From Calditrichales bacterium (GTDB lineage Bacteria > Calditrichota > Calditrichia > Calditrichales > J004), in contig OZ254086.1 in NCBI GenBank assembly GCA_965267575.1, positions 2,208,001 through 2,272,000 on the forward strand: a DNA stretch of 64,000 nucleotides, in the 5' to 3' direction. Each line of letters starts with the position of its first letter. Within the stretch, counting starts at the first letter, position 1. Positions 1 to 64,000 of this stretch are shown here, piece by piece. The translations under genes and the position numbers were made by a program. The notes beneath the pieces were generated by a model. It did not search any database. It was not told where the DNA came from and worked only from the letters and a program-made list of their open reading frames with translations.

Positions 1-1277
1 CAATAGACTCCCGCACGGTGGGGCCCGAAGAGGTGTTCTGGGCCTTGCGCGGCGAGCGCTTTGACGGGCATGACTTTGTAAACGAGGCTTTTGCCCGCGG
101 CGCTCTCTTTTGCGTGATCGAGGAGTCGGCTTCGGCGGAGCTGATGCACAGCGGCATTCCGCTGGTACTGGTGCAGGATACATTGAAAAGCCTGCAAAAC
201 CTGGCCCAAATACAGCGCCTGAAGTACAACATCCCGGTGATCGGGCTGACCGGATCCAACGGCAAGACGACCGTAAAGCAAATGCTATCGCACCTGCTGC
301 AAAAAAAAGGCAATGTGCACAAAACGCATGGCAACCTGAATAATCATATCGGTTGCCCGCTGACGATGCTGCAAATGAATGAAACACACGAAATGGCCAT
401 CCTGGAAATGGGCACAAACAGCCCGGGTGAGATTGCTTTCCTTGGCGCGTTGGGTAAGCCGACACACGCGCTTGTAACGCTGATCGGCGAAGCGCACCTG
501 GAAAAGCTGAAAACCCGCGAAGGTATCGCCAAGGAAAAGCTGAGTCTTTTTGACCAGTTGCCGGCAAACGGCACGGTATACCAGAATATGGATGATCCGT
601 TTATTGCCGACTACAACCGGCCCGGTCTGCGCTACGTGCGCTATGCTTTCGAAAACGACGCGGCGGACGTAAAAGCCGGATATGGCGATCTGGATGATAA
701 TGGCTGCGGCGCGCTGATTTTGGACGGCAAAAACGAGATTCGCCTAAAGGTGGCCGGTTTGCACAATGTGCGTAACGCCCTGGCTGCGGCGGCTGTCGCC
801 CTGGATTTCGGACTAACCACAAATGAAATCGCAGAGGGGCTAAGTACTTTTAAAGCGTACGAAAAGCGGATGCAGATCGTGGAGTGGCGGGGTGCCAGGA
901 TTCTCAATGATGCCTACAACGCCAGTCCTTCATCGATGCGCCTGGCGCTGGACACGGTACAGGCCATTCGGGTAAAGGGCAAAAAGCTTATCGCGCTGGG
1001 CGATATGTTTGAACTGGGCGAAGACGCAGCACAGATGCACCGCGATGTTTTGAAATATGCCGCCGGGCTGAAAGAAGGCCGCTTTTTCCTTATCGGCGAC
1101 CTGATGCACGGGGCGGCGCGCCAAACGGGGCTGGACAACGACAAACGGTTTACGTTGTGCCGCGATCTGAATGAAATGGCCGGCCTTATAAACGGCACGC
1201 TGCAGGAAAACGATCTGCTGATGATAAAAGGTTCGCGCGGAATGCAGATGGAAAAAATACTGGCTTACATAAACTAA
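1..1277 (+). CDS. murF: UDP-MurNAc-tripeptide--D-Ala-D-Ala ligase (5' truncated by window edge)
   Basis: Frame open from window start (IDSR..GERFDGHDF), TGSNGKTT P-loop, NDAYNASP, KGSRG; directly upstream of mraY. Confidence 0.96.
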   Translation, partial: IDSRTVGPEEVFWALRGERFDGHDFVNEAFARGALFCVIEESASAELMHSGIPLVLVQDTLKSLQNLAQIQRLKYNIPVIGLTGSNGKTTVKQMLSHLLQKKGNVHKTHGNLNNHIGCPLTMLQMNETHEMAILEMGTNSPGEIAFLGALGKPTHALVTLIGEAHLEKLKTREGIAKEKLSLFDQLPANGTVYQNMDDPFIADYNRPGLRYVRYAFENDAADVKAGYGDLDDNGCGALILDGKNEIRLKVAGLHNVRNALAAAAVALDFGLTTNEIAEGLSTFKAYEKRMQIVEWRGARILNDAYNASPSSMRLALDTVQAIRVKGKKLIALGDMFELGEDAAQMHRDVLKYAAGLKEGRFFLIGDLMHGAARQTGLDNDKRFTLCRDLNEMAGLINGTLQENDLLMIKGSRGMQMEKILAYIN

Positions 1278-1286
1278 AGAGTCGCC

Positions 1287-2390
1287 ATGCTGTCTGATTT
1301 TTTATATCAGTTCACCGATTACTTTTTCGCTTTTAACGTCTTCCGTTACATCACGGTGCGGGCGGCGTTAAGCGCGGTAACGGCACTGGTGATTGCTTTG
1401 TGGGTGGGGCCACGGATTATCAATGCCCTACGCCGCCACCAGATTGGTGAAGAGATACGCATTGAGGGGCCGGAAAGCCACAAGGTGAAAAAAGGCACGC
1501 CAACCATGGGTGGTCTGATCATCCTGCTTTCGGTTATTGCCGGAACCCTGCTTTGGGCCGATCTGAGCAATTTTTATCTGCTGCTCGCTTTTTTTGCCAC
1601 ACTGGCCATGGGTCTTGTCGGGTTCATAGATGACTATCTCAAGGCTGTGATGAAAATGAAAAAGGGCCTTATCGGGCGCTACAAGCTGATTGGCCAGATT
1701 ACCATGGGGCTGTTGCTGGCGCTGGTAATTGTCTGGCACCCGTTTTTTGAAGGGCTGCATTTCAATACGACGGTACCGTTCTTCAAAAACCTTGAGGTGG
1801 ATCTGGGGTTTTTATATGTACCGCTGATCATTTTTGTGATCACGGGTGCGTCCAACGCGGTCAATCTTACGGATGGTCTGGACGGTCTGGCCTCGGGTCT
1901 TGCCGCGATCGCATTTATCGCGCTGGCCGGTGTGGCCTACGTGACCAGCAACGTCAATTTCAGCGATTACCTGAATATCATTTATCTGCCGGGCAGTGAG
2001 GAGCTGGTGATCTTTTGTATGGCCTTGTTTGGCGCAGCGGTTGGCTTTTTGTGGTATAACGCCCATCCGGCGGAGGTTTTTATGGGCGATACCGGTTCGC
2101 TGGCATTGGGCGCGGCGCTTGGTGCGGTGGCGGTTTTGCTAAAAAAAGAACTGCTGCTTTTGTTGATCGCCGGTGTGTTTATCATGGAAGTGCTTTCTGT
2201 GATCATTCAAACGACGTGGTTTAAATACACGCGGCGCAAATATGGCATGGGCCGTCGCGTTTTTCGCATGAGTCCGGTTCACCATCATTTTGAGTTAAAA
2301 GGCTGGCCGGAAACGAAGGTCGTTGTGCGCTTCTGGATCATTGGTATTCTGCTGGCCTTGTTGAGTCTGAGTACGTTTAAAACGCAATAG
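1287..2390 (+). CDS. mraY: Phospho-MurNAc-pentapeptide transferase
   Basis: KKGTPTMGG, NAVNLTDGLDGLA, FMGDTGS, PVHHHFE motifs; polytopic membrane protein. Confidence 0.98.
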   Translation: MLSDFLYQFTDYFFAFNVFRYITVRAALSAVTALVIALWVGPRIINALRRHQIGEEIRIEGPESHKVKKGTPTMGGLIILLSVIAGTLLWADLSNFYLLLAFFATLAMGLVGFIDDYLKAVMKMKKGLIGRYKLIGQITMGLLLALVIVWHPFFEGLHFNTTVPFFKNLEVDLGFLYVPLIIFVITGASNAVNLTDGLDGLASGLAAIAFIALAGVAYVTSNVNFSDYLNIIYLPGSEELVIFCMALFGAAVGFLWYNAHPAEVFMGDTGSLALGAALGAVAVLLKKELLLLLIAGVFIMEVLSVIIQTTWFKYTRRKYGMGRRVFRMSPVHHHFELKGWPETKVVVRFWIIGILLALLSLSTFKTQ

Positions 2391-2400
2391 CGGTAATGCA

Positions 2401-3750
2401 ATGGACGTAAAAGAAAAAAAAGTAACTGTTCTGGGTGCGGCACGCAGCGGCATTGCCGCCGCTCTGCTGCTTAAGGGCAAAGGGGCGCGCGTCATTGTGA
2501 GCGACAGTGCCGAGGCCGAGCGCAAAGCCATGGAGCAGGACGTGCTGCTGGAGGAGCGCATCGATGCCGAATTCGGCGGGCACAGCGAACGCATTTACGA
2601 TGCCGATTTTGTTGTGCTGAGTCCCGGTATCCCGGCGGCCAGTACCGTGGTGCGACGTTTTTATGAAAAAGATATTCCGGTCTACTCGGAGGTCGAGGTG
2701 GCCGGGTGGTACAACCGCGGTAAGATCATTGGTGTAACCGGCTCCAACGGCAAGACAACGACCACAACGCTTATTGGTGAGATGTTGCGCCGTTCCGATC
2801 CGGGGGCGATCGTTGCCGGCAATATCGGCAGCGCGCTTTCCGAGCATGTGGCCAACAGTAAACCGGGGCGCTGGGGTGTCGTTGAGCTTTCCAGTTTTCA
2901 GTTGGAAACAATCGATACGCTGCATTGCGATTTGGCCGTGGTACTGAACTTCGCGCCCAACCACCTGGACCGCTATGAGAGCTACGAAGATTACATCGAA
3001 GCCAAATGGCGCATCACTAAAAATCTACGCACCGGCGACAGGCTTATCTACAACGCCGACGATGAGCTGCTCAGCCAAAAAGCGCAAACTGTAAAGGGAC
3101 ACGCGCTGGCCTTTAGTACAAAGGGTATCAATCCGCCGGGAGCAGGGCTGCATGAGCACGGCTTATACATGTTTGGCCAAAAATTGATTGACCTGAGCGA
3201 CATTAAACTTAATGGCATCCACAATTATATGAATGCCATGGCGGCGGTCCTAGCGGCGCATTATGCCGGTGTATCGGCGGCAGATATGTGCCATGTGCTT
3301 CAGAACTTTGCCGGTGTGGAGCACCGCCTGGAACATGTGGCCGAAAAAGACGGCATCCTGTTCATTAACGATTCCAAGGCGACCACGGTTGAATCGATGT
3401 CTTACGCGCTGCAAAGTTTTGAACGGCCGATCGTTTTGATCGCCGGGGGTAAGGACAAGGGCAGCGACTTCAGCAAGCTTTTGCCGCTGCTTAAGAAGCA
3501 CGTGCGACAGGCTATTTTAATCGGCACGGCGGCGGACAAAATGCAGCAGGCCTGGCAGGGAAGCATTTCACTGGATAAGGCGGCAGCGCTGGACGAAGCT
3601 GTGGAAAAAGCCGTCAAAGCGGCTCGCAAAGGCGATGTGATTTTACTTTCACCGGCCTGCGCCAGCTTTGACATGTTTAAAGATTATGAAGAACGGGGCC
3701 GCGTGTTTAAGGCCCTTGTAAAAGAGAGGACGCAAGATGCTTCGCGGTAA
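2401..3750 (+). CDS. murD: UDP-MurNAc-L-Ala--D-Glu ligase
   Basis: TGSNGKTTT, ELSSFQL, NHLDRY, NDSKAT, SPACASFD. Confidence 0.98.
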   Translation: MDVKEKKVTVLGAARSGIAAALLLKGKGARVIVSDSAEAERKAMEQDVLLEERIDAEFGGHSERIYDADFVVLSPGIPAASTVVRRFYEKDIPVYSEVEVAGWYNRGKIIGVTGSNGKTTTTTLIGEMLRRSDPGAIVAGNIGSALSEHVANSKPGRWGVVELSSFQLETIDTLHCDLAVVLNFAPNHLDRYESYEDYIEAKWRITKNLRTGDRLIYNADDELLSQKAQTVKGHALAFSTKGINPPGAGLHEHGLYMFGQKLIDLSDIKLNGIHNYMNAMAAVLAAHYAGVSAADMCHVLQNFAGVEHRLEHVAEKDGILFINDSKATTVESMSYALQSFERPIVLIAGGKDKGSDFSKLLPLLKKHVRQAILIGTAADKMQQAWQGSISLDKAAALDEAVEKAVKAARKGDVILLSPACASFDMFKDYEERGRVFKALVKERTQDASR

Positions 3751-4906
3751 AGTCGACCTGGTGCTGGCCATTGTGGTAATCGGGCTGATCATGGTCGGGC
3801 AGGTGATGGTGTTCAGCGCCAGTTCCATCAGCGCGGATTTCAAGTACGGTTCGGTGTTTTACTTTTTTGCCAAACAGCTAACCTATGGCTTTTTGGCAGT
3901 CATCCTTTGCATTGCCGCATCGCATGTTGACTATCGTAAATACAATAAGGGCCGCCGGGCCGGCTTTTTTATCGTTTTCGCGATTGTTTTGCTGGTGGGC
4001 CTGCTTATTGTCGGCCGGCCTATAAAAGGTGCTGTGCGCTGGTACGATCTGGGCATTACCAATTTTCAGCCGTCTGAAGTAGCCCGTCTGGCGGTGATCG
4101 TGTTTCTGGCGCACCGGCTTTCCAATACCGAGGTCGATTTCAGCCAGTTCAAAAAAGAGGTGCTGCCAATCGTCATAATGCCGGTCATTATTGTCGGATT
4201 GATTGTTTTACAGCCTGATTTAAGCACGGCGCTGATGATCTGCCTGGTCTGCGGCGGGATGTTTTTTGTGAGCCGCGTTCCACAGCGCTACCTGGCTTAT
4301 ATGGCATCGCCGGCTATCCCGCTGGGCATTTTGCTGATGAACAGCGGCAACTACCAGGTACGGCGTATCGAAGCATGGCTGGCCAGCCTCACTAATATCA
4401 GGGAAGCGCCATACCAGGTGAAACAATCAGCCATCGCGCTGGGACGCGGTGGTTTGTGGGGGCAGGGCATCGGCGAAAGCAAGCAGAAGCTCAATTTTCT
4501 GCCGGACTCGCACACGGACTTCATCTTTTCGATTATCGGCGAGGAGTTCGGCTTTATCGGGGCAAGCGTTATTTTGATTGCTTTTGTGGTCATACTGGTG
4601 CGCGGGCTGCGTGTCGCGCGTAACGCCCCGGACGGCTTCGGGCAGTTTCTGGCGCTGGGCATTACATTAAATATCGCCTTGTACGCATTTATGAATACCG
4701 CCGTGGTTACCAACCTGGTGCCGGCTACGGGTCTGCCCATGCCTTTTATCAGTTACGGTGGATCGCATTTGCTTTTTATGGGCATTGCCGTCGGCGTCCT
4801 GCTCAATATATCACGCCATGTGCGCCACGGCGGTGAGGAGTTGGACTGGAGCGAGTTTCAGAACCGCCGCCAGAGTTTGCACAATCGCTTCATGGAGGTG
4901 GATTGA
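3737..4906 (+). CDS. ftsW: SEDS peptidoglycan polymerase FtsW
   Basis: FQPSE, QPDL, LPDSHTDFIF, PFISYGGS; between murD and murG. Confidence 0.96.
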   Translation: MLRGKVDLVLAIVVIGLIMVGQVMVFSASSISADFKYGSVFYFFAKQLTYGFLAVILCIAASHVDYRKYNKGRRAGFFIVFAIVLLVGLLIVGRPIKGAVRWYDLGITNFQPSEVARLAVIVFLAHRLSNTEVDFSQFKKEVLPIVIMPVIIVGLIVLQPDLSTALMICLVCGGMFFVSRVPQRYLAYMASPAIPLGILLMNSGNYQVRRIEAWLASLTNIREAPYQVKQSAIALGRGGLWGQGIGESKQKLNFLPDSHTDFIFSIIGEEFGFIGASVILIAFVVILVRGLRVARNAPDGFGQFLALGITLNIALYAFMNTAVVTNLVPATGLPMPFISYGGSHLLFMGIAVGVLLNISRHVRHGGEELDWSEFQNRRQSLHNRFMEVD

Positions 4907-6046
4907 GTGTCGCGGCAGTTGCGCGTGGCCTTTGCCGGCGGCGGCACGGGCGGTCATCTTTATCCGGCGCTGAACCTGGCCCGTGTCTTCGAGGCACACT
5001 GGGATTGCCGGTTGCTTTTTTTTGGTACGCAGCGCGGGATTGAAGCACGCAAGCTGCCGGCCCTGGGTTACGATCTGGAAATTTTGCCGGTACGCGGTTT
5101 CCAGCGCAGCCTGAATTTGCAAAACCTGATGTTTCCGCTGCGCTTGTGGCAGAGCCTGCGGCGCAGCAAAAGAAAATTGAAAGAGTTCCGGCCGCATCTT
5201 GTGATCGGCACAGGCGGTTACGTGATGGGACCGGTTTTAAAGAACAGTACAAAAATGGCAATACCGACTTTTATACAGGAACAGAACAGCTATCCAGGCG
5301 TCACAACGCGCCTGCTGGCGGCCAAAGCGGACATGGTTTTTCTGGCCTACGACGAGGCGCTGGCGCATTTGGGTGAAGGCGTCTCCTGGATACACAGCGG
5401 CAACCCGATCTTTAAACGGCAGGACAAGCCCGATCGTAAAGCCGCCCGTGAAAAATTCGGGCTGACGATGGACGGGCCGGTGGTACTGGTGTTTGGCGGT
5501 AGCCAGGGCGCGTTGAGCATTAACAATGCCGTCCGCGACATATTGCATGAACAGCGCGTCGGCGGGGAAATACAGATCTTGTGGCAAACGGGTGATGGCC
5601 AGTTCGAGACAATCAAGCGCCGGGCAGAAGAAAGCGGTTTAAGGAAAAATGTGAAGATTGTGCCTTATATCGATGATATGTGGAGCGCATACAGTGCCGC
5701 GGATTTTGCCGTTTGCCGGGCAGGCGCCATGAGCCTTTCCGAGCTGATGGCTGCCGGGTTGCCGGCCATCCTGGTGCCACTGAAAAGCGCCGCTGCCGAT
5801 CACCAGACGAAGAACGCGCGTGCCCTGCAGCAAAAAGAATGCGCCATGCTGGTCGAAGACAATCCGCAGTTGGCGCAAAACCTGGCCAAAGCGATTAAAA
5901 CGCTGGGGCAGGATAAGGCGTTGCGCGAAAAGATGAGCCGCTCGCTTTTAGCGATGGCGCAACCGGACGCCGCCGAAAAAATAGTTGATAAGATGGTTGA
6001 AGTGATGAAACAAAAACAGCGCTGGCCGCTGGAAAACGAGAGTTGA
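4907..6046 (+). CDS. murG: Lipid II GlcNAc transferase
   Basis: GGGTGGH, EQNS, GGSQGA, RAGA motifs. Confidence 0.98.
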   Translation: MSRQLRVAFAGGGTGGHLYPALNLARVFEAHWDCRLLFFGTQRGIEARKLPALGYDLEILPVRGFQRSLNLQNLMFPLRLWQSLRRSKRKLKEFRPHLVIGTGGYVMGPVLKNSTKMAIPTFIQEQNSYPGVTTRLLAAKADMVFLAYDEALAHLGEGVSWIHSGNPIFKRQDKPDRKAAREKFGLTMDGPVVLVFGGSQGALSINNAVRDILHEQRVGGEIQILWQTGDGQFETIKRRAEESGLRKNVKIVPYIDDMWSAYSAADFAVCRAGAMSLSELMAAGLPAILVPLKSAAADHQTKNARALQQKECAMLVEDNPQLAQNLAKAIKTLGQDKALREKMSRSLLAMAQPDAAEKIVDKMVEVMKQKQRWPLENES

Positions 6047-6050
6047 GAAA

Positions 6051-7433
6051 ATGCCTTTAACGGCACGGCAACGGACATTTCATTTTGTTGGCATCGGCGG
6101 GGCAGGTATGAGCGCCCTGGCCGAGATCATGCTGGAACTGGGCCACCGTGTGCAGGGCTCGGACAGGGAAGCCTCCGCTGTTACGGCCTATTTGCAAAAG
6201 CAGGGGGCCAAAGTTGTCATCGGGCATAATGCCGCCAATGTGGACGGTGCTGATGTGCTGATATACAGTTCGGCTGTTAAACTCTCCAATCCGGAGCGTG
6301 CCGAAGCGCAAAAACGCGGTATCGCTCAGATGCGGCGCGCGGAATTGCTGGGCCTGCTGATGCAGAAAAAGCGTGGTATCGCGGTGGCCGGCACGCACGG
6401 CAAAACGACCACAACCGCGATGATCGCCCGCTTGCTGCTGGAGGCCGGACTGGACCCGACGGTGCTGGTTGGCGGAACCATGCGTGATCTGGGCAGCAAT
6501 GCCCATCTGGGCAAAGGCGAGTTTCTGGTAGCTGAAGCTGATGAATACGACCGTTCTTTTCTGACGCTTTTCCCGGAGATTACGGTGATCACCTCGCTGG
6601 AGGCCGACCACCTGGATATTTACAAGGATATGGATGATCTGCGCGAGACCTACGGGAAATTTGCGGCGCAAACGGCTTTTGACGGATTGATCATTCGCTG
6701 CGCCGATGACCGTGAAGTAAAAAAAATGCAGATCGACAGTCCTGCGCAGAGCGTGTTTTACGCCATTGATGATCAGGCGCGTATTGAGGCCCGCAACGCC
6801 TTCTTCGAAGGCGCGGCATGCGGCTACGACCTTTTTGTGGATGGAAACAAAGTGGCTGCCGTGAAACTGCAGGTGCCAGGAAAGCACAATATTTTGAATA
6901 GTCTGGCTGCCGCCGCCGTAGGCCTGCAGCTGGATCTGGACGGCGCAACGATCGCCCGCGGATTGCACTCTTTCAAAGGTGTGCAGCGTCGTTTTGAAAT
7001 AAAGGGCAAGTTGGGTGGGGCCGTTCTGGCTGATGATTACGCCCATCACCCGACGGAAGTGTGGCGCACGCTGGAGGCGGCGCGGCTGGCGGGTTATAAA
7101 AAAGTAGGCGTGGCTTTTCAGCCGCACCTGTTTAGCCGCACGCGGGATTTTTACAAGGAGTTTGCTTCGGCGCTTTCGCTGGCTGATGCGGTTGTGCTGG
7201 CACCCATCTATCCGGCGCGGGAAGAACCGATCGCCGGTGTCAGCTCAGCGCTGATCGCGGCGGAGATGAAGCGAGCGAAGTCGGCTGCGCGCGTGGTGCT
7301 GCTTGAACAGAACGCCGCTATTACGGCGGAGATTATGGAACTGGGCCGCGATATGGAGCTTGTTTTAACTATGGGTGCCGGGGATATCTGGCGCTACGGT
7401 GAAATGGCCCTGGAAACGATCGCGGAAAAATAA
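6051..7433 (+). CDS. murC: UDP-MurNAc--L-Ala ligase
   Basis: GIGGAGMS, AGTHGKTTT, EADEYD, DDYAHHPTE, FQPH. Confidence 0.98.
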   Translation: MPLTARQRTFHFVGIGGAGMSALAEIMLELGHRVQGSDREASAVTAYLQKQGAKVVIGHNAANVDGADVLIYSSAVKLSNPERAEAQKRGIAQMRRAELLGLLMQKKRGIAVAGTHGKTTTTAMIARLLLEAGLDPTVLVGGTMRDLGSNAHLGKGEFLVAEADEYDRSFLTLFPEITVITSLEADHLDIYKDMDDLRETYGKFAAQTAFDGLIIRCADDREVKKMQIDSPAQSVFYAIDDQARIEARNAFFEGAACGYDLFVDGNKVAAVKLQVPGKHNILNSLAAAAVGLQLDLDGATIARGLHSFKGVQRRFEIKGKLGGAVLADDYAHHPTEVWRTLEAARLAGYKKVGVAFQPHLFSRTRDFYKEFASALSLADAVVLAPIYPAREEPIAGVSSALIAAEMKRAKSAARVVLLEQNAAITAEIMELGRDMELVLTMGAGDIWRYGEMALETIAEK

Positions 7434-7434
7434 A

Positions 7435-8229
7435 ATGACAAAGACTAAAACACGCAAGGCGCGCAAAAAAGAGAAGAAGGGACGCGGGGTATTTTTTTAC
7501 CTGTTCCTGATCATCCTGTTTTCGCTGCTGGCCTGGAGCTACCGCGCTTTGGAAGACTACCTGCATGAGCGGCTGGCGCGGTTTGAGCTGGAGGATATCC
7601 AGTTTCGCGGTAATCATGTGCTTGGCGACGAGGAATTGTTAAAGCGCCTGGGCTTTGTGGATGAAGAAACGCGGTTGCTGGAGATAAAGCCGAAGCAGGT
7701 GGAGGAGCGTCTTAAGGATCTGCCGTATGTGCGCACGGTTCACGCGGTTCACAGCCTGCCGTCCACATTGCGTATTGTGCTGCATGAGCGCGAGCCGTTG
7801 GCTTTTTTGCTGGGCCGCGGTTTGAATCTGGTGGATGATGAAGGATTTATCCTGCCGGTGCCGCAGAAGAGTCTCCATTGGGATTTGCCGGTTATTTGCG
7901 GCATTAATGAAAACCTGGGCGTTCAGGGCGCTTACACAGTATCGCAGGAAGTGCAGAAGGCGGTAAAGATTGCCGCGTACGTGCGTTTAATGCCGCTGCC
8001 GCTGCCGGAGCTGGTTTCTGAGATTGACATGTCAGAACGGGGTTTTGTGCAACTGCTGCTCAAGAATGGTAAAACGCGTATCCGTGTGGAGCGTAAGGCC
8101 TACCAGGAGCAGCTGTTTAAGGCGGCCCTGTACCTGCAGGAGTATATGGATTATAAAACGATCGATAAAATAAAATATGTGGATGTTCGCTTCGCCGGCC
8201 AGGTGGTAATCGGCGAGTATCGCGGTTAG
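7435..8229 (+). CDS. ftsQ: Cell division protein FtsQ/DivIB
   Basis: Basic N-terminus, one TM helix, POTRA-like region (LPSTLRIVLHEREP), C-terminal YVDVRF; start moved to ATG 7435 just after the murC stop. Confidence 0.88.
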   Translation: MTKTKTRKARKKEKKGRGVFFYLFLIILFSLLAWSYRALEDYLHERLARFELEDIQFRGNHVLGDEELLKRLGFVDEETRLLEIKPKQVEERLKDLPYVRTVHAVHSLPSTLRIVLHEREPLAFLLGRGLNLVDDEGFILPVPQKSLHWDLPVICGINENLGVQGAYTVSQEVQKAVKIAAYVRLMPLPLPELVSEIDMSERGFVQLLLKNGKTRIRVERKAYQEQLFKAALYLQEYMDYKTIDKIKYVDVRFAGQVVIGEYRG

Positions 8230-8249
8230 AAATTTTAAGGATCTGTGTA

Positions 8250-9479
8250 ATGAAAAACGAAGAGATATTTGTCGGACTGGATATTGGAACAACTAAAATA
8301 GCAGCCGTTGTGGGCCGGTTGGACGAATACAATCAGCTTAACATTATCGGTGTAGGGCAGGCGCCTTCCAACGGTTTGCGCCGCGGCGTGGTTATAAACA
8401 TTCGCAAAACAGTAGACTCGATCGAAAAGGCGATACGTGATGCCGAACTGATGTGCGGGCATAAGATTACCAAGGTTTACGCCGGTATCGCGGGTGATCA
8501 TATCCGTTCCATTAACAGCAGGGGCGTGATCGCCGTGGGCAATAAGGACAAGATCATTACCGAAGATGATGTGGAACGGGTGATTGACGCGGCCCGCGCG
8601 ATCGCACTGCCGATGGACCGCGAGATCCTGCATGTGCTGCCGCAGGAGTATATCGTGGATGAGCAGGACGGTATTAAGAGTCCTGTGGGCATGGCTGGGA
8701 CACGTTTAGAGGCGGAAGTGCACATTGTTACGGCCGCCGCTGCTTCGGCACAGAACATTGTTAACTGCATCCACGAAGCGGGATATGACGTGGCCGATAT
8801 CGTTCTTGAGCCTTATGCCTCCAGCCTGGCCGTGCTTGATGACGATGAACGCGAACTGGGCGTGACACTGATCGATATTGGCGGCGGGACGACGGACGTG
8901 GCCATGTTTTTCGACGGCAGCATTCGTTATACCTTTGTGCTGGGTGTCGGGGGACAGCATTTAACGTCGGATATTTCTCAGGGCCTGCGCACGCCGATGG
9001 AGCAGGCAGAAGAGATTAAGAAAAGGCATGGGATTGCCCTGCAAACGCTGATTAAGGACGATGAATTGATCCGTGTGCCCGGTGTTGGCGGACGCAAGCC
9101 GCGTGAGATTTCGCGCGTTCTGCTTTCCGGTATCATCCAGCCGCGGATGGAAGAGATGCTGCAGATGGCCTACAAGGAAATGGAAAAATCACGCCTGATG
9201 GAGGTGATGGGCGCCGGGGTGGTGATAACCGGCGGTGCCGCCATGCTGGAAGGTCTGGCGGAACTGGCGGAAAAAGTAATGGGGCTGCCCGTAAAGATCG
9301 GTACCCCGATTGTAAGCGGCGGCCTGGAGGATAGTGTCGATAACCCCATGTTTGCCACGGGGGTCGGACTGATCCACTACGCGCTGCGCCACCAGGATGA
9401 AGACCACGATCCTAAGGAAATGGGCTTCAACTGGATATTATATCGCTTGCGCAGCTTCTTTGATAATCTTTTTAAGTAA
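8250..9479 (+). CDS. ftsA: Cell division protein FtsA
   Basis: GLDIGTTK, DIGGGTTD, TGGAA actin-like motifs; precedes ftsZ. Confidence 0.98.
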   Translation: MKNEEIFVGLDIGTTKIAAVVGRLDEYNQLNIIGVGQAPSNGLRRGVVINIRKTVDSIEKAIRDAELMCGHKITKVYAGIAGDHIRSINSRGVIAVGNKDKIITEDDVERVIDAARAIALPMDREILHVLPQEYIVDEQDGIKSPVGMAGTRLEAEVHIVTAAAASAQNIVNCIHEAGYDVADIVLEPYASSLAVLDDDERELGVTLIDIGGGTTDVAMFFDGSIRYTFVLGVGGQHLTSDISQGLRTPMEQAEEIKKRHGIALQTLIKDDELIRVPGVGGRKPREISRVLLSGIIQPRMEEMLQMAYKEMEKSRLMEVMGAGVVITGGAAMLEGLAELAEKVMGLPVKIGTPIVSGGLEDSVDNPMFATGVGLIHYALRHQDEDHDPKEMGFNWILYRLRSFFDNLFK

Positions 9480-9512
9480 TTGAAAGTTGTTTGTAAAACG
9501 GGAGAGACTTTT

Positions 9513-10712
9513 ATGATTCAATTTGATGAACTGGCAGAACAGAGTGCCAAGATAAAGGTCGTTGGTGTCGGTGGTGCCGGCGGCAACGCCATCAACGGCA
9601 TGATCGAGGCCGGACTTTCCGGCGTCGAGTTTATTATTGTGAATACGGACGCGCAGGACCTGGAGAAAAACCGCGCCCAGCATAAGGTGCAGATCGGGAA
9701 GAACCTGACCAAAGGCCTTGGCGCAGGCGCAAATCCGGATTTTGGATTGCGCGCTGTGGAAGAAGATAAGGAGATCATTGTCAATGCGCTTAGCGGTGCG
9801 GACATGGTTTTCGTGACCTGCGGCATGGGCGGTGGTACCGGTACGGGCGCCGCGCCAATCATCGCCGAGGTGGCCAAAGACCTGGGAGCGCTTACCGTCG
9901 GTATTGTGACCATTCCCTTCATGTTTGAAGGGCCGGTGCGGTTGCGCAATGCCGAAAGAGGTATCGATGCCATGCGTGAACGCGTTGATACCATGCTGGT
10001 CATTCCCAATGACCGCATCTTCTCAATTATTGAAAAGAATACGCCGGTGATTGAGGCCTTCAAAACGGTAGATTCTATTCTGCTGGAAGCGACGCGCAGT
10101 ATTTCCGACCTGATCAATGTGCATGGTTACATCAATCTTGACTTTGCCGACATTCGCACTATTATGGCCGGCATGGGCGATGCACTTATGGGCAGCGGAA
10201 CGGCCGCGGGCGAAAACCGCGCCATTGCCGCCGCCGAACAGGCCACGACCAGTCCGTTGCTGGACGGCGCCGATATTGCCGGGGCACGCGGTGTGCTTAT
10301 CAATATTTCAGGCGGACCTTCGCTTACCATGTTTGAAGTGGGCGAAGCCGCAACACACATACAGCAGGCTTCCGGAGACGGCGCCAATGTGATCTGGGGA
10401 ATGGTTATTGATGAGAGCATGAGTGAAGAAATCCGTGTGACGGTAATTGCCACGGGCTTTAACAAAGATGTACAGGCTGCCGAACAGCTGCGTAAACCAA
10501 AAGAGGAAAAGCCGGAGAAGCCGCAGAATGAGTTTACGCCAACGGACTTCGAAGAACTGGACAAGCCGACATTTATTCGCCAGAATAAGCCGGTGCAGCC
10601 CTCCAAGAAGCGCCAGCACCTGCAGATCTTTGAGCTGAATGACCATGACGATATACCTGACGGACCGGATAATCTGGATATTCCCACATTTCTGAGGAAA
10701 CAGATCGATTAA
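9513..10712 (+). CDS. ftsZ: Cell division protein FtsZ
   Basis: GGGTGTG signature, NLDFAD, C-terminal LDIPTFLRKQ; ATG 9513 follows GGAGAG. Confidence 0.99.
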   Translation: MIQFDELAEQSAKIKVVGVGGAGGNAINGMIEAGLSGVEFIIVNTDAQDLEKNRAQHKVQIGKNLTKGLGAGANPDFGLRAVEEDKEIIVNALSGADMVFVTCGMGGGTGTGAAPIIAEVAKDLGALTVGIVTIPFMFEGPVRLRNAERGIDAMRERVDTMLVIPNDRIFSIIEKNTPVIEAFKTVDSILLEATRSISDLINVHGYINLDFADIRTIMAGMGDALMGSGTAAGENRAIAAAEQATTSPLLDGADIAGARGVLINISGGPSLTMFEVGEAATHIQQASGDGANVIWGMVIDESMSEEIRVTVIATGFNKDVQAAEQLRKPKEEKPEKPQNEFTPTDFEELDKPTFIRQNKPVQPSKKRQHLQIFELNDHDDIPDGPDNLDIPTFLRKQID

Positions 10713-10726
10713 AATCCGGCCACTCC

Positions 10727-10762
10727 AGGGGAAGAGTCTGCTCTCCCGGGCTCTTCCCTTTT
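10727..10762 (+). terminator. Probable intrinsic terminator of the dcw cluster
   Basis: GGGAAGAGTCTG / CGGGCTCTTCCC 12-bp stem (two G-U pairs), 6-nt loop, then TTTT. Confidence 0.7.
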
Positions 10763-10912
10763 AACCTTTGAATACCTGTATTTCCTTTGCCCCGGCCATG
10801 TGCGAAAGGCCACAAAGTACATCCTTTTTTTCACGCCTTCGCACTTTTTGCTTAATCCGTAAATAATCTCTCCGAATACTAGGTTCAGGGTTAAGCTTGG
10901 CAAGGAGGTAAT

Positions 10913-11140
10913 ATGTTTTCCACTACACGACTATATTCTATCGAGGAAGCCGCTACTAATCTGGAGATCAGTGAAGATTTAATTCGCAAGTTTATTCAGA
11001 AGGGATTCGTAGTTCCTGTGGAACAGGGCAGGGTAAAAAAACTGACAGCCTACGGGTTGCGCAGGCTGTCTGAAATTGTTTCTCTGTATGAACAGTCCTA
11101 TTCGATGGACAGAATAGAACAAACGATCAATCACATTTGA
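10913..11140 (+). CDS. Small MerR-type helix-turn-helix protein
   Basis: AAGGAGG RBS; YSIEEAATNLEISEDLIRKF..KGFVVP pattern of MerR/CbpM-like HTH; no effector domain. Confidence 0.7.
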   Translation: MFSTTRLYSIEEAATNLEISEDLIRKFIQKGFVVPVEQGRVKKLTAYGLRRLSEIVSLYEQSYSMDRIEQTINHI

Positions 11141-11943
11141 CTTAGCAGTCTCTCGGCCTGGGAGACATACTCGCTATCTGGGTAACCCTGGATCAGGCGA
11201 TCCAGCTCTTCACGCGCTTTCTGACGATCACCTTTACGAATGTAACACAGCCCTAGCTTGAATTGCGCGTCATCGTCTTTATTTGATTTTCCGAATGTAA
11301 ACACCTTTTCAAAATCGAGGATAGCCGCATCATATTGGCGCAGTTGGTAATGGCATTCTCCGATCCAGTATTGGGCGTTGTCTGCCAGGGAGTGGCTGGT
11401 GCTGGCTGCCAGCAGCGATTCAAAAAGCTCAATGGCTACCTGGTAATTGCGGTTTTCAAATTCGGCGCGGGCATCATTGTAGCGGGTTTCGTATTCAGCC
11501 ATGCTTATCTGCCCGACGTAACCGCCGGATGAGGCCGCGGGGCTCGACTTTTGCTGCTGCAACTCGGCATTCAGATTGTTGATGACTTTATCTTTCTGGC
11601 GTAACTCGCTTTCAAGATTGTCGATACGCTCCTGCAGTTTCTCTTCTTCGGTAGGCGCCATCATCGGCTGGGAGGTATCCAGCGTTTCCTTTTCGTCAAG
11701 CAGGCTCAGCTTCTCGCTGTCTTCCGGCTTGGATTGCTTTTGCCCGGGCTTTTTTTGCGTGGAGCTCTCCTCCTCGGTGGGCGTTATGCCAAGCAGGGCT
11801 TCAATATCATCAAGCTCTTTCTGCTGCTTTTCTTCTTCGGTGAAGAAATCTTCATCGCCTTCTTCCCTGCTGCCGGCACATGCGCTAAACCAAACCAGAC
11901 CCGTTACCAACATTAGTAGCGCCAAAAACGTTTTGAATCGCAT
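11131..11943 (-). CDS. CpoB/YbgF-like TPR lipoprotein
   Basis: Lipobox FSAC, coiled coil, TPR repeats (ADNAQYWIGE, DAQFKLG, YPDS). Confidence 0.8.
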   Translation of the reverse strand: MRFKTFLALLMLVTGLVWFSACAGSREEGDEDFFTEEEKQQKELDDIEALLGITPTEEESSTQKKPGQKQSKPEDSEKLSLLDEKETLDTSQPMMAPTEEEKLQERIDNLESELRQKDKVINNLNAELQQQKSSPAASSGGYVGQISMAEYETRYNDARAEFENRNYQVAIELFESLLAASTSHSLADNAQYWIGECHYQLRQYDAAILDFEKVFTFGKSNKDDDAQFKLGLCYIRKGDRQKAREELDRLIQGYPDSEYVSQAERLLSQM

Positions 11944-12032
11944 CGCTGCCTCCACTCTTACAATCTTATAATTTTAAAAATTTATTACCCAAGCCTCCCT
12001 AAAGCAACCCTATTTCCAATAATTCTAAGGGT

Positions 12033-13247
12033 TTAGACCAAAAAACGGTGGTAAGCGAAATTTTGAATTACGCCTATCATCAATAAGGTAGAAAGCAAAA
12101 ATGAGCCACCATAGCTAAAAAAGGGCAAAGGCAGCCCCGTAACAGGTGCAACTCCCACCGTCATACCGATGTTAACAAAGATATGAAAAAAGAGGACGGC
12201 TGTTACGCCTATGATGGTCATGCTGGCAAAGGCGCTTTTGACCTGCGTTCCCAGATGAACCAGGTACAGCAGGAATGCCAGCAGCACGCCCAGGACAAAA
12301 ATAACACCGGTGAACCCCCATTCTTCGCCAATTACGGAGAAAATAAAATCCGTGTGCTGGGCCGGCAAAAACTTAAGGTGCGTCTGTGTACCGTTTTTGA
12401 AACCCTTACCCCAAACACCCCCGGAGCCGATGGCCACCTGGCTTTGGATGATCTGGTAGCCCGCACCACGCGGGTCCTGCTCGGGGTTGATAAAGGTAAT
12501 GATCCTGCTTTTCTGGTAGGGCTGAAGCTGGTCCCAAAGCTGCGGCGTTAACAGGCCGACGCCAAAATGCAGCGCCAGTACAAGAACAATCAGTGTCCAG
12601 CGCCTGCGGGTGATGTATAAAAATGCCCCGATCAGAAGAAGCCACGCGGCGAGCGCTATCCAGTTGAAGGAGGTAAAAACGGTGATTAGCGGGCTAAGAA
12701 TAAGGAACAGGGCAAACCAGTTAAGCCCGGCCCAGAACATCAACGGAATGGCCATGGCCACATAAACGAGCGACGTGCCCAGATCCGGCTGGCGGATGAT
12801 CAGCAGAAACGGTAAAGCGATAAACGCCGTAACTACCATGAAATGCTTCCAGTGATTGACCGTGACTTCGCGGTTGCAGGTATAACGGGCCACGGCCATA
12901 ATCGTAGCCAGCTTGGCGATTTCCGAAGGCTGGACCTTTATTCCGGCAATGGAAAGCCAGCGTTCTGCGCCAAAACCGCGTACACCGAAGAACTCCACAA
13001 GCACAAGAAGCAAAATTGAAAAGCCGTAAAAGGGATAAGCCATCCTTTCCAGGAAACGAAAAGGCACGAATGTCACGCCAATCATAAGTATCAAACCGGT
13101 AATGGCGAAAATGAGCTGGCGGTCAAAATAGTCGCTTCCGCTGCTGCTGTAGGTGGCGCTGTAAACAGCCGTGAGGCCGATGGTCAAAAGCACGGTAACA
13201 AAAAAGGTCAGTTCAAAGTCTATTCGGCTTAAAATTGCTTTGCTCAT
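12033..13247 (-). CDS. rodA: Rod shape-determining SEDS protein RodA
   Basis: QPSE, QPDLGT, GYQIIQS, HTDFIF, SYGGS; follows the PBP2 gene. Confidence 0.96.
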   Translation of the reverse strand: MSKAILSRIDFELTFFVTVLLTIGLTAVYSATYSSSGSDYFDRQLIFAITGLILMIGVTFVPFRFLERMAYPFYGFSILLLVLVEFFGVRGFGAERWLSIAGIKVQPSEIAKLATIMAVARYTCNREVTVNHWKHFMVVTAFIALPFLLIIRQPDLGTSLVYVAMAIPLMFWAGLNWFALFLILSPLITVFTSFNWIALAAWLLLIGAFLYITRRRWTLIVLVLALHFGVGLLTPQLWDQLQPYQKSRIITFINPEQDPRGAGYQIIQSQVAIGSGGVWGKGFKNGTQTHLKFLPAQHTDFIFSVIGEEWGFTGVIFVLGVLLAFLLYLVHLGTQVKSAFASMTIIGVTAVLFFHIFVNIGMTVGVAPVTGLPLPFFSYGGSFLLSTLLMIGVIQNFAYHRFLV

Positions 13248-15118
13248 CAGTTGTCGCGCTCCACGGGTATATTTATTGGGCGCACGCTTTCCAGGTTTAG
13301 AGGGGCTATGATGCTGTCTATGGGCATCTCGGCCAGCGTTTCCTTTTTGCGCGCAACGGGCCGCGGTTCAATACGGTCACCAAAATATTTCTCCATAAAT
13401 TTACGGGCAATAGGTGCGGCCACGGCACCCCCGCCACCACCGTTTTCGATAATAATGGCCACTGCGATTTCGGGCAGATCGTAGGGTGCAAACGTCATAA
13501 ACCAGGCGTGGCTGTCTCCATGCGGATTTTGGGCCGTGCCCGTTTTGCCGGCCATATCCAGACCCCACACTTTTCCGGCCCAGCCGGTGCCGCCTTCCAT
13601 TACACGACGCATTCCATCACGGACAATCTCATAGGTTTTTTCAGAAACACCTTGCACGTTTTTGGGCGGCCCGCTTACATATTTTTTTTCGCCAGAGTCA
13701 TAATCATAAACATAGTCGACGATGTGCGGCTCATAAAAAACGCCCTTATTGGCAAGCATCATTGTGAATTGAGCGAGCTGTAATGGCGTAACCAGCAGCT
13801 CACCCTGACCGATAGCCAGGTTGGCGAGGTTACCGCGTGTCCAGCCGTTGACGCCATAGCGTTTGTCAAAAAAGCTGCGCGTGGGCACAAGGCCGCGGCT
13901 CTCGTTAGGTAAATCGATACCGGTATAATCGCCAAAGCCAAACTTTTTACTGTATTGCGCCCAGGTGTCCAGCCCGATTTCCAACCCCAGCTGATAGAAA
14001 TAGACGTTACAGGATCCTTTGATAGCCGCCAGCATATCCACCGTGCCGTGGCCTTCGGCTTTCCAGCAATTCACAACTTTGCGGCCGATGCGAAAGTAGC
14101 CGGGGCACGTAACCGACCAGGAAGGCGTTACGATTTTTTCCTCCAGCGCGGCGATGGCTGCAACAATTTTATAAGTTGAACCGGGCGGATAAACACTTTG
14201 TATGGAACGGCTGTAAAGAGGGTGCCTTTCATCGTTCATCAGTTTCTGCCAGGTTTCTTCATCAATCTTGCCGGTGAGCAGCCGCGGATCGTAGTCCGGT
14301 TTGCTGACAAGGGCGATAACGCCGCCGTTGCGCGCATCCAGCGCCACCAGGGCGCCACGGTGATCAACCATCAGCGATTCGGCAAATTGCTGAAGGTTGT
14401 AATCCATAAACAGGTTTATGTCCTTGCCGTGAATGGAGGATATATCGCGTTTCTCGTCAAAAGCGCCCAGGTCTCTGCCAGCGGCGTCAACGCGCACATA
14501 GCGCGCCCCTTTAAAACCACGTAACTGCAGATCGTAATAACGTTCCAGGGCGTATTTCCCGACCATGTCACCGGATTCGTATCGCTCCTGCTTTTGCTGC
14601 TCCTCCAGCGATACTTCGCCCAGCGCGCCAAAAACATGCGGGGAGTTAACCCCCTCATGATAGTAGCGTTTCGATTCGGGAATGGTATACACGCCCGGAA
14701 ATTCCAGGCGGTGTTCTTCCAGATAAATGACCGTATCATAATCAATATCGCGTTCAACAATAACAGGACGAAAACCGAATTGCTTGCGCATTTCCGCGCG
14801 CACTTCCTGCTCATCCACATTCAGGATATCCACCAATTGAAATAAGGTGCTGTCTGTTATCACCTTGGGTACAACGGCCACTGAAAAAGAAGCCCTGTTA
14901 TCCACGAGGATGCGACCCTGGTTATCCTTAATGAGGCCGCGCACCGGCAGCACGGTAATTTTGCGCACACTGTTATCAAGCGATCGCTGCGTATAAAATT
15001 CATGGCGCAACAGCTGCAGCCGTGTAAAACCATACAGCAGGATTGCAAAAAAAAGCAGCAAAACGCCAATAAAGACCGTTTTGCGTTGTTGAAGCTGGTA
15101 CTTGTCCAGTTCTTTCAT
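13247..15118 (-). CDS. mrdA: Penicillin-binding protein 2
   Basis: PGSTYK (SxxK), SCN (SxN), KTGT; within the mre operon. Confidence 0.96.
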   Translation of the reverse strand: MKELDKYQLQQRKTVFIGVLLLFFAILLYGFTRLQLLRHEFYTQRSLDNSVRKITVLPVRGLIKDNQGRILVDNRASFSVAVVPKVITDSTLFQLVDILNVDEQEVRAEMRKQFGFRPVIVERDIDYDTVIYLEEHRLEFPGVYTIPESKRYYHEGVNSPHVFGALGEVSLEEQQKQERYESGDMVGKYALERYYDLQLRGFKGARYVRVDAAGRDLGAFDEKRDISSIHGKDINLFMDYNLQQFAESLMVDHRGALVALDARNGGVIALVSKPDYDPRLLTGKIDEETWQKLMNDERHPLYSRSIQSVYPPGSTYKIVAAIAALEEKIVTPSWSVTCPGYFRIGRKVVNCWKAEGHGTVDMLAAIKGSCNVYFYQLGLEIGLDTWAQYSKKFGFGDYTGIDLPNESRGLVPTRSFFDKRYGVNGWTRGNLANLAIGQGELLVTPLQLAQFTMMLANKGVFYEPHIVDYVYDYDSGEKKYVSGPPKNVQGVSEKTYEIVRDGMRRVMEGGTGWAGKVWGLDMAGKTGTAQNPHGDSHAWFMTFAPYDLPEIAVAIIIENGGGGGAVAAPIARKFMEKYFGDRIEPRPVARKKETLAEMPIDSIIAPLNLESVRPINIPVERDN

Positions 15119-15606
15119 GGCTGTTCAGAAAATATTTTCTGCGTAAATAATTGTGTTACAAAAAGCATAATAAATGTATAGACCGTATTCGGAAAAACCC
15201 TGCTGTAGATGAGGTATGTAAATGTCAGTTCCAGCTTGAATTGCAGGATAAAGTAAAAGATCAGCTCGTGCAGAAAAACAAAAAGCAGAAACCACAGGTA
15301 ATGGGCCGTTCCTTCCAGTCTTAGCGGGTTGATTTTGCCGGCACCGTATCCGGCCAGGGCTTTGGGCAGGGCGGTAATTCCCAGCGCCTGGGCCGAAAGG
15401 GCGTCCTGAAGCAGGCCCAAGACAAAACCGGCGCTGCTGCCGCTCATGCTGCCAAAGCGTTTTCCTATAAGCAATACAACCACCAGAACCATATCAGGTT
15501 TCCAAACATCGATTTCGATGAAGGGAACCAGAACGCTCTGGAATACGATCGCCCCGATACCAAAAACCACAACAATCAGCAACAGATAGCGCAGATCACT
15601 GCTCAT
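15115..15606 (-). CDS. mreD: Rod shape-determining protein MreD
   Basis: Hydrophobic; PD..L and GLLQDAL motifs; between mreC and mrdA. Confidence 0.9.
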   Translation of the reverse strand: MSSDLRYLLLIVVVFGIGAIVFQSVLVPFIEIDVWKPDMVLVVVLLIGKRFGSMSGSSAGFVLGLLQDALSAQALGITALPKALAGYGAGKINPLRLEGTAHYLWFLLFVFLHELIFYFILQFKLELTFTYLIYSRVFPNTVYTFIMLFVTQLFTQKIFSEQP

Positions 15607-16396
15607 TGGCCACCTTCTCACTGAAAATGAAGACCTCTTCCAGGCGATTGAAATTTACGGACGGGCGGATTTTTACCGTCTGAAACAGTGCTTCCTCTGA
15701 TTTACGGACTTCGCTGACGACCCCGATTTTTATATTTTGCGGGTAGATCTGGCTGTAACCGGATGTTAAAACTACGTCGCCTTCCAGCACATCTACGGTG
15801 TTGGGCAGATGATCCATGTAGAGGATACGGCTGCCGTCGCCGCGCACAAGGCCCAACTCACTGTTGCGCAGAATCTGGCCGCTGACACGGTTGTTGGGAT
15901 CGAGCAAAATCTGGCAAATGGCATAATCACCGCTTATTTCCACGACTTTTCCAACCAGTCCTTCGGCGGTCATAACTGCCGAAAATTTTTTAACTTTGCT
16001 CATCTCTTCGGTGGAAAGCATAACACCGGAAAGCAGGTTTTGGGGACTGTATCCAACCACTTTTGCCGGGATAAGCTCGTATTCTACGTCATACTTGAAT
16101 TGCAGCATTTTGCGCAGCCGGATGTTTTCCAGCAATGCGTCCTGCAACTGGTAAATCTCGTAGGCCATACGCGTGTTTTCGCGCCGCAATTCACTGTTCT
16201 TTTCGCGCAAATTGAAGTATGCGGCCATGTCATCAAACACTTCCTGTGCCGTGCCGAACGTATTCATGCTCATGGCGCGTATGCCTCCAACTATGGCGCT
16301 GTCGCTCGAGATGATCAGCAAGGACGAGACGGCCATATAAACATACAGCAGAAGCGATTGACGAAAATGGGAAATAAATTGTAAAACCTGGGTCAC
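15596..16396 (-). CDS. mreC: Rod shape-determining protein MreC
   Basis: TM helix plus coiled coil (ENIRLRKML), GLVGKV, GDVVLTSG. Confidence 0.94.
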   Translation of the reverse strand: MTQVLQFISHFRQSLLLYVYMAVSSLLIISSDSAIVGGIRAMSMNTFGTAQEVFDDMAAYFNLREKNSELRRENTRMAYEIYQLQDALLENIRLRKMLQFKYDVEYELIPAKVVGYSPQNLLSGVMLSTEEMSKVKKFSAVMTAEGLVGKVVEISGDYAICQILLDPNNRVSGQILRNSELGLVRGDGSRILYMDHLPNTVDVLEGDVVLTSGYSQIYPQNIKIGVVSEVRKSEEALFQTVKIRPSVNFNRLEEVFIFSEKVANEQ

Positions 16397-16424
16397 TGCT
16401 CTCCGCGGGTATGGGGTGTACTAA

Positions 16425-17459
16425 TTAAAAGGGACGCCGGTTTTTTACAAGCACCTTGTGAAAACGCTCCGGATTTTCCAGTATCTGCCCGCAGCCGCGC
16501 ACCACGCAGGTCAGCGGATCATCGGCCACCAGAATGGCCATCGATGTTTCCTGGCGCAGACGCACATCGAGGTTGCGCAACAGGGCGCCGCCACCGGTCA
16601 AAATTACACCGCGGTCCAGAATATCCGACGCCAGTTCCGGCGGTGTGCGTTCCAGCGACATCTTCACGGCGTCAACGACCATGCCGATCGGATCGGACAG
16701 GGCCTCGCGAATCTCCTCGGAACCGATCATCAGAGTCTTGGGAATACCATCCACGAGATCGCGCCCTTTCACTTCGCGTTCCATTTCTTCTTCCAGCGGC
16801 GCCGCGGAACCGATGCCGCACTTGATCTCTTCGGCGGTCTTTTCGCCAATCAGCAGGTTATGGTTGCGCTTGAAGTGCTGGATAATCGCCTGGTTCATCT
16901 CATCACCGCCCACGCGAATGGAGTTGTGATGCACAATGCCGCTCAGTGAAATAACAGCGATCTCCGATGTGCCCCCGCCGATATCGACGATCATATTCCC
17001 CATGGGTTCTTTGATGTCCAGCCCGACGCCAATGGCAGCGGCCATCGCTTCGGCCACCAGGTCCACCTCGCGCGCTCCGGCCCGTTCGGCAGAATCACGC
17101 ACGGCGCGCTTTTCCACTTCCGTGATGCCCGATGGCACGCAGATCACGATGCGGCCGATCATCATTTTATTGACGGCGGCCTTTTTGATGAATTCTCGGA
17201 TCATGATCTCGTTGGCTTCAAAATCGGCAATAACGCCATCTTTCAGCGGCCGGATCGTTGTAATGTCGTGATGGGTTCGCCCAAGCATCTGCCGGGCCTC
17301 GTTGCCAACCGCCACTACTTTATCGGTGTTATCTTCCAGCGCAACGATGGACGGTTCGTTGACGACGATGCCTTTACCCTTGACATAAAGCAGGGTGTTG
17401 GCGGTGCCCAGGTCTATTCCGATATCCGATGTGAGAAAATTTAAAAACGACAAAGCCAT
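16425..17459 (-). CDS. mreB: Actin-like MreB
   Basis: IDLGTANT, RPLKDGVIADF, DIGGGT, TPPELASDI. Confidence 0.99.
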   Translation of the reverse strand: MALSFLNFLTSDIGIDLGTANTLLYVKGKGIVVNEPSIVALEDNTDKVVAVGNEARQMLGRTHHDITTIRPLKDGVIADFEANEIMIREFIKKAAVNKMMIGRIVICVPSGITEVEKRAVRDSAERAGAREVDLVAEAMAAAIGVGLDIKEPMGNMIVDIGGGTSEIAVISLSGIVHHNSIRVGGDEMNQAIIQHFKRNHNLLIGEKTAEEIKCGIGSAAPLEEEMEREVKGRDLVDGIPKTLMIGSEEIREALSDPIGMVVDAVKMSLERTPPELASDILDRGVILTGGGALLRNLDVRLRQETSMAILVADDPLTCVVRGCGQILENPERFHKVLVKNRRPF

Positions 17460-17479
17460 TCTCGCTCCAGTTTACAATA

Positions 17480-19009
17480 TTAATGTTTAAAATGACGCAT
17501 TCCGCTAAAGACCATCGCGATGCCCGCCTTATCAGCGGCTTCAATAACTTCCTCATCACGGATAGATCCGCCGGGTTGGATAATTGCTGTGGCCCCGGCC
17601 TCGGCCAGGGCTTCGATGCTGTCCTTAAAGGGGAAGAACGCATCCGAGGCAACCGCGGAACCTTGCAGGCTCAAACCCGCGTTTTTAGACTTCATGATAG
17701 CGATTTCTGTGGAATCCACGCGCGACATCTGGCCGGCGCCTATACCCAGCGTGCGATCGGCGGCGCAAAAAACAATCGCGTTGGACTTTACGTGCTTAAC
17801 GGCTTTCCAGCCAAATGAAAGCGCCTTCCATTCCTGCTCACCTGGCGCCCTTTTGGTAACCACTTTTGCCTGGCGCACATCGATCAGTTCACGGTCTGCC
17901 TGTTGCAGCAGAAAACCGCCGCTCAGCATTTTTATGTCCCATTGCGGCTTGTGCCAGCGCTCCGGCTGATAGGTAAGCAGGCGCAGGTTTTTCTTTCTGG
18001 CAAGGCGCTCAAACGCCTCCCGTGAAAAGGAAGGAGCCACGATACATTCGGTAAAGTATTTGCCCAGTTCTTCAGCCAGTTTATCGTCAAGCTCGGCATT
18101 CAGCGCGATGATTCCGCCAAAGGCCGATGTGGGGTCTGTCGCCCGCGCGCCTTCGTGGGCCGTAAAAAGGTCAGTACCCGTGCCGATACCACAGGGGTTG
18201 TTATGTTTTATGATTGTGCAGGCCGGTTCGTCAAATTCATTGCTAATGGTCAAAGCCGCCTGCAGGTCGAGCAGGTTGTTAAAGCTCAGCTCTTTGCCAT
18301 GAAGCTGTTTTAAACCTGCCATCGGCAAGCGGTGGGCGCTGCCGTAAAGGGCCGCCTTCTGGTGCGGGTTCTCGCCATAGCGTAAAACCTGCAGCCGTTC
18401 TCCGCCAAGCGTAAACGATAGCGGTGGTTCCGCGGCATCTTCAAAATAGTCGGCAATGGCTGCGTTGTAACGCGCCGTTAAGGCGAACACAGCGCCGGCA
18501 AATTGCTTTTTAACAGCGGCCGGCAGATTTCCGCCCGACTCCTCGAAAGCATCCATGAAGGTTTTGTACTGCCCGGGATCGGACAAAACCGAGACGTACG
18601 CGTGGTTTTTTGCCGCCGCCCTCAGAAGTGTGGGACCGCCAATATCGATTTGTTCCACCGCCTGGTCAAAGGTGACGTTATCGCCGGCGATGGTCTGCTC
18701 GAAAGGATACAGATTAACCGCCACCACGTCGATGGTATCAATTTTCAGCTCTTTCAACTGCGACAGGTGCTTGTCTGTACGTTTTGCCAGAATGCCGGCA
18801 TGGATGACCGGATGAAGCGTTTTGACCCGTCCGTCCAGTATTTCGGGGAAGCCGGTCAGATCGCTTACTTCCAGCACCTCCAGGTTTTCCTGTTGCAGCA
18901 GCTTTGCCGTGCCGCCCGATGAGAGAATCTTGTAACCCTTGTCTATTAAAAAACGGGCAAGATCGCTGATACCGCTTTTATCATAAACGCTTAGCAATGC
19001 ATATTTCAT
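17480..19009 (-). CDS. purH: Bifunctional AICAR transformylase/IMP cyclohydrolase
   Basis: [34 protein letters not shown]. Confidence 0.99.
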
Positions 19010-19023
19010 TATTTTCTTCTTTG

Positions 19024-19644
19024 TTATTTCTGTTTAACAACCTTGTTATTTTCAACCGCTATTACGCCGTTTACCAGCAGCTGCAACGTTTCAGGATATA
19101 GCGCGTGCTCCACCTGCAGCACCTTTCCCGCTATCTCTTCCGGGCCGTCACCATAATCCAGCTGAACGGCGCGCTGTGCCAGGATCGGTCCTTTGTCATA
19201 CTCTTCGTCCACAATATGCACGGTAGCGCCGCTTACGCGCATACCGCTTTCCCAAACAGCCTGATGCACGTGTTTCCCGTACATGCCGGGCCCGCCGAAA
19301 AAGGGCAGCAGCGCCGGGTGGATATTTACTATTTTATCAGGAAATTGCCGGATCAGCGAGGGATGGATAAGTTGCAGCCAACCGGCAAGAGCGACATAAT
19401 CGGCCTTATATTCCTTTAGTGTCTGCAAAAGGGCCTCCGTGTAGCTTTCGGCATCCGGATATGATTTTCTTTTGAAGACAACGGCTGGAATATTGTAACG
19501 TTTGGCAATTTCAATGGCGCCAATGTCCGGTTTGGAAGCGATTAACAGAACAATATGGGCGGCTAATTTTTTATTTTCTTCTGCCCGGCATAGCTGTTCA
19601 AAATTACTGCCTCGTCCGGCGGCGAAAACGGCTATATTTTTCAT
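19024..19644 (-). CDS. purN: Phosphoribosylglycinamide formyltransferase
   Basis: GRGSN, NIHPALLP, GATVH..D.GPI, EH..YP. Confidence 0.97.
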   Translation of the reverse strand: MKNIAVFAAGRGSNFEQLCRAEENKKLAAHIVLLIASKPDIGAIEIAKRYNIPAVVFKRKSYPDAESYTEALLQTLKEYKADYVALAGWLQLIHPSLIRQFPDKIVNIHPALLPFFGGPGMYGKHVHQAVWESGMRVSGATVHIVDEEYDKGPILAQRAVQLDYGDGPEEIAGKVLQVEHALYPETLQLLVNGVIAVENNKVVKQK

Positions 19645-19721
19645 CCCGCATCCGGCTGTAAATAAGCTGAAAATATAGGAAATAAAGCAAATTCAGTCAA
19701 TCGCGGCGCGGGGTTGTTTTA

Positions 19722-20648
19722 TTAGCTTTGTGAGATGTCGTTAAAGCTGTATGGCGCAAACGAAAAAAGACCACGGTCGCTGTCCAGCCTGCAGCGGATA
19801 CCGATTGGCATGGTGACCTTAACCGCGCCGTGCCCGTAAGGGAATCCCGCCAGCACCGGGCCGTTTGTTTTAGCCGTGTAATGTTTCAATATGTCATTCA
19901 TTTCAAAGCCGGGATCGTAGTTGTTTTCGCAATCTATAAAATCGCACCAGATGATGCCGGCAACCACGTCAAAAACACCGGCGTTCTGTAACTGGGCCAG
20001 GTAGCGATCCATTTTATAAACGTCCTCGCCAATATCTTCCAGGAAAAGAACGGCGTCACGGAAATCCGGGCAATAGGGCGAGCCCAGCTGCGACGCCACC
20101 AGGGAAAGACAACCGCCCAGGAGCGTGCCCTCCGCCTTGCCCGCACGCCAGACCTCAGGCTTTATTTCCTGCCAGGAAAACGCGTATTCATCGTCGCACG
20201 CAAGATAGTCCCAAAAATGTTTTTCGGTGAAAGACTCAATCCCCGCGCCCATTTCTACCGCTACCATGGGGCCGGATAAAGAAGGCAGGCGGCATTTTTC
20301 CCACAGCGCCAGTTGCAGCGTGGTAACATCGGAGTAACCGACAAGCGGTTTGGGATTCTTTTTTATCTCTTCAAAATCCAGGTACTCCAGAACCCGCAGG
20401 CCACCCCAGCCGCCACGCGCGCAAATTATCAGCTTCACCTGAGGGTCGCGGAACATATCCATAAGGTCCGCGGCACGCTGTTTATCCGTGGCACTGAAGT
20501 AGCCGTGGCCACCGGCAAGGTTGGCTGAATTTTTAACCTTAAAACCCTTTTCCTTTAAATAGGATATGCCTTTTTCCAGCCTTTCCGGACGCGCCGGAAA
20601 AGCCGGAGCAATTACGCCAATTGTGTCCCCGCTTGTCAATTTTATCAT
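19722..20648 (-). CDS. LD-carboxypeptidase (peptidase S66)
   Basis: ARGGWG, GYSDVT, LEDIGE, YGHG; start moved to ATG 20648. Confidence 0.93.
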   Translation of the reverse strand: MIKLTSGDTIGVIAPAFPARPERLEKGISYLKEKGFKVKNSANLAGGHGYFSATDKQRAADLMDMFRDPQVKLIICARGGWGGLRVLEYLDFEEIKKNPKPLVGYSDVTTLQLALWEKCRLPSLSGPMVAVEMGAGIESFTEKHFWDYLACDDEYAFSWQEIKPEVWRAGKAEGTLLGGCLSLVASQLGSPYCPDFRDAVLFLEDIGEDVYKMDRYLAQLQNAGVFDVVAGIIWCDFIDCENNYDPGFEMNDILKHYTAKTNGPVLAGFPYGHGAVKVTMPIGIRCRLDSDRGLFSFAPYSFNDISQS

Positions 20649-20782
20649 CCCGATATCCCGTCTTTGGTGTTTAAATTTTGCGTTTTGTTTAAAAACGGAC
20701 ACATACCGAACAGCACCAAAACGAAGGCTCATTATTCCGGTTGAATGCCCGATTTAGCAATATACAAATCCTTGGAAAATAT

Positions 20783-21007
20783 ATGAAAGTTATACAATGG
20801 CAATGGACGGAAAAGGCCGGCTGGCAGCAAGCGCAATCCGGCAACAATGCGTTCAGCGCCCAATTAATTTTATTTTTCGGAGCAGCCTGCCTTATGCGTG
20901 AACCGGACCGTACCGTTTTTTGCAAAAGTAACAAAGCACTTCCCGGTAAAAGGCGTTTTGGCAACAATACCGTCTTTACTGCTATGTGGGAGACATTGCA
21001 TGCATAG
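20783..21007 (+). pseudogene. Probable internally deleted FIST-domain gene remnant (74 aa)
   Basis: [22 protein letters not shown] resembles the FIST N-terminus and [10 protein letters not shown] resembles the FIST C-terminal HNQT..E end; overlaps the kinase start. Resemblance is from memory of the family. Confidence 0.5.
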
Positions 21008-23660
21008 GATTCTGCTGCGACAGCTTAAAAAAGCCAGGCGGGCCTCGGCCAAGGGCGAACTGGATATCGATCTGTTTTTGAATCTGGTTGATAAAACGTA
21101 CCAGGACTATGAGAAGGAACTTCGCCTGCACGATCGCTCCATGAGCCTCGTATCCGAAGAGTTACTCGAGGTAACAGGCCGTCTCGAAGATGAAGCGGCC
21201 CGTTTAAAAGCCATTATGGATAATGTTGCGGACGGTATTATCACGGTTGATAAAGAAGGTGTATGCCGCTCTTTCAATCCTGCCGCGGAAATACTGTTTG
21301 GCTATAAGTCCGGCGAAGTGGTGGGCGAGGGTGTTCAGAGACTGTTTGTAAATGTTCCATCAAATATTGCCCTATTTTTCCGTTACTATCTTTCGGCCTC
21401 AAACCAACCGGAACGGCTGGATGCGGGGCGCCTTATCCAGGGGCTGAGAAAAGACGGCACACGCTTTATTGTCGCTCTCTCCGTCTCCGAGATGTCCGGC
21501 AAAGAGGGTCCGCTCTTCGTCATGTCCGTGCGCGATATTACGCAGCACATCGAAACGGAAAATATTCTTAAAAATATGTCCAGCGGTGTTTCCGCCCATA
21601 CCGGCGAGGCATTCTTTGATGCGCTGGTAAATTACCTTAGCCGCACACTGAAAGTAGGCTACAGTTTTGTGGCCACTTTCTCCAAAGACCGCAGTCAGTA
21701 TGAGATTCTTGTCTCCAACAATACGGACGATATCCCCGCGCACCACGGCTTTCCAATGAATGACAGTCCGCTGGCGCAGATTGAAGGCAGGGGCCTGTTT
21801 AGTTTTCCCCAGGGTATTTGCAGTCTCTTCCCGGAAGACCCGCTTTTGAAAAGCCTGGACTGTGAAGGGTTTGTGGCCATTCCGCTTTATAATTCTGCTT
21901 CCGAATGCATAGGCGCCATCGTGCTGCTGGATAGCAAGCCGCTGGAAAATACCAGGATAAACGACTACATCCTGCATATCTTTGCCAGCAGGGCTGCGGC
22001 GGAGCTGGAACGCATCTACAATGAAGAAGAACTTAAAAAGGCCACGGAACAGGCGCGCGAGGCCAGTATTGCCAAAAGCGAGTTTTTGGCCAATATGAGC
22101 CATGAAATACGCACACCGCTGAACGGCGTCATCGGGATGAACCGGCTGATGTTGGAAACCGAATTGAATGCCGAGCAACTGGAATATGCCGAAACGGTGC
22201 GCCACAGCGCCGAATCCCTGTTGGGCCTGCTAAACGATATTCTGGACTTTTCCAAAATCGAAGCCGGCAAGCTGGAACTGGAATCCGTGGATTTTGACTT
22301 CCGCGAAATGATCAGCAAAACGGCCAAGATCATTGAATTCAAAACAAAAGAAAAGAACCTTGATCTGCATATTGATATAGACCCGCAGATACCGACCCAC
22401 ATAAACGGAGACCCTTCCAGGCTGCGCCAGATCCTGCTAAACCTGCTGGGCAATGCCGTTAAGTTCACAGAGCTGGGCAGCATCACTGTGCGCGTAAAGC
22501 GCCTGCCCTATAAAGGAAGCTTGCAAGCGGACACCGACAGTATTTTGCTGCATTTTTCTGTAACGGATACGGGCATCGGTATTCCCCGTGAAAAACAACG
22601 GCTCATTTTTGAAAGCTTTTCGCAGGCGGACGGCTCCACGTCGCGTAAGTACGGCGGAAGCGGGCTGGGCCTCGCCATCTGCCGCCAGCTTAGCAATATG
22701 ATGGGCGGGAAGATTGGCCTCAAAAGCGAACTGAATGAAGGGTCGGAATTCTGGTTTACCGCAAAGCTGCTGCCTGCCCAGGACACGATGCCGGCCGCAA
22801 ATACAATCAGCAAAGAAACAGAAATGCCGCTAAACGGCGCTGCCGCACTGATTGTAGACAGCGACATAACCAATCGCCGCGTTAAAACACGTTACATGGA
22901 AGGATTCGGTTGTATTTGTGATGAGGCTGCCTCCATGCGCCAGGCGCTTAGCCTGTTGGAGCGTCAAAACAGCGAGGGCGCGGAATACGCATATATAATT
23001 GTCGATCGTATCCTTGGTGATGAAGACGGGCTGGAATTGACCCGCAGGATTTTTGAGCAGGGCAAAAAGGGACAGGCCATGGTGGTTGTGGTTTGTTCTC
23101 AGGGCGATGATATTACTGCCGGTATGCTTCGGCAAGCTTATGCGGACGGTTACCTGTTTAAGCCTATCGAACGTGATGAACTGCTGAAAGTATGCCTGAC
23201 CCGCACGAAGCGGCAAACCGAAAGCGTGTATGTGCGCCAGGAAACAAAACGCATACTGCTTGCAGAAGATAACGCCATAAATCAAAAACTGGCCCGCCGT
23301 ATCCTGGAAAAGCAGGGTTATACGGTAGACGTGGCTGCCAACGGCAAACAGGCCGTAGCCGCCCATGAATGCGGCGATTACGATTTCATTCTGATGGACA
23401 TGCAGATGCCCGAGATGGATGGCCTGGAAGCTACGCGTGCAATTCGTGAAAAAGAGCAGGGCGGGAGCCGTCATGTGCCTGTTATCGCGTTGACGGCAAA
23501 TGCGATGCAGGGAGACAAAGAGAAATGTTTCCGGGCGGGTATGGACAATTACGCCTCGAAGCCGATCGTACCTTCGGAGCTGATGAAAGTAATCAGGTCC
23601 ACGCTTGAGCAAACAAAAAAGGCCGTCACGTGGGACGGCCCTGTAAAGCAGAATAGCTGA
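21000..23660 (+). CDS. Cytoplasmic hybrid sensor histidine kinase (PAS-GAF-HisKA-HATPase-REC-REC)
   Basis: [44 protein letters not shown] 21000 with GGAG upstream. Confidence 0.95.
23611..23640 (-). terminator. Probable serA terminator embedded in the 3' end of the convergent kinase gene
   Basis: GGCCGTC-6nt-GACGGCC followed on the minus strand by TTTTTTGTTT. Confidence 0.7.
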
Positions 23661-25262
23661 TTAATTGATCTTGGCTATCAGCACCCTCTGAACACCTTCG
23701 ATCGCCTCCAGTTTGGTCAGCAGGTCGGACTGGAGGTTGCCTTCCACGTTAAACACGTTGAGCGCCGTTTTCTTTTTCGGCAAACGGCTGGAAGACATGT
23801 GGCTGATATTAATATTGACGTTGGCCAGAATGGTACCAACCTGACCGATAACACCGGGCACGTCTTCGTTTTCCACCAGGATCATTTGCCCGCTCAGTTC
23901 GGCGGCCAGCGTGTACTCCCCAAATTCGATCATATGGAATTGATTTTTTCCAAAAAAGCTGCCGGCTACGTGGATTTTTTCGTTGTCCGTTACAAAGTCG
24001 CAAGCGATGGCGTTGGAGTGTACCGTCAACGGTGTGTCCTTTTTTGCCATTTCGATGCTGATGCCGCGCTCCCTGGCAATCGTGAATGCGTTGACAGGGT
24101 TTACGATCTCGATATCCGGGTCTTCGGTTTGCGATTTCATGGCACCCACCAGCAGGTGTGCCGTAATCGGTTCTACCGGGACGCTGAGTACGGTGCCGTA
24201 GTAGCGCACGGAGATTTCCTTGAGCCGGCCGGATTTTATCTGGTTGTAAATGCTGCCCATGCGCTCGGCCATTTCAAAGTAGGGGGCAATAACGGGCTGG
24301 ATTTTTTCATCCACCGAAACAAAGTTGACCGCATGACGGGCCACGTTTTTCTGGAAATACTCGATGATCTGGTCCAAGATCTGGTCGGCCACTTTAACCT
24401 GCGCTTCTTCCGTGCTGGCGCCCAAATGAGGTGTGGCCAGTACTTTTTTGTGTTGCGCCAGTTTGTAGTCTTTGGGCGGCTCGCTGTCGAATACATCGAT
24501 GGCGGCGTGGGCGACTTTGCCGCTGTCCAGCGCGGCAATCAGGTCTTTTTCATTGACGATTCCGCCGCGCGCGCAGTTGACGATCACAACGCCGTCTTTG
24601 CACAATTTCAGATTTTTCGCGCTTATCATATCTATCGTTTGCGGGATCTTGGGGGCGTGCACAGTGATAATATCGGATTGTTCCATAAGCGTGTCGAGAT
24701 CGACCAGCTTGATGCCCAGCCGGGCAGCCGCTTCGCTGGTTATGATCGGGTCATAGCCAATCAGAACCGCCTCGAAGGCCTTCAGTCTTTTGGCCACTTC
24801 GCGTCCGATTTTGCCCAAGCCGATAACGCCGATGGTTTTCTGGTAGATTTCGTTTCCGATGAAGGTTTTGCGGTCCCATTCTCCGCGCAGCATAGAGGCA
24901 TTGGCCGGCGCGATATTGCGCATGGCCGCCAGCATCATCGCCAGTGTATGCTCGGTAGCGGCGATGGTGTTGCCGCCGGGTGTGTTCATTACTACAATGC
25001 CGCGCTTGGTAGCTTCTTCACTGTCGATATTGTCTACACCGGCGCCGGCACGCCCGATGACACTGAGCTTGTGGGCCGCTGCTAAAATATCAGCGGTAAC
25101 CTTGGTGCGGCTGCGGACGATCAGGCCATCATAATCCCTTATCTCTTCTTTCAGATCGTCCATTGAAATGCCGGCTTTGTTGTGCACTTCAATACCGTCT
25201 ACTTTGTCATATTTTGCCAGAATGGCTGTGGGCAGGGAATCGGAAACGAGAATTTTAAACAT
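23661..25262 (-). CDS. serA: D-3-phosphoglycerate dehydrogenase (long form with ACT domain)
   Basis: RAGAGVDNID, GLGKIG, NCARGG, TPHLGAST, C-terminal ACT (DVPGVIG). Confidence 0.96.
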   Translation of the reverse strand: MFKILVSDSLPTAILAKYDKVDGIEVHNKAGISMDDLKEEIRDYDGLIVRSRTKVTADILAAAHKLSVIGRAGAGVDNIDSEEATKRGIVVMNTPGGNTIAATEHTLAMMLAAMRNIAPANASMLRGEWDRKTFIGNEIYQKTIGVIGLGKIGREVAKRLKAFEAVLIGYDPIITSEAAARLGIKLVDLDTLMEQSDIITVHAPKIPQTIDMISAKNLKLCKDGVVIVNCARGGIVNEKDLIAALDSGKVAHAAIDVFDSEPPKDYKLAQHKKVLATPHLGASTEEAQVKVADQILDQIIEYFQKNVARHAVNFVSVDEKIQPVIAPYFEMAERMGSIYNQIKSGRLKEISVRYYGTVLSVPVEPITAHLLVGAMKSQTEDPDIEIVNPVNAFTIARERGISIEMAKKDTPLTVHSNAIACDFVTDNEKIHVAGSFFGKNQFHMIEFGEYTLAAELSGQMILVENEDVPGVIGQVGTILANVNINISHMSSSRLPKKKTALNVFNVEGNLQSDLLTKLEAIEGVQRVLIAKIN

Positions 25263-25332
25263 GATATGCTCCGGTGTTAAAAATGGGTCAAACGGAAATG
25301 TAAAAATAGTCTATAAAACAGGCAAGAATATA

Positions 25333-25360
25333 ACGGGGTATCTCGCTAAAGATACCCCGT
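25333..25360 (-). terminator. Hairpin closing the sulfur operon
   Basis: Perfect 11-bp stem ACGGGGTATCT/AGATACCCCGT, 9 nt after the stop at 25370; weak U-tract. Confidence 0.6.
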
Positions 25361-25369
25361 ATGACGTAT

Positions 25370-26782
25370 TTAAAACGCGAAGCCTAAATCAAAATCCCAT
25401 TGATTCATCTTGAGTTCAATGGTTTGTGCCGGGTCAAAAGGATTGCTGCCTTTCACCGTATTGGAAAAGGCGTGGGTTATCGCAACACTCAGGGCGTTTC
25501 CGCCCAAGTTTTTTGTTGCACCAAATGAAAAATGGTTTTCGTTTACGGCCGGTGCAAGGATATTAAAAATTACGGCCTCTTCCGAAATCGGCTGCTTGCC
25601 AAACGAAAAACCACCGCGCCAGATCCAGTCTGTCGTTGCAGCGTATTCACAGCCGAGCTTTACGATGGTCATATCATCCCAGCCAAATCCGGCCCCGTTT
25701 TCGCTGCCGAGAGGCGCAAAATTAGGATTAGCTACAAATGCATTGCTCGATGCCGGTTGCGTTACATCCGGTACCATTGGCAACATTTTCGCCGGGTCAA
25801 GTCCATTGGCGATCGCCTTAACAGAACTATACTGAATCTCCTTTACATCGGCCATTAAAGTAATTTTTCCCACCGTATAAGAAATACCTGCGGTCCAATT
25901 TGCGGGAATATCAAAATCGCCTTCTTCGGCGAAAAGCCCTTTGTACTCATCAAACGCGCTCATATCAATTTCGGACTGGTAAGCAAGACCGAGTCTCAAA
26001 TTCTCCATAATTTCACCCTGGTAGCCCAGCTTAAAGCCAAATCCCGTGGAAGTACTTTTACCATTGTTGGTGAGCGAACCGCCATTGGCGCCGGCCATAC
26101 CCATATCCCGAAACGCCTGAAGGCCCGTGGCCTCAAACGTTTGGTAAGCAAAAACAGGCGAAAGGCCCAGAGCATGATTTTCAGTTATTTTGCGTGTATA
26201 GCCCGCAGAAACGAAAAGCTGCTCCAGGTTTACGCCGCTGGGGGCCCTTACGTTTGCCATAAAGTTTTGCGGACTTCCCTGGAACATTTGATCTATCGTA
26301 GAACTGTAGAATGTTTTCGCATCATATTCCGTATTCATGCCGCCGTTTCCATACACATTTAGTAAAAACACGTTTTGACCCGCTGTATAGGAAGCGGCCA
26401 GCATTGGTACAAAAAATATCGGATTTTCGCTTTCCACTGTTCCCGGGGTTAAACCCAGCGCCATAAAGCGTCCATCCGTTACGAAATTACCATTGTTGTC
26501 AAAATATCCCCAGTTTTGCGGTGGGGTTGGTGCTCCGCTTATGGTGTATTCTCGATTCGGGTTGAAAAGAGATAATGCCACTTCGAACTTAAAACCGTTA
26601 CCACCCATAAAGGCCGGACCTGCCGGGTTCATAATTGAAGCAGCCGCGGAATTTAGGTAGGCAATACCGGAGCCCGCAAGCCCTTTATTTTGTGTTCCAT
26701 ATCCATTAGAAAAATAGCCGTCCGTTGCAAAAGTGCCCGAGACTGAGAAAATGAGGGCGATAAGTATGGTTCTTTTTTTCAT
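25370..26782 (-). CDS. OmpP1/FadL/TodX-family outer-membrane beta-barrel
   Basis: Signal peptide then TDGYF..GYG, NPAG plug motif, alternating beta strands, C-terminal Phe. Confidence 0.85.
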   Translation of the reverse strand: MKKRTILIALIFSVSGTFATDGYFSNGYGTQNKGLAGSGIAYLNSAAASIMNPAGPAFMGGNGFKFEVALSLFNPNREYTISGAPTPPQNWGYFDNNGNFVTDGRFMALGLTPGTVESENPIFFVPMLAASYTAGQNVFLLNVYGNGGMNTEYDAKTFYSSTIDQMFQGSPQNFMANVRAPSGVNLEQLFVSAGYTRKITENHALGLSPVFAYQTFEATGLQAFRDMGMAGANGGSLTNNGKSTSTGFGFKLGYQGEIMENLRLGLAYQSEIDMSAFDEYKGLFAEEGDFDIPANWTAGISYTVGKITLMADVKEIQYSSVKAIANGLDPAKMLPMVPDVTQPASSNAFVANPNFAPLGSENGAGFGWDDMTIVKLGCEYAATTDWIWRGGFSFGKQPISEEAVIFNILAPAVNENHFSFGATKNLGGNALSVAITHAFSNTVKGSNPFDPAQTIELKMNQWDFDLGFAF

Positions 26783-26820
26783 TTTTTAACCTTTATTCGG
26801 ATAAGAGCGGGGCCTTTTTA

Positions 26821-27285
26821 TCATGTGAATATTATTTGTCCACCCGCGGATACTTCGTAGAATTTACCGACGTTGATAACCTCTTCGGTCTGCTCACAGA
26901 AGTCATCCATGGTAAGTTTGAACATATCCACCGTTGCTTTACAGGCGTAGAGTTTTGCGCCCGCGTCGTGGATCATTTCAACAAATTCTGAAATTGGCGG
27001 TATATCCAGCTTATCCATCTCCTTCTTCATTTGCGAGGTTGCAAAAGCTGACATCCCCGGTATAATCCCCATCAGGGAAGGGATATGCATTGCCGGGTTG
27101 CCCACGGTCGCCACTTTAATTTTGTCCATCCGTTTTTTCATGATGGCTTCCAGGCCAAAAAAAGTAAAGAAGAGGTTGGCTTCTATGCCTTCCATCCGTG
27201 CCCCGTTGGCCATAATCAGGCCCGGGTATACCCCTTCAAGCGAGCCCTTGGAAACAACAATGGATACTTTTTCAATTGCTGACAT
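26821..27285 (-). CDS. DsrE2/DrsE-like sulfur carrier
   Basis: LFFTFFGL, LYACKATVDMF with the conserved Cys. Confidence 0.88.
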   Translation of the reverse strand: MSAIEKVSIVVSKGSLEGVYPGLIMANGARMEGIEANLFFTFFGLEAIMKKRMDKIKVATVGNPAMHIPSLMGIIPGMSAFATSQMKKEMDKLDIPPISEFVEMIHDAGAKLYACKATVDMFKLTMDDFCEQTEEVINVGKFYEVSAGGQIIFT

Positions 27286-27324
27286 GTGATTTCTCCTTAT
27301 TTGGTTCAGCAGAATATTTTTGTT

Positions 27325-27639
27325 TTAAACACAACCTTGCGGCTTCCCAAGCCCGGAAATCTTGGCTGCTTTTTTGGCCGGGCCATTTGGAAACAAGCTG
27401 TAGAGTTCTTTTGTGGGAACACCACCGCTGTTTTTGATGCGGCGTACTGTCGGGATTTGTCCTTTTTCGGAAAAGTCGGAACGCATAAAGCGAATCACGT
27501 CCCAATGGCGGTCTGTCAATTCGATTCCTTCTTCGGATGCCAACTCCGGGGCCATCTCTTCCGTCCAATCCTGGGGGTTGGTTAAAAAACCCTCGTCATT
27601 AACGTCAACGGTCTTTCCTGCGAATGTTTTGCTAGGCAT
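27325..27639 (-). CDS. TusE/DsrC-family sulfur relay protein (single-Cys type)
   Basis: EGFL..W, LT..HW.VI, LYSLFP.GP, C-terminal KPQGCV; the second DsrC cysteine is replaced by Ala. Confidence 0.92.
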   Translation of the reverse strand: MPSKTFAGKTVDVNDEGFLTNPQDWTEEMAPELASEEGIELTDRHWDVIRFMRSDFSEKGQIPTVRRIKNSGGVPTKELYSLFPNGPAKKAAKISGLGKPQGCV

Positions 27640-27640
27640 T

Positions 27641-28345
27641 TTATTGCTCCTTTTTGAGTGTAGTTAATTGTTCTTGTTGTTGGGGTTGTCCTGAGATATT
27701 TTTCACAAATTCGAGCGCAAAATAGAGCCCTCTTTTTACTTCCGGGTCATTTAATTGCCGCAATAGGCGGGTAAGGCTGATATCGCGTTCGATTGCAATA
27801 TCCATATGCTGGAAAAACTGCAGCGCGTTATTAACGCTGCTTAGCATTTGCGGCTGAGTCATGCTTTTTACGGTTAGCAATATGGTTGTAATATTTTCCC
27901 GAAGCAGTTTTACATCCTGCGGGCTAAAAGACGTTACGATCGTATCAATGATCTTTATAAGCTCGCTGCCAAATTCAAAATAGCCCTTTTTGTCCATTTC
28001 ATTCAGGTTATCAAGCAGTTGGTCAAACATCTGCTTACCCAGTGGCTGCAGGTCTGCAAACAGATCGCGCGCTCCCTCAAACTGGTCCATTACCTGGTTT
28101 AAGTTGCGGGTGTTGCGCATCAGTTTTTTTAGCAACAGCAATGCATCTTTGGTTTCAAAGTAAGGGGCAACGTCAGAGAGCTCTTCCACGGCCGAGTCAA
28201 ACATATCTTTGGCGATAAGTGACATGTCCTTTTTTAGCTCATCCATCTCCTGCTGGCGCTTCTGCTGTTCGGCAACGTAGCCGGCCAGCGTGTCCAGCTT
28301 GTTGTTTATATCCTGCAATTGTTGTTCTATGTTGAGGTCTGCCAT
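27641..28345 (-). CDS. DUF1641-like helical protein
   Basis: Coiled-coil protein ending in LLRQLNDPEVKRGL; adjacent to sqr. Confidence 0.75.
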   Translation of the reverse strand: MADLNIEQQLQDINNKLDTLAGYVAEQQKRQQEMDELKKDMSLIAKDMFDSAVEELSDVAPYFETKDALLLLKKLMRNTRNLNQVMDQFEGARDLFADLQPLGKQMFDQLLDNLNEMDKKGYFEFGSELIKIIDTIVTSFSPQDVKLLRENITTILLTVKSMTQPQMLSSVNNALQFFQHMDIAIERDISLTRLLRQLNDPEVKRGLYFALEFVKNISGQPQQQEQLTTLKKEQ

Positions 28346-28347
28346 AT

Positions 28348-29577
28348 TTATACCCTCATCTTTCCGGCCATATTCATTTGTGCTTCTATAGGTAGCTCCG
28401 CTCCTTTCAGCAGCAGGTTCCAGTAAACCCAGCGGAAGGTCATTTTACCCCAGTGGTTCATGCGGGTCTCTTCAAGCAGTGAAAACGGCCCAACACCCGG
28501 AAGCGGGAACTTCCCCGGAAGCGGTTCAACATCATAGTTAAAGTCTATAAGTATCCCTTTGCCAAAACCGGATTCAATAAAACAGTTGGCGTGACCATCA
28601 AAAGAAGCCGCTAGCGGACGGTCTTCGATAAAACGCAGGATGTTTTCGTGTAATACATCCGATTCGAAGTGTGCGACAGAACCGGCTTTGGAGCTGGGCA
28701 GGTCCGTGGCATCACCCAGAACAAATATGTTGTCGTAGTTGAGTGCCTTTAGAGAGCTTTTATCGGTGGGGATGAAGTTCAGGTCATCACCCATGCCGGA
28801 ATCCGCGATAACCTGCGCGCCCATGTTTGTAGGAATCGTTATTAGAAGGTCATAATCGATGGTCTCTTCATCCCAGGAAACGATTTTGTTGCTGCCGCTG
28901 TCAACGCTACCGATGCTGAATTCGGGCTTTAGCTTGATGTTTTTCTTTTCTAGGAAATTTCCCAGAAATTTCGAAGCGACAGGTTTGGTAAACGCCCCGG
29001 GTAAAGGCGTTACATATTCGATTTCCACTTTGTCGCGAATACCTTGTTCGGTAAACCACCAGTCTGCCAGGAAAGCAAATTCCAACGGCGCAACCGGACA
29101 TTTAATAGGCATTTCGGTAATGTTTATCACCATTTTACCACCATCCCAAAACTTTAACCTGCTGGCCAGTGCCGTAGCGCCTTCGATGGTATAGAAATCG
29201 AAAATGTTTTTGTGCCAGGCGCCGTTAACCATACCTTCCGTCTCTTCCGGGTGTACCCGGGCGCCGGTGGCAATTATTAAAAGATCGTAGCCTAAAACAC
29301 GGTTATCCCCAAGTTTAACCTGATTTTTGTCAGGCACGATTTGTTCAATCGGGGCGATTATTACATCAATGTTATGGGGGAGGTAGTCGCGCCGCGGTTT
29401 AACAACATCTTCGCGGTTGTAAATGCCAAAGGGGATAAACAGAAAACCAGGCTGATAATAATGTGTTTCATGTTCATCAACAAGCGTTATGCTCCAATCT
29501 TTGGACAACGTGGGCGCCAATTTGTTAGCCATAATGGTACCCGCGGTACCACCTCCCAAAATAAGTAGTTTTTTCAT
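28348..29577 (-). CDS. sqr: Sulfide:quinone oxidoreductase-family flavoprotein (type III-like)
   Basis: GGGTAG, HYYQPG, PIKCPVAPLE and FDGHANCFIE catalytic Cys motifs. Confidence 0.85.
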   Translation of the reverse strand: MKKLLILGGGTAGTIMANKLAPTLSKDWSITLVDEHETHYYQPGFLFIPFGIYNREDVVKPRRDYLPHNIDVIIAPIEQIVPDKNQVKLGDNRVLGYDLLIIATGARVHPEETEGMVNGAWHKNIFDFYTIEGATALASRLKFWDGGKMVINITEMPIKCPVAPLEFAFLADWWFTEQGIRDKVEIEYVTPLPGAFTKPVASKFLGNFLEKKNIKLKPEFSIGSVDSGSNKIVSWDEETIDYDLLITIPTNMGAQVIADSGMGDDLNFIPTDKSSLKALNYDNIFVLGDATDLPSSKAGSVAHFESDVLHENILRFIEDRPLAASFDGHANCFIESGFGKGILIDFNYDVEPLPGKFPLPGVGPFSLLEETRMNHWGKMTFRWVYWNLLLKGAELPIEAQMNMAGKMRV

Positions 29578-30056
29578 TATGCAATTCCTGCTTTGGTTGT
29601 GGTTTCTTTATTTTCCTTGCGATTATAAATCACCTGTTTAAGTTTTTGACAATTAAACTCGGTGCGGTATACGGGGCAGGCACGGCAATCCGCATTTGTG
29701 CATTTCTCGCCTACTTTACGCAAATGCCAGCATGGTGCCGTGGCCTCATAATAGGCGGGGCAATTTCGGCAATCGTTATCGAGGCCGCCCTTCATCTCCC
29801 AGCAGGGTACCAGGCTCATCAGGCGTTTAATCCCCTGTACATTAAGACCGTGCTCCATAATCATACGGCGAATACATTGCAGTCTTTCCAGGTCGTGCAG
29901 GGAAAAGAGGCGGTGACCAGCGGCGTTTTTTTCTGAGAGAACCAGCCCCTCCTGTTCATAAAAACGAACGGTTTGGACGGTTACATTCAGTTTTTTGGCT
30001 ACCACTCCTATAGTCAGATTGGCGTCGTAGTACCATTCTTTTTCTTCGGGGCTCAT
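29577..30056 (-). CDS. MerR-family regulator with Cys-rich C-terminal domain
   Basis: TIGVVAKKLNVTVQTVRFYEQEGL HTH; CW..CRNCPAY..CW..C....CRACPVY....C. Confidence 0.9.
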   Translation of the reverse strand: MSPEEKEWYYDANLTIGVVAKKLNVTVQTVRFYEQEGLVLSEKNAAGHRLFSLHDLERLQCIRRMIMEHGLNVQGIKRLMSLVPCWEMKGGLDNDCRNCPAYYEATAPCWHLRKVGEKCTNADCRACPVYRTEFNCQKLKQVIYNRKENKETTTKAGIA

Positions 30057-30072
30057 ATTTCATTTTCCTTAT

Positions 30073-30104
30073 ATCTACAATCTAAATTGTAGGTTAGGGG
30101 TCAA
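30073..30104 (-). promoter_or_regulatory. Candidate MerR operator and -35 box
   Basis: Dyad CTACAAT-N4-ATTGTAG (30075-30092) just downstream of minus-strand TTGACC (30099-30104). Confidence 0.55.
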
Positions 30105-30339
30105 AAATATGGCTTGCGTAATTTTTCACAAGCCTAAATTTCATTGATAATTTACGAAATGATTTTGCGAAGTAAACAGTTTTTAGAGTTTTTTGATAAA
30201 AAATTCACAATTACCTGGCGTTTTGTGAAAGGTTGGACAAAATCGCTTTCCTTTTGTATTTTCAAAATTTTGCAAAAAAACACCGCATTAAGCTTTTTAC
30301 CGGGACAATCAGATCTAAAAGACTTTATCAGGAGATAAC

Positions 30340-32355
30340 ATGGCTGTTAAGAAAAAACTGGCAGGTTTGGACAAAAAAAAGCTTCTGGCCTTGCACAAAA
30401 ATATGGTAATGTCGCGCATGCTTGATGACAAGATGCTCATCCTATTGAAACAGGGTAAAGGCTTTTTCCATATTGGCGGATCGGGGCACGAAGCGATTCA
30501 AACAGCGGCAGCATTTGCCATGAAACCCGGTTATGATTACGCCTATCCCTATTACCGCGATCTTGCCTTTTGCCTGCAATTTGGTGTGACCGCTACGGAA
30601 ATCATGGAACTGTTTATGGCGCGCGCCAGTGACCCCAGCAGCGGCGGCAGGCAGATGTCCAACCACTACGGGCATCGTAAACACAACATTGTTTCACAAT
30701 CCAGCCCGACGGGAACGCAGTACCTGCAGGCCGTTGGTTGTGCCATGGGCGCCAGGAAATCGGGCAGCGATGATATTGTATATGTCTCTTCCGGCGAAGG
30801 CACAACGGCGCAGGGAGATTTTCATGAAGCACTGAACTGGGCCACGCGTGACAAGCTGCCGGTTATTTTCATGGTGGAAAACAACCAGTATGCGATTTCC
30901 GTGCATGTTTCCAAACAGGTGGCCGGATCATCGGTTTATAAAATAGGTGCCGGTTACGAGGGGCTGGAACGATTTGTCGTTAACGGTACTGATTTCTTCG
31001 AGAGCTATGAAGTGATGCAGAGAGCGGTTGAGCATACCCGCTCCGGCAAAGGCGCCGTCCTGGTGGAAGCCAACACCGTCCGCTTGCTGCCACACTCCTC
31101 TTCCGATTCCCATAAAAAATACCGCAGCGCTGAAGAGTTGGAAGATGACTTGCGCCGCGATCCAATCCCTCTGTTTGAAGAGATGCTGATCAAAGAGAAG
31201 ATAGTGCAGCGCGACGAGCTCGATGAAATGAAAAAGGCGTACAAAAAAGAGGTGGATCAGGCGGCGGATGATGCCGAGGAAAAACCGCAGCCGGAGCCGG
31301 ATACGCTGTATACCCACCTGTTGGCTGAAGAAGATGAACTGGAGTATGAAGCATCCGAGCCGTCCGGTGAAAAGATCGTTATGGTGGACGCAATTAACCA
31401 TGCCTTGAAAGAGGAGATGGAGCGCAACGAGCACATGTATGTCTTCGGGCAGGATGTGGCCGACGGCAAGGGCGGCGTATTTACCGCCACCCAGGGTATT
31501 TCATCCATGTTTGGTGAAGAGCGCTGCTTTAACGCGCCGCTGGCGGAATCAAGTATTGTCGGCGTGGGTATCGGTATGGCTGTACGCGGCCTGAAACCGG
31601 TGGTGGAGATCCAGTTTGGCGATTATATCTGGACGGCGATGATGCAGATCCGCAATGAGCTGGCCACCATGCGCTGGCGTTCCAACGGCAACTGGGCCGC
31701 GCCCATGGTTATCCGCGTGCCGGTGGGCGGCTATATCCACGGCGGTTTGTGTCATTCGCAAAATATAGAAAGCTTTTTTGCCCATTTGCCGGGCATCAAG
31801 ATCGCTTACCCCAGTAATGCCATCGATGCAAAGGGGCTGTTGAAAACGGCAATTCGCGGAAACGATCCGGTGCTCTTCCTGGAGCACAAGGGGCTTTACC
31901 GCCAAAGCTATGCCGCCCGCCCCGAACCCGGTGCCGATTACCTGCTGCCGTTTGGCAAGGCCCGCGTCGTGCAGGAAGGTGACGATCTGACCGTGGTAAC
32001 CTGGGGCGCCCTGGTGCAAAAAGTGAGCGAAGCCAGCCGCCAGCTTGCGGCGGAGGGTATCAGTGTGGAGATTATCGATATCCGCACAATCAATCCGCTG
32101 GACACGGAAACGATCATGGAATCGGTGAAGAAAACCAGCAAGGTGCTGGTAGCGCATGAAGATACGCGTTTCCAGGGTTTTGGCGGAGAGATCGCTTCGC
32201 ATATTGCGGAGTTTGCCTTTGAATATCTCGATGGTCCTGTGCGCCGTCTGGCCGGCAGCGATACACCGGTGCCGTTTAGCGCGCCCATGGAAGAGGTGGC
32301 TTTGCCGCAGACACCGGGCATCAAGCAGGCTATCATGGATTTGGCGGCATACTAG
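30340..32355 (+). CDS. 2-oxoacid dehydrogenase E1, fused alpha/beta (branched-chain-type likely)
   Basis: GHEA, YYRD, GEG..G..HE..N TPP motif, HSSSD, EIQFGDY, HSQ. Confidence 0.93.
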   Translation: MAVKKKLAGLDKKKLLALHKNMVMSRMLDDKMLILLKQGKGFFHIGGSGHEAIQTAAAFAMKPGYDYAYPYYRDLAFCLQFGVTATEIMELFMARASDPSSGGRQMSNHYGHRKHNIVSQSSPTGTQYLQAVGCAMGARKSGSDDIVYVSSGEGTTAQGDFHEALNWATRDKLPVIFMVENNQYAISVHVSKQVAGSSVYKIGAGYEGLERFVVNGTDFFESYEVMQRAVEHTRSGKGAVLVEANTVRLLPHSSSDSHKKYRSAEELEDDLRRDPIPLFEEMLIKEKIVQRDELDEMKKAYKKEVDQAADDAEEKPQPEPDTLYTHLLAEEDELEYEASEPSGEKIVMVDAINHALKEEMERNEHMYVFGQDVADGKGGVFTATQGISSMFGEERCFNAPLAESSIVGVGIGMAVRGLKPVVEIQFGDYIWTAMMQIRNELATMRWRSNGNWAAPMVIRVPVGGYIHGGLCHSQNIESFFAHLPGIKIAYPSNAIDAKGLLKTAIRGNDPVLFLEHKGLYRQSYAARPEPGADYLLPFGKARVVQEGDDLTVVTWGALVQKVSEASRQLAAEGISVEIIDIRTINPLDTETIMESVKKTSKVLVAHEDTRFQGFGGEIASHIAEFAFEYLDGPVRRLAGSDTPVPFSAPMEEVALPQTPGIKQAIMDLAAY

Positions 32356-32359
32356 GGGA

Positions 32360-32465
32360 TAAATTCCAAAAATTTAAAAATCAAATATCAAATAAAATCA
32401 CAAAAAAACAATGGATTGTAGCCATTGAAATTGTTTGTTACTTGCAATTTGTCAATTGTGATTTC
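32360..32465. repeat. Degenerate AT-rich inverted repeat with ~7-nt periodicity
   Basis: A-rich arm (AAATTCC..TCAAATATCAAATAAAATCACAA) faces a T-rich arm (TTGAAATTGTTTGTTACTTGCAATTTGTCAATTGTGATTT). Confidence 0.55.
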
Positions 32466-32483
32466 TAAAGCGTGAGGCTGACT

Positions 32484-33758
32484 ATGAAATTTGAAATGGT
32501 GATGCCCAAAATGGGCGAATCGATTACCGACGGTACGATCTTGAAATGGCTGAAAAAAGAGGGCGATGAGGTTGAAAAGGACGAGATCATCCTCGAGATA
32601 AGCACAGACAAGGTGGATTCCGAAATACCCGCGCCGGTAAAAGGCACGATCGCTTCTTTTGTGGCGCAGGAGGGTGACACCATTGAAGTGGGGCAGCCGA
32701 TCGCCATTATTGAGACCGACGCCAAACAGGCTGCCAAAGCCGAACAGGCTCAGGAAGTAACCGAAGAGGCCCCTGAAGAAGCGCCGGCGCCCGAACCGCA
32801 GCCGCAAAAAGCGCCCGCTCCACAGTCTGCTCAGCCGGAAAAGAAGGCCTCTGCCAAAGGACGCTTTTATTCGCCGGTGGTGATGAATATTGCACGGGAT
32901 AATGATATTACCATGGATGAGCTGGACGATGTGCCCGGCAGCGGTTTGAACGGGCGCGTAACCAAAAAAGACATTCTGGCCTATATTGAAAAACGCGGCG
33001 AGAAAGCGGCGCCTTCCGTTGCCGCGGCCGCGCCCATGCAGCCGGCGGGCTTCAAAGCCGGTGAAGGCATCGAAGTGATCGAGATGGACCATGTGCGCAA
33101 ATCCATTGCCAGGCATATGGTGCAGTCCAAACAGACATCGGCGCACGTCAGCCTCTACGCGGAAGTGGATATGCGCAACATCAGCCTTATCCGCGATCGC
33201 CACAAGAAAGCGTTTAAGCAGCGCGAAGGATACAGCCTGACATACATGCCGTTTATCGCCGAAGCCACAATACGGGCCCTGAAAGAATTCCCCATGGTTA
33301 ACGCCTCCATAGACGGCGAAAAAATCCTGGTGAAGCATTTTGTTAACCTGGGCATCGCCGTGGCGGTGGATTACGGTCTGATCGTTCCTAATATTTTCAA
33401 TGCCGATGAGCGCAATCTCTTGGGTCTGGCACGCGCCATAAATGATATTGCCGTTCGGGCCCGTGACAAAAAACTCAAGCCGGACGAGATCAGCAACGGT
33501 ACATTTTCGATTTCTAATTTTGGCGTTTATGGCACCACCATCGGCTTCCCCATTATTAATCAGCCTCAGGTAGCTATTCTTGGCGTCGGCGCTATTAAGA
33601 AAAGGCCGGTTGTTATAGACGACGCTATCGCTATCCGGCCGATACTCTATTTGTCGCTGACCATCGATCACCGCCTGATAGACGGGGCCATGGGTGCGCG
33701 CTTCCTGCAACGGATCGGGCAGCTGCTGGAAGAATACGATCCGGAAATGTCGTTATAG
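32484..33758 (+). CDS. Dihydrolipoamide acyltransferase E2
   Basis: Lipoyl domain STDKVD, E3-binding GSG..GRVTK.D, catalytic DHRLIDG. Confidence 0.96.
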   Translation: MKFEMVMPKMGESITDGTILKWLKKEGDEVEKDEIILEISTDKVDSEIPAPVKGTIASFVAQEGDTIEVGQPIAIIETDAKQAAKAEQAQEVTEEAPEEAPAPEPQPQKAPAPQSAQPEKKASAKGRFYSPVVMNIARDNDITMDELDDVPGSGLNGRVTKKDILAYIEKRGEKAAPSVAAAAPMQPAGFKAGEGIEVIEMDHVRKSIARHMVQSKQTSAHVSLYAEVDMRNISLIRDRHKKAFKQREGYSLTYMPFIAEATIRALKEFPMVNASIDGEKILVKHFVNLGIAVAVDYGLIVPNIFNADERNLLGLARAINDIAVRARDKKLKPDEISNGTFSISNFGVYGTTIGFPIINQPQVAILGVGAIKKRPVVIDDAIAIRPILYLSLTIDHRLIDGAMGARFLQRIGQLLEEYDPEMSL

Positions 33759-33884
33759 AATGAAATCGGCCTGCGGCGAAAGAATGCGGCAGGCCCATAT
33801 ATCTCTTCTCCCGCTTAAAGCAAGACCTTATAACGCCGTGATATCAGGGATGTATGGCAAGAAAAAGCTTAAAGGAGCCGTGTT

Positions 33885-34976
33885 ATGAATAAGCTGGCGT
33901 TACACTCCATGCACGAACAATATGGAGCGCAGTTTACGGACATCCGCGGATGGCTGACACCCACGCAGTACCAGCCCGTCGGTGATGAATTACACGCCGT
34001 AAAGAATAATGTGGCTTTGCTGGACCGCAGCTATCTCGGCAAGGTGCTGGTCAAAGGCGTGGATGCCGTTGATCTGATCAACCGTATCTCCACCAATGAT
34101 ATGACACAGCTTATCATGGGCGTTATGTGCGATACGGTTTTCTGCACGCCAAAAGGTCGCATTTTTGACTACTGCCGTGTTATCCTAAGGGCCAAAGACG
34201 AGCTGCTCCTCGTATCTAGTTATATTGGCAACAAGCATCTGATGGATTGGATTAACCGCTTTATTATCCTCGAAGACGCCACTGTGTTGGACGTAAGCGC
34301 GGACTATGTCTGGTTGACGCTGATCGGACCGGAGGCGCTGGCCTTTTTGCGTAACATTGGCGGCAATGACGCCGTGGCCGAGGACGAGACGATCTGGCTG
34401 GAACACGGCGAAGAGCGTTTTGCAGCACTGCTTAACAAGAATTTTATGGTTCCCGCCTACAATTTTTACCTGCCCAAAGAATCAGCTTCTGCGATTGCGC
34501 AGTGGCTCACCGAAAACCTGCATGCTTTTGGCGGCAGCCTGCTGGGTGATCACGCCTTTCAGATTTTGCGCGTGGAAAGCGGCATGCCCGACTGGGGCAC
34601 GGAGCTGACCGAAGATTACAATCCGCACGAAGCGCGTTTGCTGCATGCCGTCAGTTTTACCAAGGGCTGCTATACCGGCCAGGAAGTAATCGCCCGCCTG
34701 GACACCTACGAGAAAGTGCAGAAGTACCTGATGATCTGTGACTTTGACGAGCAGCTGTTTTCGCAGCCGCCCATGACGCTTTATTTTGAAGATGAGAAAG
34801 TAGGAGTGCTGACAAGTTACGCTTACGATCCGTTGAGCGAACGCAGCATCGGTTTGGGCTATGTCAAAAAGAATTATGTGCTGGCCGGCCGTGATATAAA
34901 GCTTAACGTGATCGTAGACGGCAGGCCCGTTGCCTGTGGCTTGCGGCGCCCGGCAAACACCCAGGAGCCTTCCTGA
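33885..34976 (+). CDS. YgfZ/GcvT-family folate-binding protein
   Basis: KGCYTGQE signature; GcvT-like N-terminus. Confidence 0.88.
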   Translation: MNKLALHSMHEQYGAQFTDIRGWLTPTQYQPVGDELHAVKNNVALLDRSYLGKVLVKGVDAVDLINRISTNDMTQLIMGVMCDTVFCTPKGRIFDYCRVILRAKDELLLVSSYIGNKHLMDWINRFIILEDATVLDVSADYVWLTLIGPEALAFLRNIGGNDAVAEDETIWLEHGEERFAALLNKNFMVPAYNFYLPKESASAIAQWLTENLHAFGGSLLGDHAFQILRVESGMPDWGTELTEDYNPHEARLLHAVSFTKGCYTGQEVIARLDTYEKVQKYLMICDFDEQLFSQPPMTLYFEDEKVGVLTSYAYDPLSERSIGLGYVKKNYVLAGRDIKLNVIVDGRPVACGLRRPANTQEPS

Positions 34977-34979
34977 AAT

Positions 34980-35369
34980 ATGTCCTTTTTTAAAAAACAT
35001 TTCTCCCTAAACGAAGCACGGCAGCTTTTGCCCGTCGTAAAGCCGCTTTTACAAAAAATCCGTGAAGATGCCATTGCCCTCGAAGAAATGGGCTTTGACC
35101 TGGCCCGCGGGAAATACAAACCCGGATTTCATCCCGATACCAGCGTGGAATTCCCCGCAGAATACCGCCGCCTGAGCCGTAATATCCGCAAAGTGACCGA
35201 TAAAGGGATTCAGATAAAAGGCCTCTTACACGGGCTGATAGATTTTCCCGCTTTGCGTGATAATGGTGAAGAAGTGTTGTTATGCTGGAAGCTTGACGAA
35301 GAGGATATCGAGTTTTGGCACGGCCTGGATGACGGTTTTCGCGGTCGACGCCATATTGATGAGTTTTAG
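34980..35369 (+). CDS. DUF2203-like protein
   Basis: FSLNEA..LLP, GLIDFP, LCWK..E..I.FWH...GF.GR. Confidence 0.85.
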   Translation: MSFFKKHFSLNEARQLLPVVKPLLQKIREDAIALEEMGFDLARGKYKPGFHPDTSVEFPAEYRRLSRNIRKVTDKGIQIKGLLHGLIDFPALRDNGEEVLLCWKLDEEDIEFWHGLDDGFRGRRHIDEF

Positions 35370-36268
35370 CCTTTGCCGCCTCTTTCTTTCACGCGGATGG
35401 CTGAGTTTTCCATGATCGAAAGCGTGGAATAAGCCAGTTCCAGCTGAGGATCCTTTTTTATGCCTTCCAGAATCTGTGTTAGTAACTTGTCTTTTGTCGT
35501 CCGCCTCATCTTGTAATCCACCACGTAGCGCAGGGTTATTTCAACATAATTTTCATTTGCGTCGATTGTAACCATCGGTTCAACGCGGGCCTGCTCCACA
35601 CGGAATTTTGTGCTGATTGTTTTCCATTCAGTGCGCGCGTCCCGGGTGAAACCGGCACAGAGTTCCCCGGCCGTCGCCGCAAAAAGCTCCTTTGCCCTGG
35701 CTATATCGGAATCATGGGTGATGTGCAGTGTTATTTCGTCCCACAGGAAATGGAAATCACCCGAATAGTTGAGCACCGGCTCTTTGAAAACAAAACTGTT
35801 GGCGATGCGCACGACGCGGCCGTTGTAGAGATCGCCGCTAACCCAGCCGCCCGTCTCCATCAACGTTGTCCGCAAAACCCCGATATCGATCACGTCGCCT
35901 TTTATGCCGCCAAGCTGCACGCGATGGCCCACCTTGTAAAACCTGCCAAAAATAATTGCTATCCAGCCGGCAATGCTGACAATAACTTCCTGCAAGGCGA
36001 AAGCGATACCTGCGCCGGCCACGCCCAGCGCTACCGTGAGTCCCCCAAGTTTATCGCTGAAAATAATTGAAACTGCTACAACCGTAAGCAAAAAACCGGC
36101 AAAGTTGATAGCCTTGCGCATATAGTAGTGTGTGGCGGAATCTTCGCTAAAACGGCCAACCGCGCGGATAAGCAGGCGGCTGAATGCGAAAAGAAGGAGG
36201 ATTACAATCAGCGTTATAAGCAGTTTCTGAATGACCGGACTGGCCCAAAGATTTGTAAGGATTTCCAT
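35366..36268 (-). CDS. MscS-family mechanosensitive channel
   Basis: GAGIAFALQ, GDVIDIG..T; start moved to ATG 36268. Confidence 0.92.
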   Translation of the reverse strand: MEILTNLWASPVIQKLLITLIVILLLFAFSRLLIRAVGRFSEDSATHYYMRKAINFAGFLLTVVAVSIIFSDKLGGLTVALGVAGAGIAFALQEVIVSIAGWIAIIFGRFYKVGHRVQLGGIKGDVIDIGVLRTTLMETGGWVSGDLYNGRVVRIANSFVFKEPVLNYSGDFHFLWDEITLHITHDSDIARAKELFAATAGELCAGFTRDARTEWKTISTKFRVEQARVEPMVTIDANENYVEITLRYVVDYKMRRTTKDKLLTQILEGIKKDPQLELAYSTLSIMENSAIRVKERGGKG

Positions 36269-36275
36269 TTTGTTC

Positions 36276-37340
36276 CTATATCCACTCTTTGCGCCGGAAG
36301 TAATAGAGCATACCGCCGATCGCCACCAGGCAGATGCCCCAGAAGACAAAGTAGCCGTAATGCCATCTAAGTTCAGGCAGGTATTCGAAATTCATGCCGT
36401 AGATACCGGCCAAAAAAGTAAGAGGTATAAAGATCGTACCAATGATGGTAAGGACTTTCATGATTTCGTTCATGCGCAGGCTGACGATAGACAGGTATGA
36501 ATGCATCAGCGTTTCGAATTTTTCGCGTTCGCCGTCGACACCTTCCGCTACCTGCTGGATGTGATCTTCCAGGTCTTTCAGGAAAGGCAAAGTGGTTTCG
36601 GCGATGATTTCCGGTGATTCGGTCAGCAGCGTGGTTGTGGCAAAACGCAGCGGCCAGATCGCTTTGCGAAAGGATATGAGCTGGCCCTTGAGGATGTGAA
36701 TTTGCTCCAGCTTAGTCTTGTCCGGACTCAGGCGGATACTGTCATCCAGTTCATCGATCTCGTCGGTCAGGTTTTCCAGTACCTGCAGGTAATGATCGAC
36801 GATGAGGTCAAACAAGGCATAGAAGAGATAGTCGCTGCCGCTGGTACGCGGCCGGCTCTGCGGGCGGGCGATGCGCTCGCGGATGGGATCAAAAATATCA
36901 CCGGGCTTTTCCTGAAACGTGATAATGAGATTGCGCCGGCAGAAGATCGACATGTGCTCGAAGTCGAGTGTTTTTTCCGGTTCTTCCCAGGTTACCATTT
37001 TCAGAATCAGTGATACCCATTCGGCATGCGCCTCTATCTTGGGCCGCTGGTTAATATTAAGAACATCCTCAAGCTGCAGGTAAGGCACTTTCATCTTTTC
37101 GCCGATTTGGCGCAACAGTTCTTCGTTATGCAGCCCCTCAATATTTATCCAGGTGATGCAATCATCGCGGAATGGGATATCCTGCAGCGTTTCGGCTTTC
37201 CCGCGCTGCAACTCATTCTCACCGTACATAAAGTAGTCTATGGCCACGCTTTCGTCGGTTTTGTCTCCCGTGTAAACAAGCGTGCCCGGTGGCAGCCCCA
37301 GCTTTGATTTGCGCTGCCTTCTTCTTTTCTTTTTAGCCAT
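36276..37340 (-). CDS. corA: Magnesium/cobalt transporter CorA
   Basis: GLPPGTL, QRPK, PLTFLAGIYGMNF. Confidence 0.96.
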   Translation of the reverse strand: MAKKKRRRQRKSKLGLPPGTLVYTGDKTDESVAIDYFMYGENELQRGKAETLQDIPFRDDCITWINIEGLHNEELLRQIGEKMKVPYLQLEDVLNINQRPKIEAHAEWVSLILKMVTWEEPEKTLDFEHMSIFCRRNLIITFQEKPGDIFDPIRERIARPQSRPRTSGSDYLFYALFDLIVDHYLQVLENLTDEIDELDDSIRLSPDKTKLEQIHILKGQLISFRKAIWPLRFATTTLLTESPEIIAETTLPFLKDLEDHIQQVAEGVDGEREKFETLMHSYLSIVSLRMNEIMKVLTIIGTIFIPLTFLAGIYGMNFEYLPELRWHYGYFVFWGICLVAIGGMLYYFRRKEWI

Positions 37341-37481
37341 CAGGTTTCCTGCTCTTGCTTTTTGCGTGCTTTAAACATCGGGAAAAGTATGCCGTCCGTC
37401 AGATTTGCTGGATACGCCGGGATTGAGAGCCGGCAGCAGAAAAATACAAGCATAGAAGCCAGACCAGAGCAGCAGCATAAA

Positions 37482-38333
37482 TCAGGACTGCCTTTCCTGC
37501 TCGACGATCTTAACCGGCATAGGCGCGGTGGCTGTGCCCGTATATAACGAAACGTGCGGGAAGGGGATCTCGATGCCTTCCGCATCAAAGCGTTTTTTAA
37601 CTTCAAGGGTAATGCCGTTTTTTACCTGCAGCCAGTCTTCCTTGGCGGCCCAGACCAGGTAGAGCAGATCAATGCCCGAGGCGCCGAAAGTGTTGAGGAT
37701 TATCAGCGGCGCGGGATCATTGAGGCAAAGAGGATTATCGCGGGCGATTTCCATCAAAACGCGTTGCACTTTTTCCAGGTCTTCCTTGTAGGCCACGCTG
37801 ATGGTCAGGTCTACGCGGCGGATGGGAAAACGGGTAATATTGATCACTTCGCTTTTCACCAGGGTTTCGTTGGGGATACGGACAAAGCGGTTGTCAAAGG
37901 TGCGCATTTTTACGGACATGGTATCTATGGAAAGCACAATACCGGTGAAATTACCCACGGTGATCACGTCGTTTACCTCAAAGGGTTTTTCGGCAATCAG
38001 GAACAAGCCGCTTATTACGTTGGACATGCTGGTCTGCGAGGCAAAACCGATGGCAATGCCGAGGATGCCCGCCGCGCCAAGCAGCGTTGAAAATTTAAAG
38101 CCGAACTCATTCAACACGGACATCAGTACGATGGCAAAAATGAGGTAGAATACAATCTTGCCAAAAACCATGCCCTGCTGTGCGCTGAATTTCTTGGTGC
38201 CATACGTGCGTATCCAGCGGCTGAAGGCGTAGGCAATAGGCAGGCCCACGGCCACAACGATTAATGAACGCAGGATGCTTCCCCACATCTCCGGGGAGAT
38301 CAGGTTTTTGAGATCAGGCAGAAAACCTTCCAT
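37482..38333 (-). CDS. MscS-family mechanosensitive channel
   Basis: GIAIGFASQ..SN.ISG, IPN, GIEIPFP. Confidence 0.94.
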   Translation of the reverse strand: MEGFLPDLKNLISPEMWGSILRSLIVVAVGLPIAYAFSRWIRTYGTKKFSAQQGMVFGKIVFYLIFAIVLMSVLNEFGFKFSTLLGAAGILGIAIGFASQTSMSNVISGLFLIAEKPFEVNDVITVGNFTGIVLSIDTMSVKMRTFDNRFVRIPNETLVKSEVINITRFPIRRVDLTISVAYKEDLEKVQRVLMEIARDNPLCLNDPAPLIILNTFGASGIDLLYLVWAAKEDWLQVKNGITLEVKKRFDAEGIEIPFPHVSLYTGTATAPMPVKIVEQERQS

Positions 38334-38345
38334 ACATACTCCTAA

Positions 38346-39119
38346 TTAAATAAGTCTTCCCGGCAAATCCAGCAGGCCCGAAAAGGAGATAGCGGCAATG
38401 CGCCGTTTCAGTTTTTCGCGCGGGCCGCTTATTAGTTTGGCCTGTTTGGCTTCCGCGGGCGGCTGGCCCTTCACGGTCAGTTCACTTACACTCTCCTTGC
38501 CGCTGTACTCGATGTTCATGCGGTCGCTCCATAGCTGTGTCCCGTCGTAAAAAAGCGAAAGGTAATAGACGCGGAAACAGATCTTTTCCACATGCAGGTC
38601 AATGCTGGAGCGGTTTTCCAGTTGCAGCGGGCAGATTGCGGCGTGGGCCAGGTAGTGTTCGCCGGTTATTTCGCGCAACGCCGTGGACGATTTCCAGTAG
38701 CATAACTCGCCCTCCATCGGTGTACCGAACCAGGTTTTGGATAGCGTGACAAACGGCTGATCGGTCAAGGTGGTCTCGTTTTTGGTTGTGCGTAATTGCA
38801 GCCACAGCGGTACGCGCACATAAAAGGAAGCCGTTGCGCCCGGGCGCAGAAAAAACGGATTTTCCGGCGAAACAATCAGTGCCAGATTTGGCATAGCCGG
38901 TTTGATGTCCAATGTGATCGAGCTGCCTTTTTCCGCCCAGCGCTGCCAGCCTTCTTCCGGCAGCAGCTCTTCGAAAGGCTGACCTTCCTGCTTCATGCGG
39001 CAAACCAGACGCAGCTCTCGTTCCTTGTAAACCGCGTTAATGCGGCAAATGTCATTCAGCGCCCATTCAAACGGGCTGTTTTCCTGCAGTTTAAATTCGC
39101 CCCAGATCTTGTCAGCCAT
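38346..39119 (-). CDS. Hypothetical protein, DUF432-like
   Basis: FYVRVP and LSKTWFGTPMEGELCY motif; sits between two mscS genes. Confidence 0.6.
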   Translation of the reverse strand: MADKIWGEFKLQENSPFEWALNDICRINAVYKERELRLVCRMKQEGQPFEELLPEEGWQRWAEKGSSITLDIKPAMPNLALIVSPENPFFLRPGATASFYVRVPLWLQLRTTKNETTLTDQPFVTLSKTWFGTPMEGELCYWKSSTALREITGEHYLAHAAICPLQLENRSSIDLHVEKICFRVYYLSLFYDGTQLWSDRMNIEYSGKESVSELTVKGQPPAEAKQAKLISGPREKLKRRIAAISFSGLLDLPGRLI

Positions 39120-40074
39120 TTACTGTTGCCTCGTGTATGCTTTTAAAATAGCCCATATCTTCTTTACTAACGATGTTTTTGCTTATGAATTCGCGCATCA
39201 CTGTCTCGGTCATTTCGCTCATAAAAGGAAATTCAAAGCGGATATCCAGCACATACGCCTTAAGACGCATTTTTAAAACCGAACGTCCCTGCGAAATCTC
39301 GTTTTTAAAGATCACCACTATCGGCTTGTTGAGATAGGCGTAGCGCGATACCGCCGCTGCCCGCAACGCGATCTTGCGCGCCCGCTGCGTGTCCACATCA
39401 GGCGGCAGGAAAAACTCGGCTACCACCTGGCAGTTGGATTCTCCGGCGTTGGCGTTGGAAACGGACTGGTTTACGATTTCGCCATTGGGAATGGAAACCA
39501 GCGAGTCGTCCGGCGTAACAATTCGCACCGTGCGCAAGCCGATACGCTGCACCTCCCCGTAATGGCCGCCCACATCGATCTTGTCGCCCACCTGAAAGGG
39601 ACGGTCCAGCAGGATCATGATGCCGCCGAAGATGTTTTTCAGGATATCCTGCGCGGCAAATCCGATGGCGATACCGGCCGACGCGGTAAAGGCCAGCAGC
39701 GTTTCAATCGGCGGAGCAAATATTTTTGTGATAATAAAAAATATGCTTGCCGTCCAGCCGCTGATGCGCAAAATGGGGATAATGCCCTTGATGGTAATGC
39801 GCAGGTTGGCCCACTTTTCCGACACCGCTTCCAAAACGCGCGACAAGTTGTGCAGCACAAACAGCGTTACGGCGATCGTGATTATGGCCCAGAACACCTT
39901 GCTGACCGTTACCGACCATTCCACGTCCGGGGTGCTGTCCTTCAGGGCGCTTACAATGTTTTCCCCCGTGCTTCCCGTGCCCGGCGGTACGGTTTCCTGT
40001 TGGGCGGATAAAATAGCCGGCCCGACAAATAACAGACTGTTGAATAGACTATAAAATGCGCGTTTCATAGGCAC
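39112..40074 (-). CDS. MscS-family mechanosensitive channel with N-terminal signal-like extension
   Basis: GIAIGFAAQD, PFQVGD, IGLR..IPN. Confidence 0.93.
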   Translation of the reverse strand: MPMKRAFYSLFNSLLFVGPAILSAQQETVPPGTGSTGENIVSALKDSTPDVEWSVTVSKVFWAIITIAVTLFVLHNLSRVLEAVSEKWANLRITIKGIIPILRISGWTASIFFIITKIFAPPIETLLAFTASAGIAIGFAAQDILKNIFGGIMILLDRPFQVGDKIDVGGHYGEVQRIGLRTVRIVTPDDSLVSIPNGEIVNQSVSNANAGESNCQVVAEFFLPPDVDTQRARKIALRAAAVSRYAYLNKPIVVIFKNEISQGRSVLKMRLKAYVLDIRFEFPFMSEMTETVMREFISKNIVSKEDMGYFKSIHEATVNG

Positions 40075-40076
40075 TC

Positions 40077-43076
40077 TTAATGGATAAAGTTTAGCGATTT
40101 TAACTGGCGCACCACATGGCGATAGAGGTAATGGTGCACATCGTAGCGTCCGTCCGCGCGGATCAGAATACCGTCATCGGCCATGCTTTTGAGCATCAGG
40201 GTGGAGCTTTGCAGGTTGCTGCGGAAAATGGCGGCATGCTGCTTTTCGGTGATGGCGCCGTGCTGCATAATGGCCGCCAGCGTAAACATTTTGTCCGCCG
40301 GCAGCTGCCCCAGGAAAGTATAGTCCAGGTCCAGGTCGGGATCGATGATCACTTCTTCATCGTCAAAACGTACAATGGAGCGCTGCCAGAGCATAAGCGC
40401 GATGGAGATGTTGCCTTCGGCTATGTCGCTGAGCTGATCAAAAAAATAATCGCGCAAATAGCTTTGTTTTTCTTCTTCGCTTTTCAGTTTTCTGAATTCC
40501 GATTTTCGCTCCATCTTTTCCGGCACCTCCAGCGTCAGCCTGTAGCCACTGGTTATGTGCCGTTTCATGATCATTTCCTCGATCTGACGGCGCGGCAGGT
40601 CGCCCAGATGCACGACATGACGGAAGTAATCCGAGATGTTGAGCAGTTTATCCAGGTACTGCCAGGCGTATTTGGAGCAGCTTGCTATCCAGAAAATATG
40701 CGGATTGGTGTTGGAAATAAACAACAGGAAGCGCTCAAGCAGATCAAAGCCGTCGGTGGTGCGCAGAAACAGGTGGTGAATGTTTTCCAGCAAAACGATG
40801 CGCGGCTGCTCCCAGCGCTCAATGATCTCTTCCAGTTGTTCCAGGGAATGGGCGCCTTTTTCCAGCTTAAGTTGTTTGCTAAGCCAGTCGCTGAACAGTT
40901 TTTCGTCAATCAGGCTTTCATCCAGAACCAGGTTGTAAAGTTTGTAGCCTTCAAAAACTTCCGCCACGCTGTTTTCCAGCAGTGATGTTTTCCCGCTTCC
41001 TTTTTCGCCCACGATGCTGATGCAGGCAAATTGTCCCTTCTCCCAGATTTCCAGTCCGCCGGCCAGCGCTCTTATCTCCTTTTCGCGCGCCGCAAAAAAG
41101 CGGCTATCAGCGGTTTGCTCCAGCCGGAAAAGGCGCTGGTAGACAAAAGGAAGCGAGCGGATCTTGTCTTCCGTGTCCAGCAGAAAGGCCGTTGCTTCTT
41201 CACTAACGCGGCGGGCATGTGTCTCCAGCCCGGCCAGCTTGCGAAACTCGGCGTACCGCCCGTAGAGCCATTTCCAGCCCTTGCGCACATAGCGCAGGCC
41301 CAAAGGCAGTAGCCTCTTGAAGTATGTCCAGCTGTTGCGGCTTATCTCGCGCACACGCTCACGGGCACGGGCACGCACCAGCCGCAATTTCAGATCAATG
41401 ATTTGGGCATTGTCCACCAGGTTAAGCAGACGGCTTATAATTTCACGGGCCGATTCCTTTCCTGCCGTGGCTGTTTCGCCGGCCGAGCGCTCCAGTAGTT
41501 GGGACAGGTCTTCCACTTTGCCGACAGCTCGTTCCAGCCCTTCAATGCAGATTTCCGCGGCTTTACCCACAGCATCGTCTTTGGCACGTGTTTTCTGCAG
41601 CATAGCCAGGGCCGATTCAAAGTTAAAATCGACCACCTGGTCCACTTCGGATATTTCGCGGCTCAGTTTTTGAGACAATTCAGAAACGCTTTTTTTCACC
41701 TGCGTCAACCTGCGCAGTGCCGGAATAAATACGTCGTTTTCAGTCAGGTCACGCAGGTTGATCGTTTCCGTCTCAAAGCGCGGCGGCACCATCGTCAGGT
41801 CTTCGGATTTAAGGATAATCTCCTTTTCCGGGATTTCTTCGGGGATGTGCTTCAGGATCTGTTCAAACTCTTCCAGCGGCTTTGCAGGATTGCTGTTGTT
41901 GATGGTATCCAGCAGGGGTGGCAGATGTTGCCGGCGCAGGTGGCGCGTTATCTCGCGGCCGCGGCGGACAATCTGCTGGCGCAGGTCTGTTTTACTTTGC
42001 GCCATATTCTCATTGAAATCATCCAGCGATTGCTGCAGGTCATTACGTACCGCTTCAAAAGGGGGATAAAGGTTTTTTGTGAAAATGCTGTCCAGGCTGT
42101 CTCTGAGGACGCACCACTGGGAGGCAACGTTACAGGTTACAAAACCAAGTCGCAGGTTGGTCTGCCAGTCACCGAGTATTGCCTGCCAGTATTCCTGCCA
42201 TTTTTGGGCGTAACGCGTGCGCATTTTTTGCAGCAGGATTTGGCGCCGGTAAACACGCCGCCGCCCGAAGCGCCGCCCGGGCCAGGCAAAGCTGGCAGCC
42301 TTTTGCCATTTTTCACGGGCCTCATCAAATACCTTTTCGATGTTTGCGCCCAGGTCTTCTTCAGCCTCCCGCAGCAGCTCCTCAAAACCCTGCACCTGCC
42401 GGCGCAGCGGCTCCAGGTCTGTGGCCATGTCGGCTTCACCACCGTTGCCGTTTTCATCCGGTAATAATCCGGAATGCGTTAAAGCCATGGCCCAGTCGTT
42501 CTCGACATGCTGCAGCAGTTGCGCCGTTTTTTGCAGCAGGTATTGGCGGTACTCCCACAGCGCTTCCAGCACCGGCCGCTGCAGATGAAACTTAATAAAA
42601 GGGGACGTTTCAAAAGAGCGCTGCAAAACAGCCTTTTTGTGCCACAGGGCGTGCCAGCCTATACGCCGGCGCAGCAAAAAACGGCGTAAACGCACATAGC
42701 TGTCATCATCCGGGCGGGCGGAAAAGAGAGCGGACGTGTAATCTTCGCTGTGTTGTGCCGGGATTTCTTCAAGAATACCGCCGAAGTGAATGTCCAGGAC
42801 ATCCGGAGGTTGCGGCGCCCCCTGTTCGATCAGCAGGCCGCAGGTTTCATGTATCGCTGCTTCAAGCTGCCGGAGCGCTTCCAGCCATATTTCACTTTGC
42901 CGCCGGGTGTCTTCGTTTTTGCCGGAAGCATGAAGTTCCGCCAGGGGAGCCAGCGCTTTATGAAATTTCTCCAGGTTTTGCCACAAAGCCGCTGCTCCGC
43001 CACGGACATGCTCCAGGCACAGTTCACGGATTTCGGCGCGAAAAGTCTCAAATAACCTGTTCTCAATCTGAGACAT
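40077..43076 (-). CDS. Large helical protein with C-terminal P-loop NTPase
   Basis: Walker A GEKGSGKTS, Walker B-like IVLLEN; ~650 aa helical N-terminus; ATG 43076 has GGAG upstream. Confidence 0.8.
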   Translation of the reverse strand: MSQIENRLFETFRAEIRELCLEHVRGGAAALWQNLEKFHKALAPLAELHASGKNEDTRRQSEIWLEALRQLEAAIHETCGLLIEQGAPQPPDVLDIHFGGILEEIPAQHSEDYTSALFSARPDDDSYVRLRRFLLRRRIGWHALWHKKAVLQRSFETSPFIKFHLQRPVLEALWEYRQYLLQKTAQLLQHVENDWAMALTHSGLLPDENGNGGEADMATDLEPLRRQVQGFEELLREAEEDLGANIEKVFDEAREKWQKAASFAWPGRRFGRRRVYRRQILLQKMRTRYAQKWQEYWQAILGDWQTNLRLGFVTCNVASQWCVLRDSLDSIFTKNLYPPFEAVRNDLQQSLDDFNENMAQSKTDLRQQIVRRGREITRHLRRQHLPPLLDTINNSNPAKPLEEFEQILKHIPEEIPEKEIILKSEDLTMVPPRFETETINLRDLTENDVFIPALRRLTQVKKSVSELSQKLSREISEVDQVVDFNFESALAMLQKTRAKDDAVGKAAEICIEGLERAVGKVEDLSQLLERSAGETATAGKESAREIISRLLNLVDNAQIIDLKLRLVRARARERVREISRNSWTYFKRLLPLGLRYVRKGWKWLYGRYAEFRKLAGLETHARRVSEEATAFLLDTEDKIRSLPFVYQRLFRLEQTADSRFFAAREKEIRALAGGLEIWEKGQFACISIVGEKGSGKTSLLENSVAEVFEGYKLYNLVLDESLIDEKLFSDWLSKQLKLEKGAHSLEQLEEIIERWEQPRIVLLENIHHLFLRTTDGFDLLERFLLFISNTNPHIFWIASCSKYAWQYLDKLLNISDYFRHVVHLGDLPRRQIEEMIMKRHITSGYRLTLEVPEKMERKSEFRKLKSEEEKQSYLRDYFFDQLSDIAEGNISIALMLWQRSIVRFDDEEVIIDPDLDLDYTFLGQLPADKMFTLAAIMQHGAITEKQHAAIFRSNLQSSTLMLKSMADDGILIRADGRYDVHHYLYRHVVRQLKSLNFIH

Positions 43077-43195
43077 GGTTTTTATGCTCCGTCGCAATTC
43101 AGATCATGTTTATAGTGTTGTGAAGGACAAAATTTAGCCAAAAAAGTAGTTTTGTACACTATTAATCTTTTGACTTAAAAGCAAAGGTCGACGGA

Positions 43196-44266
43196 TTACG
43201 CGTCTGAGGGCTGCAGCTCCAGGTCTTCCTTGCGCGCCCAGCTTGCCAGGGCTTCAATCCAGGCCTCGTGCTCGTTCATGCAGGGAATCATGCGGAATTC
43301 CTCACCGCCGTGTTCAAGGAACGTTTCTTTGCCGCCCATGCCGATCTCTTCCAGGGTTTCCAGGCAATCGGAAACAAAGGCCGGGCAGATTACAAGAAGT
43401 TTTTTAATACCTTCTTTTGCAAGCCTGGCGATCGTTTCATCGGTAAAGGGCGTTAGCCAGGGATCCTTGCCCAGGCGCGATTGAAAGGCGACGGAATATT
43501 TGGATTTATCCAGCTTAAAATGCTCGGCGAAGAGCTGCGTGGTGCGGAAGCACTGGTGTCGGTAACACACCTCATGGGCCGGGGATGGCGTGAAGCAGCA
43601 ATTTTCCACTTTAAGGCAGTGGGCGCCGGTGGGGTCGCTTTTACGCAAATGGCGCTCCGGCAGGCCGTGGTAGCTGAACAGCAAATAATCATAATCACTT
43701 TCCAGCCACGGCTTGGCACTTTCGGTTAATGCCTTCATATAAAGCGGGTGCTGGTAGTAGGGTTTAATAATATTTAGCGCGATTGTTTTTTTGCGACCGC
43801 GCAGATCATTTTTAACTGCTTCCACAACAGATTCAAAGGTCGACATGGCGTAATGCGGGTACATGGGAATCAACAAAATTTCTTCAATATCCGGCTTTTG
43901 TTGCAGGATTTCGTCGATGCCTGCTTTTATGGACGGTTTGCGATAGCTCATGCCCAGTCCCACCGGTACATCAACTTTTTTCTGCAAAAGCTCTTTTACA
44001 GCGTAACTTGTCACAATCAACGGGGAACCTTCTTTGGTCCAGATCTTTTCATAAGCTTCCGCCGATTGTTTTGGGCGAAAAGGCAGAATAAAGGCGCCGA
44101 CAATAAAGCGCCTGAGTAAATAAGGATAGTCGAAAACGCGTTTATCCATTAAGAACTCGTCAAGATACCGTCGAACATCTTTGACTTTCGTGGAATCCGG
44201 TGAGCCGAGATTGACCAATAAAACACCATATGACTTTTGCACAATATTCTCCGATCCGTATTTCAT
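43196..44266 (-). CDS. hemH: Ferrochelatase
   Basis: NLGSP, GSPL, FSYHGLP, FQSRLG..WL.P, F..DCLETLEE. Confidence 0.97.
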   Translation of the reverse strand: MKYGSENIVQKSYGVLLVNLGSPDSTKVKDVRRYLDEFLMDKRVFDYPYLLRRFIVGAFILPFRPKQSAEAYEKIWTKEGSPLIVTSYAVKELLQKKVDVPVGLGMSYRKPSIKAGIDEILQQKPDIEEILLIPMYPHYAMSTFESVVEAVKNDLRGRKKTIALNIIKPYYQHPLYMKALTESAKPWLESDYDYLLFSYHGLPERHLRKSDPTGAHCLKVENCCFTPSPAHEVCYRHQCFRTTQLFAEHFKLDKSKYSVAFQSRLGKDPWLTPFTDETIARLAKEGIKKLLVICPAFVSDCLETLEEIGMGGKETFLEHGGEEFRMIPCMNEHEAWIEALASWARKEDLELQPSDA

Positions 44267-44392
44267 GTTTTCAAACGAACATTTAAGGTAAATTGCGAAT
44301 TATAAAGATTCAAAAAAACGTTTTAAAAGTGGTTTGGATGAAGCATTTTACTTTGTATATTGTGTACTAATTTTGATATCTTGTGAGGCATA

Positions 44393-45217
44393 ATGATATA
44401 CCTGATCAGCCTGGGAAATGTATTGCTGCCGCTGCTGTATTTGCTGGCCTTGATTTTATACGGATTGTACTTCTTCCGCAACGACAAATCCCTGGAACCC
44501 TACCTGTCGCCCTTGTTGCGCATTACCGTTCTGATCCACTTTGCCGAGGTGGTTTTCAGGGGCATCTACTTCAGCCATTTCCCGATGGCCGGCATTTTTG
44601 AAGCGGCCACCGTTATGGCCCTGGCCATTGCCGTCATCTATCTCTATATCGAAACGCGCATCAAGGAAAAATCGACGGGCTATTTTATTTTACTTCTGGT
44701 CTTTTCGCTGCAACTTATCTCGTCCGCATTCATCGATTTTGTTGATGATATACCGGAGATTCTGAACAATCCCCTTTTTATTTTTCATACCAGCGCGGCG
44801 ATACTGGGTTATACCGGCCTGGCTATTTCGGCGCTATACAGCGTAATGTATCTTTTGCTTTTTAAGGAGATTAAAAAGAAACGTTTTGGATTGATTTATT
44901 CCCGTATGCCCTCTCTTGCCGTGCTCGAGGAAATGATGATGAAAGCGGCGTGGCTTGGTATCGGCTTTTTAACGCTGGCAATCCTGCTTGGTATCTACTG
45001 GAGTTTTGAGATTTTCGGAACATTTGTCTACAGCGATAGCAAGATTATCATCGCGCTGATTACGTGGGTTTTTTATATGGTGGGTATGCTGGTAAAAAAA
45101 TACCGCAGCATTTCGGGTAAAAAGGTCGCCATGATTTCACTCTCCGGTTTTTCGTTGATTGTGGTCTCATTGCTGGCCGTTAACCTGTTTTTTCAATCGT
45201 TCCATAAATTCTATTAA
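44393..45217 (+). CDS. CcsA/HemX-like cytochrome c assembly-family membrane protein
   Basis: About 8 TM helices, conserved His, PSL..LE, G..W, DSK; directly before hemA. Confidence 0.8.
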   Translation: MIYLISLGNVLLPLLYLLALILYGLYFFRNDKSLEPYLSPLLRITVLIHFAEVVFRGIYFSHFPMAGIFEAATVMALAIAVIYLYIETRIKEKSTGYFILLLVFSLQLISSAFIDFVDDIPEILNNPLFIFHTSAAILGYTGLAISALYSVMYLLLFKEIKKKRFGLIYSRMPSLAVLEEMMMKAAWLGIGFLTLAILLGIYWSFEIFGTFVYSDSKIIIALITWVFYMVGMLVKKYRSISGKKVAMISLSGFSLIVVSLLAVNLFFQSFHKFY

Positions 45218-45221
45218 TACC

Positions 45222-46508
45222 ATGAGCGAGAAACTTTTCGAAACTTATATGTTCGGCATCAGCCATAAGGTGGCCGCGGTAGATCTGCGCGATAAAGCCT
45301 CCTTTACGCCCGCCGATATTCCGGCCGCGCTGGAGCTGCTGAACGGACGTTTCCATTTTGCGGAAAGCCTGATCCTCTCCACCTGCAACCGCACGGAAAT
45401 CTATGCCATTGCCGAGGCCGGACGCATTACACGCAGGGAATTTGAGACATTCTTCAGGGAGCAGAAGCCGCAGATCAGCGAAGACGAGTTGCAGAAATTC
45501 TACTTCGAGAACGGGCCCGACGCCATCCGCCATCTGTTCCGCGTCGTGTCAGGCGTGGAGTCGATGATATTGGGTGAACCGCAGATCCAGGGACAGGTAA
45601 AGGATGCACACAAGATTGCCTTTAATGCCCACGCCAGCGGTAATTTTCTGAACAAGCTTTTTAATATGGCTGTGGTGGTCGGCAAACGCGTCCGTACGGA
45701 AACCGACCTGTGCAAAGGCGCGGTAAGCGTGGCCTTTGCCGCCGTGGAGCTGGCAGAAAAGATTTTCAAAGATCTCTCTAACAAGCGTGTACTGTTGATC
45801 GGCAGCGGGGAAACGGGCACGCTGGTGGCCCGCAACCTGCAGGACAAAGGCGTCAGCCAGATCACCATCACGAACCGCACGGCATCCAAGGCGCAGAACC
45901 TGGCGCGTGAGCTTAACGGGCTCTCCATGGATTTTGCGGCATTCAAAAAAGCGCTGCCTTTGTTCGATGTGATCATCGGTTCCACAGGCGCGCCGCACAC
46001 GGTTCTTAACGCCAAGGACCTGGCCGAAACACAGCATATGCGTCGTTCCCGTCCGCTGATATTGATTGACATTGCCGCCCCTCGTGACTTTGACCCGGAC
46101 ATCAACGAACTGGAAAATCTTTTTCTGTACAACATCGACGATCTGCAAAATATCATCTCGCTTAATCTGGAAATGCGCCGCAAGGAACTGCCCCAGGTGG
46201 AAAAAATTATCAAGGAAGAGATCGCCCATTATTTTGAATGGAAAACGCAATTGCGCGTTACCCCGACCATTGTGGCCTTGCGTGAAAAACTGGAAGATAT
46301 TCGCCATGCCGAACTGGAAAAAATGCTATCTAAGCTGAGCGATGATGAAAAAGAACATGTAGAACGCATTACGCGTGGTATTGTAAATAAAATATTGCAT
46401 GAGCCCATGATCCACCTGCGCGCCTTTACCAACGGTAACACGGATGGCTATATGAAGGTGGACGTGGTGCGCGAATTATTTGGATTGGACAAGGATGAAA
46501 AAAGTTAA
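45222..46508 (+). CDS. hemA: Glutamyl-tRNA reductase
   Basis: STCNRTE, SMILGEPQIQGQ, GSGE, DIA.PRD. Confidence 0.98.
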   Translation: MSEKLFETYMFGISHKVAAVDLRDKASFTPADIPAALELLNGRFHFAESLILSTCNRTEIYAIAEAGRITRREFETFFREQKPQISEDELQKFYFENGPDAIRHLFRVVSGVESMILGEPQIQGQVKDAHKIAFNAHASGNFLNKLFNMAVVVGKRVRTETDLCKGAVSVAFAAVELAEKIFKDLSNKRVLLIGSGETGTLVARNLQDKGVSQITITNRTASKAQNLARELNGLSMDFAAFKKALPLFDVIIGSTGAPHTVLNAKDLAETQHMRRSRPLILIDIAAPRDFDPDINELENLFLYNIDDLQNIISLNLEMRRKELPQVEKIIKEEIAHYFEWKTQLRVTPTIVALREKLEDIRHAELEKMLSKLSDDEKEHVERITRGIVNKILHEPMIHLRAFTNGNTDGYMKVDVVRELFGLDKDEKS

Positions 46509-47424
46509 AATCGGAACCCGCCGCAGCGAGCTGGCCCTGTGGCAAAGCCATTGGGTAGAACGCGAACTCAAGAAAGCTTACCCTGAACTGACCATTGAAT
46601 TAAAAAAAATACAAACCATGGGTGACAAGATACTTGACACGCCACTTGCCAAAATCGGCTCCAAGGGTTTGTTTACTAAAGAACTGGACCGTGCGTTGCT
46701 GAACCGCGATGTGGATTTGGCGGTGCACAGCATGAAAGACGTGCCCACCGAGCTGCCGGAAGGATTGGTGATTACAGCCGTGACGGAACGCTGGGACACG
46801 CACGATGTGTTGATTCCACGCAACGGCGGCGGCGAAGAACTTTTTAACGGTAAACGCACCATCGCCACCGGCAGCCTCAGGCGTCGCGCGCAGCTTTTAC
46901 ATCACAACCCCGAGTTCAACATTATTGATATCCGCGGCAACCTGAACACGCGTTTGAAGAAACTGCAGGAATCGGATTGGGACGGTATGATTCTGGCCAA
47001 GGCCGGTGTGGAACGTTTAGGCTGGGATGATGTGCCCAAGGTGGAAATCCCGTTTGATATTATGCTTCCGGCGGTGGGACAGGGCAGTTTTGCCATTGTT
47101 TGCCGCGAGGATAACGCAGAAGTTCGCGAGCTGCTGGCACGTCTGGATGATGAGGCGTCGCGGATTGGCATTGAGGCCGAGCGCGCCTTATTGCGTGCTT
47201 TTGGCGGTGGCTGCCAGATGCCTTTGGGCGCGCGCGGTACAGTTGAAGGTGACATGTTAAAATTGGAGGGTTGTATCGCCCATCCCGATGGCAGCACGTT
47301 GTTGCGTGATACGGTGACGGTTAAAAAGAGTGACGCGGCGCAGGCCGGGCAAAAGCTGGCGGAAATGTTAATGGGCCGTGGCGGCGACGCCATCATGCGC
47401 TACGTGGACAGTTTAGCGGATTGA
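46495..47424 (+). CDS. hemC: Hydroxymethylbilane synthase
   Basis: GTR.S.LA, KGLFTKE, VHSMKD, RGN..TR, GGCQ.P. Confidence 0.98.
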   Translation: MKKVKIGTRRSELALWQSHWVERELKKAYPELTIELKKIQTMGDKILDTPLAKIGSKGLFTKELDRALLNRDVDLAVHSMKDVPTELPEGLVITAVTERWDTHDVLIPRNGGGEELFNGKRTIATGSLRRRAQLLHHNPEFNIIDIRGNLNTRLKKLQESDWDGMILAKAGVERLGWDDVPKVEIPFDIMLPAVGQGSFAIVCREDNAEVRELLARLDDEASRIGIEAERALLRAFGGGCQMPLGARGTVEGDMLKLEGCIAHPDGSTLLRDTVTVKKSDAAQAGQKLAEMLMGRGGDAIMRYVDSLAD

Positions 47425-47443
47425 TTTTTTCCGTGGGCTGTAG

Positions 47444-47778
47444 TTTCACCCCTTCGGGGTTGGATAAGGTTTATGGGTGGCAAATGCTATAATCCTTTCA
47501 CGCCTTCGGCGTTTGGTATAAGCGTAAGCAAAGATACATAAATGATCGTGCAAGTGTGTCGGGCTTTTAAAGATACTCCGGAGCTTTGGGTGGGGTCTAA
47601 TTTAAACCCTTTTAGGGTTGGGAGAAGTTAAAAACTATATTCATTTCACTGCTTTGGCTTTTTGGTGTACGGACTTATAAGAATTATGCTCAACCGAGAC
47701 GGCTATTGAATCCCGAAGGGATGAGATGATTATAGCAAAGCGAACCAAACAATAGATGAAACCCCGAAGGGGTGTCAT
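47444..47778. repeat. REP-like GAA/TTC-triloop hairpin array upstream of tnpA
   Basis: Units at 47444-47461, 47485-47513, 47605-47619, 47635-47661 (decayed), and inverted at 47709-47737 and 47760-47774. Confidence 0.85.
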
Positions 47779-47806
47779 TATTTAGCATACTCTTAAGGAG
47801 ATGACG

Positions 47807-48268
47807 GTGGCGGGCACCTATTCCAGGATTTATATCCAGGCGGTATTTTGCGTTCAGGACAGAAGCTGCCTTTTACGCCACGAGTGGAGAACGGAAATCT
47901 TTAAATACATGAGCGGCATCATAACCAACAAAGGCCACAAGGCGATCATTGTAAATGGCGTTGAAGACCACGTTCATGCCTTCTTTGGCTTAAAGCCATC
48001 GGCGGCCGTTTCGGACCTGGTGCGTGATATCAAAAACAACTCATCGCGATTTATCAATGAAAATCAGTGGCTTAGGGGCAAGTTTAGCTGGCAGCAAGGA
48101 TACGGCGCGTTCTCTTATGCGCATTCGCAACTGGACGCGGTTTATAATTACGTTTTAAATCAGGAAGCGCATCATAAAAAGCGCAGCTTTCGCGAAGAGT
48201 ATCAGGAGTTGCTAAAAAAATTTGATGTTGAATATGAACCGGAACATCTATTTAATTGGATTAATTGA
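47807..48268 (+). mobile_element. tnpA: IS200/IS605-type Y1 HUH transposase (TnpA/RAYT-like), no tnpB
   Basis: DHVH HUH motif, FSWQ.GYGAFS, Y..NQ..HH catalytic Tyr; GTG 47807 lies 6 nt after AAGGAG. Confidence 0.92.
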
Positions 48269-48271
48269 TCA

Positions 48272-48994
48272 TTGAAAATTTTGATTTTGCGTGGCGAAGA
48301 AGAATCGCCTGGATGGCGGGAGCATCTCACAAAGGCCGGCATACACTCTACCTTTTTGCAGACTTTAAAAACAGAACCGCTCGCGGATGAGTCAATTCAA
48401 AAAATTGCCGCGCGTTTACAAACCACGCCCGAGGCCTGGCTGGTCTTAAGCAGCAGCCGCGGCGTAGAAGCGTGGAAGAAATGGCACCCGGGCAAAGGGC
48501 AGTTACCGCACAAACTGGCCGCTGTAGGGCAAAAAACGGCGGAAGCCTGCAAAAGCCGGCTGGCAGTACAGCCACGTATCCAAAGTGATACACTGCAGGA
48601 TTGCCTGATAGCTATTGCCGCTAATGATGCCGGCGCCCGCGTCATCAGTTTGACCAGTGACAAGGGTGTAAAAACGATCCAACCTGATGTACCGCCGGGA
48701 ATGTACTTTGAACGCCACGCCATTTATACGACATCTTTTGTTGAGCATGATCCGCTGCACGTAAAAAAACTCGCTTCAGAGAATTTTGACTTTTGTCTTT
48801 TTACAAGTCCCAGTACATTTGGGGCTCTCAAAAAACGGCCTGAACTGATGCGGCATATCGAAAGCGGCCGTTGGAAAATAGCCGCCTGGGGTGATACCAC
48901 GGCAGATTATATTAAAGAACAGGGAGTGCCGGTGGCTCTTGTGCCTCCGCGCCCGGAGTTGGATACACTGATTAAAGCATTGTTGAATTATTGA
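48272..48994 (+). CDS. hemD: Uroporphyrinogen-III synthase
   Basis: SSRGV, AVG.KTA, Y.T, FTSPS, G.TTA; position in the hem operon. Confidence 0.85.
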   Translation: MKILILRGEEESPGWREHLTKAGIHSTFLQTLKTEPLADESIQKIAARLQTTPEAWLVLSSSRGVEAWKKWHPGKGQLPHKLAAVGQKTAEACKSRLAVQPRIQSDTLQDCLIAIAANDAGARVISLTSDKGVKTIQPDVPPGMYFERHAIYTTSFVEHDPLHVKKLASENFDFCLFTSPSTFGALKKRPELMRHIESGRWKIAAWGDTTADYIKEQGVPVALVPPRPELDTLIKALLNY

Positions 48995-49045
48995 GTGGGT
49001 GAATGGATGTGGCCTAGTGTCTCATTGACCCATTTAATAATTCAA
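48983..49045. repeat. 23-bp inverted repeat overlapping the hemD stop
   Basis: TTGAATTATTGAGTGGGTGAATG vs CATTGACCCATTTAATAATTCAA, 20/23 complementary. Confidence 0.75.
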
Positions 49046-49064
49046 AAAAAGAAAGAGGACTACA

Positions 49065-50111
49065 TTGAAAAATCATTTGTTTATTGATGCCTGTTTTGGC
49101 CGGCCCGTGGATCGTGCGCCTGTATGGATGATGCGCCAGGCCGGACGCTACCTGCCGGAATACCGCGCTATCCGCAAAAAGCATAGCTTTATAGAAATGT
49201 ATAAATCGCCGGAGTTGGCGACCGAAGTAACGCTGCAGCCGATCGATATCGTTGGTGCCGATGCCGCTATCTTGTTTTCGGACATTTTAGTGATACCGGA
49301 AGCGATGGGTATGGCGCTGGAATTTCATGAAGGGCGCGGACCCGTATTGCCGCAGCCGTTGCGTGATGAAAAAGCCATCGACGGATTGGAAACGAGCGAT
49401 GTCGCAGGTAATCTCACTTTTGTCTACGATGCTATCAAAATGTTGCGTCGCGAGCTCAACGAGCGGGTGCCGTTAATCGGTTTCAGCGGGGCCCCGTGGA
49501 CGCTGGCTACCTACATGGTAGAAGGCGGTGGTTCCAAAAATTACAAAAACGTAAAAGGCATGCGTTTCGCCCGCCCGGACCTCCTGGAAAAGCTTTTAGA
49601 CAAACTGGGTGACGCAGTTGTGGCCTATTGCAAGGCGCAGATTGAGGCCGGCGCGCAGGCCATCCAGCTGTTTGATTCATGGGCCGGCAACCTGGATGCC
49701 GAGGGCTACCTGACCTACATCCTGCCGCGCATCAAAAAAACAATCGCCGGGATAAAAACTGACAACGTGCCCGTTATATACTTTGCCCGTGGCGCAATGC
49801 ACTTGCTGGATGAAGTGTCACAATGTGGTGCGGACGTGGTTGGCATTGACTGGTCGATCACATCTTCGGCGGCGAAAGAGGCCGTCGCAGGCCGCTGTGC
49901 TGTGCAGGGTAACCTGGACCCAACAGCACTTTACGCCGGGCCGGATGTGATCCGCAAAAACGTGCGCACGATGATCGAAGGCTTTAAAGGCAGCAAAGGT
50001 TATGTGGCCAACCTGGGACACGGGATTCTGCCGGATATCCCGGTGGAACACGCCAAAGCGTTTATTGCTTCGGTAAAAGAAGAGAGTGCGAAAATTTATA
50101 AGAATGTCTGA
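49065..50111 (+). CDS. hemE: Uroporphyrinogen decarboxylase
   Basis: WMMRQAGRYLPEY, FSDIL, FDSW, QGNLDP, NLGHG. Confidence 0.98.
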   Translation: MKNHLFIDACFGRPVDRAPVWMMRQAGRYLPEYRAIRKKHSFIEMYKSPELATEVTLQPIDIVGADAAILFSDILVIPEAMGMALEFHEGRGPVLPQPLRDEKAIDGLETSDVAGNLTFVYDAIKMLRRELNERVPLIGFSGAPWTLATYMVEGGGSKNYKNVKGMRFARPDLLEKLLDKLGDAVVAYCKAQIEAGAQAIQLFDSWAGNLDAEGYLTYILPRIKKTIAGIKTDNVPVIYFARGAMHLLDEVSQCGADVVGIDWSITSSAAKEAVAGRCAVQGNLDPTALYAGPDVIRKNVRTMIEGFKGSKGYVANLGHGILPDIPVEHAKAFIASVKEESAKIYKNV

Positions 50112-50144
50112 CATTCAAAATCCCAATCCGTGAGGACCCCCGCT

Positions 50145-51536
50145 ATGAGTTTAAAGTTTAATGTTGATACCGACCTGCTTAAAAAATATGACAGGCCCGG
50201 GCCGCGCTATACCAGCTATCCGACGGCGCCGCAGTTTCACCAGAATTTTAGCGCTTCCACCTATGAAGAGGAGCTGAAACGTTCTAACGCGGAAAAGCCC
50301 GGCGAGCCGATTTCGCTCTATTTCCACCTGCCGTTTTGCGACACGCTGTGCTACTTTTGTGGCTGCACCATGATCATCACGCGCAGCCGCGAGCGCATCG
50401 CCCATTATGTGGAGGTGCTCAAAAAAGAGATCGAGATGGTCAGCAGCCGCATCGACTCTTCGCGCAAGGTGGTGCAGTTGCACTGGGGCGGCGGCACACC
50501 CACCTACCTCAACCCGGATGAGATTGCCGACCTCATGGGCCACATCCACAACCATTTTAGCTTTGATGAAAAAGCCGAGATCAGTGTGGAAATTGATCCG
50601 CGTGGTTTGAGCGATGAACACCTGCCGGTCATGCGGGAGGCAGGCTTCAACCGTATGAGTATGGGCGTGCAGGACTTTAATGAAAAAGTGCAGAAGACCA
50701 TCAACCGCCTGCAGCCGGAGGCACTGACGCGGCGCATTTTGGAGCAGGGCCGCAAACTGGGCTATGAATCGATCAACCTGGATTTTATTTATGGCCTGCC
50801 TTACCAGACGCCGCAGACATTTGAATCGACGCTGGATACCATCCTGGACATCAATCCCGACCGCCTGGCGATGTTTAATTACGCCCATGTGCCGTGGTTG
50901 AAAAAACACCAGAATGTGATTCCAGAAAACGAACTGCCATCGGCGGATAACAAGCTGGCCATGCTCAAGATGATCATCGAGCGGCTGACCGAGAGCGGCT
51001 ACGTTTTTATCGGCATGGATCACTTTGCCAAGCCCGATGACCTGCTGAGCGTGGCTATGAACAATCATACCCTGCACAGAAACTTCCAGGGTTACACCAC
51101 CTACGCCGGCGCCGAAGTATTTGCCATGGGCATGTCATCAATCAGCCAGTTGTATAATTCGTTTGCCCAAAACCACAAGGATATAAAAACCTACGAAAAG
51201 GACGTGCAGGAAGGGCGTCTGCCAGTGCATGCCGGTTACCAGCTGGATGACGATGATAAGCTGCGCCGTTTTGTGATTATGGACCTGATGTGCAACAACA
51301 GGCTGATAAAAGAGGATGTGAACAAACGCTTTGGAATCGATTTTGACAGCTATTTTGCCGATGCGCTGGAAAAGCTGAAACCTTTTACCGAAGACAACCT
51401 GCTTGTTCTGGAAAAAGACCGCATTATTGTGAATAAGACCGGGCGGCTGGTTATCCGTAACATGGCGATGGCCTTTGACCGCTACCTGGAAAAAGACATG
51501 CAAAAGAATAAACCGCTTTACTCACGGACGGTGTAA
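50145..51536 (+). CDS. hemN: Oxygen-independent coproporphyrinogen III dehydrogenase
   Basis: GPRYTSYPTA, HLPFCDTLCYFCGC, GGGTP, IGMDHF, RNFQGY. Confidence 0.97.
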   Translation: MSLKFNVDTDLLKKYDRPGPRYTSYPTAPQFHQNFSASTYEEELKRSNAEKPGEPISLYFHLPFCDTLCYFCGCTMIITRSRERIAHYVEVLKKEIEMVSSRIDSSRKVVQLHWGGGTPTYLNPDEIADLMGHIHNHFSFDEKAEISVEIDPRGLSDEHLPVMREAGFNRMSMGVQDFNEKVQKTINRLQPEALTRRILEQGRKLGYESINLDFIYGLPYQTPQTFESTLDTILDINPDRLAMFNYAHVPWLKKHQNVIPENELPSADNKLAMLKMIIERLTESGYVFIGMDHFAKPDDLLSVAMNNHTLHRNFQGYTTYAGAEVFAMGMSSISQLYNSFAQNHKDIKTYEKDVQEGRLPVHAGYQLDDDDKLRRFVIMDLMCNNRLIKEDVNKRFGIDFDSYFADALEKLKPFTEDNLLVLEKDRIIVNKTGRLVIRNMAMAFDRYLEKDMQKNKPLYSRTV

Positions 51537-52915
51537 TGGCCCAAAAGGAGTATGATGTCGTTATTGTCGGGGCCGGCATTTCCGGGCTGGCCGCGGCACA
51601 CTTTCTGAAAAAGGCCGGAAAAAGCGTGGCCGTTATCGAAAAAGAAGATCGTGCCGGTGGCGTGATTGAAAGTGAGCAGAGCGACGGCTTTTTGATTGAA
51701 CACGGACCTAACAGCACCATGGGTGGCAAGGAGCCGGTGCAGCGTCTGATTGAGCAGGCCGGTCTTGCTGACAAGCAGCAGTTTGCCGCCGAAGAAGCCA
51801 AGTATCGCTACATTGTAAAAAAGGGCCGCCTGGTGGCCATACCGACAAGCCCGCAATCGTTTTTAAAAACACCGCTGTTTTCACTTTCCACAAAACTGGG
51901 GCTGCTTAAAGAGCCGTTTATTAAACCCGCGGGGCCGGACAAAAAAGAGACATTGGCCGAATTCGTTGAAAGACGCCTGGGGCGTGAATTCCTCGACTAC
52001 GCCATTGACCCGTTTGTAGCCGGGGTGTATGCCGGGAAGCCGCAAACGCTGATCGTAAAGAACGCTTTTAAACGGCTGTACGATCTGGAGCAGGAGCATG
52101 GCAGCCTGATTCGCGGGGCCATCAAACTGGCCAAAAAGCGCAAAAGCCAGGTTTCCGCCGGTCCCAGCGGACGCATTTTCTCCTTTGAAGGGGGCATGCA
52201 GACGATGACCGACCGGCTGGCGCACAACCTGGGCGACGATCTTTTTACGTCCGCCGCTATCTCCACCATTGATGAGGAAAACAATACTTTTACGATTGCT
52301 TTTAAGCGTGATGGGAAAGTGACGCGGCTTTCCGCAAAGGCCGTGCTTAGCACAGTGCCTTCCTACGATTTGCCACAACTGACGCTTGAAGTAAACAGAC
52401 GCCTGCTACAGCCCGTGGAGGAAATCCCCTACGCCAAGGTGGCCATGGTTTATTTTGGCTACAACAAAAAGCCGGACAACGTGCAGGCCAACGGTTTCGG
52501 CTTTCTGGTGCCTTCACTGGAGAAGCGCGAGATTTTGGGCACGCTGTGGAACTCGACGCTGTTTGCGGGTAGGGCGCCGCAGGGTGGTTTGGCGCTGAGC
52601 ACGTTTGTGGGTGGCAGTCGTCAGCCCGGGTTGACAGAAAAGGATGATGATGCCCTGAAGGAAATCGTGCAGCGTGAACTGGCCGACCTGATGGGGATTA
52701 AGGTTACGCCGGATTTTGTGCGCATTGTGCGCTGGCAAAAAGCAATACCGCAGTACACGGAGAAACAGGATGTGGCACTGCCGGCCATGGCTGCGATTGA
52801 GGAGAATAACCCGGGGCTGTTTATCGGCGGTAATTTCCGTGATGGCATCTCGGTTTCCGATTGCATTGTAAACGCGGAGAAACACGCGGAGAGGGTGGTT
52901 GCCTGGCTGAAATAG
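51536..52915 (+). CDS. hemY: HemY-type FAD-dependent proto/coproporphyrinogen oxidase
   Basis: GAGISGL, E.GPNS, GVYAG, GFGFL, AIPQY. Confidence 0.93.
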   Translation: MAQKEYDVVIVGAGISGLAAAHFLKKAGKSVAVIEKEDRAGGVIESEQSDGFLIEHGPNSTMGGKEPVQRLIEQAGLADKQQFAAEEAKYRYIVKKGRLVAIPTSPQSFLKTPLFSLSTKLGLLKEPFIKPAGPDKKETLAEFVERRLGREFLDYAIDPFVAGVYAGKPQTLIVKNAFKRLYDLEQEHGSLIRGAIKLAKKRKSQVSAGPSGRIFSFEGGMQTMTDRLAHNLGDDLFTSAAISTIDEENNTFTIAFKRDGKVTRLSAKAVLSTVPSYDLPQLTLEVNRRLLQPVEEIPYAKVAMVYFGYNKKPDNVQANGFGFLVPSLEKREILGTLWNSTLFAGRAPQGGLALSTFVGGSRQPGLTEKDDDALKEIVQRELADLMGIKVTPDFVRIVRWQKAIPQYTEKQDVALPAMAAIEENNPGLFIGGNFRDGISVSDCIVNAEKHAERVVAWLK

Positions 52916-52934
52916 CCTTTCCTTACGAGTTGAA

Positions 52935-53030
52935 TTATTTACCATGAAGAGCATGAAGGACATGAAGTGTTTAGAGATTGAAGAGCAAAAAGTGTCAATT
53001 ATTCTTCTGCTCCTTAATCCTTCAAGGTGA
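52935..53030. repeat. Inverted pair of the 9-nt-period CATGAAG motif (upstream of GxxExxY)
   Basis: Forward TTATTTACCATGAAGAGCATGAAGGACATGAAG 52935-52967; degenerate reverse copy 53004-53030. Confidence 0.85.
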
Positions 53031-53036
53031 GTAAAT

Positions 53037-53414
53037 ATGAAAAGAGAATTTAGTGCTTTATCAAATAAGGTAATTGGCTGCGCAATTGAGGTGCATCGTA
53101 ATTTGGGGCCGGGCTTATTGGAGAGCACGTATCATCAGTGTTTGGCGCATGAGCTAAGAAATAGCAAAATAGAATATAAGTCTGAATACCAGCTGCCGGT
53201 TTTATACAAGGGACAGAAAATTGATTGCGGCTATCGCGTTGATCTGCTTATAGAAAGTGAATTGATTATTGAAATTAAGAGCGTAGAAAAGATTTTGCCC
53301 ATTCACGAGGCGCAACTTTTAACTTACATGAAGCTGGCAAAAATAAAACAGGGATTCTTAGTAAACTTCAACGTAAAACGTCTTACGAACGGCCTAAGAA
53401 GTTTCGTCCTATAA
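53037..53414 (+). CDS. GxxExxY protein (PD-(D/E)XK nuclease-like)
   Basis: LGPGLLESTY signature, YRVDLL, IEIKS, AQLLTY, G.LVNF. Confidence 0.95.
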   Translation: MKREFSALSNKVIGCAIEVHRNLGPGLLESTYHQCLAHELRNSKIEYKSEYQLPVLYKGQKIDCGYRVDLLIESELIIEIKSVEKILPIHEAQLLTYMKLAKIKQGFLVNFNVKRLTNGLRSFVL

Positions 53415-53422
53415 AAACCTTA

Positions 53423-53533
53423 AATATGAAGAGCATAAAGAACCCAAAGGTTTAACTAAGTGGAGAAGCAAGGAAGCCAAGGTGATAAAAACTTCCTATT
53501 CTTCATGCCCTTCATGTCCTTCATGGTGAATAA
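53423..53533. repeat. Inverted pair of the CATGAAG motif (downstream of GxxExxY)
   Basis: Degenerate forward copy 53423-53449; reverse CTTCATGCCCTTCATGTCCTTCATGGTGAATAA 53501-53533. Confidence 0.85.
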
Positions 53534-53550
53534 AAAGAAAGAAGACGCAA

Positions 53551-54525
53551 ATGGAATTTAAACCTTATTACAGGCCGCGGCGGCTGCGCAAAAACGCACT
53601 GATCCGTGGGATGGTGCGTGAAACCACGCTTACGATGGATGACCTTATTTTGCCGCTGTTTGTTACGGCGGGCAAGGAGTCCAAGCCTATTAGTAGCATG
53701 CCGGGGCATTCCCAGTTGACGCTGGATGATTTGAAAAAGGAAGTCAAAGAGCTGGAAAAGATGGGCGTGAAAGCGATCATCCTGTTTGGCATACCGGCGC
53801 TGAAGGATGCCGATGGCAGCGATGTGCGCAGCAGCGACGGTATCATCGCCCAGGCGTTGCGGGTGATCAAAGATATCAATCCCAACCTGTATGTGATTAC
53901 CGATGTCTGTTTTTGCGAGTACACCGACCACGGGCACTGTGGGCACCTGACCCCGGACGGCGATGTGGACAACGACGCCACGCTGGAGATGCTGCAGGAG
54001 CAGGTGATCGTGCAGGCGCAGAACGGCGTGGACATGGTGGCGCCATCGGGGATGATGGACGGTATGATTGCCGCCATCCGTGAAGGGCTGGATGAAAACG
54101 GTTTTGAAGATATCCCGATTATGAGCTATGCCGCCAAGTACGCTTCCGGTTTTTACGGTCCCTTCCGCGAAGCGGCGGAATCGACACCGGCTTTTGGCGA
54201 CCGTGCCAGCTACCAGATGGACCCGGCCAACGCCATGGAAGCGGTGCGTGAGATGGAGCTGGACGTGGAAGAGGGCGCCGATATTTTGATGGTAAAACCG
54301 GCCATGCCTTACCTGGACATCATCCGCGTGGCCCGCGAGCGTTTTGAACTGCCCGTGGCCGCTTACCAGGTTTCGGGTGAGTTTGCCATGATCAAGGCCG
54401 CCGCCGAAAAGGGTTGGCTGGACCATGACCGTGTGGCCCTGGAATCACTGATGGCCATTAAACGCGCCGGCGCTGATTTGATTTTGAGCTATTTTACAAA
54501 GGAAGCCGTGCGCTGGATTGGGTGA
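53551..54525 (+). CDS. hemB: Porphobilinogen synthase
   Basis: [39 protein letters not shown]. Confidence 0.99.
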
Positions 54526-54530
54526 TTCAT

Positions 54531-54940
54531 TGCACCATGAAGGACAGGAAGAGTATGGAGCCGGATGCGTTGTCATCCCGGCCTTCGCGCCGGGATCTTT
54601 GGTGGTTTGAGTCTTGATTGTCATCTCTAATCCGCGTAGCGGTGAGAGATCCAGGGTTTAGCATACTCCCGGATTTCTTAACATTTACAGAAATGACAGG
54701 GTGGGCGTGTGAACCCATCCCCCGGCCCCTTCCCTTGTTCCAAAGGAAGGGGAGAAAAACGCCTTTGGTAAATATCGGGTGTAACGGGATGTGATTCCGG
54801 TTGAGCATGATCCCGGATTTCTCACGTTCGTTCGAAATGACATAAAGATGCTGAAATGAATTCAGCATGACGTTCCTGGCGTCATCCCGAACTTGTTTCG
54901 GGATCTAATGCTTCATGACCTTCATGCTCTTCATGGTGAA
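54531..54940. repeat. Composite repeat block: CATGAAG inverted pair enclosing six GTCAT-tagged hairpins and one C/G-rich hairpin
   Basis: Forward motif 54531-54560 and reverse 54911-54940; GTCAT hairpins at 54571, 54619, 54671, 54815, 54846, 54880; CCCCTTCC/GGAAGGGG at 54726-54752. Confidence 0.9.
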
Positions 54941-54961
54941 CAAAAAATTTAAGGAGTAAAA

Positions 54962-56254
<1,293 letters not shown>

Positions 56255-56300
56255 GACTTAAGATTAAAGATGAAAGATTAAAAGCGAAGAGTTTGGAAGG

Positions 56301-56324
56301 GCCCGCCGGTTGGCGGGCTTTTTT
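56301..56324 (+). terminator. Intrinsic terminator of the hem operon
   Basis: GCCCGCC-GGTT-GGCGGGC-TTTTTT. Confidence 0.88.
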
Positions 56325-56351
56325 ATTAAGGAATTATTCTAGTTGGTTCGG

Positions 56352-57050
56352 CTAACAAATAACATCAGGCCAGCTTATTATGCCGGCAAGATATTCATTA
56401 ATTACTATTCTAATTTCAACACCAGAATTCTGTGATGCCAAATACCTATATACGCCAGGTTGAACGACAATCCATCCGTGATCATTAATATCAATTCCGG
56501 TAAATAATCGGGTCATAGCTCTGCTTCCTACTTCAGGAAACAAGCTTGATTCGGGCTGCGCTTCAAATTCAAATCTTGTTTTTTCATCTAAAGCACACAA
56601 TGGAAAAAGCGAAACGGAATCAGGTTTTATATAAACCGGTAAATGCAACTCGAACAAAGAATGGCCCTTTGCAAGTTTCGTTATGACGTTTTGTATTCGT
56701 TCCGTTTCAGGTGTGAAAATTATTTCGTTGTTTTCTTTTATTATAGAATTCTGAATCCTTGCACGAAGGGATCCTTTCTTTCTCAGAATCCTTGCTATCC
56801 TTTTTCTCATTATCAAATCTGGATCAGTGGAACCTGATAAAACGCATGCCATTAAACAAGCCATATACTCTTCATCAGCCGAAAAACTGTTATTGCATTC
56901 TACGCATGCAGGCACCACCGGCAAATTGTCCGGGTAGGGTTGGTCAAGCAAAATCTTAGACGGACAATGATCTCTTGTTCCCGTCTTTCCGCCGCAAAAA
57001 GCGCAGAAGCCGATTTCTCTTTGATCACCGTAACTTCTAATTTGCTTCAT
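56352..57050 (-). CDS. HNH endonuclease-like protein
   Basis: CAFC..TRDHCP..VPACVECNN zinc-binding HNH pattern. Confidence 0.8.
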   Translation of the reverse strand: MKQIRSYGDQREIGFCAFCGGKTGTRDHCPSKILLDQPYPDNLPVVPACVECNNSFSADEEYMACLMACVLSGSTDPDLIMRKRIARILRKKGSLRARIQNSIIKENNEIIFTPETERIQNVITKLAKGHSLFELHLPVYIKPDSVSLFPLCALDEKTRFEFEAQPESSLFPEVGSRAMTRLFTGIDINDHGWIVVQPGVYRYLASQNSGVEIRIVINEYLAGIISWPDVIC

Positions 57051-57486
57051 TTTTGTTCAGCAAAAATTTGGCTACAATAAGGCTGGATAAGGTTGACAGT
57101 GTGCGTTTTCTAATAGTCTCGTTTTTTAATTCGCATTGCCACACGGTTAATACCTTCCAACCGGCTTTTTTCAGTTCGGTTGATTTAACCTTGTCTCGCT
57201 CAACGGTTTTGGAGATTTTCTCTTTCCAGAATTTTGTGTTTGTGGCGGGCAATGAGGCCTGAGGACATCCTCTATGTCCATGCCAGAAACAACCGTGTAC
57301 AAAAATTACTGTTTTATATTTGGGCAAAACAATATCCGGTTTACCGGGTAGCTCCTTAACGTTTTTTCTAAATCTGAAGCCTTCCGCAAACAAGTAAGAA
57401 CGAACCAATATTTCAGGCGTTGTTTCCTGCCCATTAATATTTGACATAATTTTAGATCGCTTATGCTTAGAATATATATCTGTCAT
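57037..57486 (-). CDS. vsr: Very short patch repair endonuclease
   Basis: MTD..RS..MS, T.PE, LPGKPD, FVHGCFWHGH, FW..K, RD, WQC. Confidence 0.95.
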   Translation of the reverse strand: MTDIYSKHKRSKIMSNINGQETTPEILVRSYLFAEGFRFRKNVKELPGKPDIVLPKYKTVIFVHGCFWHGHRGCPQASLPATNTKFWKEKISKTVERDKVKSTELKKAGWKVLTVWQCELKNETIRKRTLSTLSSLIVAKFLLNKNEAN

Positions 57487-58742
57487 CTAATAATTGACAA
57501 TCCTAATCTAGCAGTATGAGATGCCATTTTTTGTAATACATCGGCAAAAAGCTTTTCTTTAACCCTAAATAGTAATTTATACTTGTTTTCATCATTTAGT
57601 TCTTCTTTAGAAATAAATCCCAGTATTCTAAAATCGAAAACTATTATTTGAGGTTCGTTTTTGCCCTCTAAGAAAATAGGCCACAATTCTTTATAGAAGC
57701 TATCTGGCAACTGTCTTTTTGAATTGCAAGTATGATAATACCCTGCAAGGACTCTAGGACTTTTAGATTTATTGTTCGCATAATCGCAAGGCGGTGTCAT
57801 CTCAATTATAATAGGTGAGGCGCCCTCGGGAAGCTCACCATATCTAAAAGAGTTCTCTTTTTGCATTACTTCATATACGTTTCCAGGAATAACTTTATTT
57901 TGCGATATATGCACTTGATCAACTAATAAACTTGAATTTATTTTTGCATAAATCTTATATAATTCTGCAGAAACCGTTTTTTTTGTCTCTGCTTTTATTG
58001 ATTTATTTTCGTTGTCTAAATACTCTATTTCACTCGTTTTTGTAAATAAAGTGAAATTTTCCGAGATGGAATTAATATTATATACTAACATGTCATTGAA
58101 TGCTTTTATTGCATCAATACTTAAAGGATAATCGTCAAGCTCTTGCAAACTAATTCCAGTATAATTCTGAGCCAACTTAAATAACAAAAACTCTAAATTC
58201 TTATCCTGTTTTGTGTAATCAGGAACTAGGTCAAATATCGAAGAAATAGCATTGTCACGACCTTGATTTACTAACCTACTCCAGCTAATAAAAAAATGTG
58301 CTGCGATACTCTCTCTTAATTCATTATCTAGATCATTTAACAGATTATCGTAGCCATCCCTTAAGTATTTTTGCTTATCTAAACCACAAATAAAGAGCGG
58401 TAGCGAATAGGTATCTTTATCAAGTTGAAGTTTTTCTTTAATTGTATCAATATGATGCTGGTGGTTAGTCCAAACAACAAGGCCATATGTGCCAAAGTTT
58501 TTCCCAACAATATTTTTAAAAATTTTTCTTATTTCTGCAATATGACCTTTCAATTCCGTTGCAGTATTACTCAGATATATATCCAAAAAAATAATTTTAC
58601 GATTTTTCAGCTCCTTTACGCAATCTTCAGGCAGCTTATGCTTTACCCAAATGTCATTTTCTTCAAGCAGTTCTTTTAACTTCTGAATTTCTTCAGGCTT
58701 ATCATCAATAATTAAAGCGCTATCAATAAATTCTAATACCAT
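57483..58742 (-). CDS. Receiver (REC)-domain protein with uncharacterised C-terminal domain
   Basis: LIIDD, IFLDI (phosphoacceptor Asp), VWT, DK; C-terminal PG.VY and TPPCDY motifs. Confidence 0.75.
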   Translation of the reverse strand: MVLEFIDSALIIDDKPEEIQKLKELLEENDIWVKHKLPEDCVKELKNRKIIFLDIYLSNTATELKGHIAEIRKIFKNIVGKNFGTYGLVVWTNHQHHIDTIKEKLQLDKDTYSLPLFICGLDKQKYLRDGYDNLLNDLDNELRESIAAHFFISWSRLVNQGRDNAISSIFDLVPDYTKQDKNLEFLLFKLAQNYTGISLQELDDYPLSIDAIKAFNDMLVYNINSISENFTLFTKTSEIEYLDNENKSIKAETKKTVSAELYKIYAKINSSLLVDQVHISQNKVIPGNVYEVMQKENSFRYGELPEGASPIIIEMTPPCDYANNKSKSPRVLAGYYHTCNSKRQLPDSFYKELWPIFLEGKNEPQIIVFDFRILGFISKEELNDENKYKLLFRVKEKLFADVLQKMASHTARLGLSIIR

Positions 58743-58751
58743 ATCTTTTTC

Positions 58752-60833
58752 TTATTTTGGAAAACACAAAGCAATAATTGCTTGAGTTATTTTTTTACTT
58801 TTTACGAGTTCAGAAAACTCAATATCGTATTCGTCAATAAAAAGTAGATTACCCTTCATACTTTTCATCATTTCATTGGCTATATGTAAGCCTAGACCCG
58901 AGCCTATATTGTGAGGCTTGCCCGTGATAAAGGGATTAATTGCTATCTCGATAGGAATAGTAAAGCCCGGTCCGTTGTCTGAGACGACAATAGAATTATA
59001 TCCTTTTATTTGGTCTGTAATAAATACGGAGATCCTTTTGTTCATCGTCTGTGAATAGCTTAGCCAATATATTGAATTATCTAAGAGATTTGTTAAAACT
59101 GATATTGATTCAGATTCAGCAAACATCGCAAAAAGCTTGTTTTCTTGGTAGTTGGTGACGATTTCAATTTCGTGGTCTTTGAATCGAAATTCATAATTTT
59201 CAAGCGCGATTTTGACTACCTTGGACAATTGGCCTTTTTGAATGTGAGATTTTTTTATCATTGCTGAATAACCGCGTATTATTTTTTCCAACATTAAAGA
59301 AATGCTGATAGCCTTATTTAAATCGCGGTTATTAATACTACCGGTTAATTGCGATATTAGTTTTTCTATTTCATGAATAACAACACTTAGGTTCAAACCA
59401 GCATTTGCACTTTTTATTAAAATCTCTTTTACATCTTTATATTGAGAATTGATATTTGCTAAGTATTTTAATAATTGATTTTTTATTTCTATATCTTCTA
59501 TTTTTGTTTCAACTATTTCGATAGCTTCGTTTAAGTCTGATAAGACCGGCTCCGATACCTTATGCTTTTTATAAAGAATCGTTAAGCGTTCTTTATCATA
59601 ATTTCGTTCTCTTACGAATAAGTGTAATGCGTATCTTACTGCAGTTGCAAAAGCCGTATAGGCAATATCTTCGACAAAACCTTCCCTATTAGTTTTTTCT
59701 TTGAGGTCAGTGCTTTTTTCTCGTTTTAATTTAACTGCTCCAATAATAATATTATTACTTACATTTCCACCTAGTTTTCCAACTCTTTTTATGTCAATTT
59801 CTAGCCAATCATTGTCCGGCTCACCATAGTTATAGACTCTTACTCCATCTCTATAAACCCTTATACCGCCGTTTTCTCGTAAATATGTATTTATGGTCTT
59901 TTTTTCACCAGTGACATAGTTGAAAATTTCCGGTGCTCTATCAAAAATCATAATATTAAATTCAACAGGACCAATCTTAAATTTATTAAGGTTAATGCGT
60001 TTGCCTTCTTCATCAACGATCTCTAAATCGATGTCCTTAAAATCCTCAAGATTTTTTATTCTTCCTGATTCTATTTTAGATAATGAAGTCCAGGGTCGAA
60101 ATTCATATTTGATATTAATTATTTGATTGCCGTCAAGTGTACACTTACCAAAATATAATGCTGCGCTTTTTATTTCTTCGAAAGCAGGTAATCCTTCAAA
60201 TAAATCGTCTCTATTACTATTAATAATAACCTTAAAATTATCGTTGCTTTCATCAAAAGGACTATTTAATGAAGTTAAAGCTCTATATGTATTTCTTAAT
60301 TGTCTCTTATCCCAAACAGTTTTTAAATCTTCTATTATTATTTTTGTACCTGTATTATTGGCAAATTCTACATCATCATTCTTCTCAATGTTAATTTTAA
60401 AATCGTTTATATCTTTTATATAATCGAGCATTTTCCAGTCTATGTCTAATTGAACTCCCGGTGAGTCCTGCATTTTGCTAACTAGTTTTATCTTATTTCC
60501 GAGCTTATGAACCCCTAAACGTCCAATACCCTTTTCCCCTAGCGGTATTCTCTTGCAAGTATTCGGCCTAATGTTTTTGTATTTATTATCAGTTCCAATG
60601 GTTAACCAGTGCTCTTCAATAATATTACTGTTCATTCCCAAGCCATTGTCTTTTACAATTATTTTATTAAGAATGCCATTATCACCTACTATGAAGTTAA
60701 CCTTACACTCATTAGCACAAGCATCATATGCGTTTTTAACAAGTTCCAGCAATGCGATGCTTTCACTCTTTATTAAATCTTCGCCCAAATGAGATAATAT
60801 TCTAGGAGATATGGAAAATGGTTTTTTCATCAC
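58752..60833 (-). CDS. GHKL (MORC/MutL-like) ATPase fused to a histidine kinase domain
   Basis: N-terminal ELVKNAYDA, DNGLGM, GEKGIGR; C-terminal IHE, NLLDNS, DNGPG, PFITGK, GSGLGL. Confidence 0.9.
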   Translation of the reverse strand: MMKKPFSISPRILSHLGEDLIKSESIALLELVKNAYDACANECKVNFIVGDNGILNKIIVKDNGLGMNSNIIEEHWLTIGTDNKYKNIRPNTCKRIPLGEKGIGRLGVHKLGNKIKLVSKMQDSPGVQLDIDWKMLDYIKDINDFKINIEKNDDVEFANNTGTKIIIEDLKTVWDKRQLRNTYRALTSLNSPFDESNDNFKVIINSNRDDLFEGLPAFEEIKSAALYFGKCTLDGNQIINIKYEFRPWTSLSKIESGRIKNLEDFKDIDLEIVDEEGKRINLNKFKIGPVEFNIMIFDRAPEIFNYVTGEKKTINTYLRENGGIRVYRDGVRVYNYGEPDNDWLEIDIKRVGKLGGNVSNNIIIGAVKLKREKSTDLKEKTNREGFVEDIAYTAFATAVRYALHLFVRERNYDKERLTILYKKHKVSEPVLSDLNEAIEIVETKIEDIEIKNQLLKYLANINSQYKDVKEILIKSANAGLNLSVVIHEIEKLISQLTGSINNRDLNKAISISLMLEKIIRGYSAMIKKSHIQKGQLSKVVKIALENYEFRFKDHEIEIVTNYQENKLFAMFAESESISVLTNLLDNSIYWLSYSQTMNKRISVFITDQIKGYNSIVVSDNGPGFTIPIEIAINPFITGKPHNIGSGLGLHIANEMMKSMKGNLLFIDEYDIEFSELVKSKKITQAIIALCFPK

Positions 60834-61897
60834 GTTTCCGTTTGATCTATTATCGCTTTGCCAACTCTCTTGGCATATTCGGGAGGAACCGCATTGCCAA
60901 TTATCTTAGCCGTTATCGCAATGCTTTTTGCTTTAAAAATATAGCTTTTAGGAAAAGTCTGAAGCGTTGCTCCCTCGCGTAATGATAATGCTCTGTTTTC
61001 TTCTGGATGACCGAAACGCCCGTTTGACAAACTGTGAAACTTAGTCGTTATTGTTGGGGCGGGCTTGTCCCAATATATTCTTCCATATGTATCTACAAAA
61101 GAATTAGAATCTCTATTCTTATATGTTTCTAACTGTAAGTCAGTGTTTGCCCAATCTGATCTTGTACCGCCATCTTTTTTTGTAGAACAAATTCTCTTCA
61201 GGTTTTTTTCGCTTAAGCCCGATGCAGTGTGCATAAAGTTAGTATAATCTTTGTGACCGCAAGATATTTTGGGGAATCCATTTCTTAAACCTATAAAATC
61301 TCTTACAACAGGAGGGTGGCCAATATCCTCTTTAGGAAAAATTCCTTTTTTAATAACTCTTGATGCTATTAATGTAAATCTTTTTCTAATCTGAGGTACG
61401 CCAAACTTATTTAGATTGACTATTTTATGTTCTACTTTAAAATCCATATTTTTAAGCGCTTTAATAAATAGTTCAATGCCGCTTTCGGATCGCCTAGTCC
61501 AGATTCCTGGAACGTTTTCAACAACCACATAGCCTGGTTTATAATGGCTTATAAAACGCAGAAAATCAAATAGCAGATTTTTGGATTTGCTTGAATTATC
61601 TTTGTTGGTATTTAATTTTGTCCAAAATTGACAAGGACTACAGCCAACAAAAATCATACTATCATCATTAATACTAATTTCGACGTAATCAGTTAAACTT
61701 TTTTCGCTTAGTCTTGTAATGTCGGCGTGAATAAATTTTGCCTGTTTTAGGTTTGCCTCATATGTATCTCTGCATGTTATATCAATATCAAGTCCAGCAA
61801 TTACATCAACACCGGCCTGCTGTAATCCAAAACTCATTCCGCCACCTGAACAGAAGAAGTCGATTGCCTTGATTTTATTACTGCGATTCAAAAACAT
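60830..61897 (-). CDS. DNA cytosine-C5 methyltransferase
   Basis: Motifs I DFFCSGGG, IV SPCQ, VI ENV, VIII Q.RKR, IX RE..LQTFP, X GNAVPP. Confidence 0.95.
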   Translation of the reverse strand: MFLNRSNKIKAIDFFCSGGGMSFGLQQAGVDVIAGLDIDITCRDTYEANLKQAKFIHADITRLSEKSLTDYVEISINDDSMIFVGCSPCQFWTKLNTNKDNSSKSKNLLFDFLRFISHYKPGYVVVENVPGIWTRRSESGIELFIKALKNMDFKVEHKIVNLNKFGVPQIRKRFTLIASRVIKKGIFPKEDIGHPPVVRDFIGLRNGFPKISCGHKDYTNFMHTASGLSEKNLKRICSTKKDGGTRSDWANTDLQLETYKNRDSNSFVDTYGRIYWDKPAPTITTKFHSLSNGRFGHPEENRALSLREGATLQTFPKSYIFKAKSIAITAKIIGNAVPPEYAKRVGKAIIDQTET

Positions 61898-62059
61898 ATT
61901 TTTAACTGGTAAGAGTTTGCGTAAATCTTAATGGGCAAATGATAGATGAATTTAGTATTCAGCGCAATACTGTTGTAAGCTTTTTCCTTTGACAAAATAA
62001 TATTTCTTAAAGTAACACTTATCTTTTTAACCCTATTAAAGCACTGCCCAAATCAGCTA

Positions 62060-62551
62060 TCATTCTCCCTTCTTCTCCACCGAGCTGGCGTGGTCTTTTA
62101 TCACGTACCAGGTGCCGTTTTCCTTGCGCAGGGCGTAGCTCACGCTCATGCGGTTGAAATAGGGTTTGCCGTGGCGCTCGGGCTCGCGGTACAAAATTTC
62201 CGTGGTGGCCAGGGCCAGCTCCTGCCCGACTTCCAGTTTCAGTATCTGCCAGTCAAAACTCCAGCCCGTTTCTTTGAACCAGACTTCGTGCATCTCCACA
62301 AAACTTTGCACGTCGCCGCTGATTTCTTGTCCGGGCAAAATAAGCTCCATCTCGCCGCTGGGGGAAAGGGTATTTTTCAGCGTGGGCAAATCCTTACTGG
62401 CGATGGCGCGCAGGTGTGTTTCCAGCACCAGCCGGGCTTCGGTGGTAGCGCGTTCCTTGTTGGGCGGGGCCGTGCAGGCGCAAAGCAGAAGCGTGGCGGC
62501 AAAAAGAAAGGCCAAAGCTGTAGGTTGAAGCCGGGGATATGTCATTGTCAT
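62060..62551 (-). CDS. NTF2/SnoaL-like lipoprotein
   Basis: Signal peptide with Cys; C-terminal ENGTWYVIKDHAS typical of the NTF2-like fold. Confidence 0.75.
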   Translation of the reverse strand: MTMTYPRLQPTALAFLFAATLLLCACTAPPNKERATTEARLVLETHLRAIASKDLPTLKNTLSPSGEMELILPGQEISGDVQSFVEMHEVWFKETGWSFDWQILKLEVGQELALATTEILYREPERHGKPYFNRMSVSYALRKENGTWYVIKDHASSVEKKGE

Positions 62552-62712
62552 TACTCGCGTTAGTAAGCATCAATAATAGGAGATATTTCAATAACGGGCA
62601 ATGGTGGATTTTTGAACGGTCTAAAAATATTTAAGAGAATACAACCTGGATAGTATTCGATCGGATGGTATACGACGAAGCTAACCTATGGCGTTGGCCC
62701 CGTTTTGAAATT

Positions 62713-62883
62713 TTACTTTTCAGCTTTTCTGCTTTTATGCATTGAGGGGTGTAGAGGCTTTTTCTTTTTAAGATACTCAGAGAGCTCTTTGTAAGACATA
62801 TTCTTTATATCGTCACTGATTTTTTCCCTGATGTCTCGAAGCTGCCGGATGACAGATTGTTTAGCTTTTGGCTTAGTCTTCAT
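62713..62883 (-). CDS. 56-aa partner of the PIN protein (putative antitoxin); below the ORF-track cutoff
   Basis: Hand translation MKTKPKAKQSVIRQLRDIREKISDDIKNMSYKELSEYLKKKKPLHPSMHKSRKAEK; overlaps the PIN 3' end by 11 nt. Confidence 0.6.
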   Translation of the reverse strand: MKTKPKAKQSVIRQLRDIREKISDDIKNMSYKELSEYLKKKKPLHPSMHKSRKAEK

Positions 62884-63337
62884 ATTCCAGTATTTCCCTT
62901 GGTGTTCTTATTTCAAGTATTTGATGTCCATGCCGGTAATTAACAGAATTGTATCCTCTGATTCGATTTATGTTCACAATGTGTTTAAAATTCCAGCTCA
63001 CAAGAATATCCGCATTATTCAATGTCGCCAACGCAATGTGAAGACAATCCGCACGGCTCGCTTTCCCCACAACCTTTTCGTTAATATAGCTGTCAGCTAA
63101 TTCGATCGCGTCTTTTGTTAGCTCGACCACTTCTACATATTTCGCGGGAATTTCGAGTACCAGTTCTTTTACTTGCTCTGGTGCCCGGTTTAGTTCATCA
63201 TCTGTTAACCGCGAATAAAGTAGTCGATATTGCCCCTTCTTAATTCGGTCAAATAATAACCTGGTCCATAATTCAAATTCCGGATCAAATTGTCCTCCGA
63301 ATACTGATGTGTCGAGATATAAAAGATCCATTTTCAC
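62873..63337 (-). CDS. PIN-domain (VapC-like) ribonuclease
   Basis: YLDTSV, EL, DCLHIA, LVSWNFKH, TP.E. Confidence 0.88.
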   Translation of the reverse strand: MKMDLLYLDTSVFGGQFDPEFELWTRLLFDRIKKGQYRLLYSRLTDDELNRAPEQVKELVLEIPAKYVEVVELTKDAIELADSYINEKVVGKASRADCLHIALATLNNADILVSWNFKHIVNINRIRGYNSVNYRHGHQILEIRTPREILEYED

Positions 63338-63606
63338 GTTAGCTCAAATTGGGACACATAGATTTCAATCCAGCGAGATATTAGTTAATTCATAACGCAA
63401 AACCCGGGCAAAAGCAATCACAAAATAGAATATACTTCTCCGATTCACAAGAGCTGATCATAGCATTTGTCATTTAAATAGATTTGATCGTTGGACTGAA
63501 TTGTTCACAGAATGCGTTACGTTTTCAACATATATAATATCATTTTGCAAAAATTAGTAAATCCTATAATTTGTCCTCCAAACATGATTATACGGAAGAT
63601 GCTAAT

Positions 63607-64000
63607 ATGGACCCGATTTCCCTGACTGAACTACAGAATGCCATAGGCCGCAAGAACACACGGCTAATCGATACCCGCCCGGTGGATGCCTACAACGGCT
63701 GGCGCGAGCGCGGCGAAAAACGCGGCGGACACATCGCGGGCGCTAAAAGCCTGCCCGCCAAATGGGCCAATTATATCGACTGGATCGAGATTGTCCGCTC
63801 CAAGGGTCTGGCACCCGAACATGAACTGATTTTATACGGCTACGACCGCGCGGAGACCGAAAAGGTAGCCCGTGTTTTTCAGCGGGCCGGTTATGAAAAC
63901 GTAAAGCTGTATCACGGTTTTGTGAAAGAATACAGCGCCGATGAAAGCCTACCCATGCAGCGATTGCAGCGCTACCGTCAGCTGGTTTCCGCCCACTGGC
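63607..64000 (+). CDS. Multidomain rhodanese/thiosulfate sulfurtransferase (3' truncated)
   Basis: Hand translation: LIDTRP..AYNGW..RGGHIAGAK; frame open to the window end. Confidence 0.85.
   Translation, partial: MDPISLTELQNAIGRKNTRLIDTRPVDAYNGWRERGEKRGGHIAGAKSLPAKWANYIDWIEIVRSKGLAPEHELILYGYDRAETEKVARVFQRAGYENVKLYHGFVKEYSADESLPMQRLQRYRQLVSAHW

Follow-up and report, generated by a model that had tools for sequence, protein, structure and literature searches.

A small cassette at 52935-53533 of the 64,000-nt stretch of Calditrichales DNA analysed here (the window) has been inserted between hemY and hemB. It consists of a gene for a GxxExxY protein framed by inverted arms made of a short repeated word. 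Across phyla the word is inherited together with the protein, arrays of the word occur together with the gene, and each array family in this genome has a single gene. We put the probability at about 0.55 that the cassette is a horizontally acquired selfish element whose arms are recognition sites of the encoded protein and which has given rise to gene-less derivatives. In this proposal, the element would join the small PD-(D/E)XK (GxxExxY) nuclease gene to inverted arms of its own. Each arm has a conserved outer end, (T)nCACC, and then a 7-bp word, in this case CATGAAG, repeated about three times with a spacing of 9 bp. The words would be the sites read by the protein, and the arms the cis-acting ends by which the element and its gene-less copies may be made or kept. 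The other nine arms of the genome, including the pair between hemB and hemL, would be non-autonomous derivatives or relics of one master gene, to which they would stand as REPINs stand to their RAYT. We infer that the protein would bind its words sequence-specifically and cleave DNA, and that some route of copying would exist; a PD-(D/E)XK nuclease is not known to perform strand transfer by itself. The first-pass annotation of the window had described the repeats and proposed that the GxxExxY protein is their cognate nuclease. Its observation is confirmed, and its interpretation of the protein and the repeat family is partly supported.

The cassette and its arms

The hemY-hemB spacer (52916-53550, forward strand, 635 bp) is almost wholly cassette, and its content is an insertion; the host spacer is reduced to some 19 nt and 17 nt outside the arms. 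The GC content of the spacer is 37.6%, compared with 54.6% in hemY, 56.4% in hemB and 49.6% in the genome; the cassette had been described as AT-rich and harmless to its neighbours, and hemY, hemB and hemL are indeed intact. As expected of an inserted unit with the boundaries first proposed, the site is empty in all five relatives that carry both genes, where hemY adjoins hemB without a GxxExxY gene, although these relatives are distant (hemY 43-48% identical at the protein level). In one relative, G010, the hemY-hemB spacer is 44 nt. Inspection of the sequence at the cassette ends revealed no target-site duplication. Contigs from four runs of one sample cover 52600-53528, show no differences from the window and break at the repeats; no insert-free form was seen among them. 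Their sample is probably the source sample, and they are therefore not independent evidence.

The two-unit pattern CATGAAGnnCATGAAG, with up to two mismatches, matches the window at nine places, every one of them from 52943 to 54935, which bears out the initial impression that the motif is absent from the rest of it. Shuffled windows give a mean of 0.36 matches, and none of 100 shuffles reaches nine. In the left outer arm (52935-52967, forward strand), TTATTTACC precedes three CATGAAG units, which are separated by AG and GA. The right outer arm (53501-53533, reverse strand) has three units with spacers GA and GG and the end GGTGAATAA, and stops 17 nt upstream of the hemB start codon. The two form an inverted repeat of 33 nt that is 88% complementary, in agreement with the 29 of 33 matches counted earlier. 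Two more arms follow: a partly decayed one (54531-54560, forward strand, CATGAAGGACAGGAAGAGTATGGAG) 5 nt after the hemB stop codon, and one (54911-54940, reverse strand) 21 nt before the hemL start codon. Here 54533-54561 and 54910-54938 form an inverted pair (29 nt, 76% complementary), as do the left outer arm and 54911-54943 (33 nt, 91%).

When every genome position was scored, ungapped, against a 30-nt arm consensus, only 13 positions reached at least 24/30. The strong window arms score 29 (52938), 30 (53501), 26 (54531) and 29 (54911). A decayed inner arm on the 3' side of the gene (53420-53449, forward strand, TATGAAGAGCATAAAGAACCCAAAG) has two mismatches to the two-unit pattern and scores 23/30, a score found at just three genome positions; it pairs with the right arm when the flank is folded (z -1.78). 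A possible decayed inner arm on the 5' side (53004-53030, reverse strand) would complete a hairpin whose other half is the left arm, and does pair with that arm in a flank fold (z -2.15). It scores below 21/30 ungapped and is therefore, taken alone, inseparable from chance, so that of the six motif copies originally claimed the four strong ones and the decayed copy at 53420 stand. AAGGTGA, the end of the 53004-53030 segment, precedes the ATG by 7 nt and, judged from the sequence alone, could act as a ribosome-binding site. Full hairpins flank the gene on either side at two homologous loci, L170 and L171.

The genome has 11 arms in total, four in the hemY-hemB-hemL spacers and seven solo at unrelated loci. 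Arm doublets are limited to two pairs. The solo arm at genome position 1234312 is identical to the 30-mer of the 53501 arm, and one solo arm sits in a spacer of 72 nt, too short to take a partner. The pairing of forward and reverse copies, said to be invariable, therefore holds within the window and fails for the seven further arms; nor is the family distributed genome-wide as inverted pairs close to GxxExxY genes, as none of the seven lies near one. The idea that the hemB-hemL pair is a gene-less derivative finds less support. The pair shares only its two arms with the cassette; these bracket 350 nt without a gene, a mosaic of other dispersed repeats of which parts recur up to 17 times genome-wide, and no GxxExxY remnant was found between them (best tblastn E 0.096). 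The presence of four of the 11 arms in hem spacers might suggest sites for a transcription factor of the haem pathway. Such a role is hardly credible: the seven other arms are at unrelated loci, the motif is missing from 37 of the 38 other genomes of the order, which keep the hem cluster, and GxxExxY genes of four further phyla have this word around them.

The GxxExxY protein and its words

The gene (53037-53414, forward strand) encodes a 125-aa protein assigned to the PD-(D/E)XK fold. PF13366 is the only Pfam match of the ORF (E 1.8e-42, 144.8 bits against a curated cut-off of 22), and TIGR04256 matches as well (E 6.9e-44, 148.9 bits against a cut-off of 35); both are families listed as of unknown function in the relevant portion of PMC3424549. 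The motif and catalytic residues are present (G26-E29-Y32, D69, E79-x-K81). A 58-row alignment shows no variation at G26, E29, Y32 or D69 and little at E79 and K81 (each conserved in at least 90%). An AF2 model (pLDDT 96.6) predicts a restriction-endonuclease-like alpha/beta fold. The known structures most similar to it all belong to PD-(D/E)XK nucleases (BpuSI nuclease domain, Z 8.0; Cas4 SSO0001, 7.9; Hjc, 6.5), among which no single close relative stands out. A Foldseek search with the model gave no matches at E 0.001 or better, and a sequence search of the PDB gave none. The sole paralogue without arrays, at 1018918-1019376, has lost E79, K81 and Q93.

Framing by inverted repeats is a general property of these genes, as the first-pass annotation had anticipated. 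At 56 of 71 homologous loci, drawn from many phyla, the highest-scoring inverted repeat shared by the two 300-nt flanks reaches at least 13, compared with 28 of 213 mismatched flank pairs; the remaining 15 loci score below 13. When the 4240 ORFs of this genome are ranked by framing, the cassette comes 5th, and of the genome's ten GxxExxY and PF05635 genes five rank 30th or better and nine 275th or better. These ORFs, like those used for the arm surroundings above and for the orientations and distances below, are greedy longest-ORF calls made without a gene caller. At least three copies of a CRYRRAG heptamer occur in the flanks of 75 of 87 genes, and fewer in the other 12. An alignment of eight rows (A1) was too diverse for a genome scan, and a second (A2) was used instead.

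The arms are runs of two to four heptamers with spacers of 1-3 nt (8-10 bp spacing), and the word differs by clade: CATGAAG, CACGAAG, CACAGAG or CGCAAAG. Judged by sequence comparison, the heptamer follows the clade of the protein and not the host, so that the assignment of the repeat family to the GxxExxY protein appears sound. On a quick protein tree (125 columns, few supported branches) the word labels require 29 changes, compared with 47.3 for shuffled labels, and none of 200 shuffles was as low; in this sense word and protein are co-inherited. The five CATGAAG rows, from this genome, a Methylococcaceae, a Caldilineaceae, a Verrucomicrobiales and a Planctomycetota record, need a single change, and the homologues of this clade in other phyla are 63-73% identical. 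Part of the clustering of protein and word could reflect no more than the shared descent of linked DNA.

One residue of the protein varies with the word. Residue 122 is Arg in 81 of 82 relatives outside the CATGAAG clade, whose words all have C at position 3, and Ser in all five proteins whose word has T there; the lone protein outside the clade without Arg122 has a disrupted C-terminus. The link between Ser122 and T3 amounts to a single evolutionary event. For the N-terminal residues F5, S9 and N10 and words in GAAG or AGAG, an independent-pairs test had only two usable pairs and hence no power.

When the 635-nt spacer is folded, the outer arms pair as a stem of about 31 bp in the minimum-energy structure and in the centroid structure alike. 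They would do so in an RNA element of the intervening-sequence (IVS) type, cotranscribed with the hem operon, in which RNase III cuts the arm stem, the ORF is freed and the insertion is harmless; the repeats would then serve the stem and not the protein. The orientation of the genes fits such an element (codirectional with both neighbours at 40, opposite at 7, of 47 loci with agreeing neighbours), and PF05635 proteins, which share this packaging, were first known from 23S IVSs according to the portion of PMC4990558 that treats them. We nevertheless consider this reading unlikely. The fold of the whole spacer is ordinary (z -1.46), and solo arms can form no stem. Where the arms mismatch, no wobble bias is seen on the sense strand (78 of G·U type and 84 of A·C type in 65 loci, p 0.69). 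The two arms of a locus agree at 839 of 882 core positions (95%) and at 77 of 138 spacer positions (56%; 49 loci), the background agreement at spacer positions being 38% (sd 7%), and the cores are conserved across phyla, neither of which a stem requires. Cores that are kept while spacers diverge, in the absence of a G·U bias, fit recognition sites of a protein better than an RNA stem.

Gene-less arrays and a second protein family

Arrays and gene occur together. The three-unit CATGAAG pattern, with up to two mismatches, has 10, 9, 71 and 35 matches in four genomes of the clade from other phyla, each of which has exactly one gene at least 63% identical to the GxxExxY gene of the window. A control genome with a CACGAAG-type gene has one match, and the reversed pattern has none in any of the five genomes. 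Among the 39 genomes of the window's own order the pattern is confined to G000 (10 matches) and G023 (one), and 37 of the 38 genomes other than the window's have none. The Planctomycetota genome keeps its 35 arrays, yet its only gene of the clade has an in-frame TAA. CATGAAG doublets are present in G086-G089.

In this genome there is one gene per array family, and arrays without a gene are in excess: the TAACAC, CAAGAC and CACAGAG families number 74, 50 and 31 arrays and have a single gene apiece. The CACAGAG arrays include eight inverted pairs with loops of 28-219 nt. The CGCAAAG and TGATT-type families are found only beside their own genes. The same packaging extends to PF05635, the four-helix-bundle protein of 23S IVSs: each of the four PF05635 genes of the genome lies between short-period inverted arrays of its own, and in the phylum 19 of 26 are framed, against 4 of 104 controls. 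That genes for a protein that is not a nuclease are packaged alike argues against a simple reading in which the nuclease is the transposase.

The packaging of two unrelated protein families, together with the surplus of gene-less arrays, is what would be seen if the genes were passengers, that is, if the arrays were ends or targets of a host factor or of another enzyme, and GxxExxY and PF05635 genes were cargo sitting in, or homing into, hairpins. An IS200-like Y1 transposase gene is also present in the genome (1198078; PF01797, E 1e-27). It is framed by a different, palindromic repeat, by which a RAYT was rejected as the mobiliser. The word tracks the clade of the protein across five phyla, arrays are missing where the gene is missing, and two array families exist only beside their own gene, all of which makes the cargo model improbable. 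Neither phages nor plasmids supply an evident carrier: 50,697 phage records gave no match, and plasmids gave seven record matches only, all below 60% identity and all non-mobilizable.

The arrays edge intergenic spacers, with the fixed outer end facing the neighbouring gene. The median distance from array to gene is 6.5-38 nt on the outer side and 167-195 nt on the inner side, and the gene on the outer side is the nearer one in 8 of 9, 23 of 31, 67 of 74 and 38 of 48 arrays. This regular placement at the extreme edges of spacers, and the single gene per array family, would suit a domesticated DNA-binding system in which the arrays are bound for regulation, for insulation of operon junctions or for defence, with no mobility of its own. 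We regard domestication as less likely still than the RNA-element and passenger models. If the operon spacers were short to begin with, that would be enough to put any insert close to gene ends. Relatives have an empty site, the insert is AT-rich and the catalytic residues are conserved. Moreover, identities of 63-73% across phyla, together with in-frame stops in 4 of 79 homologues, are signs of a transferable and decaying element.

Relation to known elements

A selfish element of the proposed kind may be compared with several known systems. RAYTs, in the portions of the literature that concern them here, are single-copy Y1/HUH transposase genes accompanied by REP doublets and descend mostly vertically (PMC3116915, PMC3337134, 10.1101/2022.05.22.493013). 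The CATGAAG family resembles the REPIN-RAYT system in having one gene per genome, flanked by its own repeat, many gene-less copies, and repeats that occur only where the gene occurs. The gene-less copies are often short-loop inverted doublets (e.g., hairpins of about 75 bp in G089), although in this genome seven of the 11 CATGAAG arms are solo. The population structure is thus REPIN/RAYT-like, as first suggested, with a PD-(D/E)XK protein where RAYTs have a Y1 (HUH) transposase of the IS200/IS605 type. It differs further in that the arms are runs of heptamers and not REP-type imperfect palindromes, that many arms in this genome are solo, and that close GxxExxY homologues are spread across many phyla, whereas RAYTs, on the partial evidence of those sources, are mostly vertical.

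In 23S IVSs, the inverted repeats at the ends make up a 28-bp stem that is cut by RNase III, and the S23p protein (PF05635) is given no known function in the section of the source concerned (PMC4990558). The cassette is like these elements in several ways: inverted repeats at its ends, able to pair into a long stem, enclose an ORF of about 120 aa, and the element sits harmlessly within a transcription unit and is apparently transferred horizontally. The four PF05635 genes of this genome share the short-period inverted arrays. Unlike an IVS, the cassette lies between the protein-coding genes hemY and hemB and not in an rRNA helix, its protein has a nuclease fold, and its arms consist of iterated words with mismatches that lack an RNA-pairing bias.

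The ends of Mu, Tn7 and En/Spm carry several subterminal transposase-binding sites. The cassette likewise has several copies of one short site at each end, with the ends inverted, but it has no DDE, HUH, serine or tyrosine recombinase, is about 0.6 kb long and has no visible target-site duplication. Homing endonucleases, including PD-(D/E)XK types, recognise the uninterrupted target. Their genes are like the cassette in being small nuclease genes in a conserved locus that is empty in relatives, with a patchy distribution across phyla; the conserved words of the cassette, however, lie within the insert and recur as many gene-less copies.

Our search of the literature on the GxxExxY/TIGR04256/PF13366 and PF05635 families found no paper that links either to dispersed repeats. 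The CATGAAG arrays, with related genes in four other phyla, apparently represent a widespread and undescribed kind of selfish DNA. More tentatively, GxxExxY nucleases and the four-helix-bundle IVS proteins may together form one phylum-crossing class of mini-elements, with inverted arms of iterated 6-9-bp words that would be read by the element's own protein. Such elements could spread, shedding gene-less hairpins and solo arms, without the known families of transposases or recombinases, and the ORF-bearing IVSs of 23S rRNA might then be a special case that landed in rRNA. This broader grouping is possible, though we would not presume it. A compact copy of the cassette type lies between radA and a gene for an FAD-dependent protein in a Bacteroides finegoldii record.

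Should the protein indeed recognise the arms of its element, a very common family of 'hypothetical' genes would gain a role, and many short-period intergenic repeats in diverse phyla would be explained. A small sequence-specific nuclease whose word changes by clade would become open to study, for which the Bacteroides finegoldii copy offers a cultured host. The origin of rRNA intervening sequences, an old question, would also become testable.

The cassette in the hem operon

In the window hemN, hemY (51536-52915), hemB (53551-54525) and hemL (54962-56254) are all intact by Pfam and on the plus strand. The hemY-hemB gap holds a 125-aa ORF (53037-53414) of the GxxExxY family of PD-(D/E)XK proteins (PF13366, E = 1.8e-42; TIGR04256, E = 6.9e-44), framed by arms of CATGAAG heptamers at a 9-bp spacing, with (T)nCACC at the outer end. 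The layout described in the first-pass annotation is borne out: the gene sits in the hemY-hemB gap between inverted arms, the hem genes are undamaged, and the spacer is AT-rich (37.6% GC, against 54.6% in hemY, 56.4% in hemB and 49.6% in the whole genome). The two-unit pattern CATGAAGnnCATGAAG (at most two mismatches) has nine matches in the window, every one inside 52943-54935; shuffled sequence gave a mean of 0.36, and nine or more were reached in none of 100 shuffles. The outer arms of the cassette, 52935-52967 and 53501-53533, are complementary at 88% of their 33 positions, and the first of them is 91% complementary to the arm at 54911-54943. Six motif copies had been claimed. Four are strong arms (29, 30, 26 and 29 of 30 against a 30-nt consensus) and a fifth, at 53420, is decayed (23 of 30), but the copy at 53004-53030 is weak by itself because it scores below 21.

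We conclude that the cassette is an insertion of foreign DNA. The empty site sought in relatives is present: hemY is followed directly by hemB, with no GxxExxY gene, in all five same-order loci that hold both genes. The hemY-hemB spacer is 44 nt in one compared genome, G010. In the window the arms leave about 19 and 17 nt of spacer on their outer sides, so the inserted unit can reasonably be taken as 52935-53533. No insert-free form was found in DNA contigs from four runs of one sample, and those contigs match the sequence.

At 54561-54910 the hemB-hemL spacer is packed with further dispersed repeats that form hairpins, GTCATCCCGGCCTTCGCGCCGGGATC and CCCGGATTTCT...GAAATGACA among them; pieces of this stretch have as many as 17 genomic copies and seem to be nested within the CATGAAG pair. 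The corresponding spacer of G010, which belongs to another family, is about 570 nt and carries long direct GAAGTARG arrays of period 8 (locus L007, 2484-2830); which array families gather at hem operon junctions therefore differs between lineages. A Vsr mismatch endonuclease gene (57040-57486, minus strand; PF03852, E = 2.8e-34) is flanked by two AT-rich ORFs (232 and 419 aa) that match no Pfam family, and this region (56355-58742, minus strand) may be a remnant of a restriction-modification or defence system.

Heptamer arrays and their GxxExxY genes

The genome, G000 (4.73 Mb in one contig), holds 11 clear CATGAAG arms scoring 24-30 of 30, below which the score distribution falls sharply. Four form the two inverted pairs at the hem locus; the other seven (305414, 1222511, 1234312, 1271965, 1459785, 1574304 and 2664966) are all intergenic, although the last overlaps an ORF end, and their (T)nCACC end points toward the nearest gene. 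At 1234312 stands the exact 30-mer of the cassette right arm, and the arm at 1271965 is one base off the left arm, with the same spacers. Each of the seven is a solo arm, with no other GxxExxY gene nearby. Of the distribution foreseen in the first-pass annotation, the intergenic location held in this genome, inverted pairing was confined to the hem locus, and no arm outside that locus adjoined a GxxExxY gene. The arm at 2664966-2665009 encodes the final codons (HHEGHEELEGG...) of a 1050-aa ORF.

A search of 39 genomes of the order for the three-unit pattern preceded by CACC gave ten hits in G000, one in G023 and none in the rest; the reversed pattern gave 0. The motif is therefore neither a lineage feature nor a hem regulatory site, and the latter is also contradicted by the arms at seven non-hem loci. 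The GxxExxY gene of G023 (L004, 59% identical) has CACGAAG arrays as flanks, and a gene-less hairpin in that genome (L009, 1480-1540) mixes CATGAAG and CACGAAG units within one arm.

Three-unit CATGAAG matches (at most two mismatches) number 10, 9, 71 and 35 in the genomes with the Methylococcaceae (G086), Caldilineaceae (G087), Verrucomicrobiales (G088) and Planctomycetota (G089) genes, each of which has exactly one gene 63-73% identical to that of the window, other paralogues being at most 46% identical. A control Nitrospirales genome with a CACGAAG-type gene (G090) has one match, and the reversed pattern gave 0 in all five. The clade gene of G089 has an in-frame TAA; the gene-less copies in G089 are ~75-bp compact hairpins directly after stop codons, built of ACC, three CATGAAG units, an A/T-rich loop of 15-20 nt and the inverse arm. 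At the G088 and G089 gene loci a complete hairpin is seen on each side of the gene, as had been proposed for the window.

Scanning one genome from each species gave 591 relatives. The best 79 loci (50-73% identical) come from Methylococcaceae, Nitrospirales, Desulfobacterales, Caldilineaceae, Planctomycetota, Acidobacteriota, Verrucomicrobiota, Omnitrophota, a Methanothrix record and others, and 4 of these 79 homologues have in-frame stops. Inverted repeats score at least 13 at 56 of 71 full-flank loci, against 28 of 213 mismatched flank pairs, a conservative control because words are common to many loci. In a census of 87 genes, including those of G000 and of two relatives, 75 have at least three CRYRRAG heptamers and 12 have fewer (CACAGAG 31, CACGAAG 26, CATGAAG 5, CGCAAAG 4, CACGGAG 4, others 5). 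The repeat/protein co-phylogeny that had been suggested is upheld on a quick tree (125 columns, few branches supported): word labels change 29 times, against 47.3 when shuffled, and none of 200 shuffles is as low. A single change (support 74) is enough for the five CATGAAG genes, the nearest relatives of the window, which nevertheless come from five phyla.

In G024 a gene-less copy (L002, 1150-1350) lies immediately upstream of a 67%-identical GxxExxY gene; it comprises a CACGAAG-type 5' arm, the first ~15 nt of the ORF and the 3' arm, and looks like an internal-deletion derivative. No homologue was matched among phage records, and only seven plasmid records matched, all non-mobilizable. One of these, from the cultured species Bacteroides finegoldii (NZ_OY725952.1; L172, 640-1125), holds a compact cassette in which TTCACC and three CRCRGAG units begin 1 nt past the radA stop codon, followed by a GxxExxY gene (52% identical) and an inverse arm ending 7 nt before the next ATG.

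Arms and protein

Where arrays flank the gene on either side (49 loci), one arm matches the other at 839 of 882 core positions (95%) but only 77 of 138 spacer positions (56%), the value for arms of unrelated loci being 38% (sd 7%). Arms are mostly of three units, with spacers of 2 nt (111 cases), 1 nt (39) or 3 nt (18). Such conservation is what iterated recognition sites would show, and fits them better than an RNA stem. An RNA role is still conceivable, as the spacer RNA is predicted to fold with its outer arms paired and the gene is co-oriented with its neighbours at 40 of 47 loci where these agree with each other. Arm mismatches on the sense strand are 78 of G·U type vs. 84 of A·C type (p = 0.69, 65 loci).

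The AF2 model of the protein is confident (pLDDT 96.6). Its structural neighbours are PD-(D/E)XK nucleases, none of them close (BpuSI nuclease domain, Z 8.0; Cas4, Z 7.9; Hjc, Z 6.5); Foldseek returned no match at E <= 0.001, and no sequence relative was found in the PDB. Residue 122 is Ser in all five proteins whose word has T at position 3, and Arg in 81 of the 82 outside the CATGAAG clade, for all of which position 3 is C; the one exception has a disrupted C-terminus. The Ser122/T3 correspondence is a single evolutionary event and therefore a lead, not a test.

Other framed genes

G000 has six PF13366 genes, and inverted short-period arrays of other words frame four of the five outside the hem locus: CACAGAG at 804352, CGCAAAG around the tandem pair 4493381 and 4493963, and a TGATT-type word at 1404490. 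The remaining paralogue (L021, 1018918-1019376) lacks arrays and is the sole one without E79, K81 and Q93. Its catalytic E-x-K and conserved Q are gone (IIEIK to VVFIR), and this copy is possibly dead or domesticated.

All four PF05635 (four-helix-bundle '23S IVS protein', S23p) genes of G000, outside the window (L024-L027; C1 663300-663716, 665648-666079, 1528447-1528869 and 4661356-4661730), are likewise framed, by CAAGAC (period 8), TAACAC (period 8), GATCnT (period 6) and CCCAATT (period 7); in the phylum as a whole, framing was seen for 19 of 26 such genes and for 4 of 104 controls. The GATCAT array at 1528447-1528490 codes for the DHDQEHDHDQD tail of a PF05635 protein. Framing was scored for 4240 greedy ORFs of G000 by the highest-scoring ungapped inverted repeat joining the two 250-nt flanks (median 8, 99th percentile 13). 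With a score of 21 the hem cassette is fifth; five of the ten PF13366 and PF05635 genes rank 30th or better, and nine 275th or better.

Arrays in G000, with counts in the reversed genome in brackets, number 11 for CATGAAG (0), 31 for CACAGAG (0), 74 for TAACAC (1), 50 for CAAGAC (3), 66 for GATCnT (0) and 14 for CCCAATT (1). Each of these families has many gene-less arrays, yet adjoins just one PF13366 or PF05635 gene. Because arrays sit at spacer edges with the fixed end outward, ordinary genes such as hemB seem bracketed in the opposite polarity. Other small genes are also enclosed by repeats: a 97-aa GIY-YIG gene (L145, C1 4255995-4256288) within a 74-nt inverted repeat of GTCATTCTGAAC...GTTTCAGAATC hairpins, a DUF559 (Vsr-like) gene (L143, C1 4170476-4170865) between inverted repeats, and an IS200-like Y1 transposase gene (L142, C1 1198078-1198545) between AACCGATTCATCGGTTT palindromes.

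PF13366 is entered as 'unknown', with multiple transfers, in PMC3424549. The Coxiella IVS is described in PMC4990558 as a selfish element, 428 nt long, that has a 28-bp terminal stem, is excised by RNase III and carries an S23p ORF of unknown function; older proposals of IVSs as mobile elements are cited there. Our literature search, in which subscription journals were thinly covered, found no published link of GxxExxY/PF13366/TIGR04256 or PF05635 proteins to dispersed repeats. The main points left to explain are the same packaging of the non-nuclease PF05635 genes and the solo arms; any mechanism for the element is inferred. The observation as a whole was right, and the proposal that a GxxExxY clade and its heptamer arrays are cognate is well supported by the sequence comparisons.

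Follow-up and report, generated by a model that had tools for sequence, protein, structure and literature searches.

The 64,000-nucleotide stretch of contig OZ254086.1 from a Calditrichales bacterium that was analyzed here (the window) contains an island that is best explained as a compact member of a superfamily of cytosine-methylase-linked, two-component-like cassettes. Its methylase is followed by a dual-GHKL kinase of 693 aa and a receiver protein of 419 aa, designated RECx, and the last two retain all the catalytic residues that a His-Asp relay requires. The C-terminal domain of RECx is predicted to adopt the fold of MazF/PemK/CcdB toxins. We assign a probability of about one-half to the reading that the relay gates this toxin-like effector in a methylation-linked defense or addiction module.

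All five genes of the island are on the minus strand (coordinates are those of the window). They encode a Dcm-type C5 cytosine DNA methyltransferase of 355 aa (Dcm; 60830..61897), the 693-aa protein, which combines a paraMORC/MutL-type ATPase, a middle domain, and a histidine-kinase core (58752..60833), RECx (57483..58742), a Vsr very-short-patch-repair endonuclease of 149 aa (57037..57486), and a 232-aa HNH-motif protein (56352..57050). The open reading frame listing reproduces exactly the co-oriented, tightly coupled genes of the first-pass annotation and their junctions (overlaps of 4, 4, and 14 nt and a single gap of 9 nt) and, as stated there, the operon encodes no canonical restriction enzyme. 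The sharply AT-rich block described earlier is also evident, with a GC content of 0.29 to 0.38 across 56.3-61.9 kb (~0.32 overall) against flanks of ~0.55-0.6 (hemL, 0.55 to 0.62; downstream gene, 0.55). This contrast and the rarity of RECx-like genes in the host phylum (2 of 86 genomes) argue for horizontal transfer of the island. Its low-coordinate edge is marked by a GC-rich hairpin with a T-run after hemL (56299..56325, plus strand; GGCCCGCC-GGTT-GGCGGGC and then TTTTTT), which was read by eye and is missing from the consensus scan output. Upstream of the methylase lies an AT-rich intergenic region of 162 nt (61898..62059, minus strand), the presumed promoter region; the number of promoter-like matches in the consensus scan (26) equals the shuffle expectation of 23.1 ± 4.9 and establishes no promoter.

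The cassette was compared with 46 related loci from Bacteroidota, Campylobacter, Treponema, Aggregatibacter, and other hosts. In 36 of the 37 loci with sufficient upstream sequence, the kinase gene is directly 5' of the receiver gene, and a cassette-type Dcm (>45% identity; 27 cases scored by script and L024, with a 2-nt overlap between Dcm and the kinase start, by hand) is directly upstream of the pair in 28 of 35. This co-occurrence elsewhere, on which the earlier proposal had been made to depend, supports methylase, kinase, and receiver protein as a conserved, co-inherited unit. The remaining 7 of the 35 kinase-receiver pairs have no adjoining cassette methylase; those in L009 to L011 have unrelated upstream genes, and the one in L032 comes after R.HpaII. 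A search of the genomes of five of these seven (L009, L010, L011, L032, and L037, a set that includes possibly incomplete metagenome-assembled genomes) turned up no close Dcm copy at another site, and the pair is therefore not obviously lethal without the methylase. Taken together, the seven methylase-less pairs and the lack of a copy elsewhere in these genomes count against the sensing of unmethylated DNA that the first-pass annotation had proposed.

Dcm matches PF00145 over its full length (residues 10 to 350, E = 1.6e-53), TIGR00675 (2.7e-41), and the PADLOC model MTase_II (1.7e-84). Its translation displays SPCQ and ENV motifs, and its closest solved relative is M.HaeIII, in the N-terminal half only. 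Vsr is recognized by PF03852 (2.8e-34), TIGR00632 (5.8e-43), and PADLOC Vsr (5e-34). In Dcm/Vsr pairs, Vsr repairs the T:G mismatches that arise from deamination of 5-methylcytosine. The inclusion of Vsr in the operon, together with weak NCBIfam MutL matches at the N terminus of the 693-aa protein (2.2e-5), would suit a cassette in which the GHKL protein is a MutL-like Vsr helper and the methylase carries its own enhanced very-short-patch repair, with no role in immunity; E. coli MutL does stimulate Vsr, as cited in PMC2292703. However, among 43 related loci only 15 have Vsr directly 3' of RECx and 15 have no Vsr at all, and such a role would leave the kinase core, the receiver, and the MazF-like domain unexplained, which makes it highly improbable.

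The 693-aa protein contains the two ATP-binding modules ascribed to it earlier, a MORC/MutL-type GHKL module and a kinase with H, N, G1, F, and G2 boxes. The N-terminal Bergerat ATP-binding fold (residues 25 to 137; 60423..60761, minus strand) is detected by PF13589 (1.9e-18) and the catalytic ATP-binding domain of the kinase (residues 578 to 665; 58839..59102, minus strand) by PF02518 (7.6e-14), with a phmmer match to the solved histidine kinase 9qq6_A (3.8e-6). In an alignment of 22 sequences, of which L026 covers the N-terminal part only, residues E30, N34, D37, D62/G64/G66, and G99-G104 of the Bergerat fold are invariant, whereas H487-E488 (H box), N586 (N), D619/G621 (G1), F635 (F), and G644/G646/G648 (G2) are at least 90% conserved. 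Judging from its conservation, H487 in the H box VIHEIEKL (codon 59373..59375, minus strand) is the likely phospho-accepting His. Homologues are 47 to 79% identical across phyla, with an outlier, L046, at 37%.

The N-terminal 200 aa of this protein also match NF050001, the model of the BbrUII/HgiDII restriction enzymes (1.6e-25). The likeness is confined to the GHKL ATP-binding region; beyond it, the protein has a kinase core in place of the BbrUII/HgiDII C-terminal part. It could nevertheless be argued that the 693-aa protein and RECx jointly serve as restriction enzyme in a type II-like restriction-modification (R-M) system, in which the GHKL module would be a DNA clamp or translocase, the kinase-like part mainly a second ATPase or conformational switch, and the RECx C-terminal domain the part that cuts unmethylated DNA. 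This would agree with the methylase preceding 28 of the 35 pairs, with the core cassette encoding no other restriction enzyme, and with the described links between GHKL modules and nucleases, both for paraMORC proteins in R-M contexts (PMC2292703) and in VcSduA. However, the NF050001 match, at 89.7 bits, falls far short of the 550-bit cut-off and spans only profile positions 4 to 201 of 659, no known DNase fold or motif is found in either protein, and pairs without a methylase exist. In addition, the H box and the receiver phospho-site are conserved, and a mere ATPase would need neither. We regard this explanation as very unlikely.

Searches of Pfam, NCBIfam, PADLOC, and PHROG with RECx gave no match; its family comprises 450 proteins at E ≤ 1e-3, and its AlphaFold model has a pLDDT of 88.1. 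Residues 3 to 130 (58353..58736, minus strand) form a CheY-like receiver domain. VIA aligns it best with 2qzj_A (Z 10.6, 115 residues aligned, rmsd 3.1) and gives Z values of 10.6 to 9.2 for 50 receiver structures, and the Foldseek matches are response regulators. The family alignment has no variation at D13, D54 (codon 58581-58583, minus strand), or K123, at least 90% conservation of D14, and T/S92 immediately after an invariant W91, so that alignment and fold agree with the receiver DD, D, T, and K residues noted previously. By sequence, hhalign relates the domain to Response_reg_2-type proteins (E = 8.6e-5, probability 60%). A 362-aa homologue from a divergent clade matches both PF00072 (1.5e-6; 28.8 bits versus a cut-off of 30.2) and, through its C terminus, the RECx C-terminal profile (3.2e-5).

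The receiver is followed by a linker region (residues 134 to 229; 58056..58343, minus strand) with four helices in the AlphaFold model but no assignable fold, and fold matches to the full model continue past the receiver into AmiR, EutV, and FixJ-type helices. Such matches would be expected if the pair were a regulatory two-component system, with phosphorylated RECx controlling the methylase and neighboring defense genes (e.g., the HNH gene) at the DNA or RNA level and the MazF-like domain binding nucleic acid or protein rather than acting as a toxin. Signaling control over R-M is suggested in the Discussion of PMC8011034, the L032 pair adjoins a complete R.HpaII gene, and the Ambrosia system has phage-induced reporters and a predicted wHTH in its REC protein. 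We nonetheless consider a regulatory role unlikely. Beyond the receiver, the AmiR/FixJ-type alignments have an rmsd of about 10-12 (Foldseek and VIA), none of 32 RECx family members matches HTH, wHTH, or ANTAR families, and the overlapping genes leave scant space for internal regulated promoters. Moreover, the conserved C-terminal domain is MazF/CcdB-like and has many invariant polar residues.

This domain (residues 282 to 414; 57501..57899, minus strand) is the predicted effector. Structure prediction and Foldseek, which the first-pass annotation had suggested for it, yielded a model with a pLDDT of 86.7 and a MazF/PemK/CcdB-like fold. VIA, run against 48,161 chains, placed none but MazF, Kid, CcdB, or ToxN among its 15 best matches (Z 9.1 to 4.4), with 4mzm_A ranked first (Z 9.1, 111 of 115 residues, rmsd 3.7); matches to MazF, Kid, CcdB, and CptN were nearly full-length (Z 9.1 to 6.6), and unrelated folds scored 4.1 or below. 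A Foldseek search of the PDB and a search of a viral library also ranked the MazF/CcdB superfamily at the top, so that three structure libraries agree. The assignment, new in this analysis, concerns the predicted fold and has no counterpart at the sequence level: no MazF/PemK emerged when the PDB sequences were searched by profile, an hhalign comparison with 28 PemK toxins yielded E = 0.43, a PF02452 search of the host genome gave no match, and the catalytic Arg and Thr of MazF could not be placed in the domain. Its invariant residues are E314, T316, P317-P318, C319, D320, D401, Q404, K405, and R412. An antitoxin gene is absent.

Of the two effectors suggested earlier, the RECx C-terminal domain is thus plausible, whereas the HNH-motif gene is found in 0 of 46 related loci and is therefore an add-on rather than part of the conserved system. 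Its family (243 proteins of about 228 aa) occurs beside type I R-M genes elsewhere, with a gammaproteobacterial homologue that comes after hsdM-hsdS-hsdR-ygjP. The HNH label refers to a CxxC...DH...N...CxxCN pattern, in which C16, C19, D27, H28, C49, C52, and N53 are invariant and N42 is conserved to at least 90%. Of 26 family members, just one has a Pfam HNH_5 match, which falls below threshold (E = 0.031). The protein may be an accessory nuclease that was gained separately and joined to the 3' end of the cassette.

In the relay-gated toxin reading, the methylase would mark host DNA and Vsr would repair T:G mismatches. The 693-aa protein would be a soluble sensor kinase whose MutL/MORC-like ATPase clamp detects a cue linked to DNA or infection and triggers autophosphorylation at H487, from which the phosphoryl group would move to D54 of RECx. 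The receiver and helical linker would restrain the MazF/PemK/CcdB-fold domain until phosphorylation, and the freed domain, a nuclease or poison, would stop the invader or kill or arrest the cell. If so, the "R" arm of the module would be a gated toxin, not a classical restriction endonuclease. We counted for this reading the conserved unit, the intact ATP sites, H box, and receiver residues, both folds, the kinship with the published system, the signs of horizontal transfer, and the Ambrosia and VcSduA precedents; counted against it were the missing sequence link to MazF/PemK, a fold call from a predicted model, the unplaced MazF catalytic pair, the missing antitoxin gene, the methylase-less pairs, and, from the Ambrosia authors, the proposed transcriptional role and the failure of methylation to protect phage.

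Although PADLOC has no model for the kinase or receiver gene, the cassette is not categorically new, and its novelty had been overstated. The order MTase, HATPase_c_3/HK, RR-like protein, and Vsr was published in 2021 by Bellieny-Rabelo, Pretorius, and Moleleki in a purely computational study (PMC8011034), and the related Ambrosia has been validated experimentally (bioRxiv 10.1101/2025.09.30.679545). As described in the available text of the 2021 paper, the HEF_HK/Response_reg_2 elements share with the cassette a C5 MTase, a soluble kinase with HATPase_c_3, H box, and HATPase_c, a receiver protein with an unannotated C terminus, Vsr, frequent HNH neighbors, and a patchy distribution. The 693-aa protein aligns with HEF_HK-type kinases in three collinear blastp segments (E = 7e-20, 3e-12, and 3e-8), and hhalign pairs the C-terminal domains of RECx and the published receivers over 138 columns (E about 1e-3; TPPCDF with SPACDL and LQK..ARLGL with LQrL..SRVGL). 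These similarities place both in the same superfamily. However, the window proteins are much shorter (693 versus 991-1003 aa and 419 versus 555-617 aa) and are missed by PF19191 and PF19192, both of which match a true member used as a positive control. The paper left the receiver C-terminal domain, predicted here to be MazF/CcdB-like, uncharacterized.

Ambrosia, compared by description only, is an anti-phage MTase-HATPase-REC-HNH cluster of Pseudomonas that likewise unites a DNA methylase, a histidine-kinase/HSP90-like ATPase, REC, and HNH. According to the available text of the preprint (bioRxiv 10.1101/2025.09.30.679545), its activity requires HATPase, REC D60, MTase, and HNH, reporters inserted in the cluster are induced by phage, and methylation failed to protect phage; its authors do not regard it as conventional type II R-M and propose the REC protein, with its predicted wHTH, as a transcriptional controller. 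Ambrosia has an XRE regulator, an N6-adenine methylase, and a type IV-family HNH that belongs to the system, whereas the window lacks an XRE gene, pairs a C5 methylase with Vsr, has a predicted MazF-like domain in its REC protein, and carries an HNH-motif gene that does not accompany the cassette in related loci.

Toxins of the MazF/PemK/Kid, CcdB, and ToxN types resemble residues 282 to 414 of RECx in predicted fold and, by analogy, the latter might be a growth-arresting effector that stays inactive until triggered. In contrast to these toxins, the RECx domain shows no sequence similarity to them, has no separate antitoxin gene, is fused to a receiver, and has its own invariant motifs (E-x-T-P-P-C-D, D-x-x-Q-K, and R-L-G). 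Finally, paraMORC GHKL modules in R-M settings are linked to nucleases (Iyer, Abhiman, and Aravind 2008, PMC2292703), and VcSduA (Shedu type I-D), a GHKL-nuclease fusion, defends against phage (PMC12137116). As far as the available parts of these papers describe, they share with the cassette an N-terminal MutL/MORC-like GHKL module with intact ATP motifs, thought to control a linked effector, and neighborhoods rich in Dcm, Vsr, and HNH. Their effector (a RecB-like or DUF4263 nuclease, or TIR) is fused to or beside the GHKL module with no His-Asp relay, whereas in the window the GHKL module is separated from the predicted effector by a kinase core and a distinct receiver protein.

The AT-rich island holds five co-oriented genes on the minus strand, encoding a C5 methyltransferase (Dcm; 355 aa, 60830-61897), a dual-GHKL kinase (693 aa, 58752-60833), the receiver protein RECx (419 aa, 57483-58742), Vsr (149 aa, 57037-57486), and an HNH-motif protein (232 aa, 56352-57050). 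According to the ORF list, neighbouring genes overlap by 4, 4, and 14 nt, with a single 9-nt gap, as the first-pass annotation had stated. The GC content of the island is 0.29 to 0.38, against 0.55 to 0.62 for hemL and approximately 0.55 for the next gene. Base composition and the presence of a RECx-like gene in only 2 of 86 genomes of the host phylum point to horizontal acquisition of the island. The second cassette in that phylum is divergent, with a kinase 41%, a receiver protein 23%, and a methylase 23% identical to those of the window. One contig, from the contigs of four sequencing runs, is identical to the window over positions 54811-63900; the remaining runs with the same species label have no sequence from the island or its flanks and allow no empty-site test. 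The 163-aa gene downstream of the island is present in 1 other genome of the 39 in the order, at a locus that is uninformative for the empty site because it has no hemL nearby.

A GC hairpin with a T-run lies 3' of hemL (56299-56325); it was read by eye and missed by the consensus scan, and a promoter and terminator scan gave counts equal to those in shuffled sequences. A flanking-repeat search returned only weak matches of 18 nt at 78% identity, at 56278 and 61902, which we take as chance. Just past the island, an AT-rich patch (GC content of 0.38 to 0.40, approximately) carries two overlapping small genes of 56 aa and 154 aa (62713-63337, minus strand), which by eye resemble a toxin-antitoxin-type pair. 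Another AT-rich patch (GC content of 0.38) in GC-rich surroundings, directly upstream of hemB, contains a 125-aa ORF (53037-53414, plus strand).

The kinase contains two distinct GHKL ATP-binding domains, PF13589 at residues 25-137 and PF02518 at residues 578-665. Across 22 aligned homologues, the Bergerat motifs of the N-terminal domain do not vary (E30, N34, D37; D62-x-G64-x-G66; G99-G104), and the kinase core retains H487-E488, N586, D619/G621, F635, and G644/G646/G648. Receivers are recognized by an acidic pair, a phosphoacceptor Asp, a Thr or Ser, and a Lys, the types represented in RECx by D13/D14, D54, T/S92, and K123; across 32 homologues, D13, D54, and K123 never vary, D14 is retained in at least 90%, and T/S92 follows an invariant W91. 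The pair therefore has the H, N, G1, F, and G2 boxes of a classical two-component kinase and the full set of receiver residues. The N-terminal part of RECx is CheY-like in the AlphaFold model (pLDDT of 88.1); its best partner in the VIA fold search is 2qzj_A (Z of 10.6 over 115 residues, rmsd of 3.1), followed by approximately 50 receiver structures with Z of 9 to 10, and Foldseek likewise returns the receiver fold. The earlier description of a kinase with two ATP-binding modules and of intact receiver residues is thus correct in detail. Prediction of a complex between the kinase core (residues 440-693) and the receiver (residues 1-135) scored 0.00, which we weigh neither way.

Scans of Pfam, NCBIfam, and PADLOC gave no family match for RECx or the 232-aa protein, and neither did PHROGs. 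The C-terminal part of RECx (residues 230-419), modeled separately with 38 homologues (pLDDT of 86.7), is predicted to have the MazF/CcdB fold. Among 48,161 representative chains searched with VIA, the top 15 are MazF, Kid, CcdB, and the type III toxins CptN, AbiQ, and ToxN, the best partners being 4mzm_A (Z of 9.1, 111 of 115 residues, rmsd of 3.7) and 8zws_A (Z of 9.0), with CcdB at 7.9; the first unrelated fold appears at Z of 4.1. Foldseek against the PDB places MazF, Kid, and CcdB first (E of 1.3e-2, probability of 0.99 to 1.0, TM score of approximately 0.6 on the target), and a viral structure library yields PemK-like proteins first. Sequence comparisons gave no such link: the profile of this domain found one chance match among PDB sequences (E of 0.35), hhalign against 28 PemK toxins gave a local E of 0.43 and an empty global alignment, and PF02452 matches neither RECx, nor 32 family members, nor any protein of the genome.

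The invariant polar residues of this domain are E314, T316, C319, D320, D401, Q404, K405, and R412, of which T316 occupies a MazF-like strand-loop position, as judged by eye only. The segments PGNVYEV and IIIEMTPPCD likewise resemble, by eye, the first strand and the strand-Thr loop of MazF, and serve as a lead only. MazF toxins have a catalytic Arg/Thr pair, act as endoribonucleases, and come with a cognate antitoxin; the ORF list contains no antitoxin-sized gene in the operon. Reading the "CD...DFR" of this domain as PD-(D/E)xK was rejected, as no restriction-endonuclease-like fold is found among the matches listed. Literature searches returned no description of a receiver-MazF fusion, and in the article by Bellieny-Rabelo et al. 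(2021; PMC8011034) the RR-like protein is left unannotated beyond its Response_reg_2 domain. The MazF/CcdB-fold output domain, as predicted from the models, and its motif tie to the larger family are contributions of the present analysis.

The RECx family comprises 450 proteins (E ≤ 1e-3) that all lack a Pfam annotation; this number counts receiver-protein clusters of the compact clade of window-type cassettes, whereas the larger published-type clade counts 647 representatives. Searching one genome per species yielded 46 related loci, mostly in Bacteroidota, but also in Melioribacteraceae, Campylobacter, Sulfurovaceae, Treponema, and Aggregatibacter and in metagenome-assembled genomes of Hyphomicrobiales and Verrucomicrobiae. 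These loci were then compared with the five window proteins by tblastn. The kinase is encoded immediately upstream of the receiver gene in 36 of the 37 loci with at least 2.3 kb of upstream sequence, and a Dcm with more than 45% identity lies immediately upstream of the kinase in 28 of 35 (27 found by script and one, L024, where Dcm overlaps the kinase start, by hand). Vsr is encoded immediately downstream of the receiver gene in 15 of 43 loci and anywhere in the locus in 28 of 43. These counts define a conserved core of methylase, kinase, and receiver protein, often joined by Vsr. In three loci (L003, L025, and L026), the kinase match is broken into two pieces that abut or overlap slightly, in two frames in L025 and L026, which suggests a frameshift or decay. 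One of these split-kinase loci is on the complete chromosome of Treponema vincentii.

Seven of the 35 kinase-receiver pairs have no cassette methylase immediately upstream. In three of them (L009, L010, and L011), the upstream genes are unrelated (ThiF, DnaE, and an AMP-binding enzyme); upstream of the L037 kinase is a 350-aa gene of no assigned family, L041 encodes a 39% identical Dcm downstream on the opposite strand, and L046 retains only a distant Dcm fragment. In L032, the usual place of Dcm is taken by a full-length HpaII restriction endonuclease (427-1497, plus strand; PF09561, 8.9e-145) that ends 1 nt before the kinase (1501-3591); the contig ends just upstream of this gene, leaving no sequence where a methylase might stand. 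Five genomes with methylase-less pairs, some of them metagenome-assembled and maybe incomplete, yielded no close copy of Dcm at any other position, the best matches being 28 to 32% identical. Such pairs, whose existence is added by the present analysis, complicate a simple "methylation-guarded" model.

In the window, Dcm is a full-length C5 methyltransferase (PF00145, 1.6e-53) and Vsr matches PF03852 (2.8e-34). The nearest solved relatives of Dcm (M.HaeIII, DNMT1, and M.HhaI) align over the conserved halves only and so give no indication of its target site. In type II restriction-modification, a cognate restriction endonuclease is encoded beside the methylase; the window cassette has no recognized one, and the initial impression that a canonical type II enzyme is missing agrees with the absence of any restriction endonuclease family match among the five genes in Pfam, NCBIfam, and PADLOC. 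The kinase matches the BbrUII/HgiDII model (NF050001) with 89.7 bits, against a cut-off of 550, and only over profile positions 4-201 of 659. The proposed defence system is recognized by PADLOC in part: the MTase_II and Vsr models match, RECx and the HNH-motif protein do not, and the kinase gives a weak 19-bit match to PDC-S26. With its two ATP-binding domains, the kinase might be one component of a two-protein ATP-dependent restriction enzyme; with no nuclease family or fold recognized, we consider this improbable. Still further down the scale is a role of the kinase as a MutL-like helper of Vsr, a reading that would sit with the N-terminal GHKL domain and with those loci that encode Vsr; in 15 of the 43 loci examined, Vsr is missing altogether.

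The first-pass annotation counted the HNH gene as part of the defence system. However, the 232-aa gene is found in none of the 46 related loci. Its family consists of stand-alone proteins of approximately 228 aa (243 matches, mostly in Pseudomonadota) in which the pattern CxxC...DH...N...CxxCN is invariant and a C-terminal part of approximately 170 aa is conserved. HNH profile support is sub-threshold (HNH_5, E of 0.031, in 1 of 26 members), and one source labels a homologue "HNH endonuclease 5 domain-containing." A gammaproteobacterial homologue is encoded after a type I hsdM-hsdS-hsdR-ygjP operon; two such hsd-linked loci are closely similar and were counted as one observation. We take the 232-aa gene for a mobile accessory that encodes a nuclease of defence islands and stands outside the conserved system, a demotion that the present analysis adds; the 14-nt overlap with Vsr indicates that it may be co-opted in the window.

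The slot downstream of the core was surveyed through 20 ORFs on the same strand, each with a length of 100 aa or more and a start no further than 400 nt past the last core gene; shorter and opposite-strand ORFs were excluded. L020 and L022 encode DUF3427+HNH proteins 11 to 12 nt after the receiver gene, L013 has a MutH-like protein, and L006 has a 232-aa HEPN/AbiV protein (9824-10519, plus strand; PF18728, 5.5e-22) 2 nt after Vsr. McrB-like genes (MrcB_N + AAA_5), a type usually associated with methylcytosine-dependent restriction, are found just downstream of the cassette in L031 (9458-11248), L035 (9329-11287), and L036 (1473-3212). The remaining 13 of the 20 are unrelated or unannotated neighbours. 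Some cassettes thus end in a closely attached gene for a small nuclease, and the families differ. The HEPN/AbiV protein is a second small predicted nuclease positioned tightly at the 3' end of the operon, from a family other than that in the window, and the hosts of the three loci with McrB-like genes are Bacteroidales/Prevotella.

Two-component signalling is usually viewed as gene regulation and restriction-modification as a methylase plus a DNase. The best-supported reading, to which we assign a probability of about one-half, is as follows: the MORC/MutL-like sensor kinase would pass a His-Asp relay to the receiver of RECx, the receiver would gate the toxin-fold domain, and Dcm and Vsr would form a self-marking and repair arm. 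Here, the anatomy, conservation, predicted folds, and kinship to the published kinases are observations, from which we infer the signal, phosphotransfer, toxicity, and defence role. AmiR-like alignments, together with a long helix that follows the receiver, suggest a phosphorylation-controlled dimer rearrangement, which would suit a MazF-type dimer. A more specific form of this reading is tentative: RECx may be a phosphorylation-gated MazF/CcdB-fold toxin fired directly by a DNA-sensing MORC-like kinase via the His-Asp relay, the restriction arm being abortive-infection-type toxicity guarded by cytosine methylation, and the effector domain ([ST]-P-x-C-D ... R-x-G-L) being common to the larger Response_reg_2 family, whose output is assumed to be regulatory.

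Such toxin-fold output, if true, would alter the reading of the published "regulatory" model and link MORC-type ATPases to phosphorelay-controlled cell-fate decisions; it would also offer a concrete effector for a system whose relative, Ambrosia, defends without a resolved mechanism. Should the predicted fold prove wrong or the domain inactive, the cassette is no more than an ordinary new clade of a kind already known from computational work. The family is widespread, yet PADLOC models neither its kinase nor its receiver protein, and the dedicated Pfam models miss the compact clade.

Ambrosia, validated in Pseudomonas (bioRxiv 10.1101/2025.09.30.679545), needs all five of its genes against phage: those for the XRE regulator, N6 methylase, kinase/HSP90-like ATPase, REC protein (with its D60), and type IV HNH protein. 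The window differs from it in having a C5 methylase in place of the N6-adenine one and no XRE/HTH gene; Pfam finds no wHTH in RECx or 32 family members, whereas the Ambrosia REC protein is said to carry one, and the 232-aa protein does not match HNH_2 models. Transcriptional or RNA-level regulation by the kinase-receiver pair is what the published proposals hold: the Ambrosia authors favour transcriptional control, and Bellieny-Rabelo et al. (PMC8011034) speculate about a cytoplasmic two-component system regulating restriction-modification. For the window, we regard this as unlikely, though less so than the restriction enzyme. The earlier statement that no mechanism has been resolved still stands.

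The closest published relatives are the cassettes of PMC8011034, where the gene order is a C5 methylase upstream, an HK-like protein (HATPase_c_3 + HEF_HK, PF19191, + HATPase_c), an adjacent RR-like protein (Response_reg_2, PF19192, with no other known domain), Vsr downstream, and HNH nearby, the HK-like and RR-like genes being linked in 91.6% of 644 regions. The window shares with them the HATPase_c_3 + H box + HATPase_c kinase beside a receiver gene, the C5 methylase upstream, and Vsr downstream. The architecture had thus already been described computationally, and its relative Ambrosia was validated experimentally. PF19192 matches neither RECx nor 32 family members (E ≤ 10), nor anything in the whole genome or in five other genomes with compact pairs; PF19191 misses the 693-aa kinase, its sole match in the genome being elsewhere (E of 1.3), despite the presence of the H box H487-E488. 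In a positive control, L055, the same models match the receiver protein at 2e-13 (PF19192) and the kinase at 6.3e-7 (PF19191).

Of 400 gammaproteobacterial genomes sampled, 3 contain true members of the published families, in the order Dcm, a kinase of 991 to 1003 aa, and a receiver protein of 555 to 617 aa, with Vsr next in L055 only. The window kinase aligns with each of the three in three collinear blastp segments, with identities of 33 to 36% in the N-terminal GHKL domain, 28 to 33% in the middle, and 22 to 28% in the kinase core. The receiver proteins of the two clades show no blastp match, RECx HMMs do not match the three true members, and hhalign against only these three Response_reg_2 proteins gave E of 0.11. 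When repeated with 118 compact and 132 published-type sequences, hhalign aligned the receiver regions at E of 8.6e-5 (probability of 60%) and, more weakly, the C-terminal domains at E of approximately 1e-3 (probability of 21 to 24%, 138 columns), pairing TPPCDF with SPACDL and LQK..S..ARLGL with LQrL...SRVGL. Homology to the true members is thus detectable, on weaker evidence for the receiver protein than for the kinase. The ESM Atlas returned unnamed clusters, one with PF19192 on 18% of its members (score of 0.77), a lead only.

A third clade, in a gammaproteobacterium, combines a 436-aa Dcm with a 724-aa dual-GHKL protein and a receiver protein of 362 aa whose N-terminus touches the canonical Response_reg at 1.5e-6 and whose C-terminus matches the compact C-terminal profile at 3.2e-5. 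Divergent cassettes L100 (genome G006) and L105 (genome G435) have the same order of C5 methylase, dual-GHKL protein of approximately 700 to 724 aa, and receiver protein; the 362-aa receiver protein of L105 falls just short of the Pfam cut-off for the canonical Response_reg. The Dcm of one published-type cassette (L053, 11888-12979, minus strand) is 55% identical to that of the window, the other two being approximately 30% identical. Judging from their sequences, methylases seem to have been exchanged between clades. We conclude that the window cassette represents a compact sibling clade of one superfamily, outside both Pfam families as defined; what is new is this clade, invisible to the dedicated Pfam models, within a kind of cassette that had already been described computationally.
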